Shown: positions 1-64,000 of the stretch, piece after piece | Layout of the letters: each line of letters starts with the position of its first letter | Numbering within the stretch: the stretch's first letter is position 1 | From: Octopus vulgaris | Lineage: Eukaryota | NCBI GenBank assembly: GCA_951406725.2 | Contig: OX597820.1 | Coordinates: 108,748,001 to 108,812,000 of the forward strand | Length of the DNA: 64,000 nt | Reading direction: 5' to 3' | Translations under genes and position numbers: made by a program | Notes under the pieces: model-generated | The model's database searches: none | Seen by the model: only the letters and a program-made list of their open reading frames with translations | Told to the model about the DNA's origin: nothing

Positions 1-1150
1 GCATTTCATCATTAATATGGTGAACAGTTTTATTCCTCGGGGCCAGTATAGCCTTTTTGCCAATCCAATCCATATTCTGATAATTAGCTTGTAAATCTGG
101 GAACACTGCATCTCTGAGATCAGAAGGCGTCTTAACAATGGTACAAATGGAATCGATGGCAATATTACCATTTTCATCCCCTGGTATTTTGCCTTCGCCA
201 AGTGCAAGGAGAGTGTGAGGAAATGCTGGTGATGTGATATTACGTCGCATATGAGCACGCATATTGGTGTGAAGTTTGAGAGTTACTTCCGTTTATTTTT
301 AAAAATATGCATTAAAATGGAAAAAAATGATGGTAAATTATTTGTAAAATCATAGACTCATCGTAGACGCGCGCTAATACCCAGAAGGGCTCGATATGAA
401 TCACGACTATAAGATACCCGGTTTTGGTTAAACTGCATCGCAAAATGTGGGAGTAGTTAGGAATCTAAATCGGAGTAGACAGACACACAACCTTTCTTTT
501 ATATATAAATACATACATACACACACACACACACACATACATGCATACATACATATACACATAAACCGAGTAAAAAATTTCAGTTATCTCTCTCTTTCAC
601 ACATTACTCTCTCTGTCTCTTCACACACACTAACAGAAGCACTTCACTTACACAACATACTGTCTGTCTCCCACACTCCATCAAACACACACACACACAC
701 ACATGTACATCAATGAGTCCCATGCACGGTAACTTCAAAGGAACTTCCCTCGTCATACAATCGCTTTCTCTTAGTCTCTTTCGCTCTCATTACTTATGTA
801 AAAAAATAAAAGTTTTTTCTATGTGTGTAAAGAGGAAGTGGGAGGCAGAGTGAAAGAATCACTCACTACAGTAAGTGAATTACTTTCATTTTATTCCTTG
901 CCCACTGTGTGTGTGCGTTTGCATGTGGTGTAAACCAGACTAAGAAAAGCATTTGACACACACACCAGAATGTGAGTTTTCTGTAAATTTTGCTTAATTG
1001 GAGTTTAAATTTTAAAAACTGGACCTGGCATGACGCGATGCATTGTACTCTTAAAACTGCTAGGTAAATTGTAATTGAAGAAATCCTATATTGTAGATTT
1101 GTATAACTCCCAAAGGGAGGCAGATAAAATCTGCCTTTTATAATAAGAGA
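1..1150 (-). mobile_element. Non-autonomous Helitron with Pif1-like helicase fragment (3' end outside window)
   Basis: Near-identical to 50491-51636. On the - strand it begins A|TCTCTTATTATAAAAGG at 1150. Bases 1-260 encode the same helicase fragment as ORF 50257..50751. Confidence 0.85.
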
Positions 1151-2199
1151 TTACTTGACAGCTGTAATTGCTTGGGAGTATAATCAGTACATATTACTCC
1201 CCACTCCACTTCCTTTGCACTAACAGTTAATTCTTCCTCCTATGCAAGTTTCAGTCCCTTACAACCAGAGGTTGCCTGTGGATTATAGAGTGCATTGCAA
1301 ACACGCTAGGTATAACTTTTACAATAAATTGATGAAGCAGCAATGACAACCTACCATCAATAGTGTTGCTTAAAACGAAATCAAATTTCATATTTCTTTT
1401 TCATGTCTTACAAATAACTCTTCAATTTAACATTAATCTTTGACAAAGCAAACATAAACAAGAAACATTCTATTATTGCTTGGCAAAGGAAATTTGTCTA
1501 AACTGTAAGCTAAGGATAGCTATTCTGAAAGTCCAACAAATATGAATTGTCTGTTTTCAAAAAAATTCGTAATGATAGAATTTCTAAAACATAAATTTGA
1601 AAACATATGACAAACACTGAAAAACAAAAAACCAGACTGGTTAAATGGTGAGCTGTAATTAGAACTCCCCTATGATTGTGTGTACTGCCTATGATACTCC
1701 ACCAATTCTAAAAAGAAAGTTATTATAGTAATTTATTTTTATAATAACTTATTTTAATCAGTGTATGAGTTTGTTGGGTCAGGCTCAATATTTAAAACAA
1801 ATGTATGAAGAAAATTCTGAAGTTTGTCTGATACTGAAAATTTACAAAATTTATAAAATTATTCGAAACCAATTTAAGTGGTTATCACTAACACTAATAT
1901 TATGTCCATTAGAAATGTGTTAAAATAATTGTACAGTTCTTCACTTAGAGCAGAAGTCAAAATACTAAATTATGGAAGATATGAAGAATTTCTTATCTTT
2001 CTCTAAAACTACATATTCAAGATAATAGCCATCCAAAATACATTAAAGTCAAAATTGTAGTTGTTAAAAAAGGCTATATTTGTTTTAATAACAGTCAGTT
2101 TTCTGTTAATAACACATATATTGAGTGTAGGCTGACTATGAAGGAGTGATGCTAGAGCTGTGAAATCTTGCACGCATTAATTTCAAATATTCTTCTCAG

Positions 2200-2990
2200 G
2201 TAAACTGACTTCTGACTGCTCAGAGAACACTTCAGTATTAACTAGTAGCAACTTTTTCTTGAAAATAGACAAAATTCAGCACCATGGTCTTATTAAATAT
2301 CTGCAGAAAAAGGGTTTAGACCCCAAGGGCATATGTGCTGACATGGTTGTTACATTAGAGGATGACACTCCAGCTTTATCAAAAGTGCAAAAGTGGGTAG
2401 CTGAATTTAGGAGGTGAAGAGAGAGTCTTGTAGATGACCCAAGTTTTGGATGTCCTGCAACTGCCACCTAAGGAAAACATGGATCGTGTTCACCACATGG
2501 CGATGGATGACAGGCAATTGACTATAAATCAAATAGCCAATGCTATTAGCATATCCTGTGATGGTGTTCAGAATATTCTGCACAACAAACTTGGCATGAC
2601 AAATGCTCTGCTTAATGGTCGCCATGTCTTCTAACTCCTGATCAAATGCACACCAGGCTGATCACATCACAGAAAAATCTGACATTACTTGAGGCAGAAC
2701 CAGCTGGTTTCCTAACCCAGGATTAGTGTTGGCTTCATCCGTTTGAGCCAGAGACAAAGGGACAATCCTCCTCACCTGCTCCACAAAAAGCCAAGATTGT
2801 TTTATCAGCATGAAAGGCAGTGGCCTCAGTGTTTTTTGGGATGCAAAAAGCATTGTGTTTATTGACTATCTTCAGAAGGCCACACCATCAGTGGAGAGTA
2901 CTATCCCAACTTGGTGAAGTAGTTATGAAAGGCTATCAAGACCAAATGTCTAGGAAAACTGACAAAAAGAGTCTTGTTTCAATGAGGTTG
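2200..2990 (+). mobile_element. Decayed mariner transposase remnant
   Basis: Broken reading frames give IKYLQKKGL..KWVAEFRR..SLVDDP.. and DDRQLTINQIANAISIS..VQNILHNKLGM (mariner HTH region), plus MASVFWDAK-like sequence. Many stops and frameshifts. Confidence 0.75.
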
Positions 2991-3489
2991 GTATGTTTTT
3001 AGACAGAATTAAAAAGTTAATGATACATGTGGTAAAACAAAGTTATGTTAAGAAAAGATTAGTTGAATGTTTTAACTTTTCTGTGAGGAGATAGTGAAAT
3101 TTTGAGAAAATATTGAGTGATCTCTAGTTTGCAACTGAGCGAAGATTTACTCATTGATTTGGTTTAAGGTGAAAGTTAAGTCACTGTTTTGTAATAATAA
3201 GCAGGTGCATGCATGTTGGACAAACTATGCTGATGTTTTAACTCCTGCTACTTATTAATTTCCAGCTAGCGTTTATGTTTTTAATGCTGTTGACACAGTC
3301 ACATTGAATGGTACTGCTCATACCATCACTGTTGCCTACCCAAAAAATTCTTTGCTTGTGAGGAATCTTGCTAAGATTCCCTTTCATCTTACTTTTTGCG
3401 TGTGGCACGTGTGTGCTACATATCTCTACTCCAACATTTCAGTAATTTCATCTTTCATTGTGCTAACATTGATTGTAGGAGCCCTAAAG

Positions 3490-4255
3490 TTGAGTACTTT
3501 AAATGAAGAGTAGATACTTTGCTGGATGTGCAATGTCTGCATGTGTGACAGAGTGTAAGCATCTTGAGAGAAAAGTTGGGCATAAGAGGCATCAGATGTA
3601 GTGTGCAAGAGAGACGACTGCACTGCTATGGTCATGTGATGCATATGGATGGGGAAAGGTGTGTATCTCTAACTGTGGAGAGAACCTATGGTAAAGATAG
3701 ACCTAGGAAGACATAGGATGAGGCTGTGAAGCATGATCTTCAAACGTTGGGTCTCACGGACGCAATGACCAGTGACTGAGACCTTTGGCAATATGCTGTG
3801 CTTGAGAAGACCCATCAAGTCAAGTCAAATCGTAGTCATGGCTGATGCTGGTGTCATGCAACTGGCATCTGTGCCAGTGGCACATAAAAAGCACCTTTCA
3901 AGCATTGGGCCTCATGGAGACAATGTGGCTGATGCTAGCAGCATGTAAAAAGCACCCGTTGAGTGTTGAGCCTCACGGAGGCAATGACAAATGACCAGGA
4001 CCTTTGGCATTATGCCATGCTTGAGAAGACAACCCTTCAAGCCAAGTGGAATCATAGTCGTGGTATATACTGGTGTGACGCAACTGTCACACGTACTGGT
4101 GGCACGTAAAAGCACCCATTACATTATCAAAGTGGTTGGCGTTAGGAAGGGCATCTAGCTGTAGAAACCATGGCAAATCAGACTGGAGTCTGGTGTAGCC
4201 CCTCAGCTTGCCAGTCCTGGTCAAACTGTCCAACCCATGCCAACATGGACAGTCT
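3490..4255 (+). mobile_element. RTE-clade LINE, decayed 3' fragment
   Basis: Similar to the 3' ORF end and 3' UTR of the RTE copies at 21.5-22.7 kb and 42.6-43.3 kb (GTGGCAC..AAAAGCACC repeats; GGTTGGCGTTAGGAAGGGCATC). Confidence 0.8.
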
Positions 4256-6194
4256 AAATCAAGTGGTAGTAGAGATTGTAGGGAAGGGAGTAAGGGTTCT
4301 GGCTAACTAGAAGAGAGGGGAGGGTACATAGCAAGGATTAATATCTATAAGTATCTATACATGTGTACTTATATACTACCTGCATATATGTGTATGTATG
4401 TATATATATACAATTTACATACCGATGCATGTATGAATATTGGTGACCAAAGAGAATCCCTAAATATTGTATTTATCCATAAAGAAGTGGTTGGTAATGA
4501 GTTGCAAAGGGAGTGAATTCATATATATTCTGATAAAAAATTGTGATAGTAGGCATGGTAGGGAAAGAGGATTGGAAAGGTATAGGCAGTCATATTGTGA
4601 ACTGCAAGAATCTGCTGAATTAAACTCACTCCTGCTCTGACTTTATAGAGTAATTTCAGTAATGCTCTATTGGGATTTTTAAATGAGAAATTTCATAACA
4701 AATTTAGTGATTACATACGAAAAATGGTCAATGTATGTATTTGTGTGTATGTATAACATTGCATGGAAGTTAAGATAGGCAACAGAATGCATGGCTGCTG
4801 CTATTTCTAAGGGAGGGAGAGAAGAAATTATACAACAATTGGTGGAAGTTACATATTTATGAGAAAAAAGAGATAACTGATTGTAAAATTTCCAAAGCTT
4901 GCTTGCAGAAAAATGAACAGTACTGGGGTAAACCATCATAATATATAGGTGTGGGCAATCATACTCTGAGCTGCAAGAATTTACTGAATTAAGCACATTA
5001 CTACTTGGACTTTATAGAATAATTTCAGTAATGCTCTATTGTGATTTAAGTAATATTAATACTATGAGAAATTCATAACAAATTTGATTGAATTAATCAT
5101 GGTCTGTGAAAAGAAGGAATGCAGAGTTAATTTTGGTGTGATGGTTACTGTTCTTTACATGTCAATAGCAATAAAGTTCTTAGTTTAAAGCACTCACACA
5201 CAGTAATGTTCAGACTTCCAAGCACACTGAAATGTATCTTGTGTTCCAGTGTAAAAACTCAGAAAAAAAAATCCATTATAAAGAAAACAACAATTTTAAA
5301 ACAAACTATAATTTCTAACATTGCCATTAATCCAGTGTTTCTCATGGAGTGAGCAGAATTGAAAAGGTACCACACAGTAGGATTGAACCCAGGATTGAAA
5401 AGGATGTGGGCAAACTGCCATGTTTAATACAATGAAGATGGTTTAAAAGAAACTTATCCAAGAATTATTGAAAACAAACTCCTATTTTGTATTCTCATTA
5501 ATAAAGGGAGATGAACAAAAATTTCCCTAATATTTTGAGAGATGGGAGCTAGATACTTAGAAAACCTACACTGGCCCCCATTTTTTGACAGGGTTCAGTC
5601 AAATTAATGACAACATTCATCTTAAGAAGGATGAAAGATAACATCAAGCTCAGTGAGATTTGAACTTATTTATTTATGCTGTAAGGCATTGAACTTCTTT
5701 TATGGTTTAGGCAGAGGAGTAAAGCAATGCTCCCTTTTTTCAGAGGCTCTGAAATTGGTAGGTAAAAAAGGAGGATACTAAGTGCTTGTAAGAGTGGGGT
5801 TTGCTAAAGGCAAGGGGCAGGAGGCGGTGTTAAACCAAGCAACAAATTAAGTTTACCTGAATTAGCTCTGATCAAGTAGTCCTTTCAGCAAAGGGATTCC
5901 TGCTATGACCATCTTACATTTTTACCATCTAATCATAGCATATTCTTAACGGATAACCAGTTTTTTTCTACAACTTTTTCAAGTTGTAGGATCATCATCA
6001 TTTTAACATCACCATTCCAAGTTTACACAGGTTAGATGAATTTGTTGAAGCAGCTTTTCTACAGTCAGCTGCCTTTGCTGTTGCCAACCCTCACTTGTTT
6101 CCAAGCAAAGTAATATTCCCCTTTGCTGAACATGTTTTTCACACAAGACTGGAAAAGATGAGCATCAGTTGATATCAGGACTAAAGGACGTACA

Positions 6195-6370
6195 TACACA
6201 CACACACACACATATATACACATACATGACAAGTTTCTTCCATTTTCTGTTTACCACATCCCTCACAAGATTTTGGTTGGCCATAGTAAAAGATACTTGC
6301 AAGGTACCATACAGTGGGACTGAATCCAAGGCCATGTGGTTGGAAAGCAAGCTTCTGAACCACACTGCCA
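6195..6370 (-). mobile_element. tRNA-derived SINE, decayed
   Basis: Reverse complement resembles the SINE head at 62011-62424 (GTGTGGTT..AGCTTGCT..CAACCACATGG..TTCAGTCCCACTG). Confidence 0.7.
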
Positions 6371-6562
6371 TGCTGTCATGCAAGGTGAATGTTAAATTAT
6401 GATGGTGGGATGTAATTTGAGGGATTTTTGCTAACCAACCACATAAAAGCTCTCTCATTGATTCACGTGTTTCTTTTATCAGCCATAACAGGATGAAGGT
6501 AAAAATGATAATGATGGCAATTGTTAATATTTAACAATAGGTATTTTATTTATTTATTACAG

Positions 6563-6708
6563 GTAAAAATGTGCAGATTAACGGAGCATATCTATGGGAT
6601 AATATCATTGTTGGTGATAACTGCTCGATCAACAGCTCCATTTTATGTAGCAGTGTTGTTTTACTAAACAATGTCATTGTCAAGGAAGGAAGCATTCTTT
6701 CATGGAAT
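6563..6708 (+). CDS. EIF2B5: eIF2B epsilon exon (left-handed beta-helix region): (G)KNVQINGAYLWDNIIVGDNCSINSSILCSSVVLLNNVIVKEGSILSWN
   Basis: Acceptor ttattacAG at 6561-62, donor GTAAGT at 6709; phase 1 in, phase 0 out. Hexapeptide repeats resemble human eIF2B-epsilon GDNVVLDQTYLWQGVRV..IHQSLLC (recalled, not searched). Confidence 0.9.
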
Positions 6709-6816
6709 GTAAGTAGAAGAATATTTAACAGTCTCTTTTATGTGCGTGTGTAATATTTAGTTAGAAACACATACACTCTTTCACATATGTATATGCATAT
6801 CGTGTGTGTGTATATG

Positions 6817-6852
<36 letters not shown>

Positions 6853-6853
<1 letters not shown>

Positions 6854-8122
6854 CAGGCTTTGCAAAAGTCCTGTTACACTTGGTTTTGATCTTTTCAGAG
6901 GTTAACGTGTGATAGACAAAGTACTGTCAAACATACTTAAAGTTCTACTTTTCCAGCACGTCATTAAAACGTGTTTTCCATTATGTGTGTGCAGGTATAT
7001 CAAGCTGAAAGCAAAAAGAATCAAGATCTCTGCTCTCTTGTGTGCATGCCGCAACAAGTCCAACATTGCCAAGCGGCTCAACGTCAGCCAGATGACTGTC
7101 CACAGAGTCCAATAGAGGTTCAAAAACAAAAATGACCTCAAAGATCGACCTCAATCAGACAGACCTCAAGTTGTCAACCGTTTGGCTGTAAGAAAGGCTT
7201 TTGAAAGTGATCTGAAGCTCAAAAATGACTGTACTCACAGAGAACAACATCTCAGTGGCCATAGTGTCCAGGGCCATCAAGGAGGGGTGTGGCAAGAGCT
7301 TGAAGTGCATGGAAAGGCCTCTGCTCACCAACCATATATGTGAACATCAGGAGTGCTGTCATTACCTTCTCAATGACTTGAAGTGTTGTGGCAATCAAAT
7401 TCTTGTTTTTTTCTGATGGAAAAGCCTTCACAGTCAATCTGGTCATCAAGAAGCAGAATGACCATGTGATCAGCTTCAGCCAGGATGTCTCCAAGGTCCA
7501 CTACATGTCCACAACTAAGTGCCCAGCATCTGTGATGATGCTCAACATCATGGCTTTGAATGACAAGAAGATGCTGCTGGTGTGGTTTACAGCTTGTTAC
7601 ATGAGTTGGACAGTTTGACTGGGTCTGATGTGTCCAAGAACGGCTGACTACAGGGACATTTTGGCCACGAAAGTCCTGCCCTGGTTGAGAAAGATCATGA
7701 AGAAGGCAGACTATGTCTTTTAGCAGGATAGTGCCCAAGGCTGCAGACGAGTGGTTGACGTTGAACATGAACTTCTGGTTGAAGGACTGCAGTTGCCCAA
7801 CTTCAACTCCCTTGAATACAGTATGTGGGTGCATGTCGAGGGCAAGGCCCACCACAGCAACATCGATGAGCTGGACTTCTCCATCAACTACGTGTGGTCC
7901 AGCATGAGAAAGGACTTGGTCTATAACGTGTGCGTGGCCTTCAGGTCTCACCTGGAGCGCATGCTTACTGCCAAGGGTGACCACATAGATTAATATTAAT
8001 ATCTAAACGCATTTTTATTGTTTTAACATATAAAAATGTGTTTAGATATCTAATTGCATCAAAACTATTGTGTCCTTTGTTGAGAGCATTGTAATGAGTA
8101 ACAGGTCTTTTGCAAAGCCCAG
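6853..8122 (+). mobile_element. Tc1/mariner element (maT/DD37D-like), full length but decayed
   Basis: About 25-bp TIRs (CCAGGCTTTGCAAAAGTCCTGTTAC / GTAACAGGTCTTTTGCAAAGCCCAG) with TA at right. Fragments FFSDGKAFTV..KQND, K.PASVMM and PNFNSLEYSMW. Confidence 0.8.
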
Positions 8123-8129
8123 TATATAT

Positions 8130-9030
8130 CACCATCATTTAACATCCATATTCCATGTTGGCATGAGTTGGACAATTTGAGTGGATCTGGTATGTCCAAG
8201 AACTGCCTTATACTCTAATGTTTGCTTTGGTATGGTTTATACAGCTGAATGCCCTTCCCAGTGCCAACCACAACAGCATGAACTGGCTGTTTTTTCTCAT
8301 GTCACCTGCACTATTGAGGTTGCCATGCAGTTCATAGGACTATGAATTCTAGGGGAATTTGGAGAGGTCAGGTTCATACTAGGGGATTAGGAAATGTCTA
8401 TGAAAAGGCACATGGGCAGATCAGGTTCTTTTAGAAGAATTTACATGGTTATCTAATAGAAGATATGGGGGAGAGAGAGGGTAAATGATCAGTATGAGCT
8501 GCAAGAGACAGATAATGATAATGAGGTGCCCAGGCAGCACCACAAGGCGCAAGCAGAGTAGAAGTGGGTGGGTGGTTTGCAAGATTGTATGGAAAGAAGA
8601 ATGAAGGGGTGGGAGGCAGACTACCATTTGGGTAGGGTGGAAGGATGGATGAACGTAGAACCATGAGTTGAGGAAGATAGAGGGATGCGGAAGAGAGAGT
8701 GGGTGGAGGAGCAAGAGGCAGGAATAATAATGATGATGCAGTTGCAGTGGAGGAATGCAAAAGAGATATGACATGGTTGGGTAATCTTCTGAAGCCAGTT
8801 GGGGGGAGAGGAAAGCATAATGCATGAGATGGGTGGAGAACACGAAACATAACAATTCCAAAATTCAGTTTCACTGAAGACAGCAAGTCTTTTCAAGAAT
8901 CTCATATTGCCAGAGATTCTTGTCCTTTGTCATCTCTTCTATCAGGCTCAGAACCCTCTGCCAGCCTTCATCACTTCATCGTATATCTTCCTGGGTTTCT
9001 CTTGTCTGCAAGTTCCAGCTACATTAAGCA
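8130..9030 (-). mobile_element. Decayed RTE LINE 3' end and UTR
   Basis: Reverse complement of the RTE tail (CATCATTTAACATCC..CCATG; TGCCCTTCC..GCCAACCAC) and of the GTC.RGRPRK.W ORF end near 8980-9020. Confidence 0.6.
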
Positions 9031-9097
9031 ATTATTCAAATAAAAATAGGGTGAAATTTTTGAGACTTCTTGGTTAGTGTATATCTTAGTTTTTAAA

Positions 9098-10659
9098 TGA
9101 TCCGGCGTCAGCAAGTAGCAATTCTGACTTCGATAGTTTTACTCTTGATGATGTACAAAATATAAATGAAAACAACAGTGATTTCTCTTTGGACGAACCA
9201 TATTGACATTTGTGAATCTTTGTTAGATGAGGAAGATTTTGGTAATGAAAGTGATAAAAATGAAAGTGATGAAAATGATATTGAAAACACTGTGGCAACA
9301 TGGTTGAAGATTACCACATCAACCACAATTCTAAATTTCACAGAAAAGACTTGTCCACAATACAGTCTACCTCCCAATGCTCAACCATTGGACTATTTAT
9401 TTTTATTTTTACCAAAAAGTTTTTTTTTTTAAACTGTCACAGAGGAAACAAATATGCTCAACGCATAATTTCTATTCATGGAAGACCTGATCCACTGTGG
9501 CAGCCAACTGATACTGCAGAAATGCAAGCAGCTTCCTCAACTGTGGAACTACTGGAATCCTGATATAAGGTATGGTGATCGATGTATCTCCAGCATTATG
9601 TCTAACTATAGTTAATTTATATATTGTTTGTGTAGAAAGCTACAAGGTACCTCTGCCACCAAAGGACTACGACCATTTGAAATTCTGGCTTGACATTGCA
9701 TTTCAATTACATGAGGACTTTTCTTCCAGAAGGCACAGAAATTAACTGAGGTGGATGTCAACAGAGAAAATATTGACTTCCATTAAGTGGAAACAATGTA
9801 TGGAAGGAAAAATGTGTGTAGGCTGTGTTCGCTACAAAAACGAAAATAATCGAAAGGATATCAGTTGAAAACCTCATGCATTCATTTTGCAAAGTGCCCT
9901 TTTTTTTTAAACTGTCACAGAGGAAACAAATATGCTTTAGACAGTTTCACAATAGAAATATGGCATAACTATATTTTGTTGTTTGATAGTAATATTATCA
10001 TATATTCCTTTCATTTTATTAGAAATAATATGTGAAAGTGAAAAATACATATTAATTTTCAGTATGTTACATACCTGTATTCACCTTTACCTCACCTGTT
10101 AAGAGCCTTTTTTGTTAGATACATTGTTATGTAAATGAATTCATTAAATTGTATAAGAGTACATGGCCAATTGTATATTCACTAGTAAAAGAGTTTTGTA
10201 CTTTATTTTCAATGAAAATGTTTGAGTGAAATATAGAGAAAGAATAAAACCTTGTACCGATTATACCTGTATTTTAATTAATTCAAATGAATGTACCTCA
10301 TCTTGAAAAGTGGCAGAATTGTTGGTGGTTGACATCTGGGATAATTTTAGTAATAACTCAAACAGGTAAGATGCATTAAGAATTTCAATTTTAGTATTTA
10401 TCCATAATGTTATTGCTTTTACATCTGTTAATTAAATTTACATACCCATAAAAGTTAAATTTAATCAGCAAGATCAGCTAAAATTACGTAACTATAAACC
10501 AGTGGTATATAAAGCACCCACCAACAAAATTTCAAATCTGTATGTAAAAAATTAACGAAGTTATAATCAAATATTGTGGACACCACTCTTGAACCTGAAT
10601 AATTCAAAATAACATGAACAAAGCATTAAATTTGATAGATTAATCTGAACGCTAAAGGA
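9098..10659 (+). mobile_element. Internally deleted piggyBac copy (same family as 47151-49741)
   Basis: Colinear similarity to 47390-47930 and 48720-49741. Right TIR TGAACGCTAAAGGA followed by TTAA (10660-63). Most of the DDD core and the left end are missing. Confidence 0.88.
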
Positions 10660-11274
10660 TTAATGACTATGTTCCACAGGTTGGATGGCTTCAAGAACTG
10701 CAGTGTGCTCCAGTGTTGGGTTTGGCATGGTTTCTACAGCTGGATACCCTTTTTAACACTAACCACTTTACAGTGTGTACTGCATACTTTTTTCATGTCA
10801 CCAGCATTATTGAGGTCGTTATGCAGCTCTCAAGACTATGATCCCCTAAGGGATGTGGGGCAGCTTTATGCTAGTGGACTAGGGGTTAAGTTATAAGAGA
10901 AATCAGAAGTGGTGTGGGGAGCAGAATAGGTTCTTGTGCAGGAGCTACATGGTTACTCACATTTCAAAGCGAGGGTGAGAATGATCAGTAGGAGCTGCAA
11001 AGAGATAAATTGTGGTGATAAGGTGTCTAGATGCCCCTCAAGGTGCAAGGTGAATAGAAGTGGGTTGGGCAACTAGAGAAACTAGGAGTATGGATGGTAC
11101 ACAGTGAATATACAAAACTATACATTCATTATGCATGTAAAAGCATGAATTCATTAAAATCCTGATAAAAATATAAACATTCCATTTTGGAGACCATGGG
11201 ATTTTTCTGTTTTATTGAAACATAAATTCTTCAAAACAGAAAGACTAGTGGATTAGCAAATATAATTTCAGTCA

Positions 11275-12615
11275 TGTTATAATGTGAGTATATATGTCTG
11301 GTGTAAAATTGTATTACACAAATAAATAATTAAATAATTAAAGTAATGTCACTACCTTATCTAACTGTAAATTTATATTTGTATTATTAATTTTTACATA
11401 CACAAATTTCCTTTGAGTCACGTTTGTATTTCTTGTCACCGATAAACTGTTTACATGATTTTTTCTATTGAACCATTTTCTAGGGTTTTACAGTGTGATT
11501 CTTTATGGCCTATCTTACCACACTTGAAGCATTTTCGATTTTTATAAGGACAGTTGAATCTGTAGTGTAATTCTCTACATCCAAAACATGGGTTAATTTT
11601 TTGCTTTTCATTTCTTACTTTCAGTCGCACTAACTGTATATGAGAGCAGTTTCTCAATTCAGTTTGTTCCGTATAGTGCCTTAGGTTGATTATTCTCTGG
11701 AGTTCCTCAGATATTTCTTGTAGTGCTAACTTCTGATTCTGCTCTAATTTAGTCAGAATTTGGTTATGAATTTCTGCATCTTTCTTTGCATGAAAATTTA
11801 GCACATAAACATGTCTGGTTTTGGTTCATTAATTTTAAATCTCTTGCATTCTCTGTTAATGATTCCAACATATGTAATAAAATCTCCATCTTCTTTTTTA
11901 TAATATTCATGCATTACCATTGCATATTAAATAAAGAGCTTTTTTCAATGACAATCTTTCATAGCATATTCACCATTTCTTCAAAACAGACTTCACCCAG
12001 TTTCTTTGGTAATATGTAATTGCAATATTTGTCATGCTCAAGTTTTTTTCTCATCTTGCCAGTCACAACATTCTTCTAAAAATTTCCTCATACCTTCTAA
12101 AGTAAGCAGAGAAGATAGTACCCTCCTCTGGGTTATATGCGAACTCTTCGATCAGGTTTGCCACAGTGCCAGGGCTAAATGAACCAGAGGTATTTTCCGT
12201 TTTCTTCTGTATCAGTTGTACCAACAGTTACTGTTGCTTCTGAAATTCCAACAACTGTTGTTGTTGCTGCTATTTCTGTAATTCTAACAACTGTTGTTGT
12301 TGCTATAATTGAATTAGCATGTTCAAGCAAAAATTGGTCCAGCATGAGCTTCGAATAATCTCATCACCAAAAATGTTATGACATGAGTATACACATCTGG
12401 TGTAAAATGGTTGTGGTTATCTAAAAATAGCATATTGCAGAAATATATGTTAACACAGAACACTCCGTACTACTTGAATGTAGGTATGATACTCAGTATT
12501 CACAGTCAAACTAACACCATCAACTGTGCTCCTGACAGTTCACTCAGTTATTTATTGTAATCAGTTAGTGCACCTTCAGTCATATATGGGGGATTTTCAG
12601 GATTCTCCCATAACA
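11275..12615 (-). mobile_element. LTR retrotransposon remnant (gypsy-like gag with two CCHC-type knuckles)
   Basis: LTR 12374-12615 has TGTTATG..CATAACA termini, and its first ~36 bp recur at 11275. PBS-like TGGTGATGAG lies next to the LTR on the - strand. Flanks AGTCA/AGTCT form a degenerate 5-bp TSD. ORF 11451..11804 has CFGCRELHYRFNC and CFKCGKIGHKESHC. Confidence 0.8.
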
Positions 12616-12837
12616 AGTCTGTTGGAATGCTTTCAGTTATCGCTCCAGTTGAACATTTCCTATGAAGAATCACTTGACTTGCTACCCTTTCTTAGCTTGT
12701 TTTAATTTTCTAAGTTGTATATATAGAGTAAAGCAAAATATTTTTCTTTATATGGTTGTGGTAAGTTTAAGATTGCTTCCTGGGTAAGTATCCATGTTTT
12801 TTTCTATTTTGACAACTATTGTATCTTTCTTTTTCAG

Positions 12838-12955
12838 GTAAAAGTTGGGGATCTTAAATCTATAATTATTGGACCCAGTATCCGATTGATGTCTCGGCCA
12901 TTATCTTCTGACTTTGCTGATGATGAGGTACAGAATGAAGAAATGCTAAAGAGTG
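12838..12955 (+). CDS. EIF2B5: eIF2B epsilon exon: VKVGDLKSIIIGPSIRLMSRPLSSDFADDEVQNEEMLKS
   Basis: Polypyrimidine tract plus ttttcAG (12836-37), donor GTAAGT at 12956. Phase 0 in, phase 1 out, compatible with both neighbours. Corresponds to human VVVGPNITLPEGSVISL.. followed by an acidic stretch. Confidence 0.85.
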
Positions 12956-13659
12956 GTAAGTATAAACATCACAGGCTAAAATGTTGTGCAATCCACCTAG
13001 CTGTAAATAAGTAATGGAGGGTAGGAGTTAGTTCACTATTTTAAGCTATGGCAGCACTGGGATGCTGGTAAATGGATCATTAGCTTGTAAAGCTGAATTT
13101 GGTTCCTTTTGCAGATATAGTTTAGACATGGATGGTCTCCATGACTCTGTTTTGTCCAAGCTACACAACATTAAATCAAGTCTTTTTTAGTACTCCCTAT
13201 GTCCCAATAGCTCTAGGGACACGCTTCAGTACATAATAATTTCACTGTATTCACATAGGTTCCCAAAGTGGTGTCCCTATAAACTGTAATGGCTTATCTT
13301 TCCACATGATAGCATGATTATTTTCACATATATTTGAAGGGTATAAGGTGATCTGATGGACCAAAGAACTCATTTTACCAAATTGAGTAATGTAGGCTTA
13401 GATACACTATATCTTAAACCAAAGAATACACCTTTGATCATGTGTGCTGGATCAGGGCTAATCAACTGTAAGGTCATTTTAGTCATTATATATTTTACAA
13501 GTGATGGAGATAACTTCATAGAGCTAGAGCCTCAGAATATAACTGTAGATCTGATACAGGGGTTGGACAAAATAATGGAAAAACCTTCAAATTTCAAACA
13601 AATGTATTTTAATATGGGGTAGGACTGCGTTTGGCAGTAATTACAGTTTGAATTCTATG

Positions 13660-14358
13660 AAGTATGGATTTGTACGAACTCATTTCACTCTTTTTGGATA
13701 GACTTGTGACTGGTGATGAAAAATTTATCTTCTATCGAAATGTTAAACGTTGTAAACACTGGCTTGGTAAAAGGAAAAAACTCAACCACAACCGAGAAAG
13801 GAACTTCATGGAAAAAAGGTTCTTCTCTCTATCTGGTGGGATTGCAAAGGAGAAATTCACTTTCAATTGTTACCACCGAATGCAACAATCAGTGCTCAAT
13901 CCCACTGTCAGCAATTGCAGCGTTTGGTCCAGGCTTTGAAGAAGACCCACTTTAGTGAATCGAAAAGGAGTGATGTTTCATTAGGACAGTGTGCGACCCC
14001 ACACTGCAAGGATCACATCACAGAAGATCGAAGAGCTTGGTTGGGAAAAAATTCCTCATCCACCTTATTCTCCTGACCTTGCTCCTTGAGACTAGCATTT
14101 GTTTCATGGTTTACAGAATCATTTGGGGGATGTAACTTGCAAGCTAGGAGGAGGTCGAAATTGACTTTTCAGAGTTCTTTGGTTTGAAACCGAAAGAGTT
14201 TTACATTGATGGGTATAAAAAGCTTGTAAATAGATGGAAGGAAGTCATAGATAATCAGGAAAGCACATTGATGGTTAAATTTCAATTAAATTTTACATTT
14301 GATCACTTGATATTTCTTTATTCAAAATTCGGAGAGAACTTATGGGATGACCTGATAT
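13660..14358 (+). mobile_element. mariner (DD34D) transposase C-terminal remnant
   Basis: FLDRLVTGDEK, KKVLLSIWWDCKG, FH*DSVRPH and HPPYSPDLAP motifs, with stops and frameshifts. Confidence 0.85.
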
Positions 14359-14574
14359 ATATATGTATGTATATCACTTTGATAGGTCTCAGCCAGTATG
14401 GGCCCAAGCCATGTCTTAGTTAATAGCACAATCTGGTAAGGTGTGTGTGTGTATATATATATATATAGTCATATGTGTGTATACATATATTTGTATTTGT
14501 GTGTGTATATATACTCATGCTTATATATATATTTTATATTAATAAATGTATATTAATAAATATATATAAATAAA

Positions 14575-15215
14575 GTTGTTGGCATCCTTTTTGTCTCGTG
14601 GGACAATGGATTTGCGCATAAAATAATCTAGTCCAGCTTTTACATTTCATGTCCTAATACATCTCCTGCTGTGGCTGTGTAATCCTATCCTGGACAAACA
14701 CTTCCTCTCGCAGGTGCCGCAAATGTAGCGAAGACTTTGCCTGGCTGGTTGTAATGTCATACTTTCTTGTTTTTCCATTTCTCGTCACTCCTTTGTGTTC
14801 CCTCTTTTACGGTACATTGCCAATCTCCACAGTTGCTGGCAACTGCTTCCCAGTTGCTAATATTGATGTTGCAGGCCTTCATGTCCCTTTTGCTAACATC
14901 CTTGTATCATAAGAACAGTCTTCCCACAGACCTAGTGCCCCTAGCAAGCTCTCCGTAGAGTATGTCCTTGGGGATTCTGCCATCTTCCATAGGGCTAACA
15001 TGTCCAAGCCATCTCATACGTTTTTGTGTGAGGAGTGCAAACATGCTTTGGTATTCCTGCTTGCTTGTGGACATCTTTGTTGGGAACATGATGCTGCCAC
15101 TTGATGCCGAGGATTTTCCGGAGGCAGCGCAGGTGAAAGATATTAGGCGACACGCTTGGCGTGTGTAGTCCAAGTCTCACTTCCATACAGTAGAGTGCTA
15201 AGTACACATATCAAG
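14575..15215 (-). mobile_element. RTE (BovB-like) LINE 3' fragment with C-terminal C2H2-like motif
   Basis: RCLRKILGIKWQHHVPNKDV and RMRWLGHV..MEDGRIPKDILYGEL..GTR; ends near C..C..SRIGLHSH. Confidence 0.8.
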
Positions 15216-15329
15216 TTAATTTTCATCTTTGAGACTTTTATGTGCCATCGGCACGGGACCAGTCAGCCTGCACTGGCAATGACCATGCTCGATGCTGTTT
15301 TTTATGTGACACTGGCACAGAAACATTAT

Positions 15330-15382
<53 letters not shown>

Positions 15383-15412
15383 CACATGTTTATATGTGTG
15401 TATATATAGATA

Positions 15413-16673
15413 CAGGGGTTGAACCAATTAATGTAAACACCTAGCGTCAAATCATCATAATTTTTTAAATATCTCTAAAACCGTCAAAAGGTTGTTTATT
15501 TTTATGTTTTGGGATTTATTATTAATGTTGCTTAATATGTTTTGCTAAAATTACTGTTTCTTTTTGGATATCATCAGAAAAAGGTAATTAAAATTCATTA
15601 AAATGACAGATGTATCGGACTTTCAAAGAGGTCAAATTGTTGGTGCTCATATTGCAGGCGCTAGCGTAACGAAAAGAGCTAAAATGTTTGGTGTATCAAG
15701 AAGTACTGTCTCAAAAGTAATGACAGCCTTTGACAAAGAAGGAAAAACCTTGTCAAAACAAAACACCGGAAGAAAACCAAAGCTTTCAGATAGGGACTGT
15801 CAGACTCTTACATGAATTGTTAGAAAGGATCACAAAAGTACAGCTCCCAAAATTACTGCAGAGCTTAATGACCAACTCAAGAACCCAGTTTCTACAAAAT
15901 CTGTTTGCCGGGAGCTGCATAAAGCCGGATTTCATGGGCAGACTGCAATCAGAAAACCACTACTTTCAAAAACAAACATTGCAAAGCATTTAGAGTGGAG
16001 TAAAAATCTACAGAATTAGTCCCTAGAGCAGTGGAGGAATGCTATTTTCTCAGATGAGTCATCCTTTACCTTATTTCCAACCACGAGCCTAGTATATGTG
16101 TGGAGGCAGCCAAAAGAAGCATTTAACCCAGACTGCTTTCTTTCAACTGTTAAACAGGGCGGGGGTCTGTGATGATCTGGTGAGGGGTGTATATCTTGGA
16201 AATCTGCTGGCCCAATGGTTTCCCTTCATGGCAGAATTAACAGTCAAGACTAAGCATTTTATCTGATCAAATACATCCTATGGTTGTTTCCGCAGGGAAC
16301 CGCAATCTTTCAGGATGATAATGCTCCAATTCACACAGCTAAAGTTGTTACTGAATGGCACGAGGAACTTCTAGTGAAGTTGAACATCTTATCTAGCCAC
16401 CACAGTCCCCAGATCTCAATATTATTGAACATTTATTTTGCATTTTAGAAAAACAAGTAAGGAGTTGATATCCTCCAGCCTCATCAGTACAAGAACTGGA
16501 GACTGTTTCAGCTGAAGAATGGACAAAAATTCTTTTGGAAACAATTCAAACTTTGTATAAGTCCATACCTCGAAGAATTTAAACTGTAATTCCTGCCAAA
16601 GTCAGTCCTACTCCGTATTAAAATAAATTTGTTTGAAATTTTAAGGTGATTCCATTATTTTGTCCAACCTCTG
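15413..16673 (+). mobile_element. Tc1 (DD34E) DNA transposon, full length, pseudogenised
   Basis: TA-flanked TIRs CAGGGGTTGAACCAATTAATG.. / ..CATTATTTTTGTCCAACCTCTG. Transposase from 15603 (DVSDFQRGQIVGA..) with FSDESSF, FQDDNAPIH and SPDLNIIEH motifs and several stops. Confidence 0.92.
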
Positions 16674-16906
16674 TATACTGTATAGATATATATAAAGTAT
16701 GATGTATTTGTGGTCAGAGGCATTCGTAAACTGAGGTACTGTAGTAAATGAATATGAGAAAGACAGGAGATAAAATACGATTTATTCGTGATCAGAGTTG
16801 TTTGAAAACACCAAGGTTCTACTGTATATATATATATATATATATATGTAATGTGTGTGTGTATTACATATATATTTATATATATATATATATATTTTAT
16901 AGAAGG

Positions 16907-16957
16907 AGCTTCTACAGGACTAGAACTGTTTCACTCAAAAGAAATCATCAGGAAGCT
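16907..16957 (-). ncRNA. Type I hammerhead ribozyme motif (antisense twin of 19921-19971)
   Basis: - strand: AGCTTC-CTGATGA-TTTCTTTTGAGT-GAAA-CAG-TTCTAGTC-CTG-TA-GAAGCT. Stem I is 6 bp, stem III is ACAG/CTGT, cleavage triplet GUA. Confidence 0.75.
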
Positions 16958-17132
16958 AGGTGACAAGAATAGTTTTGGCATTTATACATTTAGGGTGGTG
17001 GGGGACTTTTTGGGGTAGGCATGGCGTAAACTATCATTCTTAGGGGAGTGGTCAAAGGAATCAGTGATAAAGTAGATAAAAGAATAAATAGAATAATAGA
17101 GTTTAGGTAAATAAGGAGACTCTCACTTATAC

Positions 17133-17193
<61 letters not shown>

Positions 17194-17198
17194 GATGC

Positions 17199-17237
<39 letters not shown>

Positions 17238-17451
17238 TACATATATACATACACATACACACATACACACAAGTACATATACCCCCATTTTCATACATCT
17301 ACGTACTCATACATACACACATATATCTACACACATATATATAAAAATAAATAAATATAAAAACAAATATAAAAGAGGATATACACCCCCATACACACAC
17401 GCTCACATATCTATATATATATATATATATATACACACATTCATACACACA

Positions 17452-17493
<42 letters not shown>

Positions 17494-17909
17494 CATATAT
17501 ACATACACATACATATGCATATACATGCACACACATACACACACATTTCTTCCCTTATTTTAAATTTTATTTTTATATTTATTTTTATTTTTATTTTGAC
17601 CTCCACCAACCAGGCCAGCACTGAAGTAGGGTTCTCCCAAGGGATCTAGCCTAGCTGGCCTAAAGAATCCATTTATTGCCCCTCTCCCTTCCTTTCTATC
17701 TTTCTTCCCACTGATACGAACACAAACACTCACACACGCACACACATTCACACGCACACTCATACACATACACAGACGCACGTGTTATATTCATACATAC
17801 ATAAGTGTACCGACTTTCACACATAACTATGTCCACACAAAACCACATATATAAATGTACTTCCGTACACATAAACACACATGAACATCTGCCCGCATAT
17901 ATAGACGCA

Positions 17910-18292
17910 TCTCTCTCTATATAAACGGCAGTTTGTCTGTGCGTGTTTCTGTGTGTCTGTTTGCTTGTACCCTCACCCTGACCACGGCTTTCAACCGATT
18001 CTGATGAAACTTGACACACACATAGCCCAATGTCATAATTCAAAACTAACGCAGCGAAAATTTTGAAAAGTTCCCCCAGTTCTGAAAAAAATCGATAAAT
18101 TCGACATGGGGTCGAGAATCAGAAACACAAACGGCAAACTGTCTAGGTGACGCAACTCCACCTTTTTTAACTAAAAAAAAAATTTACCATCATTTTTTTC
18201 CATTTTTTTGCTATTTTTTGGCTATAACTCTCTAAAAATGCTTTATAGTTATTTCCCTTACAAACCTGAGCAACGCCGGGCGATACTGCTAG
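17910..18292 (+). mobile_element. Short non-autonomous Helitron (~380 bp)
   Basis: Starts TC after A; ends with hairpin CCTGAGCAACGCCGGG then CGATACTG-CTAG followed by T. The empty site is visible in the opposite arm of the inverted repeat. Confidence 0.92.
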
Positions 18293-18588
18293 TATGCCTA
18301 TATACAGACATTTGTGCATATAAACATACATACGCATATATACGCATCCATACGCCTTTAAGTACATATTAGCACACATGCACGCATACACGTGTACATA
18401 AAAGCATACCTACATATATCTACCTACACACATACATATACATACATGCACGTATATACACATACGTACACGTACCTACAAATTCATATCTACACGCATA
18501 CACATACATCTACACACACACAGAAGACTAGTCCATATATATACACAAATATATATATACACATATATATACATATACATATATATAC

Positions 18589-18642
<54 letters not shown>

Positions 18643-19608
18643 ACGCACGCATATACCTACATGTACATACACATATATACTTACACCAGTCATATACATA
18701 CCTACATACACATACATCCATATATCTATACATATACATACACATATATATACACATGCACATACTAATACACATACGCATATCTACGCACATACACGCA
18801 CACACATCTATCTACATATATGTGTATATACGTGCATGTATGTATATGTATGTGTGTAGGTAGATATATGTAGGTATGCTTTTATGTACACGTGTATGCG
18901 TGCATGTGTGCTAATATGTACTTAAAGTCGTATGGATGCTTATATATGCGTATGTATGTTTATATGCACAAATGTCTGTATATAGGCATATGCGTCTATA
19001 TATGCGGGCAGATGTTCATGTGTGTTTATGTGTACGGAAGTACATTTATATATGTGGTTTTGTGTGTACATAGTTATATGTGAAAGTCGGTACACTTATG
19101 TATGTATGAATATAACACGTGCGTATGTGTATGAGTGTGCGTGTGTGAGTGTTTATGTTCGTATCAGTGGGAAGAAAGATAGAAAGGAAGGGAGAGCGGC
19201 AATAAATGGATTCTTTAGGCCAGCTAGGCTAGATCCCTTGGGAGAACCCTACTTAAGTGCTGGCCTGGTTGGTGGAGGTCAAAATAAAAATAAATATAAA
19301 AATAAAATTTAAAATAAGGGAAGAAATGTGTGTGTATGTGTGTGCATGTATATGCATATGTATGTGTATGTATATATATATATATATAAGTGTGTGTATG
19401 AATGTGTGTATATATATATATACATATATATAGTTATGTGAGCGTGTGTGTATGGGGGTGTATATCCTCTTTTATATTTGTTTTTATATTTATTTATTTT
19501 TATATATATGTGTGTATGTATGAGTATGGGTATGGGTGTGTACGTAGATGTATGAAAATGGGGGTATATGTACTTGTGTATATGGATGTATGTGTGTATG
19601 TGTATGTA

Positions 19609-19640
<32 letters not shown>

Positions 19641-19660
19641 CATGTGTATATATGTGCATG

Positions 19661-19693
<33 letters not shown>

Positions 19694-19920
19694 ATATGTA
19701 TGTGTGTGTGTATATGTATATATATATATGTATAAGTGAGAGTCTCCTTATTTACCTAAACTCTATTATTCTATTTATTCTTTTATCTACTTTATCACTG
19801 ATTCCTTTGACCATTCCCCTAAGAATGATAGTTTACGCCATGCCTACCCCAAAAAGTCCCCCACCACCACCCCTTTAAACCTGCCTAAATGTATAAATGC
19901 CAAAACTATTCTTGTCACCT

Positions 19921-19971
19921 AGCTTCCTGATGATTTCTTTTTAATGAAACAGTTCTAGTCCTGTAGAAGCT
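19921..19971 (+). ncRNA. Type I hammerhead ribozyme motif
   Basis: AGCTTC-CTGATGA-TTTCTTTTTAAT-GAAA-CAG-TTCTAGTC-CTG-TA-GAAGCT. Complete core, perfect stems I and III, weak or eroded stem II. Confidence 0.72.
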
Positions 19972-20180
19972 CCTTCTATAAAATAAATTAATTTACTCTG
20001 CTATGTATTGAGTACCTTATTTACTGTGGTTAACCCTGACTCAACCCGGGACCTACATATATATATATATATAGAAATTCGGTGTGAGTACTTGATAATT
20101 GTAAGCACCTGTATATACCGTTTGGTGGTGTAGGTGGTGGAGTAAATTAATCAAAATAAAAACATGATGCCAAGGATTCA

Positions 20181-20258
20181 GCGGTACATATGTTTCGGGC
20201 CTTTATTAGACGGATTTATAACAATGCATAATGTGCGTCTGTGGCCTTCTTCAGCTGC
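20181..20258 (-). ncRNA. Minimal type I hammerhead ribozyme motif (stem I has one A-C mismatch)
   Basis: - strand: GCAG-CTGAAGA-A-GGCC..AGACG..CGTCT..GGCC-C-GAAA-CATATG-TA-CCGC. Confidence 0.65.
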
Positions 20259-20378
20259 GCACAACTACTTCTTCAAGGACATGTATTACATCAAAAATTC
20301 TTGGTTGCGAATGAGAGGATTTGCATCCCCAACCAAGAATTTTTGATGTAATACATGTCCTTGAAGAAGTAGTTGTGC

Positions 20379-20456
20379 GCGGCTGAAGAAGGCCACAGAC
20401 GCACATTACGCATTGTTATAAATCCGTCTAATAAAGGCCCGAAACATATGTACCGC
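20379..20456 (+). ncRNA. Minimal type I hammerhead ribozyme motif of the Penelope-like-element type
   Basis: GCGG-CTGAAGA-A-GGCC-AC-AGACG-loop-CGTCT-AATAAA-GGCC-C-GAAA-CATATG-TA-CCGC. Stem I is GCGG/CCGC, stem II is long, stem III is the palindrome ACATATGT, and the site is GUA (20450-52). Confidence 0.8.
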
Positions 20457-20558
20457 TGAATCCTTGGCATCATGTTTTTATATATGTATGTATGTAAGTG
20501 TGTGTGTATATATATGTGTGTGTGTGTCATATATATATTTCCTTTGATATGTTTACAG

Positions 20559-20771
20559 ACCCTGTGTATGGATCGGAAAGCAAAGCCTTCAAATATGAGG
20601 ATGATGAAGAAGAGAATGATAGTGATGATGAAGAGGAAAAGCTGACTCATGACATATGGGGTACTAAAATCCCAAACCTTTGCAAAGATATTGATACTTG
20701 TAGTTCAGTAAACAGTCTTAGTGATGACCACATGTCCGACTTCGATGAACCTCCTCTTGATGATTTCAAAA
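20559..20771 (+). CDS. EIF2B5: eIF2B epsilon exon (acidic linker): (D)PVYGSESKAFKYEDDEEENDSDDEEEKLTHDIWGTKIPNLCKDIDTCSSVNSLSDDHMSDFDEPPLDDFK
   Basis: Acceptor tttacAG 20557-58, donor GTATGT 20772; phase 1 to phase 1. Resembles human PAEVGAAGKGYLW..LQQNLWG..SPQMDDIK. Confidence 0.9.
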
Positions 20772-21134
20772 GTATGTATTACTATTATTATTATAATTAT
20801 CATCCTCATCACCATCATCGTCATCTGCATCATTATAATAATTAATAATTGTTGAGCTGCAAATTCATTAGCATGCTAGGCAAGATGCTTAGCAGCATTT
20901 CTTCCAGCTCTTTAAGTACTAGTTGAGCACAGGGGCTTAGGTAACGGGAGAACCCCTTGTTTCAAGATTTCAGGCCTTGTGTCTATAGTCGACATCATCA
21001 TCATTGAAAGTCTGTTTTCCCTTTAGGATGTGTCCTCTGGCATGGTTTCTTCTGCTGGACACCCTTTCTAACACCAAACACTCCACAAAGTGTACTGGGT
21101 GCTTTTTGAATGGCCCCAGTTTGTGTATTCTTTT

Positions 21135-21425
21135 ATATGTTTCAGCCCTAAGGCTGTGGTCATGCTGGGGCACCATCATTGTAATCACCTTTTAATTGAC
21201 CAATCCTATGTGATTGGCTTTTGGTGAAGGAGGCTTTTCAACACTGCTGCCCTTGTTTGTGTTTTCTGCCTTGATATTGGTTCATCTGGAATCTTGGATA
21301 GTAAGAGATCAAGCTGTTTCTTGAAAACATCTATCCCCACTCCACAGAGATCCCTCAAAATGTTTTTGCAAGGCATTAAATAGCTATGAGCCCTCGAATC
21401 CCAAGCTATTGTAGTACGTGGTTCC
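21135..21425 (-). mobile_element. CR1/L2-type LINE 3' fragment
   Basis: LRDLCGVGIDVFKKQLDLLLSKIPDEP is homologous to the end of ORF 62192..63811. Carries the shared 3' tail stem-loop. Confidence 0.75.
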
Positions 21426-21477
21426 CTGAACATATATGTGCCTGTGTGTATGTATTTATATATGAGTGTATATAAAA

Positions 21478-22715
21478 TGTGCTGGGACCAACTTCCACCA
21501 CATTCCAGGGAGAAAAACTAGAAATAGTTGATAGCTTCCGTTACCTAGGTGACCAAGTCAGTAGCGAGGGTGGGTGTGCTGAAAGTGTAACTGCTAGAGT
21601 AAGAATAGCCTCGGCAACGTTCAGAGAGCACTTACCCCTGCTGGTGACAAAAGGCCTCTCACTCAGAGTAAAAGGCAGACTGTATGTTGCATGTGTACGA
21701 ACAGCCATGCTACATGGTAGTGAAACATGGGCCATGACTGCTGAGGATATGCGTAAGCTTGCAAGAAATGAAGCCAGTATGCTCCGATGGATGTGTAATG
21801 TCAGTGTTCATACTCGACAGAGTGTAAGTACCTTGAGAGAAAAGCTGGACCTAAGAAGCATCAGTTGTGGTGTGCAAGAGAGGCGTTTGCGCTGGTATGG
21901 TCATGTGACGAGAATGGATGAAGATAGTTGTGTGAAAAAGTGCCACACCTTAGTGGTTGAGGGGAACCCATGGAAGAGGTAGACCCAGGAAAACCTGGGA
22001 TGAGGTGGTGAAGCACGACCTTTGAACTTTAGGTCTCACTGAGGAAATGACTAGAGACCGAGACGTATGGAAGTATGCTGTGCGTGAGAAGACCCAGCAG
22101 GACAAGTGAGACCATAACCCATGGCCTCTACCTGGGATGTAGCCAGTCCACTTATGCATGCCTTTCTTTCTTGGGTTCTTGGGACACAAAACTCTACTTG
22201 TGAAGACCTGTTGAGGCAAGTGAGAATCAGAATCAAAATCAAAATCGATCAACATCAATGGAAATTGTAGCTGTGATACCAGTACCAGTGGCACGTAAGC
22301 GAACCATCCGAACGTGGCCGTTGCCAGCGTTGCCCCGACGGGCCTCTGTGCCGGTGGCACGTAAAAAGCACCATCCGATCGTGGCCGTTGCCAGCCTCGC
22401 CTGGCCCCCGTACCGGTGGCATGTAAAAAGCGCCATCCAATCGTGGCCGTTGCCAGTCTCGCCTGGCCCTCGTGCTGGTGGCGCGTAAAAAGCACCATCC
22501 GACCGTGAACGTTTGCCATCCCCGTCTGGCAACTGTGCCGGTGGCACGTAAAAAGCACCCTCTACACTCACGGAGTGGTTGTTGTTAGGAAGGGCATCCA
22601 GCCATAGAAACATTACCAGATCAGACTGGGCCTGGTGCAGCCTTCTGGCTTCCCAAACCCCAGTTGAACCGTCCAACCCATGCTAGCATGGAAAGCGGAC
22701 GCTAAATGATGATGA
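21478..22715 (+). mobile_element. RTE LINE, 5'-truncated, with tandem-repeat 3' UTR and (GAT)n tail
   Basis: ORF 21479..21982 ([26 protein letters not shown]). Five GTGGCACGTAAAAAGCACC-type units, then GATGATGAT tail. Confidence 0.92.
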
Positions 22716-23063
22716 TATATATATTAAAAATGAACCCAAAAGGCTTTGCGCATTACAGAGAGAAAGCTACTATGGAAGGATCATACTATAATAACTGTGT
22801 ATAATATATATCATAATAATAGTTATTCTCCGATTTGAAGCAACAATTTTTTAATATAAATAGATGACTGAAAATGATGAGCTAGCCTTAGGCTGAATCA
22901 AACTTCACAAATTGACGCTTTCATAGCTCCTTGTAAATCTGATTAGGCAAATGCTCACCCATCAATTTCAGCCAAATTTTATTAATATATACTTAAACTG
23001 TCTTGATGCTACAATCGGAGAATGAATATCATTATGATATATATTATATACAGTTGTGTTTGT

Positions 23064-23098
<35 letters not shown>

Positions 23099-23128
23099 AT
23101 TGATTTATTGCGTGTATATATATATATA

Positions 23129-23796
23129 CAGGGGAAGTTAAAAATTAGCCACACTTTCGCCAAAACATATCTTTATTACTGTCACACTGTCTTCTGTGCA
23201 TGTGTATAGCTGCTACTATTGTGGTCACGTGATCAAAGTTTGAGCCTGCTGGTGCCATTTTTTGTTCTGGCTTTACAGTGTAAGCATGGCTGCTCCACTA
23301 GCAATGTGCACTAAAGAAGAACAAAGAGCAGTGATTCGATTTCTCTGGAAAAAGGGTATATGATCTACAGTGCAAAATACTGTGCTTTGCTGGCCAACAA
23401 ACTGAAACTAATAATTCGCACCAAATAACAAAGCTTAGTGTTGAAGAAAATTTTGTTGTTGCATGACAATGCATTCCCACACACAGCCACCATTGAAACC
23501 ATTGGGTTTTGAGGTGCTGGAACACCCTGCCTACAGCCTTCCAACTGTCATGTCTTGTAAACATGGTTTACAAGGTCATTGATTTCCTACAGATGAAGAT
23601 GTGAAGGAAGTGGTGCATAAATGGTTGCATGACCAACCATAAACCCTCTCAGAGGGAATATGCAAGCTTGTGGACTGCTGGACCAAGTTCATCAAAAATG
23701 GAGGAGACTATACAGAATGACATACTTGTTTATCCTTTGCTATTGTGTAAATGCATTGAAAAACAAGAATGTGTGTAATTTTTTACTCTTCCTCAT
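23129..23796 (+). mobile_element. Internally deleted mariner remnant
   Basis: Degenerate TIRs (CAGGGGAAGTTAAAAATTA.. / ..TAATTTTTTACTCTTCCTC), with LHDNAFPHTA and GFEVLEHPAYS fragments. Confidence 0.65.
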
Positions 23797-23844
23797 ATGA
23801 AAATATATATATATACATATACATCAAAATATATATATATACAA

Positions 23845-24265
23845 TCAAAATCATAATCGATCAACAAATGGAATTTGTAGCTGTGATACCAGTGCCAGTA
23901 AGAGAACCATCCGAACGTGGCCGTAGCCAATGCCGCCCTGACTGGTCTCCGAGCCGGTGGCACGTAAAAAGCACCATCCGATCATGCCGTTGCCAGCCTC
24001 GTCTGGCCTCCGTGCCGGTGGCACATAAAAAGCACCATCCGATCGTGGCTGTTTGCCAGCCTTGTCTGGCACCTGTGCCGGTGGCACATAAAAAGCACCC
24101 ACTACACTCATGGAGTGGTTGGCATTAGGAAGGGCATCAGGCTGTAGAAACACTGCCAGATCAGACTGGGCCTGGTGCAGCCTTCTGGCTTCCCAGACCC
24201 CAGTTGAACCATCCTACCCATGCTAGCATGGAAAGCAGACGTTAAATGATGATGATGATGATGAT
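23845..24265 (+). mobile_element. RTE 3'-UTR-only copy
   Basis: Matches 22235-22715 including the tandem hairpin units and (GAT)n tail. Confidence 0.85.
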
Positions 24266-24269
24266 ACAT

Positions 24270-25120
24270 ATACAGAGCAAATAATTCACGAGAAAAATGA
24301 TTTGCGAAGATCTCATTGACTCTGTTATTATCTAGTGTAACAATTTAAAAATAATATCAGAATCAATGATATAGTCAGTTGCAGGCCTCAAAAAAGCATT
24401 AAATAACTGAAGGACTAAAATTAATCAAAGGATAAGCTAAGTATGTCTACCTGCTGGAAATAACAGTCAACTCGTATTTAAATCGCCAAAATACACTTGT
24501 AATAACTACAGAAATCAACCGTCCAAAAGCAGATGGACAATCTCCCAGCATACATTCAAGTATTTGGACTCACATGGACTGGTTTCTGCACTGGCATAAT
24601 AGTCTCAGCATCCTCAGCATGTTGTTCCATGATAGAGAACTCCTACCCGTTGTGTTAAAGTCTTCGTTTTGCACTGAAAGCCACCAGTGTGAAAATAATT
24701 TCTATACAGAGCAAGTAATTCAAGAAAAAATAATTTGTGAAGATATCATTGACTCTGTTATTATCTAGTGAATTATTTGCTCCGTATTGAAATTATTTTC
24801 ACACTGGTGGCTGCCATTGATGTATGCTGGGAAATTGTCTTAGCTTGTTTGCCTTCAGACAGTTGATTTCTGTAGTTATTATTAGTGCATTTTGGTGATT
24901 TAAATAAGTTTTGACTGTTATTTCCTGTAGGTAGACATACTATGTCCTTTGATTAATTTTAATCCTTCAGCTATTTAATGCTTTTTTTGAGGCCTGCAGT
25001 TGCCTATATAATTGATTCTGTTATTATCATTTTTAAATTGTTACACTAGATAATAACAGAGACAATGATATCTTTGCAAATTAATTTTTCATGAATTATT
25101 TTCACACTGGTGGCTGCCAT
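24270..25120. repeat. Nested diverged inverted repeats
   Basis: ~24279-24556 is a diverged reverse complement of ~24818-25100. Inside, CCACCAGTGTGAAAATAATTTC.. (24681) pairs with ..GAAATTATTTTCACACTGGTGG (24810). Confidence 0.8.
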
Positions 25121-25309
25121 GATTTCGGCGCATAACAAATCATTTGCAGCGCAGACTTCAACACGATGGAGTGGAGGTTTCTATCATGGTAACACTTGCT
25201 GAGGAAGCTGAAGCTATTATGCCAGTGCAGAAACCAGTCTATGGCCTTATAGTCACCCATAATTTAAACAGCCACGAATTAGATAAGCTTAGGAAGGATC
25301 TAATTGCTT

Positions 25310-25500
25310 TCCGGGCATGGCTGTGTGGTTAGGGAGCTTGCTTCCTAGTTACATGGTTTCGGGTTCAGTCCCACTGCGTGGCACTTTGGGTAGGTGTCTT
25401 CACTATAGCCCCGAGCTGACCGGAGCTTTGTGATTGAACTCGGTAGGTGGAAGTTACTGCCGTGTGTGTATATGTGCGTGTAGGTGCTTGTGCCTCTCCC
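25310..25500 (+). mobile_element. tRNA-derived SINE
   Basis: TGGCTGTGTGGTTAGGGAGCTTGCT..GGTTCAGTCCCACTGCGTGGCAC, same family as 62011-62424. Confidence 0.8.
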
Positions 25501-26530
25501 AAAGAGAGAGAGAGGGAATGGGCTTACAGGTTACGATAGATACTAACCTGAAAAGTGTAGATTACTGAGATAAAAATTTAGATTTACAGTTAGATAAATT
25601 CAGACCTTACCGTAAGCCTAATGAAAAGCTATCTTATATTAGCAAAGAATCCAGTCCTCCACCAGTTAATATTAGGAACCCAGTCAGTAATGTAGGTAGA
25701 CGAATATCGTCAACTTCTTTGGATGAGACAGCATTTCAAAATGCTGCACCCTATTGCAATAATGCATTAAGGAATAGGGACTTCTCTGAGATCCAGTATA
25801 ACCCAGTTAATGCTGGCAGTAATACCACATGTAGAACTAGAACTAGGAGGGTTTTGTGGTTCAACCCAGCTTTTAATATGGCTGTAAAAACTAATATAGG
25901 TAGGGAATTCTTAAAATTAGTCTCTAAATATTTTCAGCCTAATCATAAGTTTTACAGAATATTTAATAGAAGAACGCTGAAGATTAGCTATTATTGTTGT
26001 AAAAACTTCACCTCTTTCATTAGCCAACACAACACTAAAATAATTACAAATAACCAGTGCCAATTCTGATCTGAAGAATTGCAATTGCAAAGCTGAGACC
26101 TCCTGTCCGTTGGAAGGAAAATGTCTGGAGAAAGGGATTGTGTATGGGGGCAAAGTACAAATAGAAGTCTCACATGAATATAAAACATATACAGGGGCTT
26201 CAGAAAATTCTTTCAAGACCAGATTTTATTCACATAGAAATTCCCCGAAAATAGGACAAAGACCAATCTGGCAAAACATGCCTGGGAATTGAAAGAAAAT
26301 GAAACCCGTCCTTTCAATGTGACATGGAAAATTTTAGATAAAGCATCACCTTTCAGACATTGTGCTCATAAAAGGCCCATCAAATGCGATTTATTCCTTT
26401 CGAAGAAACTCTTTATTTTATTCCAGGACAATAGCACTTTGAATCAAAAACACGAACTCTTAAGTTCCTGCAGGCATGCAACAAAATTTAAAATGTCAGC
26501 CAACAAAATACCATATGGATAGTATATATT
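25500..26530 (+). mobile_element. Penelope-like element 3' portion (RT thumb plus GIY-YIG endonuclease), decayed
   Basis: FRPYRKPN.., RRVLWFNPAFNMAVKTNIGREFLKLV..IFNRRTLKISY, CNCKAETSCPLEGKCL, IVY..TYTGASENSFKTRFYSH, and W.LKE..VTWKIL. Confidence 0.85.
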
Positions 26531-29065
26531 TTTTGAATCTTGTACTAGTTTCCAATACCACTGTGGAATTCGTGCTTTGTAGTATGTTTGTTTCGCATCG
26601 CAACAATATTGTATGTATTTCACCATATTCTTTAAGAAAGCCTTCGACTGTTATATATATTGTTCTATATTTAAGAGATGAGAAATTATTTACATTCGAC
26701 AAATATTTGTCCTCATCTTGTTTGTTGTTATATAAAACTGTATTATCTAATCGGTACGGAGCTGACATTATGTTTCAATGGAAACATATACAGAAACTCC
26801 ATCAAAAACTAGCTTGTCTTTCAAACCATCTAACTTTCTTATGTAGATGTAGAGACTCAAAGCTAATACCACCTGGCTCGAATATAATAACACCAGTGGA
26901 TTCATATAAAGCTAGAAGAGTAGCAGAAAGGGCAGGACATGCCCTCATCCGTGAGAGGATCCATTACAACCGTTGGAAAAGACATCAACTAAATAACGAA
27001 ATCAAAGAGAGTTTATCTTCCTTACGTAGGAAAATAACCAGAGATGATGATAGAAAGAGAATCCAACAAGATCTGGTAAAGTCGTACATGAAAGAATCTG
27101 AAATGATGAAGACACACCAGATTAAGAAGTTTATGAAACTCAAAGGTCAGAGAATGAAGACTGAAATCCATCACCCACATGTGAAAGCAGTAATTAATGT
27201 AAGTAGCCGACACCTAGAAAGCTCTGAAGAAGCAGTACTGAACAAAGGTCTCAACTTTGCGACAACCATCAAGTGAATTCCATACTTGGACATAATAGCC
27301 CCGATTGAAGAGATAACCGTAAAGATACCAACTAAAGTGGCAAGTGAGACAGGTACTGGAAAAAGTGAAACTTGCCAAATCAAACATCACTAAGGAAGAA
27401 AAGTTCACTATCAGAGTGACAATTCCATCATAATACTTCTGGCAGACAAGGGAAATGTTACAGTGGTGATGAACAAGTCTGACTGCTCAGAAAACTTGGC
27501 AAGTCTTATAAGTGATGGTAGCTACAGCAAAGTAAAGAAAGACCCTACTTTGAAAACAGAGAGGAAGTTCACAGATCTTGATCAATAACAAGATGATGAT
27601 GATGATGATGATGAAGTACAGACAACTGACTCAACACCACAGTAAACTACCACACATGTACGGTCTTCCTAAGACTCACAAGGATGGTATTCCATTAAGA
27701 CCTATAGTGAGCTGTAGAGATTCAGCATGTCATCCACTGAGCCGCTTCCTTGTGGATATAGTCAGTCTATTAGCAAGAAAGTCAACATCGTACGTGAAGA
27801 ATTCCACCCACTTCACAGAATTGATCAAGGATATGCCCATTGAATCCAACCAGATGGTGAGTCTAGATGTGATAATCCTGTTCACCAAAGTCCCAACTGG
27901 TGAAGCACCATTGGTGATTCAAGAAAAACTAGTGACAGACACCCATCTAAAAGAACGCACTAGTATACCAATAAGAAACTTCATGGAAATGTCGACCTTC
28001 TGTGTATAAATTACCTATTTCAGTATGGACACTGATATATATCGACAAGAGGAGGCTTTAGCTATGGGTTCGGCATTATCACTGGTAATAGCCAATATAT
28101 ACATGGAATAGTTTGAGAATTTGGCTTTAGGATCAACACCACTAAATCCAATACTATGGCTACGATATGTTGATGACACCTTTATACTCTGGCCCCACCA
28201 AGATGTCCAAGTGCTGTTAGATCATGTAAACTCAATAAAGCCATCCATACAGTTAAAAAAAGACAATCAGCTGACATTCTGGGACGTATTAATAGCACAC
28301 ATCAAGTATGTATTCAAGACATCCGTATACCGCAAACCGACCTTTACTGGACGATACCTCAACTTCAATTCCCACTTCAATACAGTGTAAAGAGAAGGAT
28401 TGCTCAGTGCCTAAAACATCATGCAAAGAATATAAGTAGCGATCGTGATACACACCACGAAGAAATGATCTGTTAAGCAACAACTACCCCGAAAGTATAC
28501 TATTCACTCCAATTATGAAGAAGAGAGAGGATGAGGCCAATAAACTGTCCACGGTTTGCCTATCCTATGTGAAAGGCCTCTCCGAAAAGATACAAAAGAT
28601 ATTTGGCCCATATGACATCAGGACAGTATTCAAAAGTAATACAACACTTCGTAAATATCTCCTTCGAGTAAAACCACCAATAGAAGAAAATATGACCAAA
28701 GACTGTGTTTACTTCATCTCATGCAGTTGTGGTAGGTTATACAAAGGTGAAACATGCTGCCCTCTCAAAATAAGGGTAGACGAACATCGCAAAGCTGTTA
28801 CACGAGGAAATATTGATAAATCGGGTATAGCTGATCATGTATGGAAAAACAGAGACCAACTCCCCTTGTGGGATGAAGTTAAAATAATAGACAGAGAACA
28901 CCACTGGAAAATACGAAAACTAAAAGAGCAGCACAATATGCTTGGACACAACAGCCTCCTAAGCAGACCAAATGCAAATATGAGCAGCATATGGGAACTG
29001 GTATTAAGGAAGGATAGAAAAATATTAGATTTATAAGCCCTAAAATTCACTCCATAATTGCCCAT

Positions 29066-29138
29066 GGGCATATGACGTAGTGGTTAAGAGTGTAGGCTGC
29101 TAACCCCAAGATTCTGAGTTTGATTCCAAGCAGTGACC
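29066..29138 (+). promoter_or_regulatory. tRNA-like segment with Pol III A/B-box-like motifs inside the PLE 3' region
   Basis: TGACGTAGTGGTTAAG (A-box-like), anticodon-like arm GGCTGCTAACCCC, GAGTTTGATTCC (B-box-like). Too degenerate to be a tRNA gene. Confidence 0.6.
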
Positions 29139-29221
29139 TGAACAATAACAACAATAATAATAATAATAACAACATCGAAAAATACCTTAGGAATGAGAAC
29201 CCAGGTTTGAAATTTCCCCAA

Positions 29222-29267
29222 GGCACCTGAAGAAGGCTGAAGGGTATATCTGCCGAAACATTGTGTT
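29222..29267 (+). ncRNA. Minimal hammerhead motif in the PLE terminal repeat (probably mutated)
   Basis: GGCAC-CTGAAGA-A-GGCTGA..TCTGCC-GAAA-CATT-GTGTT. Stem I is GGCAC/GTGTT, stem II is GGC/GCC. Stem III reads ACAT where a palindromic ACGT would be expected. Confidence 0.6.
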
Positions 29268-29629
29268 AACAACAAACGAGATGAGGACAAATATCAGTCA
29301 AATGTAAATAATGTTATATATATATTATTTTCAAGTTTAAACTTTTATTATTTTATTATATTTTATGAACCTATTTAATTGTTATATTTATAGATAATTC
29401 TATGCATGGTGCTGCATTTTACGAATGTCTTTTATCCAATTTTATTATTATATACACTGAGCATGTTGGATCTAGGTGTGTTTTTATGTGGATGCGTGTA
29501 TTGTAGGCATGCATATGTATTTGTATGTGTGCGTCTGTGTATATGTGTATGTTTATATTTACATACATAGTACATGGATGTATATGTGTATACACTTATA
29601 TTTGTGTGAATATGTATTTATGTACATAT

Positions 29630-32600
29630 CTAGTTCCGATAGCTTCGTCTTCTTTGTTTGTCTTAAGGTCATGCATATCCATTAATTGTCACATTTTATT
29701 TATTTTATTCAAGTTTATCATTTCGTTAATTCATTCTCCCTAAATTTGTCTAACCGTAGTATACAAGTACAGAAGATGCTCTCGTCTAAACTCATCGGCA
29801 TTTGCTGTTTCATTAAATTATGTTACCCAAAATCCCAAAGAATATTCGTCTTTCTCGCGTTGTATTTATTGCCTGACCCCTCTCTCTCTGCCTCACTGTC
29901 TCTCTCTCTCTCTCTCTCTTCGATTTACCACTGCTGTTTCTTTAAATCATGTTTCCCAAAATCCCCAAAATACATTTGTCTTAAGGTCATGCATATCCGT
30001 TAATTGTCACATTTTATTTATTTTATTCAAGTCTATCATTTCGTTCATTCATTCTCTCTAAATTTGTCTAACCATAGTATACAAGTGCAGAAGACGATGC
30101 TCTCGTCTAAATTTGCTGGCCCATGGTACACCCACCCTCCCATTTCTTCCACCTTTACTGGAAGTTCCTATCCTCTATCATCCTTGTGTACCTCCCGCAA
30201 ACACTTCTAAGGGCCTAACACCATCCCCACCCCTACGTAAAGTTTATCATTCATATAGCGCATAAAAATAGTGTGGCATATGCAGGTACATGACACTGCT
30301 GTCCCCCGTCCCAGGGTCTCACTGGCCCACACCTCCCACACCCTCAGAGTTGGCACACAATGTCGGCACACTGAAAGGTAGGTCTGGTGAGATTGTTGAG
30401 ATGCTTGAACGGAGATGTGTAGATTTGTGCTGCATCCAAGAAGTAAGGTGGAGAGGAGGTTCCGCTAGGTTCCTCACGGGCAAAGAACACAGTACAAGAT
30501 TTTCTGAGCAGGGAACACTGACAGGGTCGGGGTCATGGGTATACTTCTTGCGGAGAAATGGATTGATAAAGTAATCGAGGTAGTCAGAGTATGTGACAGA
30601 GTACTTAAGATTAGATTAGTGCTTCACCATAGGTCAGCTACCATTATCTCGGCCTATGCCCATCAACCGGGGCTACCGGAAGGGCAGGAAGACCGATTCT
30701 ATGACACCCTATTGTAGACTACCTCGTTGACAAATGGCAGGGGCCTTCTCTTTGTGGCTGGTGACTTCAATGGGCATGTTGCTCAGCATGTCAGGGGCTT
30801 CCATGGCATACATGGAGGCTACGGTTTTGGTTCTCGCAATGAGGAGGGAACCAGGCTGCTGGAGTTCTGCAATGCAAATGATCTTATGATTTGCAATACC
30901 AACTTCAGGAAACCCACCTCTCACCTAGTCACCTACCGTTCTGGCAGACACACTAGCCAAATTGACTACATCCTCGCCAGAAAAAGGGAAGGAGGGCTGC
31001 TTATAAATGCCAAACCTTCCCAGGCGAAGAATTTACCCCTCAACATAGATTAGTAGTTAGCGACTTCAGGATCAGGTCTAAATGGATGCCCAGAAGAAGA
31101 CCAGCTTGGAGGAGAAGGGTCTGGAAGCTTAAAGATCCTGCAAATGGACAGAGATTTAGAGACGTATTACTTGAACCCTTTGATGAAATAGAAGGGCATA
31201 TAGAATCACATAATGTGGAAGACAACTGGAGGTTTCTACGGGACAACCTACTGAGAGCCACTGACCAGATCTGTGGATGGTGCAAAGTCCCATCTCGACC
31301 CAAGATAACGTGGTGGTGGACTATGTGGTTGACAGGGCTATTAGACAAAAGAAGCAGGCTTGGAGGAAGCAGATTAAAAAAAATTTGTGAATGTTCTGCG
31401 CCGTGAGGACCAAAGACTTGAGGTATTTCGTGTTGCTAGACAGTGTGTGAAAGAGAAATGTGTCCGCATGGATGATGGTTCACTTGCACTAAATGAGGCT
31501 GCAAAGAGAGAGAGGTTTGGAGATGCCACTATGAAAGGTTGCTCAATAAAGAGAATGAATGAGAGAAAGAGAGTCTGCCGAATGTCGACCCAACAGATGG
31601 ACCAGCTATCTGAATTGACATTACTTTGGTAGATAAAGCAATCAAGAGTATGAAGACAAGGAAAGCCCCCGGCCCATCAGGAATCTCTGCAGAGATGCTC
31701 AAAATATCTGGCAGTGTCGGCTATGGCCTAGTCACCTGTATAGTTAACCAGGTGATACACAAAGGAGTCATACCCAATGACTGGTGTAGCAGCACCATAG
31801 TCAACTGCTACAAAGTTAAAGGTGATGCTTTAAATACAAATAATTACAGAGGTATCAAGTCGTTGGATCAAGTAATGAAGGTCACAGAGAGGGTCATAGC
31901 TCAACTAATTAGAGAGAGAGTCAGTTTAGATGAGATGCAGTTTGGGTTCGTGCCAGGGAAAAGCACCACTGATGCTATATTTCTGGTAAGACAGCTGCAG
32001 GAGAAATACCTAGCCAAAATAAACCTCTGTTCACTTGGAGAAAGCCTTTGACAGGGTCCTCCGATCCCTTATCTGGTGGTCAATGAGGAAACTAGGGATG
32101 GATGAATGGTTAGTGAGAGCTGTGCGAGCCATGTACAGGGACACCAACAGTAAGGTGAGGGTTAGCATCGAGTACAGTGAAGAATTCAGGGTAGAGGTAG
32201 GGGTCCACCATTGTTCAGTCCTCAGCCCCCTCCTTATTTATCATAGATGTGTGGAAGCAAGGATTAGAATCGAAGGGCCTTAGAGTCAACCTAGCTAAAA
32301 CCAGAGTCCTAATAAGTAGGAAGATAGACAAACCACAAACTCCTTTAGGTAAATGGCCCTGCTCGATCTGTAGAAAAGGCGTACATAGAAACTCTATAAG
32401 ATGTACCAAGTGTAAGCTATGGACACATAAGAGGTGCAGCAATATCAAAGGAAGGCTAACTAGGAAGATAGTTATTATATGTGGCAGATGCTCAGGAGCA
32501 ATAAACACTGAAAATGTGCAGAGAACAACTTCTGCCACATTCCAGGGAGAACTAGAAGTAGTTGATAGCTTCCATTACCTAGGTGACCAAGTCTATTGCG

Positions 32601-33560
32601 GGGGAGGGTGCGCTGAAAGTGTAGCTTCTAGAATAAGAATAGCCTGGGCAAAGTTCAAAGAGCTCTTACCTCTGCTGGTGACAAAGGGCCTCTCGCTCAG
32701 AGTAAAAGGCTGACTGTATGACATATGTGTACAAATAGCCATGCTACGTGGCAGTGAAACATGGGCCGTGACTGCTGACATGCGTAAGCTCACAAGGAAT
32801 GAAGTTAGTATGCTCCGATTGATGTGTAATATCAGAGTGTATACTCGACAGGGTGTTGGTACCTTGAGAGAAAAGTTGGACCTAAGAAGCATCAGTTGTA
32901 GTGTGCAATAGAGACGATTGCGCTGGTATGGTCATGTGGCGAGAATGGATGAGGAAAGCTGTGTGAAAAAGTGCCACACCCTAGCGGTTGAGGGAACCTG
33001 TGGAAGAGGTAGACTGAGGAAGACCTGGGATGAGGTGGTGAAGCACGACCTTTGAACATTAGGCCTCACCAAGGCAATGACTAGTTGTGTAACCAGCCCA
33101 CTTATGCGTACCTTTCCTTCTTTGGACTCTAAACTCTACTTGCAAAGACTTTTTGGGGCAAGTGAAATTGAAATTGAACCAAATTTGATGACTGGCACCC
33201 GTGCCAGTGGAGCTCTAACAGCTCCATCCAAGAGGGATCACTGCCAGAGCTGCTGCCTAGCTTCCGTACCAGTGGCATGTAAAAAGCACCATTTGAGCGT
33301 GATCGTAACCAGCGCTGCCTTACTGGTACATGAACAGAACATTCAAACAAGGTTGTTGCCAGTGCCGCTGGACTGACTCCTGTGCACGTAAAAAACACCA
33401 TTGCCAGTACCGCCAGACTGGCCCTCATGCCGGTGGCATGTAAAGGCACCCACTACACTCTCAGAGTGGTTGGCGTTAGGAAGGGCATCCAGCTGTAAAA
33501 ACTCTGCCAGATCAGATTGGAACCTGGTGCAGCCATCTGGTTTGCCAGTCCTCGGCCAGT
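29630..33560 (+). mobile_element. RTE LINE (APE endonuclease, RT, PHD-like finger), near full length, frameshifted and internally deleted
   Basis: NVGTL..LCCIQEVRW, AGDFNGH, SQIDY, KAPGPSG, NYRGI, QFGF..KSTTDAIF, EKAFDRV, CSIC..CTKC..HKRC..CGRC, RTE 3' UTR. Confidence 0.93.
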
Positions 33561-34244
33561 CTCTCGCTAGTTTTACCTCCTCCCTATGCTTAAGGTATAC
33601 TTTCTATTTCTCTTGTCTGTAATAACTGTCCTGTATTTGTGTATGTATTTGTCTTACATGTGTATGTAACCAAGAGATTTTATGTGCATGCATGTATGTA
33701 TACATATATGTATATGTGTGAACTTGTGTATATATTTATGTCTTATGTATGTCTGAATATATACTTAACTATGTACATGCATCTGTGTATTTTGGTGTAT
33801 ATATGTATATTATAGATGGTCTAGTATGCTTATATACAGCTTGAAAATTTACTTATATTTTGTATAATTGACTTATATTTTGTATAAGTGACTTATATTT
33901 TGTATATGATTATACAAATGATTATGTATTTGGAATGATTATGATTATGTATTTGGAATCTGTCCTTTGATTTAAGGTTTTCAATTTACCCACTCCTCTT
34001 AAAATACCTGACCTTATGCCAAAATTTAAAACCTCATTGTCTTTAAAATCTTTGAATAAATCTGCTATTAGTAACTTACATATTCATAACTATTTCATTA
34101 AATCTATTACATGCACACGCACACATATTATTTTTTTTTGAGTACATCACATTTAGTAGGTAAAATTCTTTATAAAAAAAAATATATTTTTGAATTGTCC
34201 TCAATATAGCTTAAAACCTGCACACGCAGTCATATCTATATATA

Positions 34245-34741
34245 CAGTGTGTCCCAGAATTATTTATTTATTTCAATGAAATCGGTCAAATTTTGAAAAG
34301 AAACTGACAGAATTTTATGTTTGTTATTTAGTTATGATACAAAAACAAATAGATTTATAAATCTTACCTGAAAATTTTCAACATTTGGTCTGTTTGTATC
34401 CCTGGAAGTTTCAAATTTATCCTTAGTGTTGCAAAACACATTTTGAAGCATTTCAGGGGTTATCTCCTACACTACTAACTAAATGTGTTCAGCTAAACTA
34501 TTGCTCCATCCTGGGTATGGAGGTAGAGAAAATGATTGAAGCCAAATTGAAAAAGAGCTGACAGGAATGAAAATAAAATTATAAAATCATTATAAAACAT
34601 AAAAATTATAATATTATAAACAAAATTAATAATTTATACACTTTTAACACATATTGAACATGATAAACATAAATAAAAGGGGAGTCTTTAAAAAAATTGC
34701 CCAATTGCACTGAAATAGATAATTAATTCTGGGACACCCTG
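34245..34741. mobile_element. Tc1/mariner-type MITE or deletion derivative
   Basis: About 50-bp imperfect TIRs CAGTGTGTCCCAGAATTA.. / ..TAATTCTGGGACACCCTG; TA on the left, TG on the right. Confidence 0.8.
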
Positions 34742-34791
34742 TGTATCTATATGTGTGTATACTTTTTTTTTTTTTTTTTTTCTTCTTGTAG

Positions 34792-34882
34792 TGTTTTACA
34801 CTGAACTTAGAGATACACTACTACGAGCTGAGGAAGAAAACATCAGGCCTGATAACCTTATTCTTGAAATAAATTCTTTGAA
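34792..34882 (+). CDS. EIF2B5: eIF2B epsilon exon (start of catalytic W2/HEAT domain): (M)FYTELRDTLLRAEEENIRPDNLILEINSL(K)
   Basis: Long poly-T tract plus tgtAG (34790-91), donor GTAAGT 34883; phase 1 to 2. Resembles human [31 protein letters not shown], including the conserved LEINSLK motif. Confidence 0.95.
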
Positions 34883-35774
34883 GTAAGTTTGCTGTTTTTT
34901 ACTAGTTGATCAAATACTCCTGTTCAATTAATTAATATAAGTTGTGAGGGAAACTTCACCTGAAAAATATATCAAACAAAGTTGATGCACAGTGTTTTTA
35001 AGTTTATATTACTGGAATGCTGAAAACAGTAGACTGAATGCAATTCCAGTTATTGTGTCTGTTGCGCACTGAATCTAGTTGACTGCCTTGTGTATCAAAC
35101 CGTTGTGATAGTGTAGGAAAGGCTATCAAATTGTAAAAGGGATTTGTTTTAATGGATGTTTCAGTTGCTGTTGTCTACAAGGTCTCATTATCATCATCTA
35201 CATTCTGGTCATAACTTTTTTTGCCATTATCCTCATCAAGCTCCACTACATTACTCCAGTGTATATTGTCTTACAACCCCTTTCCTACAAAACAGGAACC
35301 TTAAACATAATCTTCTCCCATATTTTTTGTATCCATTCACTTCAAATATTCTGTCATATAACAGAACTACGCATTCTATGTGACCATCTTGTCTTTTTCC
35401 TTAACACTATCAGTTATTTCAGACTGTATTAACTAATGGACCTATTTTTTTAAGGCTAGTGTGTAAGAAATTTTAACTACTGTTTCTAACTCCTTCATTG
35501 CTTTATATTTTTGCTGTTGTTTTTCTCTCTTCTCTGTTGTCCTTTAATCTATTTTCTTTCTTCTGTGTACTCATTACTTCTGTTTGAATGCACCAGTGAG
35601 GTCAATTTCTATGTACACCGCCAATAATAATTGCAAAGTCACAATAACTGTTGTACTGTGACCAATCCACCTTGCTTTCCTCTGCTGTAGTCACCACCAG
35701 AATTTACAGAATGGATGTGTGAGTCCTACTTAATTGTTTGACCAGATTATCTATGAGCTTATAATTCTGTTTAA

Positions 35775-35985
35775 CCCTTTTGTTACTGTATTTATTTTGA
35801 GATGCTCTATGTTCCTTTCAATTACTTTAAATATATAACAAAGAATTTAATCAAATAACTTAGTTATCATTCAACTAGTGTTAGGAACATAAATTGTGAC
35901 TGTTTGGTGGAAGATTTTAATTTAAAACTTACGAAAACAAGAGATTTGTACTCAGCCAATTTCAGCTGGGTTGGTAACAAATGGG
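35775..35985. mobile_element. piggyBac-type MITE (~210 bp)
   Basis: TTAA|CCCTTTTGTTAC ... GTAACAAATGGG|TTAA. Confidence 0.8.
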
Positions 35986-36165
35986 TTAATAAAAGCTAAT
36001 CTGGATTATGCCACGACCACCACCAGCTCCTTCCTAAATTAATGAGTTAGGATTAAAGGAGTCAATCTGCACAACCTATATGTGTTTGCTATGACAAAAC
36101 CCTAATGAGTAATTCCTTCTGGGTTTTTTTTTTTTTTCATATGTATTGCTTTTGGTTTCTTGCAG

Positions 36166-36286
36166 ACATTCCTACAATATTGCCATTAAAGAACTAAACC
36201 AAGCTGTCATGAGATTAACCATTGAAATGCCACTGACATCACTCAGCAATGCTAGTGCCAACCAGATACTGGCTGCCATTAAGATT
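36166..36286 (+). CDS. EIF2B5: eIF2B epsilon exon (W2 domain): (K)HSYNIAIKELNQAVMRLTIEMPLTSLSNASANQILAAIKI
   Basis: Acceptor ttgcAG 36164-65, donor GTAAGT 36287; phase 2 to 0. Resembles human [24 protein letters not shown]. Confidence 0.92.
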
Positions 36287-37089
36287 GTAAGTAGTCTGTC
36301 TTTAAATGAGAGAAGTTCATCCTTTTTTAATGTATGTGTCAATACCATGTCGATAACTGTGTCTATGTTTATATGAACAGTTGAAGGAAAAGGGTAAGAT
36401 GATAGAAGTATATCAGACTATTGGCTCATTAGTTCCTATTTCATCATTTCAGGCACTTCCTTATGCCTCTGGATCAAGAAATGTTCAGTGTAAGAATAAT
36501 TTGGTACTGAATCACAGGTAGCACTGTGAAATTGTCAAGTGGATTAACTGACTGTGCTTTGTGTTCTAGTCTTTTGGTCAGTGTGAATGGACCCCTTACA
36601 CAATCTCAAATTAGTTTTTTTGCTTACTTTTCATTTTGGTCTCTGGTTCTAATTACAAAAGTTATGCAAAAAACACTATTCACAACCTGGTGACATCTTT
36701 AGCCATAAAAATTTCCTATATGTTTGTGTATTTACATCATCATCATTTAGCATCCATCCTCCATGCTGGTATGGGTTGGATAGTTTGGCAGGAGCTGATA
36801 AACCAGAAGACTGTGCCAAGCTCCACTGTGTGCTTTGGCATGGGTTTTACTTTTTAGATTGGACTGGGTGATTTTTATGTGGCGCCAGTGAGATACCAAG
36901 TAATTTGCAAGACAATGATCCCTCTTCACACACATGCATCATACAATCTATCTTTTACTCTGAGTGAGATGTGTGTGTGTGTGTATATATAAGGAATAAG
37001 GAGAAATAGAAAATAGAAAAGGATATATGAAAACCTAAAATGTTTAACGTTTAATGCACAAAATATACATTGTATGAAAACTAACAATA

Positions 37090-37930
37090 TTTTGCCTAGT
37101 CAAAAAGTTAAGACCATAAAAAGTTTAAAAAAAAGGAAAATAATGAATAAGGGGCTCAATAGTTAATAGTGCCACCATTCCTGTGAATAACTCCAAAAAT
37201 TCGCTGTGGTATACTTTATTTCTTTACTGCTCACAAGGGGCTACAAACAAGGACAGACAACTGGATTAAGTTGATAATATCGATCCCAGTGTGTAACTGG
37301 TACTTATTTAATCGACCCCGAAAGGATGAAAGGCAAAGTTGACCTCGGCAGAATTTGAACTCAGAATGTAGCAGCAGACGAAAAACCGCTAAGCATTTCG
37401 TCCGGCGAGCTACTGTTTCTGCCAGCTCGCCACCTTTCGCTGTGGTATACTCGACAAGCATTTTCAGGAGGTTGTCCAGAATGTTAGACATGAGGTGAAG
37501 ACTGCCTGACAAAGAGTATCCACAATCTCAAATTGCATTCCATTTATGTAAATGTTGCTTGCCCTAAGATTTTTGATCAGGTTTAGGTCAGGAGAACATG
37601 GAGGATGATTCAAAAGATGAATGTTATTTGTTCTGAAGAAATTCTTCGGCCTGTGAGCATTATGAATTGTAACATTATCCTGTTGATAAATCCAGTCTTG
37701 TCCACACAAATGAAGGCCTTCAGTCAAGTGTGATGCCCGCTCCAACATGCCAACGTAGCCAGCTGCACAACCTGAATTTCGATAGTTCCTCTGCATGAGA
37801 AAGCACCCCACACCATGATAGAGCCTCCACTACTGTGCTTGATTGAAAAAGTCTCCACTGGAATATCTTTTGCATGCCAATATCATTGGAAACCATCAGG
37901 ACTATCAAGGTTGAATTTCTTCTCATCTGA
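37090..37930 (-). mobile_element. Tc1-family (DD34E) transposase remnant interrupted by a SINE
   Basis: SDEKKFNLDSPDGFQ, WIYQQDNVTIH and HPPCSPDLNLI motifs on the - strand. Confidence 0.8.
37216..37435 (-). mobile_element. tRNA-derived SINE with 16-bp target-site duplication
   Basis: TSD TTCGCTGTGGTATACT at 37200-37215 and 37436-37451. Head GGTGGCGAGCTGGCAGAAAC, B box GAGTTCAAATTC, core GCCTTTCATCCTTTCGGGGTCGATTAAATAAGTACCAG. Confidence 0.9.
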
Positions 37931-37934
37931 GAAT

Positions 37935-38250
37935 CATTTGGTTCTTAGTTGCACCTATGTATCATTTCGTCTAGTTGTCAGTGCAGACGTCATTTGTCTA
38001 CATCTACGTCATTTGTCTTGCATCTATTTGAGAAATGGCACTTTGTTCTATCCCTACTAGCGCATAAATAATTAGCTGTATCTAGATCCATGTTGTATTG
38101 TGGGGACCAATTATTATTCAGGTCTGTACCTAAATTAGCAGGAGGCGTTGCGTTAGTGTGGAGCTTGGTCCTATTAGTTGGTTGGTTATTACTTTTATTT
38201 TTCACTATGTTTCTAGTTTCATAGAATTTGTCAAGTTTTTTATTATTCAT
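37935..38250 (-). mobile_element. Penelope-like element linker fragment
   Basis: MNNKKLDKFYETRN resembles INNKKLDYFYLNRKN in the PLE at 45506..45814. Confidence 0.45.
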
Positions 38251-38799
38251 ATATATATATAATCTATGTTTTATATCTGTATATATATAAAAGCAAGATG
38301 TGTGTGTGTACATGAATGTAATTTATGCACGTCCACAAATTAGCACACATGTCACTCCAATTTTAGGACATTCGTCACAACCCTAGCTGTATTTTTGTCA
38401 TTATTTTCCCCCGATGCACCAGCAAATAGCGGTAAAAATAAATTTTCGACCATAACTTAACAAATTTTCACGGCAGAGAAATCCACCATTGTTTTACAAA
38501 CATGAGTTAACTCCCCTTCTAGCAACAGTGTAAAGAGAGGGAGGGAAAGGGAGAGAGAGAAATAACAGATTTTAAAAATTTTTGTCTTTTTACTGAGTGA
38601 TTGACAGGCAAAAACAGACAGACAGGTGTTGTTATGTATGTACAGTGGGGGGAAATAAATATTCGTACATGTCAAAATTCTTTATTTATTTAATTTCTAA
38701 TGAACATAAATGGGATATACCAATACTATATTTGCATACACATGCATAAACTAAGAATATGCAAAAGAAACGAATAAATTATAGTAACTAATGAATTAG

Positions 38800-39186
38800 T
38801 TACCTAACTCTGACCCTTCTCTCACTGCCTCACTGTCTCTCTCTTCGATTTACCACTGCTGTTTCATTAAATTGTTTCCCAAAATCCCAAAAGTAGTTTT
38901 CAATTCTATCTCACAATTTCGGCATTTGCTGTTTTGCTGTTACACAAAATCCCAAAGAATATTCTTCTTCCTCATATTGTATTTACTGCCTGACCACCTA
39001 ACTCTGACCCTTCTCTCTCTGCCTCACTGTATCTCTCTTTGATTTACCACTGCTGTTTCGTTAAATTACGTTTCCCGAAATCTCAAAATGTTTTTCAATT
39101 CTATCTCACGATTTCGGCATTTGCTGTTTCATTAATTTTTGTTACAGAGAATCCCTAAGAATATTCTTCTTCTTCCTCGTGTTGTC

Positions 39187-39255
<69 letters not shown>

Positions 39256-42200
39256 TACCACCTAATACACCAACAGCCCCCCACACCACCCCACCCTAAC
39301 TCTATATAAACTAGCGTATGCTCTGTTTTTTCCCCTAATCGATTTTCATTTCCTCTCCTGATAAAATTTGGATTTCAGAAGATGACCAGTTAAGGAAAAA
39401 TTTTGACTTTACAACCTTCGTTCATGTACTCCTGTTAATGCGTAGATCATAAACCCCCCCCCCCCCCATTCGTTCTCTATTGTCTATCTATTTCTCTATC
39501 ATGTAAACATAGTTCCGATAGCTTTGCCTTCCTTGTTGTCTAAAGATCATGCATTTCTGTTAATCGTTATATTTTATTTTTATTTTAATCAAGGTTATCA
39601 TTTTGTTATATCATTCTCTCTAAATTTGTTTAACCATAGCTTACAAGTGCTGTTTCACGGTACAACCGCCCTCCCACCCTCTCCACGTTAACTGGAAGTT
39701 CCTAACCTATATCTTCCTTGTGTACCTCCCGCAAACACTTCTAAGGGCCAAGTGCTGCCCACACCCCTACGTAGGTTTTATTTGATCATATAGCGCAAAA
39801 AAACAGTGTAGTGTATGTAGATTGTAGTCTAGTGTTTCTTTATGAATTCTGCCAAACGCAAGCTTTCTTTTCAGGTACATGACACTGCTGTCCCCCGTCC
39901 CAGGGTCTCACTGGCCCACACCTCCCACACCCTCAGAGTTGGCACACTCAATGTCGGCACACTGAAAGGTAGGTCTGGTGAGATTGTTGAGATGCTTGAA
40001 ATGGAGACGTGTAGATTTGTGCTGCATCCAAGAAGTAAGGTGGAGAGGAGGTTCCGCTAGGTTCCTCACGGGCAAAGAACACAGTACAAGATTTTCTGGG
40101 CAGGGAACACTGACAGGGTCGGGGGCGTGGGTATACTTCTTGCGGAGAAATGGGTTGATAAAGTAATCGAGGTTGTCAGAGTATGTGGCAGAGTACTTAA
40201 GATTAGATTAGTGCTTCACCATAGGTCAGCTACCATTATCTCGGCCTATGCCCATCAACCGGGGCTACCGGAAGGGCAGGAAGACCGATGCTATGACACC
40301 CTATTGCAGACTACCTCGTTGACAAATGACAGGGACCTTCTCTTTGTGGCTGGTGACTTCAATGGGCATGTTGCTCAGCATGTCAGGGGCTTCCATGGCA
40401 TACATGGAGGCTACGGTTTTGGTTCTCGCAATGAGGAGGGAACCAGGCTGCTGGAGTTCTGCAATGCAAATGATCTTATGATTTGCAATACCAACTTCAG
40501 GAAACCCACCTCTCACCTAGTCACCTACCGTTCTGGCAGACACACTAGCCAAATTGACTACATCCTCGCCAGAAAAAGGGAAGGAGGGCTGCTTATAAAT
40601 GCCAAACCTTCCCAGGCGAAGAATGTACCCCTCAACATAGATTAGTAGTTAGCGACTTCGGGATCAGGGCTAAATGGATGCCCAGAAGAAGACCAGCTTG
40701 GAGGAGAAGGGTCTGGAAGCTTAAAGATCCTGCAAATGGACAGAGATTTAGAGACGTATTACTCGAACCCTTTGATGAAATAGAAGGGCATATAGAATCA
40801 CATAATGTGGAAGACAACTAGAGGTTTCCACAGGACAACCTGCTGAGAGTCACTGACCAGATCTGTGGATGGTGCAAAGTCCCATCTCGACCCAAGGTAA
40901 CGTGGTGGTGGACTATGTGGTTGACAGGGCTATTAGACAAAAGAAGCAGGCTTGGAGGAACTGGAAGAACAGGGGTAGCAGGGAATTGTATCAGACTGCC
41001 AGAAGGGAAGCTAGGAGACAGGTTTATTTAGCCAGAGGGGAAGCAGATAAGAAAAACTTTGCGAATGTTCTGCGCCGTGAGGACCAACGACCTGAAGTAT
41101 TTCGTGTTGCAAGACAGTGTGCGAGAGAGAATCGTGATGTGGTAGGAGAGAAATGTGCCCATATGGGTGATGGATCACTTGTACTAAATGAGGCTGCAAG
41201 GAGAGAGGTTTGGAGATGCCACTATGAAAGGTTGCTAAATAAAGAGAATGAATGGTAGAAAAGGAGTCTACAAATGTCATCCCAACAGAGGGACCAGCTA
41301 TCCGAATTAACAGTACCTTGGTAGTTAAAGCAATCAGGAGTATGAAGGCAGGGAAAGCCCCTGGCCCATCAGGAATCACTACAGAGATGCTCAAAATATC
41401 TAGCCATGTCGGCTATAGTCTAGTCACCCATATAGTTAACCAGGTGATACACAAAGGAGTCATACCCAATGACTGGTGTAGCAGCGCCATGGTCAACTGC
41501 TACAAAGGTAAAGGTGATGCGTTAGATACAAATAATTACAGAGGTATCAAGTTGCTGAATGAAGTAATGAAGGTCATGGAGAGGGTCATAGCCCAACTAA
41601 TTAGAGAGAGAGTCAGTTTAGATGAGATGCAGTTTGGGTTCGTGCCAGGGAAAAGCACCACTGATGCTATATTTCTGGTAAGACAGCTGCAGGAGAAATA
41701 CCTAGCCAAAGATAAACCTCTGTACCTGGCTTTCGTTGACATGGAGAAAGCCTTTGACAGGGTCCCCCAATCCCTTATCTGGTGGTCAATGCGGAAACTA
41801 GGGATAGATGAATGGTTAGTGAGAGCTGTGCGAGCCATGTACAGGGACGCTGTTAGTAAGGTGAGGGTTAGCAACGAGTACAGTGAAGAATTCCAGGTAC
41901 AGGTAGGGGTCCACCAAGGTTCAGTCCTCAGCCCCCTCCTATTTATCATAGTTCTCCAGGCAATAACGGAGGAATTCAAGATAGGATTCCCCTGGGAGCT
42001 CCTCTTTGCTGATGACCTTGCTCTAATTTTCACTATCAGAACTGGAGGAGAAGTTTCAGGTGTGGAAGCAAGGATTACAATCGAAGGGCCTTAGAGTCAA
42101 CCTAGCTAAAACCAAAGTCCTAATAAGTAGGAAGGTAGACAAATCACAAACGCCTTCAGGTAGATGGCCCTGCTCAATCTGTAGAAAAGGCGTACGTAGA

Positions 42201-43322
42201 AACTCTATAAGATGTACCAAGTGTAAGCTATGGACACATAAGAGGTGCAGCAATATCAAAGGAAGGCTAACTAGGAAGATAGTTTTTGTATGTGGCAGAT
42301 GCTCAGGAGCAATAAACACTGAAAATGTGCAGAGAACAACTTCTGCCACATTCCAGGGAGAAAAACTAGAAGTAGTTAATACCTTCCATTACCTAGGTGA
42401 CCAAGTCAGTAGCGGGGGAGGGTGTGCTGAAAGTGTAACTGCTAGAGTAAGAATAGCCTGGGCAAAGTTCAGAGAGCTCTTACCTCTGCTGTTGACTAAA
42501 GGCCTCTCGCTCAGAGTAAAAGGCAGACTGTATGATGCATGTGTACGTACAGCCATGCTACATGGCAGTGAAACATTGGCTGTGACTGCATAGGATATGC
42601 GTAAGCTCGCAAGAAATGAAGTCAGTATGCTCCGATGGATGTGTAATGTCAGTGTTCATACTCGACAGAGTGTAAGTACCTTGAGAGAAAAGTTGGACCT
42701 AAGAAGCATCAGTTGTAGTGTGCAATAGAGACGATTGTGCTGGTATGGTCATGTGGCGAGAATGGATGAAGATAGTTGTGTGAAAAAATGCCACACCCTA
42801 GCGGTTGAGGGAACCTGTGGAAGAGGTAGACCCAGGAAAACCTGGGATGAGGTGGTGAAGCACGACCTTCGAACATTGGGTCTCGCCAAGGCAATGACTA
42901 GTGACCGAGACCTTTTGGAAGTATGCTGTGCTTGAGAAGACCCGGCAGGACAAGTGAGACCATAACCCATGGCCTCTACCTGGGATGTTGCCAGTCCACT
43001 TATACATACCTTTCCTTCTTGGGACACAAAACTCTGCTTGTGAAGACCTGTTGAGGCAAGTGAAGTTGAAATCGATCAAATATCAATGGATATTGTAGTT
43101 GTGATACCAGGGCCGGTGGCATGTAAAAGAACCATCCGAACCTGGCCATTGCCAATGCCACCTTGACTGGCCTCCGTGCCAGTGGCACGTAAAAAGCACC
43201 CACTGCACTCACGGCGTGTTTGACGTTAGGAAGGGCATCCAGCTGTAGAAACACTGCCAGATCAGACTGGGCCTGGTGCAGCTTCCTGGATTCCCAGACC
43301 CAAGTCGAACCGTCCAACCCAT
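38800..43322 (+). mobile_element. RTE LINE, near full length (repeat-rich 5' region, APE, RT, PHD-like finger), frameshifted
   Basis: ORFs 39842-42950 carry APE motifs, RT motifs (VDMEKAFDRV, GVHQGSVLSPLLF, LFADDL), a C4HC3 cluster and the RTE 3' UTR; closely related to 29630-33560. Confidence 0.95.
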
Positions 43323-43559
43323 TCAGCCTATGGTCAAAAGTCAATCCAACTTATATTGCCTATATATGTCAGTGTATTATGGTTTTAGGCATTAAAAATT
43401 ATACTTATATGTTAAAAGAACCATAGGCCTTCTCAGAGGATATAATTAACTTGAAAAGTATAATAATAATATTGATATACAAAACATGCTGTACTTATTA
43501 TCCAATATATACAAATAAATAATAAAACAAATATCCAAAATACATACATATACATATAC

Positions 43560-43608
<49 letters not shown>

Positions 43609-46600
43609 AATATATATATACATATAAAAAAAACATACATACATATATATATATACATAAGCAAATCGTACATACTATTCACATGCGCAAAATTCATTGA
43701 ACATCATTGAACAATATATTACATTACATTGGGTATATCATGCGTCATATAGTAAAGTAAATACAATCTAATGTATATAGACTACCACGTTTAACAGTAC
43801 CAACAGTATTATTGCTTTAACGATAATCCTCAACAGATCATACATACTATATTCATGTTTACTAACATAACAAAAATTCACGATACAAGGTTCGAAATAT
43901 AAATATTCACACATACACATATACATATATATATGTGCACAAACAAAATATTTGCGGGTGAGTGTATTAATCAGACAAACGTAATCTAGATATTACTTAA
44001 CGCATCCACGTAACACAAACAAATTCAATTTTAGAATCCAAAATAGTAAATCCAAACTATATGTCTAAGCTGGGTTAGGTCCACAATGTCTTTGTCTCTG
44101 TTATATGCATATTGAATTTATCTAGATATTATTTAATACATCCACGTTATGCAAACAAATCCAACTATAGAATCCAGAAAATAAATCTAAACTTTATGTC
44201 TAATCTGAGCTTAATTCGCAATGTTTACATTTACGTTATATGCATATTAAAATTAATACATCCACGTATTCTAACAAATTCAATTTTAAAAACCAAAGTA
44301 GCAACTTTAAACTCCATGTCAAAGCTGAATTTAGTCCAAAAGTTTATGCTTATGTTTATGCATATTAAATATTTAAAAATATTTAAAATTATATTGGGGG
44401 TCAGGGAGCAGTCATTTAAATCATTGGCTATTTAACTTACATACATACAAACCAGTACAAACATCACATACACAAAAGTGTACTGAAGTCTATACATAAT
44501 ATCTAATATACAAGAAAGATAACATAAAATAATACTTAAAACTACCACATGCATGCACACAAATAAACCTACATATACATATGCATCTACATATATACAA
44601 ATCCAATAGTAACCTCAATCTGTTTAGTACATTGACTCATACTTTGTGCATAACTATATACTAAAAAACAAAAGTAAATACATATCAATATACACAAATA
44701 TAAAGATATATTTACAAACAAGTACCAGTATATAAAAAAAGTACAAATATGTACACACAAATAAACACTTATATCAAAATATATAAATATATAAACACAT
44801 TTATACACTTATACATAGATATACAAAAATCATATGCCTATAACCCATTACAATTTTGTACTCCTAAATATAATAAAGTAAAAAAGATCATAACAACTAT
44901 TTGCATCTATTTCAAAGGGTATTTTGTACTAAGTATTATTTGTATCTAGAGAAGGTATACCCCAGTCTATGAAGACATGAAACATTACGTTCCTTAAGAT
45001 TGTTAATAATCGGTAAATTAGCCCTAATTATAAAGAAAATCTCATTAATGCATAATGAGCATTTTCTGTTCCTATTATTATATGCTGGTGCAGATATAAG
45101 TATTTTCCATTGCAAATTATAATTGATTTTTTTTCGTCCTTAAGCTCCCATATATATGCACTTAACCCTGTAGAATTACTCCTATTCCTATTTTTAAAAG
45201 TATATCTGTGATAATTAAGTCTCTGTTTCAAATTATTCTTAGTAGCCCCAATATATACTCTATTATCATATTGTGTACCTACTATGCATTGGTATGCTAC
45301 CTCTTTTTTCATGCAGTCATTATTGAACACACAATTTTCCTTAATTCTACAATTGCACCTATTATCTTGTTGTAATTGCTTTACTTTATTATTAATTGCA
45401 GCTGTATTCTTATCAATATTATTATTATTAATATTATTATCATTATTACTTATTAATACCATATCCATTGGCGTATTATTATTGATAATATTGCTCTTAT
45501 TTATGTTATATTTTATTATTATTATTACCTATAGTGTTATTATTACTAATTCCATTAATATTATCCATGCTATTATTACTCGTTATAGTATTACTATTAC
45601 TATGGTTTCGATTACTATTACTAGTATTGTTATAATTATTAAATCTTAAGTGATAGTGAGTCACATTAGTGTTACCTAAATTATTTTTTCTATTTAGATA
45701 GAAATAATCAAGTTTTTTATTATTAATTGAGGTGGCAAGATTATGAGTAAGGCTGTATCCTATTCTAATAGTTTTATTATTAATTGTCACAATATTTGTT
45801 CTTTCCTTTTCCAAAATGCTTGTTTATTAAATTGAAAATATTTCCAACTATGTTAGTTTTAATTTGCATAGCATATGGAATTATTAACCACAGTGTATCA
45901 GTAATGTTATATTGATTACACAGCTTACCTATATTATTTATAAATACCCTATTCCTATTATTTCTTCTGTACTTTCTATAATCAGTATAATTTATATTAT
46001 TAAAATTATGACTAAATGCTTTAATCGTAGTTATTATTGTTATAATAGTTCATATTAACTTTACTATTTCCATAATTATTATTATTAATATTATAATTAT
46101 TAATATTTAATATATGATCTTTAAACTTGTTTATACCATTATTAGTATTATTTCTATTCATATTAATATTTTATTTGCGGTTATTCTTTTTATTTGGATT
46201 GTCGTTATGCTTGTCTAACCAATGTTTATTAGTAGTTGTTAACTTATTCATATGATTGAGGCTGTTATTAGGGATATATTTTATTTTACCATTATATCCT
46301 GCCCTATGCAATGCGGAGTTATACTTTTCACTATGTCTATTAAATATCTCTTCATTCGAGGAAAGGTTAGAAATTCTTTTACTAATGCTAAGTAGTAGTG
46401 CCTTTTTAATTTGTGGAGAGTGATTACTAGAGTTATTTATATATCTTAGATTAGAATTTTGTTTCACATAAGGTTCATGGAGTTCAGTATTGAGGTTACA
46501 ATTAACATCGCGATAATTAATAGAATAGTTCTCGTTTTCAATAGTAATAGATAGGCCGAAACTCTTCAAAAATTTATGCAATCGTTTCTTAAGTATTTCC

Positions 46601-47150
46601 AGTCTTTTGTTAGATAGATTCTTAACTAAAAATAAAGTGTCGTCTCTATAGAGGCCGCCATTCAATTCAGGGAATTCTCTACTTAAATTATCTAATAAAC
46701 AAATCCCTACTAAATCAGTCATTTCCACTGATTCCAGCGAACCCATTGTAATGTCAAATAAGTTAGGCGTATCCTTCCTAGTCCATAATTTATTATCGAA
46801 TTCTATAACTGTTTTTCTTGCCGTCAAAATTACCTTAATTTCTTTCATGCTAATGTTAGTGTATTTTCTAGCAAAAATTAAAGCTGTGTATATTATTGGG
46901 TTAATTGATGAGTAATAATTTTGGATATCAAATTGGATAAATTTATGGTTACTACCGTTATCAACCTTAATACTGGAAAACCATTCCAATGCACCCTGTG
47001 TATTCTTCCATAAATTAAGCTTAATTTTATTTCTAATAATGGGTAAATATTTATCTAGGATTAATTTACTTAATTTTCCTAAGTCCGATTTATTTGGACA
47101 GATTAATCTAACTTGTGTATTATTAGGGAAATTATTTTTATGGTCTTTAA

Positions 47151-49741
47151 CCCTTTAGTGTTCAAACCGGCCAGAATTAATTCCCCTTTATTTGTTCAAA
47201 CCGGCCAAATCCAGCCGTACCGACCGCTCTACGAAATCGCTAAAAAAATAAACAAATCACGTTATTAAATTCTCGTAGTTTTGAGATAATGCAAGATGAA
47301 GCCTTTATTCTAGTATAAATACTGTGAAATTGTTTAGACCACATGGTTATTTCCACATTTGAAGAGAACTGTACACTGTTGTGAAAGAAATGGCGTCAGC
47401 AAGTAGCGATTCCGACTTTGAAGGCTTTACTATTGATGATATTGAAAATATCAACGAAAACAAAAGTATTTTGACTTCGGATGAATCTGATATTGATATC
47501 AGTGATTACTTGTCGGACGAAGAAGATTTCGATAACGAAAGTGAAGAAAATGAAAGTGATGAAAACGATAGTGTACACCAGCCAACATGGTCGAAAATTA
47601 CGACACCAGTCACAATTTCTGATTTTACAGAAAACACTGGTCCACAACACAATTTACCTCCTGATGCTCAACCACTGGACTATCTGTTTTTATTTTTGCC
47701 TGAAAGTTTTTTTGAAAATGTTGCAGAGCAAACAAACAAATATGTGCAACATTTAATTTCTGTTCGAGGAAGAAACGATCCGCTATGGCAGCCAACTAAT
47801 ACTGCGGAAATGAGAGCATTTTTTACAATTAACATTATGTTTGGAGTTAAACAGCTTCCTCGACTGTGGAACTATTGGAGTCCCGATGTAAGGTTTGGCG
47901 ACCCATATATTTCGAGCATCATGTCGAAGACGAGGTATTCGAAAATATCTCAGTATTTACATTTAACTGATTCTTCCAATGCCCCCAACAAAAACGACCC
48001 AAACTACGATCCCCTGTACGAAGTACGTCCCGTGATAGATTTACTTGTAAATAATTATAAAATTGTTTATTTACCTGGGAAAAATCTCAGTGTAGATGAA
48101 GCCATGATAGGATTTAAGGGCAGAGTACATTTTCGGCAGTACATGCCTGCCAAACCTACTAAATGGGGGATCAAGGTATGGGAAGCTTGTGAATCGGAGA
48201 TGGAATACTGTGTAAACTTCCATGTTTACTCAGGTAAGAAGTATAATGGGAAAAGACCGCATGGATTGGGACATGATGTTGTATGGTCCCTTACACAACC
48301 TTTTCACCATCAGCACCGACACCTCTATTTCGATCGTTTTTTTCTTCAGTGGCTTTGGCTGAAAATCTTGCCCATGTAAGCACTTACATGTGCAGTACTG
48401 TTATGGGAAATCGTAAAGGTTTACCCCATGAAATAAAAACAAAATTAAACAAAAGAGGGGACATTTTGCAAATGCAAAAACAAAATTTATTAGTTACTGC
48501 ATTTAAAGACAAAAGACAGATTTTAATTCTGTCTTCTAATGAACAACCTGGTGTTGGGGCTGAGGGGAAACCCCTTGTGAATATTTGTTACAACAAATAT
48601 ATGGGTGGGGTAGACAAATCCGACCAATATCAGGCATATTACCCAGTTGGTCGACCTGGGAAGAAATGGTGGAGGTACATTTTGTGGTTTTTAGTTAATT
48701 TAACTATAGTAAATGCACACATTGTATATGTAAAAAGCCACAAAGTACCTCCGCCACCGAAAGACTACGACCACTTGAAATTTCGGGTTGACATCGCATC
48801 TCAGTTACATGAGGGCTTTTCTTCTAGAAAGCACAGAACTGGGAGAAAAGCAAAATTAACTGAGGTGGATGTCAACAGAGAAAATATTGACTTTCATCAA
48901 GTGGAAAAAATAAATGGAACGAAAAAAGTTTGCAGACTGTGTTCGCAGCAAAAAAGAAAAACTGCGAAAGGGTACCAGATCGAGGCTTCATACATGTGTT
49001 CATTTTGCCAAGTGCCCTTGTGTAAAGGGTGCTTTGGACAATTTCACGACAGAAATATGCCATAAATGTATAATTTTGCATATTCCTTTTAATTTTATAA
49101 TATAATATGTAAAAGTGAGAACTACATATTAATTTTCAGTATGTTACACACCTGTATTCACCTTTGTCTCACCTGTTAATGAAATTTTTTTATTAGATGC
49201 ATTCTGTTACGTGAATGAATTCATTAAATTGTATAAGAGTGCATAGCCAATGGTATATTGACTAGTAAAAGAGTTTTGAACTTTCTTTTCAATGATGACG
49301 TTTGAGTGAAATATAGAAAAAGAGTAAAATCTTGTACCGATTACACCTGTATTTTAATCAATTCAAATTAATGTACCTCATCTTGAAAAATGTAAAATTG
49401 TTGGCCGTTGACATCTGGGATAATTTTAGCAGCAAACCAAACAGGTAAGATGTATTAAGAATATGAATTTTAGTGTTTATTCATAATGTTATTGTTTTTA
49501 CACCTGTTAATTGAATTTACCTGCCCATAAAAGTCAAATTTAGTCAGAAAGATCAGCTAAAATTACATAATTATAAACCACTGGCATATAAGCACCCATT
49601 TACAAAGTTTCAAATCAGTATGTAGAAAATGAACAAAGTTACAAGCAAATATTGTGGACACCCCACTTGAACCTGAATAAATCAAAATTAATGCGAACTG
49701 ACAAGCATTACATTTGACAAATTAATCTGAACACTAAAGGG
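47151..49741 (+). mobile_element. piggyBac DNA transposon, full length (2591 bp)
   Basis: TTAA TSDs at 47147-50 and 49742-45; perfect 14-bp TIRs CCCTTTAGTGTTCA / TGAACACTAAAGGG. The flanks rejoin into a continuous PLE reading frame. Confidence 0.97.
47390..49065 (+). CDS. piggyBac transposase (PGBD4-like, ~558 aa) with a single -1 frameshift in a T7 run at 48337-48343
   Basis: SVDEAMI, YFDRFF and MGGVDKSDQ form the catalytic DDD; C-terminal CRLC..CSFC..LC..C..FH cysteine-rich domain. ORFs 47381..48379 and 48283..49065 join if one T is added. Confidence 0.9.
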
Positions 49742-50154
49742 TTAATCGTTATTCATGGTCTAATTGGAGAAAAAGGTTCAATTTTATCTTCTAGATAATA
49801 ATCAAACATAATATTTTTAGCTTCCAAATTCAATTTTCTAAGTGCATCAAAAGGTACAACCCTATATTTTTTTGTAATTTCCTTAAGTAATAACTCATGG
49901 TAAGTTTGAGTGTCAATATTGTATATATTACTAGTTTTATCGGAATGAGTTAAGATACCATCCTTACTCTTACGAGTTCTTATAATTTCCTTCAATTTCC
50001 TTTGGTATGGGTTATTCCTCAGTGGGTGGTTCTTGAATTTAATACTCCTAATGATATTCTATAAGTCCTGCTCGAAGTTATCCAAGTATTTATTTGGTGG
50101 TCATGATTTTCTTGATGTAAAAGTATTGCTAGTGAGTTCAATTATATTACTTCA

Positions 50155-50997
50155 CTAGCAGAATTGCCCGGCGTTGCTCGGGGCTGAATTGCTTGAAAGT
50201 ACTGTTAATGATTGCACTGAATTAGGATAATTATTCAGGCAAATATTGAAATAAGCTTACGGTGGGAGATAAGGACTTAACGCCAAACGTGTGCCATTGC
50301 ATTGTTTTGGGGGAACCAAATTTCTGATGAGCATTATAGGGGCACTAACTTTAAGTTTGAGAAAGTGTGGTGGTAGTCCGGGGTGCTCAAAGGAATTGAG
50401 TACCTCTATTGGATAGTTGATGACGTCCTCTGGGTCAGGAGTTGTATCGATAGACTGATATACATCGACTTCCCCAGGAATGAGTTTTAGCATTTCATCA
50501 TTAATATGGTGAACAGTTTTATTCCTCGGGGCCAGTATAGCCTTTTTGCCAATCCAATCCATATTCTGATAATTAGCTTGTAAATCTGGGAACACTGCAT
50601 CTCTGAGATCAGAAGGCGTCTTAACAATGGTACAAATGGAATCGATGGCAATATTACCATTTTCATCCCCTGGTATTTTGCCTTCGCCAAGTGCAAGGAG
50701 AGTGTGAGGAAATGCTGGTGATGTGATATTACGTCGCATATGAGCACGCATATTGGTGTGAAGTTTGAGAGTTACTTCCGTTTATTTTTAAAAATATGCA
50801 TTAAAATGGAAAAAAATGATGGTAAATTATTTGTAAAATCATAGACTCATCGTAGACGCGCGCTAATACCCAGAAGGGCTCGATATGAATCACGACTATA
50901 AGATACCCGGTTTTGGTTAAACTGCATCGCAAAATGTGGGAGTAGTTAGGAATCTAAATCGGAGTAGACAGACACACAACCTTTCTTTTATATATAA

Positions 50998-51031
<34 letters not shown>

Positions 51032-51636
51032 ACATGCATACATACATATACACATAAACCGAGTAAAAAATTTCAGTTATCTCTCTCTTTCACACATTAC
51101 TCTCTCTGTCTCTTCACACACACTAACAGAAGCACTTCACTTACACAACATACTGTCTGTCTCCCACACTCCATCACACACACACACACATGTACATCAA
51201 TGAGTCCCATGCACGGTAACTTCAAAGGAACTTCCCTCGTCATACAATCGCTTTCTCTTAGTCTCTTTCGCTCTCATTACTTATGTAAAAAAATAAAAGT
51301 TTTTTCTATGTGTGTAAAGAGGAAGTGGGAGGCAGAGTGAAAGAATCACTCACTACAGTAAGTGAATTACTTTCATTTTATTCCTTGCCCACTGTGTGTG
51401 TGCGTTTGCGTGTGGTGTAAACCAGACTAAGAAAAGCATTTGACACACACACCAGAATGTGAGTTTTCTGTAAATTTTGCTTAATTGGAGTTTAAATTTA
51501 AAAACTGGACCTGGCATGACGCGATGCATTGTACTCTTAAAACTGCTAGGTAAATTGTAATTGAAGAAATCCTATATTGTAGATTTGTATAACTCCCAAA
51601 GGGAGGCAGATAAAATCTGCCTTTTATAATAAGAGA
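50155..51636 (-). mobile_element. Non-autonomous Helitron (1.48 kb) carrying a Pif1-like helicase fragment
   Basis: - strand A|TC start at 51636; 3' hairpin CCCGAGCAACGCCGGG then CTAG|T at 50155. ORF 50257..50751 has AILAPRN..LNS..GLP.H.LKLKV..PIMLIRNL..CNGTRL. Confidence 0.93.
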
Positions 51637-51688
51637 TAATTACTTCTTATTCTAGTGTAATTGTGGTCGTTATATATATATATTTATA

Positions 51689-51734
<46 letters not shown>

Positions 51735-51744
51735 TATATATATA

Positions 51745-53287
51745 TCTCTTATTATAAAAGGCAGATTTTATCTGCCTCCCTTTGGGAGTTATACAAATCT
51801 ACAATATAGGATTTCTTTAATTACAATTTACCTTGCATTTTTAAGAGTACAATGCATTGCGTCATGCCAGGTCCAGTTTTTAAAATTTAAACTCCAATTA
51901 AGCAAAATTTACAGAAAACTCACATTCTTGTGTGTGTGTCAAATGCTTTTCTTAGTCTGGTTTACACCACACGCAAACGCACACACACAGTGGGCAACGA
52001 ATAAAATGAAAGTAAATAGCGACAGAGTGATTTGAGGAAGCCTAAACTGAAAGTAATTAAACCACTACTCAAAAAATAAAAAAACACAGCAAACAGAAAC
52101 AAATAAATACATAACCATTTAGTCCTCACACAATTTCTTCAATTAGAATTTACCTAAGATTTTTCAAAGTACTCCATTCGCTCATGCCATAATATATTTC
52201 TTTCAATTTCACCCCCAATTAAGACAAAATTCGAGAAAACTCAATATTTTAACATATCACTCCGAAAGCATTGATGTACATGTGTGCTTGCGAGAGTGTG
52301 TGTGTGTCATTCCTCACACACACGTATACACATACATATACAACTACATACACATACAACTACATACAAACACGTGTGTGTTTGTTATTAGTAAAAAAGG
52401 CGCAAAAACACAACTCACTTATCATTCCAACACATTTGCAAAGACACACGGAGGACAGAAAAGGTAAATTGGTTTTTATTTTACTCTGTATATATTTTAT
52501 TATATAATATTATATATAGATATATGTATACATAATTGCAGTATGAAACAGTGTTTATGTATAAACAGACGACACTTATATATAGTTACCAAGCCGCCCG
52601 AATTTACCTATTCATATTTAAATGAGAATATCAGAGCAAATCTCTTTAGTACATTCGTGAAAACACGTATTATACTTCGTAAACACTTCAACTACAGTTT
52701 TGTACAAAAATCGAAGTGTAATTTTAATTCCGTGAATTATGGGAGATTTTTTTCCGAAATTTGTTCCTATTGTGTTTTCAAAATTTGTAATTCTGACAAA
52801 AAATGGATACGAATTTCATTATATCAAGCAGCGAGTCAGAATTCGAAGGATTTTCTACTGAAGACCTTCATAAATCTAACTCTATGACTGAAAAAAAAAA
52901 AGCATCTTTATATAAGAGTGAAGTTGTGTGTCTGTCTCCTACGATTTCGATTCCTAACTACTCCCACATTTTGCGGTGCAGTTTAACCAAAAGCGGGTAT
53001 CTTATAGTCGTGATTCATATCGAGCCCTTCTGGGTATTAGCGTGCGTCTACGATGAGTCTACGATTTAAAAAAAATTTACCATCATATTTTTCCATTTTA
53101 ATGCATTTTTTTCGCTTTTATATAAGGGAAGTAACTCTCTAAAAATATCTACGATGTGTCAATGATTTAAAAAATATTTACCTTAATTTTTTTTCAATTT
53201 TTAATGCATTTTTTGGCTATAACTCTCTAAAAATGCTTATATAGTTATTTCCCTTACAACCCGAGCAACGCCGGGCGATACTGCTAG
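51745..53287 (+). mobile_element. Composite non-autonomous Helitron (contains a second TC-initiated unit 52905-53287)
   Basis: A|TCTCTTATTATAAAAGG start; hairpin plus CTAG end at 53287; internal A|TCTTTATATAAGAG at 52905. The 3' end matches the mini-Helitron at 17910-18292. Confidence 0.85.
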
Positions 53288-54770
53288 TCTCTTATTATAA
53301 AAGGCAGATTTTATCTGCCTCCCTTTGGGAGTTATACAAATCTACAATATAGGATTTCTTCAATTACAATTTACCTAGCAGTTTTGAGAGTACAATGCAT
53401 CGCGTCATGCCAGGTCCAGTTTTTAAAATTTAAACTCCAATTAAGCAAAATTTACAGAAAACTCACATTCTGGTGTGTGTGTCAAATGCTTTTCTTAGTC
53501 TGGTTTACAGCACACGCAAACGCACACACACAGTGGGCAAGGAATAAAATGAAAGTAATTCACTTACTGTAGTGAGTGATTCTTTCACTCTGCCTCCCAC
53601 TTCCTCTTTACACACATAGAAAAAACTTTTATTTTTTTACATAAGTAATGAGAGCGAAAGAGACTAAGAGAAAGCGATTGTATGACGAGGGAAGTTCCTT
53701 TGAAGTTACCGTGCATGGGACTCATTGATGTACATGTGTGTGTGTGTGTGTGTTTGATGGAGTGTGGGAGACAGACAGTATGTTGTGTAAGTGAAGTGCT
53801 TCTGTTAGTGTGTGTGAAGAGACAGAGAGAGTAATGTGTGAAAGAGAGAGATAACTGAAATTTTTTACTCGGTTTATGTGTATATCTATGTATGCATGTA
53901 TGTGTGTGTGTGTGTGTATGTATGTGTTTATATATAAAAGAAAGGTTGTGTGTCTGTCTACTCCGATTCAGATTCCTAACTACTCCCACATTTTGCGATG
54001 CAGTTTAACCAAAACCGGGTATCTTATAGTCGTGATTCATATCGAGCCCTTCTGGGTATTAGCGCGCGTCTACGATGAGTCTATGATTTTACAAATAATT
54101 TACCATCATTTTTTTCCATTTTAATGCATATTTTAAAAAATAAACGGAAGTAACTCTCAAACTTCACACCAATATGCGTGCTCATATGCGACGTAATATC
54201 ACATCACCAGCATTTCCTCACACCCTCCTTGCACTTGGCGAAGGCAAAATACCAGGGGATGAAAATGGTAATATTGCCATCGATTCCATTTGTACCATTG
54301 TTAAGACGCCTTCTGATCTCAGAGATGCAGTGTTCCCAGATTTACAAGCTAATTATCAGAATATGGATTGGATTGGCAAAAAGGCTATACTGGCCCCGAG
54401 GAATAAAACTGTTCACCATATTAATGATGAAATGCTAAAACTCATTCCTGGGGAAGTCGATGTATATCACTCTATCGATACAACTCCTGACCCAGAGGAC
54501 ATCATCAACTATCCAATAGAGGTACTCAATTCCTTTGAGCACCCCGGACTACCATCACACTTTCTCAAACTTAAAGTTAGTGCCCCTATAATGCTCATCA
54601 GAAATTTGGTTCCCCCAAAACAATGCAATGGCACACGTTTGGCGTTAAGTCCTTATCTCCCACCGTAAGCTTATTTCAATATTTGCCTGAATAATCATCA
54701 TAATTCAGTGCAATCATTAACAGTACTTTCAAGCAATTCAGCCCCGAGCAACGCCGGGCAATTCTGCTAG
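53288..54770 (+). mobile_element. Non-autonomous Helitron (inverted near-identical copy of 50155-51636)
   Basis: TC start directly after the previous CTAG; helicase ORF 54174..54668; hairpin plus CTAG at 54767-70. Confidence 0.93.
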
Positions 54771-55090
54771 TCTTATTATAAAAGGCAGATTTTATCTGCC
54801 TCCCTTTGGGAGTTATACAAATCTACAATATAGGATTTCTTCAATTACAATTTACCTGGCATTTTTAAGAGTACAATGCATCGCGTCATGCCAGGTCCAG
54901 TTTTTAAAATTTAAACTCCAATTAAGCAAAATTTACAGAAAACTCACATTCTGGTGTGTGTGTCAAATGCTTTTCTTAGTCTGGTTTACACCACACGCAA
55001 ACGCACACACACAGTGGGCAACGAATAAAATGAAACTAATTCACTTACTGTGGTGAGTGATTCTTTCACTCTGCCTCCCACTTCCATTTC
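54771..55090 (+). mobile_element. Helitron 5' fragment, third unit of the head-to-tail array
   Basis: TCTTATTATAAAAGGCAG.. immediately after CTAG; colinear with 53290-53605, then diverges. Confidence 0.85.
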
Positions 55091-55758
55091 CACACATACA
55101 CACGCAAATATATAAATAAAATTGTAAGCTAACGTGCGTGTGTGTGTGTGTGTGTGTGCGCGTGTGTGTGTGTGTGACGGTGCGCGCGTGTGTGTGTGTG
55201 TGTGCGTGTGCGTGAGTGTGTGACAGGAAAGTTTTTTTAGACGAATATAACACCTATATCCAAGTAGCAGAAAGATAAGACAGTAAGGTGTGATTTGAGG
55301 GAGATTTGGCTGCTATTTCTACCATGTCTAGCTGCCATGTAGAGGTCTCCCTCATAGGCTCATACATACATATATACATAGATAAGACAGTAAGGTGTGA
55401 TTTGGGGGAAATTTTGCTGCTATTTCTACCAGGTCTAGCTACCATGTAGAGGTCCCCCTCAATTCTTTTATTCTTCTGCTTTTTCCAGCCATTGCTCTGT
55501 GGCCATGCTGGGGCAATGCCTTGAAGAATTGTAGTTTAATGAATCAACTCCAGTTTTATTTTTGTAAGCATTGTATTTATTCTATCTGTTTCCTTTGTCA
55601 AACCACTAGGTGACAGGGATGTAAACAAACCAACATTCGTTGTCAAGCAGTGGTGGAGGACAATCACAAGCACAGACACGCACGCACACACACACATACA
55701 TGCATACACATATACACACATACATACATACATATATATATATGTGTGTATATATATA

Positions 55759-56032
55759 TTGCAGCGTGGAAGGTGTTTGTAAGCCATTTAAGAAACACAC
55801 AAAAACGGTTACATTCACTTCAACATTTAAATTTAATTTGCCAAAATATTTTCGTCGCTTTGATTTTCGCCGCTTTGAGACCGCGACCTGTTCACTGACA
55901 AAAATATCGTGCTAACAGGTCGCGGTCTCAAAGCGACGAAAATATTTTGACAAATTTAATTTAAATGTTGAAGTGAATCTAACGGTTTTTGTGTGTTTCT
56001 TAAATGGCTTATAAACACCTTCAACGCTGCAA
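55759..56032. repeat. Fold-back element (arms 55759-55892 and 55914-56032, 21-nt loop)
   Basis: The arms are reverse complements with a few substitutions; the left arm has a 15-bp tandem duplication. Confidence 0.92.
55837..55902 (-). ncRNA. Hammerhead-like motif with swapped G3-C8 core (GUGAACA)
   Basis: - strand: TTTGTCA-GTGAACA-G-GTCGC-(loop including the duplication)-GCGAC-GAAA-ATAT-TT-TGGCAAA. Stem I 7 bp, stem II 5 bp, palindromic AATATT stem III. Confidence 0.6.
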
Positions 56033-56179
56033 CTGTTATATTGGTAAAAACAGTAAGATAACAAAAGAAAGAAAGAGACCTATAATATTATGTAAATAGA
56101 AGAAATCTTTATATATAAAAGTCGTTCCAGCACACGATCTCAGATCAAGTCACTTGCTATGCAAGTACATCTCTGTATA

Positions 56180-57563
<1,384 letters not shown>

Positions 57564-57564
57564 G

Positions 57565-58820
57565 GGGGTGGGTGCATTGAAAGTGTAACTGCTAGAGTAA
57601 GAATAGCCTGGGCAAAGTTTAGGGAGCTCTTACCTCTGCTGGTGACTAAAGGCCTCTCGCTCAGAGTAAAAGGCAGACTGTATGATGCATGTGTACGAAC
57701 AGCCATGCTACATGGCAGTGAAATATGGGCCGTGACTGCTGAGGACATGCGTAAGCTCGCGAGGAATGAAGCCAGTATGCTCCGATGGATGTGTAATGTC
57801 AGCATGCATACTCGACAGAGCGTTAGTACCCTGAGAGAAATGTTGGACCTAAGAAGCATCAGTTGTGGTGTGCAAGAGAGACGATTGCGCTGGTATGGTC
57901 ATGTGGCGAGAATGGATGAAGATAGGTGTGTGAAAAAGTGCCAATCCCTAGCAGTTGAGGGAACCCGTGGAAGAGGTAGACCCAGGAAAACCTGGGACGA
58001 GGTGGTGAAGCACGACCTTCGAACCTTGGGTCTCACTGAGGAAATGACCGGCGACCGAGACCTTTGGAAATATGCTGTGCGTGAGAAGACCAGGCATGAC
58101 AAGTGACGGACAGCAACGTATTGACAGTTCAACGGCTGGCGTAACAAATTTGAACTGTTGATGTAAAAGAAAATCCCTAAAAACCAAGTCGAACCTTGAT
58201 TCTTTCTCACGACAGTAGCACCTCACGATGGCAAGCATTCAAAACTTCTTGCTTGCGAAGACATTGACGATTGAGGCATTTTTAGCTTGATGTAATCGAA
58301 ATTGCTAAACAACCCGCTCCTTTAAATGACTAGCACCCCATTTAGACCCCTTTTCACATTTTGGTTAATATAACCCGATTTCATTTGGGTCTACTGGAGG
58401 CCACATTTTATAAGATGAGGACTAACCAAGTTTCCCAAGTGGCCGATGCCAGTGCCGCCAAGTTTCCCGAGTTCTGATCATAGACCATAGAACACTCAAC
58501 CAAGTTTCCCGAGTTCTGGTCATAAAGAGCACCATCCGAATCGTAGCCGAAACCCGTGCCGCCTCGACTGGCTTCCATAAAATGCACCATCCGAATTGTG
58601 GCCGATGCCAGCACAGCCTCAACTGGCTTCCGCGTCGGTGGCACGTAAAAAGCACCTACTACACTCACAGAGTGGTTGGCGTTAGGAAGGGCATCCAGCT
58701 ATAGAAACATTGCCAGATAAGACCGGAGCCTGGTGCAGCCTTTTGGCTTCCCAGATCCCCGGTCGAACCGTCCAACCCATGCTAGCATGGAGAACAGACG
58801 TTAAACGATGATGATGATGA
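57565..58820 (+). mobile_element. RTE LINE 3' fragment starting within (TA)n
   Basis: [38 protein letters not shown], variant 3' UTR and (GAT)n tail. Confidence 0.92.
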
Positions 58821-58840
58821 TATATATATATGTATATGTG

Positions 58841-58899
<59 letters not shown>

Positions 58900-58904
58900 A
58901 TGTT

Positions 58905-61660
58905 TTTTTTTTTCTAGTTTCAGCTCAGAGCTGTGGCCATGCTGATGCACCGCCGTTTTGTGCTACACTGTTATTACAACGAACCTCGTCTGATATGTGG
59001 CACTTGGTGAAGAATGGAGTTTGATATAGCTACTTTCATTTGCACCTCTTGCCTTGAGGTAGGTTCATCTGGGACTCTTGACAGGAAGATGTCCAGCTTT
59101 GATTTAAAAACCGCTACATCTACTTTGTACAAGTTCCTCAGACTCTTTGGGAGAATATTAAAAAGCTGTGGGCCCTTGAAACCCAGGCTGTTGCAGAAGC
59201 TGGTCCTGAAGCGTGATGGCATTGCTGGGATCTTTGGCACTATGCAGTGTCATCCCGTTCTAGCATTGGTGTAGCTTACAATGCCAAAATTAGGCACAAT
59301 TCCTTCCAGACATATATTACTGCATACCTCTCCTGTCTTCTCTCCAGGGAGTAGAGTCTTAGCTGTTTCAACCTTTCCCAGTAGCTGAGCTGTTGCAAAG
59401 AGACGATCTCCTTTGTGAATCTTCTCTGGATTGCTTCAAGGTCCGCTGTTAATTTTACACTAGTGGGTGACCATAGCTGTGAGCAGTAATCCAGGCGGCT
59501 GAGGACGAATGTCCGCCAGAGGACCATCATGGTTTCCTTATCTCTGGTTCTGAATGTTCTTAGGATCCACCCAGCCAGTCGTCTGCACTTAGTCGCCATC
59601 CTGGTAATGTGCACTTGGAAAGAGGTATCATCACTCATGTCGATATCCAGGTCCCTCACAGACTTAGGCTCTGGGATTGAAATTCCCTGTGGACCGGTGT
59701 ATCCTGTAAGTTTAATATTCAGTTTTGGATGCTGGTAGCGCAGGGCCTGGAACTTTTCAGCATTAAACTGCATATTATTATCCTTAGCCCATCTGTAGAT
59801 TGAGTCCAACTCCTGCTGCAGGTGTACAACATCTCTGGGGTTCTGTATTTTCTGCGAGACTTTCGTATCATCTGCATAGCTGGCCAGAGTGGCTATCCGG
59901 GCATTTGAGGGCATATCTGAGAGGGCCACTATAAAAAGCAGTGGTCCCAAGACAGTGCCCTGTGGAACACCGCTCACTATTTGTGTGTTCATAGAGGTGG
60001 CTCCATTAACCACTACTGCCTGACTCCTATCTTTCAGGAAGTCATGCAAGCACACTCCAAGTTTTCCAGCTATGCTGAGGTCACGCAGTTTGTGGCATAT
60101 CATACCATGATCCACCTTGTCAAAAGCTTTTGCAAAATCAAGGTAGATTACGTCCACATTTGATTTGTTGAGTAACTGCCTCAACACCCAGTCATAATGC
60201 TGTAAGAGCTGGGTCAGGCAGCTCCTACCTGGTCGAAAACCATGCTGGGTATCACTCAGCATGTTATTTTCCTGAAGGAATGCGATTAGTTTCTTTCTGA
60301 CTATCCGTTCCATGACTTTGCCTATGTATGAAGTCAGAGAGATAGGCCTATAGTTTTTGGCATCTGCTCTACTTCCCCCTTTATTTATTGGGCATATTAT
60401 TCCCTCCTTCAGCTTGCTTGGCAGTTTGCCATTCGCAAGAAAGCTCTGGAAGAGAATCTTGAGGGGTTTTGCCAGGGCATGCTTACACGCTTTGAGGGGG
60501 ATGGCTGGGAAACCGTCTGGACCAGCAGCTGAGTTTGTGTCCACTTCATCTATGGCTAGTAGGACATCTTTTTCGCTAATGTCAATACATTCTATTGTAA
60601 CTGCCTCGCTGGTTATAGGTGAGGTGGCAAAGAAGTCCACTGGTTCGTTCACCTGTCTGTGTTCCAATGGGGTGGTAAAGACACTTTTGAACTGGTCATT
60701 CAGCATCTCACTGATCTTAGTTGGACTGTCTGTGAGGGAGCCATCCTTTTGGAGGAGGGGTCCTATCTTGTAGCGCACTGAGACTGTTTCTTTCGCGTAA
60801 TGAAAGAAGGCCTTTGGGTTTGATTTAATGTTTTTTATAACCCAGGCTTCTTCGTCTGCTTTCTCCTTCACATAGGATTGTTGCAGCCTTTTTTCAATCT
60901 CCATCAGTGTTGTTTTTAGGCGGGACGTTTTGCTACTTTGGGATGTTGGTTGAGACGATTTGCAACCTTCGTCCGTCATCTCATGAGGATCTTCCTGTCT
61001 CTTGGAATGTTGCTCCTATTTGTTTTGGCCTTGTGCTCTGGGACATATTTCTGGCATACGGCTTGCACAGACGACATGAAACATTCTAGTTTCATGTCAA
61101 TGTCTGGTGTGGAGAGACATTCCGGCCAGTCCTCTCCGAGGATCTCTTTTTAGATCGATTTCCAATCTGCTTTGTGGAAGTTCAGATTGGAGAGATTTCG
61201 GGTGCTTCCTTTAGGCTGTATGCCTCTGGTTACTTTTGGCCCAAACATAGACAGCTCTATTATGTTGTGATCCGAGACTAATGTCGGTGTCACTTTCACA
61301 TCATGAATGATGTCCATATTGTTCTTGAAGCAGAAATCCAGAATGTTATTCGCCCTAGTTGGCTCCATGAATAAGGCATTAGTGAGGTTGAGCAGGGACT
61401 CCACCTGTACTTGCTTGCAATGATTCATTCCTGAGAGTATGTGACCTTCGGGCCATTTGACGTTGGGGAAGTTGAAATCACCCATCAGAAATATGGTCAC
61501 GTGGTATTCCATATTCATGAGGATTTCTTTAATTCTTGTGAGGCATTCTTCAAACTTGCCTCTGTGATTTGGGGCATCCGGTGGGCAATATGTATTGCAT
61601 ATGACTATATTATGTTGTCTTATGTATACAATTAAAGTGTCACATACCGAATTTGAGTAT
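58905..61660 (-). mobile_element. CR1/L2-type LINE (APE fragment plus RT), 5'-truncated
   Basis: ORF 59276..60979: AGPDG, NYRPISLTS, QHGFRPGRSC, YLDFAKAFDKV, GVPQGTVLGPLLF, YADDT. Upstream APE motifs [11 protein letters not shown] and SDHN; 3' stem-loop and A-tail. Confidence 0.93.
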
Positions 61661-61695
61661 GTATATATATATATGTATATGTATATATCTATATC

Positions 61696-61730
<35 letters not shown>

Positions 61731-61731
61731 G

Positions 61732-61767
<36 letters not shown>

Positions 61768-61851
61768 AGTATATATATGTATATATATATATATATGTAT
61801 ATATATATGTATATATATATATGTATATATATATATGTATATATGTATATA

Positions 61852-61910
<59 letters not shown>

Positions 61911-61925
61911 GTATATATATATATG

Positions 61926-61956
<31 letters not shown>

Positions 61957-62010
61957 GTATATATATGTATATATATATATGTGTATATATATATATATAT
62001 GTATATATAT
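61660..62010. repeat. (TA)n/(TATG)n microsatellite
   Basis: Directly visible. Confidence 0.95.
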
Positions 62011-62220
62011 ACTCTTTACTCTTTTACTTGTTTCAGTCATTTGACTGCGGCCATGCTGGAGCACCACCTTTTAGTCGAGCAAATCGACCCCGGGACTTAT
62101 TCTTTGTAAGCCCAGTACTTATTCTATCAGTCTCTTTTGCCGAACCGCTAAGTGACGGGGATGTAAACACACCAGCATCGGTTGTCAAGCAATGCTAGGG
62201 GGACAAACACAGACACACAA

Positions 62221-62251
<31 letters not shown>

Positions 62252-62424
62252 CATATATACGACGGGCTTCTTTTCAGTTTCCGTCTACCAAATCCACTCA
62301 CAAGACATTGGTCGGCCCGGGGCTATAGCAGAAGACACTTGCCCAAGATGCCACGCAGTGGGACTGAACCCGGAACCATGTGGTTGGTTAGCAAGCTACT
62401 TACCACACAGCCACTCCTGCGCCT
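62011..62424 (-). mobile_element. Full-length tRNA-derived SINE whose tail matches the CR1/L2-type LINE 3' end
   Basis: Head GGCGCAGGAGTGGCTGTGTGGTAAG..GGTTCAGTCCC; tail GGTGCTCCAGCATGGCCGCAGTCAAATGACTGAAAC followed by AGTAAAAG-type repeats. Confidence 0.9.
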
Positions 62425-62429
62425 ATATA

Positions 62430-62498
<69 letters not shown>

Positions 62499-62509
62499 GT
62501 ATATATATG

Positions 62510-63903
62510 TATGACTTGCTACCTGACACCCAACATGGTTTCCGACCAGGAAGAAGCTGCTTAACTCAGCTCCTGCAGCACTATGACTGGGTGCTGAAAC
62601 AACTGTCCAACCACTCAAATGTGGAAGTCATATATCTCGACTTCGCAAAGGCCTTCGATAAAGTCGATCATGGAATGATATGTCACAAACTGCGTGATCT
62701 TGGCATAGTTGGAAAACTAGGAGAATGGCTTCATGACTTTCTGAAGAATAGAAGTCAGGTGGTAGCAGCCAATGGGGCCACTTCCATTAGCACGCAAATA
62801 GTGAGCGGTGTTCCACAGGGCACTGTTTTGGGACCACTACTGTTCATAATGGCCCTCTCAGACATGCCCTCAGCCACGCGGAGAGCCACGATCACAAGTT
62901 ATGCAGATGATACAAAAGTTTCACAGGCAATACAGAACCCTGAAGACACTAAGCACCTGCAATATGAGCTGGACGAAATATACAAGTGGGCTGAAAAGAA
63001 TAGCATGCAGTTCAATGCTGAAAAGTTTCAAGCTTTATACTATCAGCATCCAAAACTGAATGCAATACCCAATGAATACACTGGACCCGGAGGGATTGCA
63101 ATCCCAGAGGCACAATCAGTGCGTGACCTGGGTATTCACATGAGTGATGATGCGACCTTTCATGTACATGTTGCTAAACTGACAATGAAATGCAGACGAC
63201 TGGCCGGATGGATTCTTAGAACCTTTAGAACAAGAGAACAAGAAACCATGATGGTCCTCTGGAAGACACTTGTCCTAAGCTACTTTGACTATTGCTCTCA
63301 GCTATGGTCACCATCCAGTGTCAAGTTGATCACAGAACTTGAGGCGATCCAACGAAGCTACACAAAGAAGATAGCCTCTATGCAGAATGTAAGCTACTGG
63401 GAAAGACTCAAGAGATTAAAATTATATTCCCTGGAGCGTAGGCGGGAAAGATATGCCATAATATACATCTGGAAGATCCTGGAGGGAAGTGTCCTGAACT
63501 TTGGCATCGAGAGTTACGCAAATGCCAGAACTGGGCGCCACTGCGTGGTGCCTAGGACTCCAAACTTGCCATCAAGATGTAGGACAAGATTCTGTGATAG
63601 CCTGGGCTTCCGAGGCCCACAGCTCTTCAATATCCTCCCGAAGAACCTGAGAGACCTGCATGGGGTGGATACAGATGTCTTTAAAATGAAGCTGGATCTC
63701 TTCCTGTCAGGTGTCCCAGATGAACCAACTTCACGGCAGGAGGGGCAGATGAGGGCAGCTGCATCGAACTCTCTCATGCACCAAATAGCAGTTGCTAGAA
63801 AGCCTCCATGAAGTGAAACCAAGTAGCAACACCAAATGGCGGTGCCCCAGCATGGCCACAGCTCATAAGCTGAAACTAGAATCAATCAATCAATCAATCA
63901 ATC
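62510..63903 (+). mobile_element. CR1/L2-type LINE RT 3' fragment with (ATCA)n tail
   Basis: Open frame to 63811 with QHGFRPGRSC, DFAKAFDKV, GVPQG and YADDT; the 3' stem-loop is followed by ATCA repeats. Confidence 0.93.
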
Positions 63904-63925
63904 ATATATATATGTATATATATGT

Positions 63926-63956
<31 letters not shown>

Positions 63957-64000
63957 TATATATATATGTATATATATATGTATATATATATGTATATGTA

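What the first reader, a model, noticed from the sequence alone, without database searches (positions are those of the whole stretch)
16895..20481. Two ribozyme families in one EIF2B5 intron, each sense-strand hammerhead accompanied by an inverted antisense copy
Seen: within 3.6 kb upstream of exon 20559 there are two unrelated hammerhead families, each present once per strand as an inverted repeat (16907-/19921+ and 20181-/20379+). Known: PLE terminal repeats carry hammerheads and PLE insertions often generate inverted partial repeats; a self-cleaving RNA on the sense strand of an essential gene's intron could sever the pre-mRNA. Inference: in both pairs the antisense copy is transcribed first and could capture the ribozyme in a long duplex. 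That would be a built-in ribozyme/anti-ribozyme arrangement letting such insertions persist in genes. A-to-I editing, which is extensive in coleoids, could loosen it. The other sense-strand motifs in the window (29222 and the right arm at 55914) are mutated or truncated, which fits this idea.
Basis: partly seen in the sequence, partly recalled or inferred. Interest (0 to 1): 0.78.

Follow-up and report, generated by a model that had tools for sequence, protein, structure and literature searches.

The report
Two Penelope retrotransposon fold-back insertions
Two fragments of common Penelope-like jumping genes sit side by side in an intron of an octopus EIF2B5 gene, each carrying a hammerhead-ribozyme motif and its mirror copy, and because most copies of both families sampled elsewhere in this genome have the same mirror layout, it is likely an ordinary by-product of how they insert, not a built-in ribozyme off-switch.

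Summary
The four hammerhead motifs and both inverted repeats are real and lie in an EIF2B5 intron (12956-20558). They are two adjacent Penelope-like element (PLE) insertions: A (16895-20056) and B (20074-20481). Both families are abundant (5,989 and 1,643 exact motif hits). Among the first 100 listed hits of each, close opposite-strand pairs point outward in 30 of 31 (A) and 28 of 29 (B). Such a pair shows 'antisense first, sense second' to either strand, so the order carries no sign of selection. The inverted truncated copy, one-sided tail and (TA)n target are published PLE features, and opposite-strand hammerhead pairs were noted in 2014. The sense A motif has a private helix II break, and metazoan PLE hammerheads barely cleave alone. 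Folding predicts that the duplex does block the ribozyme, but as a by-product. The intron-versus-intergenic test could not be run. One unreported-looking detail: most family A insertions are ~190-bp palindromes whose join sits at the ribozyme's helix I (1,112 exact joins, against 15 at the cleavage site). The scan met similar PLE hammerhead remnants in ray and shark DNA.

The parts
12956..20558 (+). EIF2B5 intron (GT-AG, phase 1) holding both insertions
   Evidence: exon mapping with O. bimaculoides protein P0002; splice sites read
16895..18464 (-). PLE family A, left arm (no tail; outer end abuts (TA)n)
16907..16957 (-). family A type I hammerhead motif, antisense to the gene; helix II keeps three pairs (one G-U)
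17910..18292 (+). 383-bp later insertion in the left arm; TC...CTAG ends between A and T, Helitron-like (hallmarks recalled)
   Evidence: absent from the right arm; ends read; related ends elsewhere in the window
18465..18818 (.). spacer: unpaired continuation of the longer A arm
   Evidence: I4; matches other A copies on the left-arm strand
18819..19980 (+). PLE family A, right arm
19921..19971 (+). family A hammerhead motif, sense; private G>T breaks the closing pair of helix II; predicted cleavage after 19965
19981..20056 (+). family A tail, on one arm only
   Evidence: same tail on exactly one arm in 19 of 19 short pairs
20057..20073 (.). (TA)n tract between the two insertions, the likely shared target
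   Evidence: (TA)n flanks
20074..20155 (-). family B tail, on one arm only
   Evidence: 762 exact tail hits against 1,643 ribozyme hits
20156..20313 (-). PLE family B, left arm; hammerhead motif 20181-20258 with a helix I mismatch
   Evidence: (I8, 97%)
20324..20481 (+). PLE family B, right arm; hammerhead motif 20379-20456 matching the family's common form, palindromic helix III, predicted cleavage after 20452
20559..20771 (+). EIF2B5 coding exon (about residues 446-517)
   Evidence: contig of run X7 on 20558-20771

Best explanation
The region holds two adjacent, 5'-truncated insertions of two Penelope-like retrotransposon families, each an outward-pointing inverted pair with a tail on one arm and (TA)n at its ends, and the sense-plus-antisense hammerhead layout is likely a by-product of their integration rather than a selected off-switch. 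Inferred mechanism: the element's endonuclease cuts both strands in a (TA)n tract; reverse transcription is primed on each strand from two nearby start sites in the RNA (one gives the tail, one does not); the two truncated cDNAs join at their inner ends. Because the hammerhead lies just inside the 3' end, both arms carry it, and any polymerase crossing the insertion in either direction meets the antisense copy first. In the EIF2B5 pre-mRNA the arms would pair and block the hammerhead fold, but the motifs are likely near-inert anyway.
For: Shown: 30 of 31 (A) and 28 of 29 (B) opposite-strand neighbours within 5.5 kb are minus-then-plus, in the first 100 listed of 5,989 and 1,643 hits. 60 and 56 of those 100 hits are in such pairs. 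Of 21 apparent A solos re-read, 13 have an adjacent diverged partner, 3 belong to one tandem-plus-inverted cluster, and 5 have none within about 9 kb. The tail is on exactly one arm in 19 of 19 short pairs, 10 right and 9 left. An A copy ends an ORF with RT (Pfam RVT_1, 3e-8) and GIY-YIG (1e-3, under cut-off) in L070; L071 links the same ORF's N-terminal part to A. A different RT-like ORF lies upstream of B in L071, and L061 and L062 share the link. Literature: inverted truncated copy, one-sided tail and (TA)n bias (PMC8557442); both strands cut and extended, two RT start sites (PMC11167929); opposite-strand hammerhead pairs 100-700 bp apart and inactive monomers (PMC4209133).
Against: Intronic versus intergenic pairing rates were not measured, so added selection is not excluded. 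B has many copies without a partner nearby (17 of 20 apparent solos, about 9 kb searched on one side), so selection would have material to act on. In this gene, both sense motifs that look intact have a partner, and the one sense motif whose inverted piece does not cover the core (29227) has lost its helix III pair. The B ORF has no Pfam hit. The two-strand model is extrapolated from one Anolis element in vitro. The tails here (76 and 82 bases) are longer than the published 30-40.
Confidence: 0.85

Rival explanations
1. Integration makes both paired and solo copies, but selection removes solo sense hammerheads from introns, so paired copies are over-represented there because the antisense arm disarms the ribozyme.
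For: The duplex is predicted to suppress the B fold by about 125 kcal/mol. B's predicted cut is 106 bases from the 3' splice site of an essential gene. Both intact sense motifs in this gene are paired. Xenopus retrozymes are somewhat depleted from introns (bioRxiv 10.64898/2026.07.22.740005, passages).
Against: Pairing is already the majority state in an unselected sample. Of five inverted pairs seen in this gene's introns, three sense arms are damaged despite having a partner, against one antisense arm (too few to test). Monomeric PLE hammerheads are inactive or protein-dependent in vitro. Hammerhead-cut introns can still splice (PMC2995048, reporting Dye 2006 and Fong 2009).
Confidence: 0.1
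2. The paired units are non-autonomous elements that move as a whole (MITE-like foldback elements, or hairpin RNAs re-copied by the PLE enzyme), so the inverted form is inherited from a master copy rather than made at each insertion.
For: 22 of 30 close A pairs have 44-81 bases between motif hits, and two exact join sequences recur 706 and 406 times.
Against: Join sequences vary among the 19 short pairs read, and loop variants of several subfamilies each appear on both arms of their own insertion. Spacings run from 44 bases to over 5 kb. The tail is on one arm only. The linked ORF is an RT, not a transposase.
Confidence: 0.04
3. The motifs are chance matches or assembly artefacts.
For: Rfam finds none; folding z-scores of the isolated motifs are unremarkable, -0.3 to 0.8; no laid contig bridges the insertions.
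Against: Thousands of copies with conserved core and helices. The arms differ by substitutions and by a later insertion, so they are not a mirror-read artefact. Family sequence is abundant in all four runs laid.
Confidence: 0.01

Closest known systems
Inverted, 5'-truncated pLTR insertions of endonuclease-bearing Penelope-like elements (Craig et al. 2021, PMC8557442)
   Same: Inverted truncated copy flanking the unit, tail at one end only, (TA)n target, hammerhead in the terminal repeat, RT plus C-terminal GIY-YIG in longer copies.
   Different: Tails are 76-82 bases rather than 30-40; these two insertions have no ORF; family A has a sharp join hot spot at helix I that the passages read do not mention.
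Minimal type I hammerheads of metazoan PLEs (Cervera and De la Pena 2014, PMC4209133)
   Same: Conserved core, short helix I, extra base after position 9, palindromic helix III in B, mostly truncated copies, opposite-strand pairs close together.
   Different: Family A has U-U where G10.1-C11.1 is usual and a longer helix III loop; B has a long helix II. Activity of these two families is untested.
Non-LTR retrozymes (bioRxiv 10.64898/2026.07.22.740005; PMC7229834, listing only)
   Same: Non-coding PLE-related repeats with type I hammerheads.
   Different: Retrozymes are head-to-tail tandems of same-strand ribozymes; these copies are inverted, one ribozyme per strand.
CPEB3 intronic ribozyme (PMC10919898) and synthetic anti-ribozyme switches (PMC12033390); search listings only
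   Same: A self-cleaving motif in an intron; antisense pairing can block a ribozyme.
   Different: CPEB3 is a single host locus with measured activity; these are high-copy transposon remnants with no sign of function at the locus.

Membership tests
EN+ Penelope-like element | RT and C-terminal GIY-YIG ORF in longer copies (family A) | tested here: met
   L070 ORF: RVT_1 3e-8, GIY-YIG 1e-3 (below cut-off), followed by a 3' region and the A hammerhead; L071 gives a second link
EN+ Penelope-like element | RT and C-terminal GIY-YIG ORF in longer copies (family B) | tested here: inconclusive
   784-codon frame upstream of B in L071, link shared by L061 and L062; 22% identical to the A RT over 317 aa (E 4e-7); RT and GIY-YIG-like motifs by eye; no Pfam hit; 1,856 mostly unnamed relatives
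EN+ Penelope-like element | inverted 5'-truncated copy, 3' ends outward | tested here: met
   58 of 60 close opposite-strand pairs; both window insertions
EN+ Penelope-like element | tail extension at one end only | tested here: met
   19 of 19 short A pairs; B pairs; longer than the published 30-40 bp
EN+ Penelope-like element | microsatellite (TA)n target | tested here: met
Neptune or Nematis clade | RT phylogeny; Cys-rich linker before the endonuclease | not tested
   no tree built; a CxxxxCxxC linker is visible in the L070 ORF, which suggests Neptune for A
type I (minimal) hammerhead ribozyme | core CUGANGA, GAAA, UH with helices I-III | tested here: met
   cores complete in all four; helix II weakened in sense A, helix I mismatched in antisense B
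type I (minimal) hammerhead ribozyme | G10.1-C11.1 pair | tested here: inconclusive
   A has U-U in nearly all copies; B has A-C, or G-C if one base is read as bulged
type I (minimal) hammerhead ribozyme | self-cleavage | not testable with these tools
   only assembled contigs were available, which cannot show RNA ends
non-LTR retrozyme | head-to-tail tandem of same-strand ribozymes | tested here: not met
   0 (A) and 1 (B) same-strand neighbours within 5.5 kb per 100 hits
MITE / foldback DNA transposon | fixed symmetric ends and length, transposase partner | tested here: not met
   variable arm lengths and joins, one-sided tail, RT partner
selected ribozyme/anti-ribozyme unit | pairing enriched in introns; intact sense solos depleted | not testable with these tools
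   no annotation held; ab initio exon calling on 40 loci could not assign genic status

The most novel reading that the evidence does not exclude
The hammerhead's own helix I acts as the stop-and-join signal during reverse transcription of family A, so this element by default deposits self-disarming ribozyme/antisense hairpins, thousands per genome. Introns of essential genes tolerate these while purging solo sense ribozymes, which would give PLE hammerheads a role in integration and seed many editing-substrate duplexes in octopus pre-mRNA.
Probability: 0.12. Interest if true: 0.65.

Novelty: new member of a known kind. Interest (0 to 1): 0.24.

Why it matters
As a locus it is ordinary: two transposon remnants in an intron. 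Two things have some value. Second, family A's join hot spot at helix I is a countable genomic footprint of the unresolved step that makes PLE inverted ends. It points away from the cleavage site (15 joins against 1,112), in line with the report that cleavage is not needed for insertion (PMC11167929). It could be tested in the existing in vitro system.

Tried and rejected
Rfam gave no hammerhead hit. Sequencing runs: no RNA holder listed on record. The four runs laid were contigs, so RNA ends, strand and editing could not be read; the differences listed appear in DNA runs too and come from other family copies, and no listed contig bridges an insertion, so presence in other individuals is open. 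Only 19735-20800 was laid. Assigning family copies to introns by ab initio exon calling on 40 fetched loci failed: it recovered the known EIF2B5 exons only among many false candidates, and found one recognisable gene (IL-17-like, L125). Clustering of A with B: 2 of 31 B hits within 5 kb of an A hit on C1 against 0.6 expected (p 0.13), so no significant attraction was shown, although direct A/B neighbours also occur in L071 and L075. Joins at the cleavage site as a sign of in vivo cleavage: only 15 exact sites. Earlier findings in this genome: none. Literature searches for a natural anti-ribozyme arrangement or for helix I joins listed nothing on either; the library lacks most subscription papers, including older PLE work. 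No supplements were read.

Full report
OBSERVATION. The four motifs are present as described. Family A reads helix I (6 bp), CUGAUGA, a short helix II, GAAA, helix III and GUA, at 19921-19971 (+) and 16907-16957 (-). Family B has a 4-bp helix I, CUGAAGA, a long helix II and a palindromic helix III, at 20379-20456 (+) and 20181-20258 (-). Rfam calls neither, and isolated folding z-scores are unremarkable. The case that they are real rests on copy number and conservation: 2,988 + 3,001 exact hits for A and 819 + 824 for B, with 0 for reversed controls. In about 93 fetched A copies (de-duplicated by flanks), 90 keep the same helix II arms while the loop varies; 59 of 61 B copies keep each of helix I and helix II.

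HOST GENE. The exon at 20559-20771 is 96% identical to Octopus bimaculoides eIF2B-epsilon. That protein maps as 14 exons on +, from about 38 kb before the window to about 33 kb beyond it, with the W2 domain exon last. The intron is 12956-20558. One 2,089-base contig of a run guessed to be RNA lies on 20558-20771 and no further; that individual may not carry the insertions.

ANATOMY. The A repeat is not just the ribozyme. Its arms are 16895-18464 and 18819-19980, and a 383-bp element with Helitron-like ends (hallmarks recalled) entered the left arm later. The right arm runs on into a 76-base tail, then (TA)n, then the 82-base tail of B, then the B hairpin (158-base arms, 97% complementary, 10-base spacer). 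The other two outer ends stop in TA-rich microsatellite. So there are two insertions back to back, each pointing outward. The sense A motif has a G>T change in helix II found in 1 of about 93 copies; the hammerhead fold costs -3.0 against -6.8 kcal/mol for the antisense arm. The sense B motif has the family's common form, and its antisense partner has a helix I mismatch.

IDENTITY. [quoted passage not shown] A different long ORF lies upstream of B in L071; L061 and L062 share that link. It is 22% identical to the A protein over 317 residues, has 1,856 mostly unnamed relatives and no Pfam hit. Two distinct PLE families is therefore shown for A and likely for B; clades were not tested by a tree.

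THE KEY TEST. I took the first 100 listed exact hits of each family (chromosome C1; 100 of 5,989 and 100 of 1,643). Opposite-strand neighbours within 5.5 kb were minus-then-plus in 30 of 31 for A and 28 of 29 for B; 60 and 56 of the 100 hits lie in such pairs. Re-reading 21 of the 40 apparent A solos, 13 had an adjacent diverged partner, 3 formed one tandem-plus-inverted cluster and 5 had none. Of 20 of the 44 apparent B solos, 2 had a short partner, 1 was tandem to a pair and 17 had none within about 9 kb on the upstream side. In 19 of 19 short A pairs the tail is on exactly one arm, 10 right and 9 left; B tails are about half as many as B ribozymes (762 against 1,643). A minus-then-plus pair is its own mirror image: a polymerase on either strand reads an antisense copy first and a sense copy second.

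WHAT IS KNOWN. PMC8557442 (passages found by term) describes the adjacent inverted 5'-truncated copy, the tail at one end and (TA)n targeting as PLE features. PMC4209133 (parts 1-2 of 4) reports hammerheads in PLE terminal repeats, pairs 100-700 bp apart on opposite strands in Schistosoma, no cleavage by a single motif and low cleavage by dimers. PMC11167929 (parts 1-2 of 4) shows an Anolis PLE protein cutting and extending both strands, two RT start sites that explain the tail, a hammerhead that cleaves only with the protein, and no RNA-seq ends at the cleavage site. PMC2995048 (passages) reports second-hand that hammerhead-cut introns were still spliced while a faster ribozyme blocked splicing. 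bioRxiv 10.64898/2026.07.22.740005 (part 1 of 5 and passages) finds Xenopus retrozymes depleted from introns, though 42-44% still lie in them. No supplements were read.

MECHANISM. Shown: the layout, its frequency and the element link. Inferred: two cDNAs primed on opposite strands of a cut (TA)n site join at their truncated ends. Predicted: in pre-mRNA the arms pair. The 78-base B motif alone folds as a hammerhead (-10.8), in its arm that fold costs 7 kcal/mol, and in the hairpin about 125 (-155.2 against -280.8), with pairing starting by 20345.

RESULTS AGAINST MY READING. The intron-versus-intergenic comparison could not be run, and B leaves many apparent solos. Within this gene, the two intact sense motifs (20383 and one about 32.5 kb past the window end) are both paired, and the motif at 29227, whose inverted piece (26685-26730) does not reach the core, has lost its helix III pair. 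On the other side, of five inverted pairs in these introns, three sense arms are damaged in spite of a partner (19921, 25199, 55914) against one antisense arm. The numbers are too small to favour either view.

SIDE RESULT. 22 of the 30 close A pairs have only 44-81 bases between hits: they are palindromes of about 190 bp made of little more than the ribozyme, its mirror copy and the tail. In 18 of the 19 read, both arms end at or inside the ribozyme's 5' half (these were chosen for short spacing). Two exact joins in the 5' strand of helix I occur 706 and 406 times, the matching join at the cleavage site 15 times, and 1,583 arms run on upstream. A likely cause is that the cDNA forms helix I with itself once copied, stops, and anneals through the AGCT palindrome; a template 5' end or splice site there is an alternative. 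Searches listed no paper on this. The two insertions of the finding are not of this short class.

VERDICT. Real, correctly located, PLE-derived; the anti-ribozyme reading is most likely a by-product (0.85), with a selective filter not excluded (0.10). New members of a known kind; interest 0.24.

Noticed in passing
L081-L096, L098-L100; genome-wide: Most family A insertions are ~190-bp palindromes whose join lies in the 5' strand of helix I of the hammerhead; 1,112 exact joins of two types, against 15 at the cleavage site.
   Followed up: partly
G000:C7:108842610-108844683 (L143): A second family A outward pair in the last mapped EIF2B5 intron, with both hammerhead motifs intact.
   Followed up: partly
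   Followed up: partly
window 55750-56041: Inverted pair whose minus arm reads as a hammerhead with a G3-C8 core in place of C3-G8 (by eye); the plus arm is cut off at the core.
   Followed up: partly
window 26464-29312: Decayed PLE (RT and GIY-YIG-like frames) ending in the hammerhead at 29227, with a 46-base inverted piece at 26685-26730.
   Followed up: partly
window 17910-18292; 50257-50781; 54144-54668: Helitron-like short elements (TC...CTAG) and Pif1-type helicase fragments (Pfam hit for 50257-50781).
   Followed up: no
window 45028-47154 (-): Another decayed PLE-like RT and endonuclease reading frame in the long EIF2B5 intron.
   Followed up: no
L097 (G000:C1:19711300-19713900): The one inward-pointing B pair in the sample: both arms carry tails, with repeated tail pieces in (TA)n between them; probably neighbouring insertions in one tract.
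   Followed up: partly
L071, L075, L114: Family A and family B ends directly adjacent at other loci, as in the window.
   Followed up: partly
L125:5377-5799 (+): IL-17-like gene 4.7 kb from a solo B motif.
   Followed up: no

Follow-up and report, generated by a model that had tools for sequence, protein, structure and literature searches.

The motif at 55837..55902 on the minus strand of the window, by which we mean the whole 64,000-nt stretch of Octopus vulgaris DNA analyzed here, is best explained as a minimal type I hammerhead that sits in the pLTR of a Penelope-like element (PLE) and carries a G3-C8 pair in its core. The hammerhead likely supports weak self-cleavage after U17, probably as a dimer, while the copy in the window is predicted to be inactive; we assign a probability of roughly 0.62 to this reading as a whole. 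The hammerhead ancestry of the motif is close to certain, and the sequence data moderately favor present-day activity in the family. That this is the first natural G3-C8 hammerhead, active in vivo and with its cleavage recorded as insertion junctions at the scissile bond, is in our estimate an even bet. What is new here is the core variant; the ribozyme and the element class are both known.

The motif and its copy in the window

A re-reading of the sequence found every part of the minimal type I hammerhead that the initial annotation had listed, all on the minus strand between 55902 and 55837, and the assignment draws upon this sequence together with the family state and homologues. The 5' strand of stem I (55902-55896) is followed by the core GTGAACA (55895-55889, with G3 at 55895 and C8 at 55890), an extra G (55888), the two strands of stem II (55887-55883 and 55858-55854), a GAAA (55853-55850), the palindrome AATATT of stem III (55850-55845), U17 (55844), and the 3' strand of stem I (55843-55837). 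The predicted cut lies between 55844 and 55843. Relative to C3 U4 G5 A6 N7 G8 A9, the core deviates at positions 3 and 8 and matches at the other five, and the 3:8 pair remains Watson-Crick. Stems I (7 bp) and II (5 bp), the G10.1-C11.1 pair, and the extra base after position 9 are likewise all present.

The window copy itself is compromised. It has a private 15-nt tandem duplication (55848..55878) that repeats GAAAA together with the 3' strand of stem II, and which is present in 0/29 of the remaining best-matching copies. The initial annotation had supposed that this duplication need not disrupt the fold, but it offers stem II a competing register, and folding calculations give the hammerhead stems of this copy a probability of ~0. 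Taken by itself, the 66-nt sequence shows no better folding than its shuffles (z -0.79). The motif also lies within an inverted repeat spanning 55759-56032. Its left arm (55759..55905, minus strand) is a 5'-truncated pLTR copy lacking the tail and containing the hammerhead and the start codon of the element (55787), while its right arm (55914..56037, plus strand) is an inverted pLTR copy that is truncated inside the core, beginning at A6, with its start codon at 56004. Together, this inverted pair is computed to form a hairpin of -180 kcal/mol that buries the motif. An Rfam search of the window returned no hammerhead match, which is uninformative because canonical-core relatives (L033, L350, and L354) were missed as well.

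The inverted pLTR pair is carried by a non-autonomous, Helitron-like composite repeat (54771..56217, plus strand) that is ~1.95 kb when whole, although its last ~380 nt are missing in the window copy. An 85-nt Helitron segment (56037-56122) displaces the rest of the pLTR tail, which holds the first codons of the ORF of the element, to 56123..56180 on the plus strand. Flanks of ~1.95 kb are common to the 30 best DNA matches in the 2.8-Gb genome, and at most of these 30 loci the carrier begins with TC and ends with a hairpin followed by CTAG, which we take to be the termini of a non-autonomous Helitron. In the window copy, the 5' end is present, the 3' end is missing, and one segment is rearranged. 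The Helitron-borne copies all descend from a single insertion and were left out of the 73-arm, 215-arm, and divergence counts given below. High copy number as proof of selection was rejected as partly false, since the 30 best DNA matches are Helitron-borne copies of one insertion. Further Helitron-like copies occur in the window at 818-1148, 51305-51634, 51747-52015, 53290-53620, and 52904-53287; these have the first 330 nt and the 3' end of the carrier in common, and some are tandem or inverted. Based upon the modeled folds, the window copy is very likely an inert passenger in this Helitron-like repeat.

The motif resides in the pLTRs of a young Penelope-like family

Outside of the Helitron carrier, the motif belongs to a young Penelope-like family, referred to here as family A, for which a single 32-mer has 6,107 exact matches in the genome (a second count gave 7,181 matches). 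The initial annotation had proposed a search for an autonomous PLE, and one was found, with an ORF encoding RT motifs, a CxxxCxxC linker, and, at its C terminus, a GIY-YIG domain, accompanied by motif-bearing pLTRs. The GIY-YIG domain (PF01541) scored 25.1 bits, which is above the cut-off, and a YVDD motif was read by eye, while a Pfam search of two RT-region fragments gave no RT match. The longest open frame has 1,025 codons; the linker reads CQSNCAVC at 896 of the L238 frame, and its cysteines are invariant in alignment A1. GTGAACA motifs accompany 25 of the top 30 loci in a tblastn search with this ORF, and the pLTR runs straight into the ORF start MAYKHLPRC. Full-length elements have the order pLTR-ORF-pLTR, with two motifs located 4,261 nt apart on the same strand and each ~90 nt upstream of a start codon; L240 is a locus with two pLTRs in direct orientation. 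This location in the pLTR bears out the assignment as the minimal type I hammerhead of a Penelope-like element. On C2, a direct repeat of 3.4 kb was also considered as a full element and proved to be a segmental repeat instead.

Among the non-Helitron copies, the flanks are independent and often consist of (TA)n, the head-to-head junctions vary, and the 3' end takes one of two positions ~55-60 nt from each other. Family A therefore combines direct pLTRs, inverted 5'-truncated copies, an optional tail, and (TA)n targets. At one locus (L298:1-1332), seven or more pLTR units without tails follow one another head to tail at a spacing of ~170-190 nt, with (TA)n in between, a retrozyme-like arrangement suited to dimer cleavage. 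At L345, L361, and L255, the loop II haplotypes differ between the two pLTR copies of a single insertion, pointing to two RNA templates or recombination. A distant and different PLE family is represented at L189:7047-8501 on the minus strand by a 484-codon RT + GIY-YIG frame.

Core positions 3 and 8 in family A and its homologues

We next compiled 215 family A arms, which were deduplicated by flanks and were partly pattern-selected. Position 3 is G in 209 and C in none of them, while position 8 is C in 188, G in 17, A in 6, and U in 4; GTGAACA was also read in 92 of the first 100 listed among 1,265 matches. Thus, the GUGAACA core is the family state rather than a chance match, and homologous families have a CUGANGA core with the same stems at the corresponding place. 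The initial annotation had proposed a test of whether G3 and C8 are fixed together; both are the family state, with G3.G8 in 17/215 arms. The remaining conserved elements, G12 A13 A14 A15.1 and U16.1-H17, are each at or above 98% per column, and loop II varies among subfamilies while the stems are constant. For intact copies, the computed probability of stem II is 0.83-1.0 and that of stem I is about 0.55-0.6. The core was also without variants in pLTR-covering contigs from four sequencing runs, which bear the labels of three organisms.

The G3.G8 arms fall on several haplotypes and include ORF-bearing copies (examples are L401-L430, L297, L301, L214, and L215), and the G3.G8 core has 204 exact matches in the genome. 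The C8G change recurs at a rate far exceeding that of C-to-G changes in other C columns. We considered G3.G8 as an ancestral intermediate and found this unsupported, as G8 copies are no more diverged overall (P 0.25); on two shared haplotypes they are less diverged than the C8 copies. Evidently, the element can transpose without the 3:8 pair.

A search with the CUGANGA pattern plus this stem II matched only 3 places in the genome, all of which belong to an older family, O, so such a pattern does miss family A, as the initial annotation had predicted. The sequences of stems I and II are identical in families O and A, and the 32 copies of family O are distributed among U3.G8 (14), C3.A8 (9), C3-G8 (6), and other states (3). 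A young sister family, B, groups with family A with 100/100 support in the tree, has 53% protein identity to it, and contains frames of up to 1,312 codons; the closest protein with a label, P0001, bears the name of Octopus vulgaris and is a member of this sister family. The family B core is C3-G8 with C at position 9, and its stem II has a compensatory change from G-C to A-U relative to family A, and stem II thus covaries. Every family B copy viewed (L243, L245, and L258-L286) reads CUGAUG-C with C at 9, with ~1,600 pattern matches, and an older B-like copy (L287) has A9. PLE relatives from metagenomes have sequence behind the ORF in 9/13 loci, and in these nine the motif states, as read by eye, were C3-G8 in 4, a degenerate C3-G8 in 1, U3-A8 in 2, and no motif in 2. 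The two U3-A8 lineages are on separate branches of the tree. Individual relatives also show U3-A8 with C9 (L349:2490-2540), U15.1-A16.1 (L348:4990-5040), and G at position 4 (L351:1710-1760), and the palindromic stem III is likewise found in L349, L350, L354, and L355. From the states of family A, of families B and O, and of the metagenome relatives, it follows that three different Watson-Crick pairs occupy 3:8 among homologues. The initial argument that the core reflects covariation and not decay is supported in part, in that G3/C8 is the family state and stem II has a compensatory change. The swap may have been selected for catalysis, but unpaired 3:8 states have spread in the lineage as well, and cleavage is indicated only indirectly.

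Probable transcript start and insertion 5' ends

The 5' ends were surveyed in 73 unselected non-Helitron arms. Nearly half (35/73) begin within 8 nt around AGATG, 20-27 nt upstream of G3, and only 3/73 extend >40 nt upstream. The whole core is kept in 60/73 arms. The 5' end falls between the core and the cut in 9/73, exactly at the cut in 2/73 (both from one insertion), and downstream of the cut in 2/73; a few ends (5/73) gather at the base of stem II. Among 30 terminal copies, 18 have a G before AGATG where the template has C, as read in 55/59 copies that continue upstream; this non-templated G was seen in L319, L361, L364, L365, L391, and others. It is likely a reverse-transcribed cap added at an initiator-like TCAGAT, to judge from the junction sequences. 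The stretch ACTAAC...TTTCTCAG directly before the motif resembles a splice acceptor, and an intron may end there, but the extra-G signature favors a transcription start and no splice joint was found among the run contigs.

Junction classes at the predicted cut were counted by hand from listings. In family A, 14 of the 30 (TA)n-flanked 5' ends within a 14-position interval fit an N1.1 start, with class counts of 9 for TGAC, 5 for TTGAC, 0 for TTTGAC, and 3 for ATAT microhomology; the resulting P value is 2e-5 against 2/14 positions and 0.027 against 4/14. In family B, 10/26 (TA)n-flanked 5' ends are at the predicted cut (P 4e-4). A downstream control interval had 0/16 ends at another TTG, 21 nt downstream, and 5/16 at an ATG. 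A further peak, as high as that at the cut (5 vs 5 among the ~31 loci listed), lies 7 nt downstream where stem I has its foot, and part of the signal may therefore stem from microhomology or from pausing of the RT at this stem. An upstream comparison of ~38 loci had a largest class of ~5 and used a looser pattern, which makes it only rough, and another listing contained 5 loci of one subfamily, too few for use. As a sequence signature, the junction peak suggests that a few percent of templates may be cleaved.

Alternative explanations

The same data can be read as a relic under relaxed selection, in which positions 3 and 8 drifted onto a complementary pair in a successful source and the peak arises from RT pausing or microhomology. 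The unpaired and wobble 3:8 states that are widespread in family O and make up 8% of family A would fit such a history, as would the A9C change in family B, the uncut majority of inserts, the peak 7 nt downstream, and the small end cluster at the foot of stem II. Relaxed selection does not readily account for U4, G5, A6, A9, GAAA, U16.1, and the two stems being retained where loop II varies from one subfamily to the next, nor for homologous families having three different Watson-Crick pairs at 3:8, nor for a peak that falls on the nucleotide predicted in both families A and B, whose downstream sequences are unlike, alongside an empty TTG control. We consider the relic unlikely, but by no means negligible. 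Counting against the favored reading are the uncut majority of inserts, the equally high peak 7 nt downstream, the G3.G8 arms, the mostly unpaired or wobble states of family O, the occurrence of the family B peak despite C9, and the more stable alternative dimer and published results given below.

Alternatively, the motif might serve at the 5' end without catalysis, as internal promoter DNA or as a protein-bound fold, with the pair swap being incidental. A position from +17 to +65, counted from the inferred transcription start, would suit this role, the excess of C8G above background could be a promoter effect, and an anole hammerhead was cleaved only with protein, according to the available part of PMC11167929. 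Since the relatives retain the hammerhead structure despite their changed sequence, and the motif has no clear promoter motif match, we judge such a role improbable. A chance hammerhead look-alike within a palindromic MITE was suggested by the long inverted repeat of the window copy, the missing Rfam match, and the weak folding z-score. The arms are copies of the pLTR that are joined head to head at variable points and end at either of two 3' positions, the pLTRs lie behind RT-GIY-YIG ORFs, and Rfam misses even canonical-core relatives; the full-length elements refute this explanation, and we leave it hardly any weight.

Proposed mechanism

In the favored reading, a pLTR hammerhead with weak cleavage, the fixed start ~22 nt before the core in short copies would correspond to a capped transcription start. 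Two pLTR hammerheads, from the same or from two transcripts, would pair via AAUAUU into stem III, with G3-C8 keeping the tertiary pair and permitting slow cleavage. The predicted 3' product of a cut after U17 begins UGACAAAU. Cleavage in the first pLTR would strip off the cap, ~57 nt ahead of the start codon, while a cut in the downstream pLTR would free a ~150-nt 3' piece with RT start sites that may sometimes be integrated. Most templates would presumably escape cutting. In a co-fold of two monomers, another dimer was computed at -32.7 kcal/mol and the dimeric hammerhead at -28.8 kcal/mol. The latter is 3.9 kcal/mol above the best co-fold, and cleavage may therefore require help from a protein, as it does in the anole element.

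Several published observations, taken here from the available portions of the cited papers, bear upon this scheme. Minimal PLE hammerheads cleave poorly in vitro and their pairing as dimers has been proposed (PMC4209133). For the anole element, cleavage occurred only with protein present, insertion did not need cleavage, and reads ending at the cleavage site were not seen (PMC11167929). Deep mutational scanning identified the G:C swap as the only rescuing double mutant in this region of the core (PMC9901934), and the swap partly restores cleavage of a Penelope hammerhead (PMC11167929); the expectation that the double swap can rescue activity in vitro agrees with both.

Relation to known elements and significance

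The pLTR hammerheads described in the accessible text of PMC4209133 resemble those of family A in their pLTR site, the extra base between 9 and 10.1, the G10.1-C11.1 pair, the short palindromic stem III, the head-to-head pairs on opposite strands, and the many solo copies, but only C3-G8 and U3-A8 covariants are reported there, whereas family A has G3-C8. Natural covariation from C3-G8 to U3-A8 is published (PMC3088659; PMC4209133, each as far as available) and is, like the change in family A, compensatory at 3:8; it consists of two transitions, while the G-C pair consists of two transversions. The identical C3G/G8C swap is known as a laboratory double mutant with partial rescue (PMC11167929, PMC9901934, PMC3884650, in the parts available), in contrast to its natural state in thousands of copies of family A. 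In the literature accessible to us, a natural G3-C8 core was not found and the swap appears in lab mutants only, though the supplements of PMC3088659 and PMC4209133 or Lunse et al. 2016 could hold one.

As for the element, its features liken it to the Neptune/Nematis-type C-terminal EN+ PLEs; the likeness is by features, and our tree holds no named reference element. The available text of PMC8557442 describes, as in family A, an RT followed by GIY-YIG, a CX2-5CxxC linker, partial tandem pLTRs, inverted 5'-truncated copies, an optional tail, and (TA)n targets. Inverted truncated copies and the optional tail of PLEs are also reported in the available part of PMC11167929. Family A differs in that DKG reads DKS and in having a tail of ~55-60 nt versus 30-40 in PMC8557442. 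The supplement of that paper lists Octopus Naiads, and of its three GTGAACAG matches the two listed are unrelated. Animal non-LTR retrozymes, as described in the accessible part of 10.64898/2026.07.22.740005, are short non-coding hammerhead units derived from PLE pLTRs and are similar to family A copies, except that they form head-to-tail arrays, whereas the family A copies are mostly solo or inverted, with the one array at L298.

The significance of the swapped core follows from the role of the 3:8 pair in the ribozyme. Textbooks present the C3-G8 pair as part of the active hammerhead, with the G-C swap as its laboratory proof, and the series of natural covariants would become complete with a large family that carries this swap in nature. 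The coexisting G3-C8, G3.G8, U3.G8, and C3.A8 lineages provide a natural series for a paired catalytic site crossing inactive states. CUGANGA and UUGANAA descriptors undercount hammerheads, and the peak of junctions found in families A and B opens a way to test in vivo cleavage for any PLE family from its genome alone. If the G3-C8 hammerhead is active in vivo and its cleavage is recorded at the insertion junctions, Penelope insertions could be read as a record of ribozyme activity, and Penelope families that appear to be 'hammerhead-less' may hide swapped cores.
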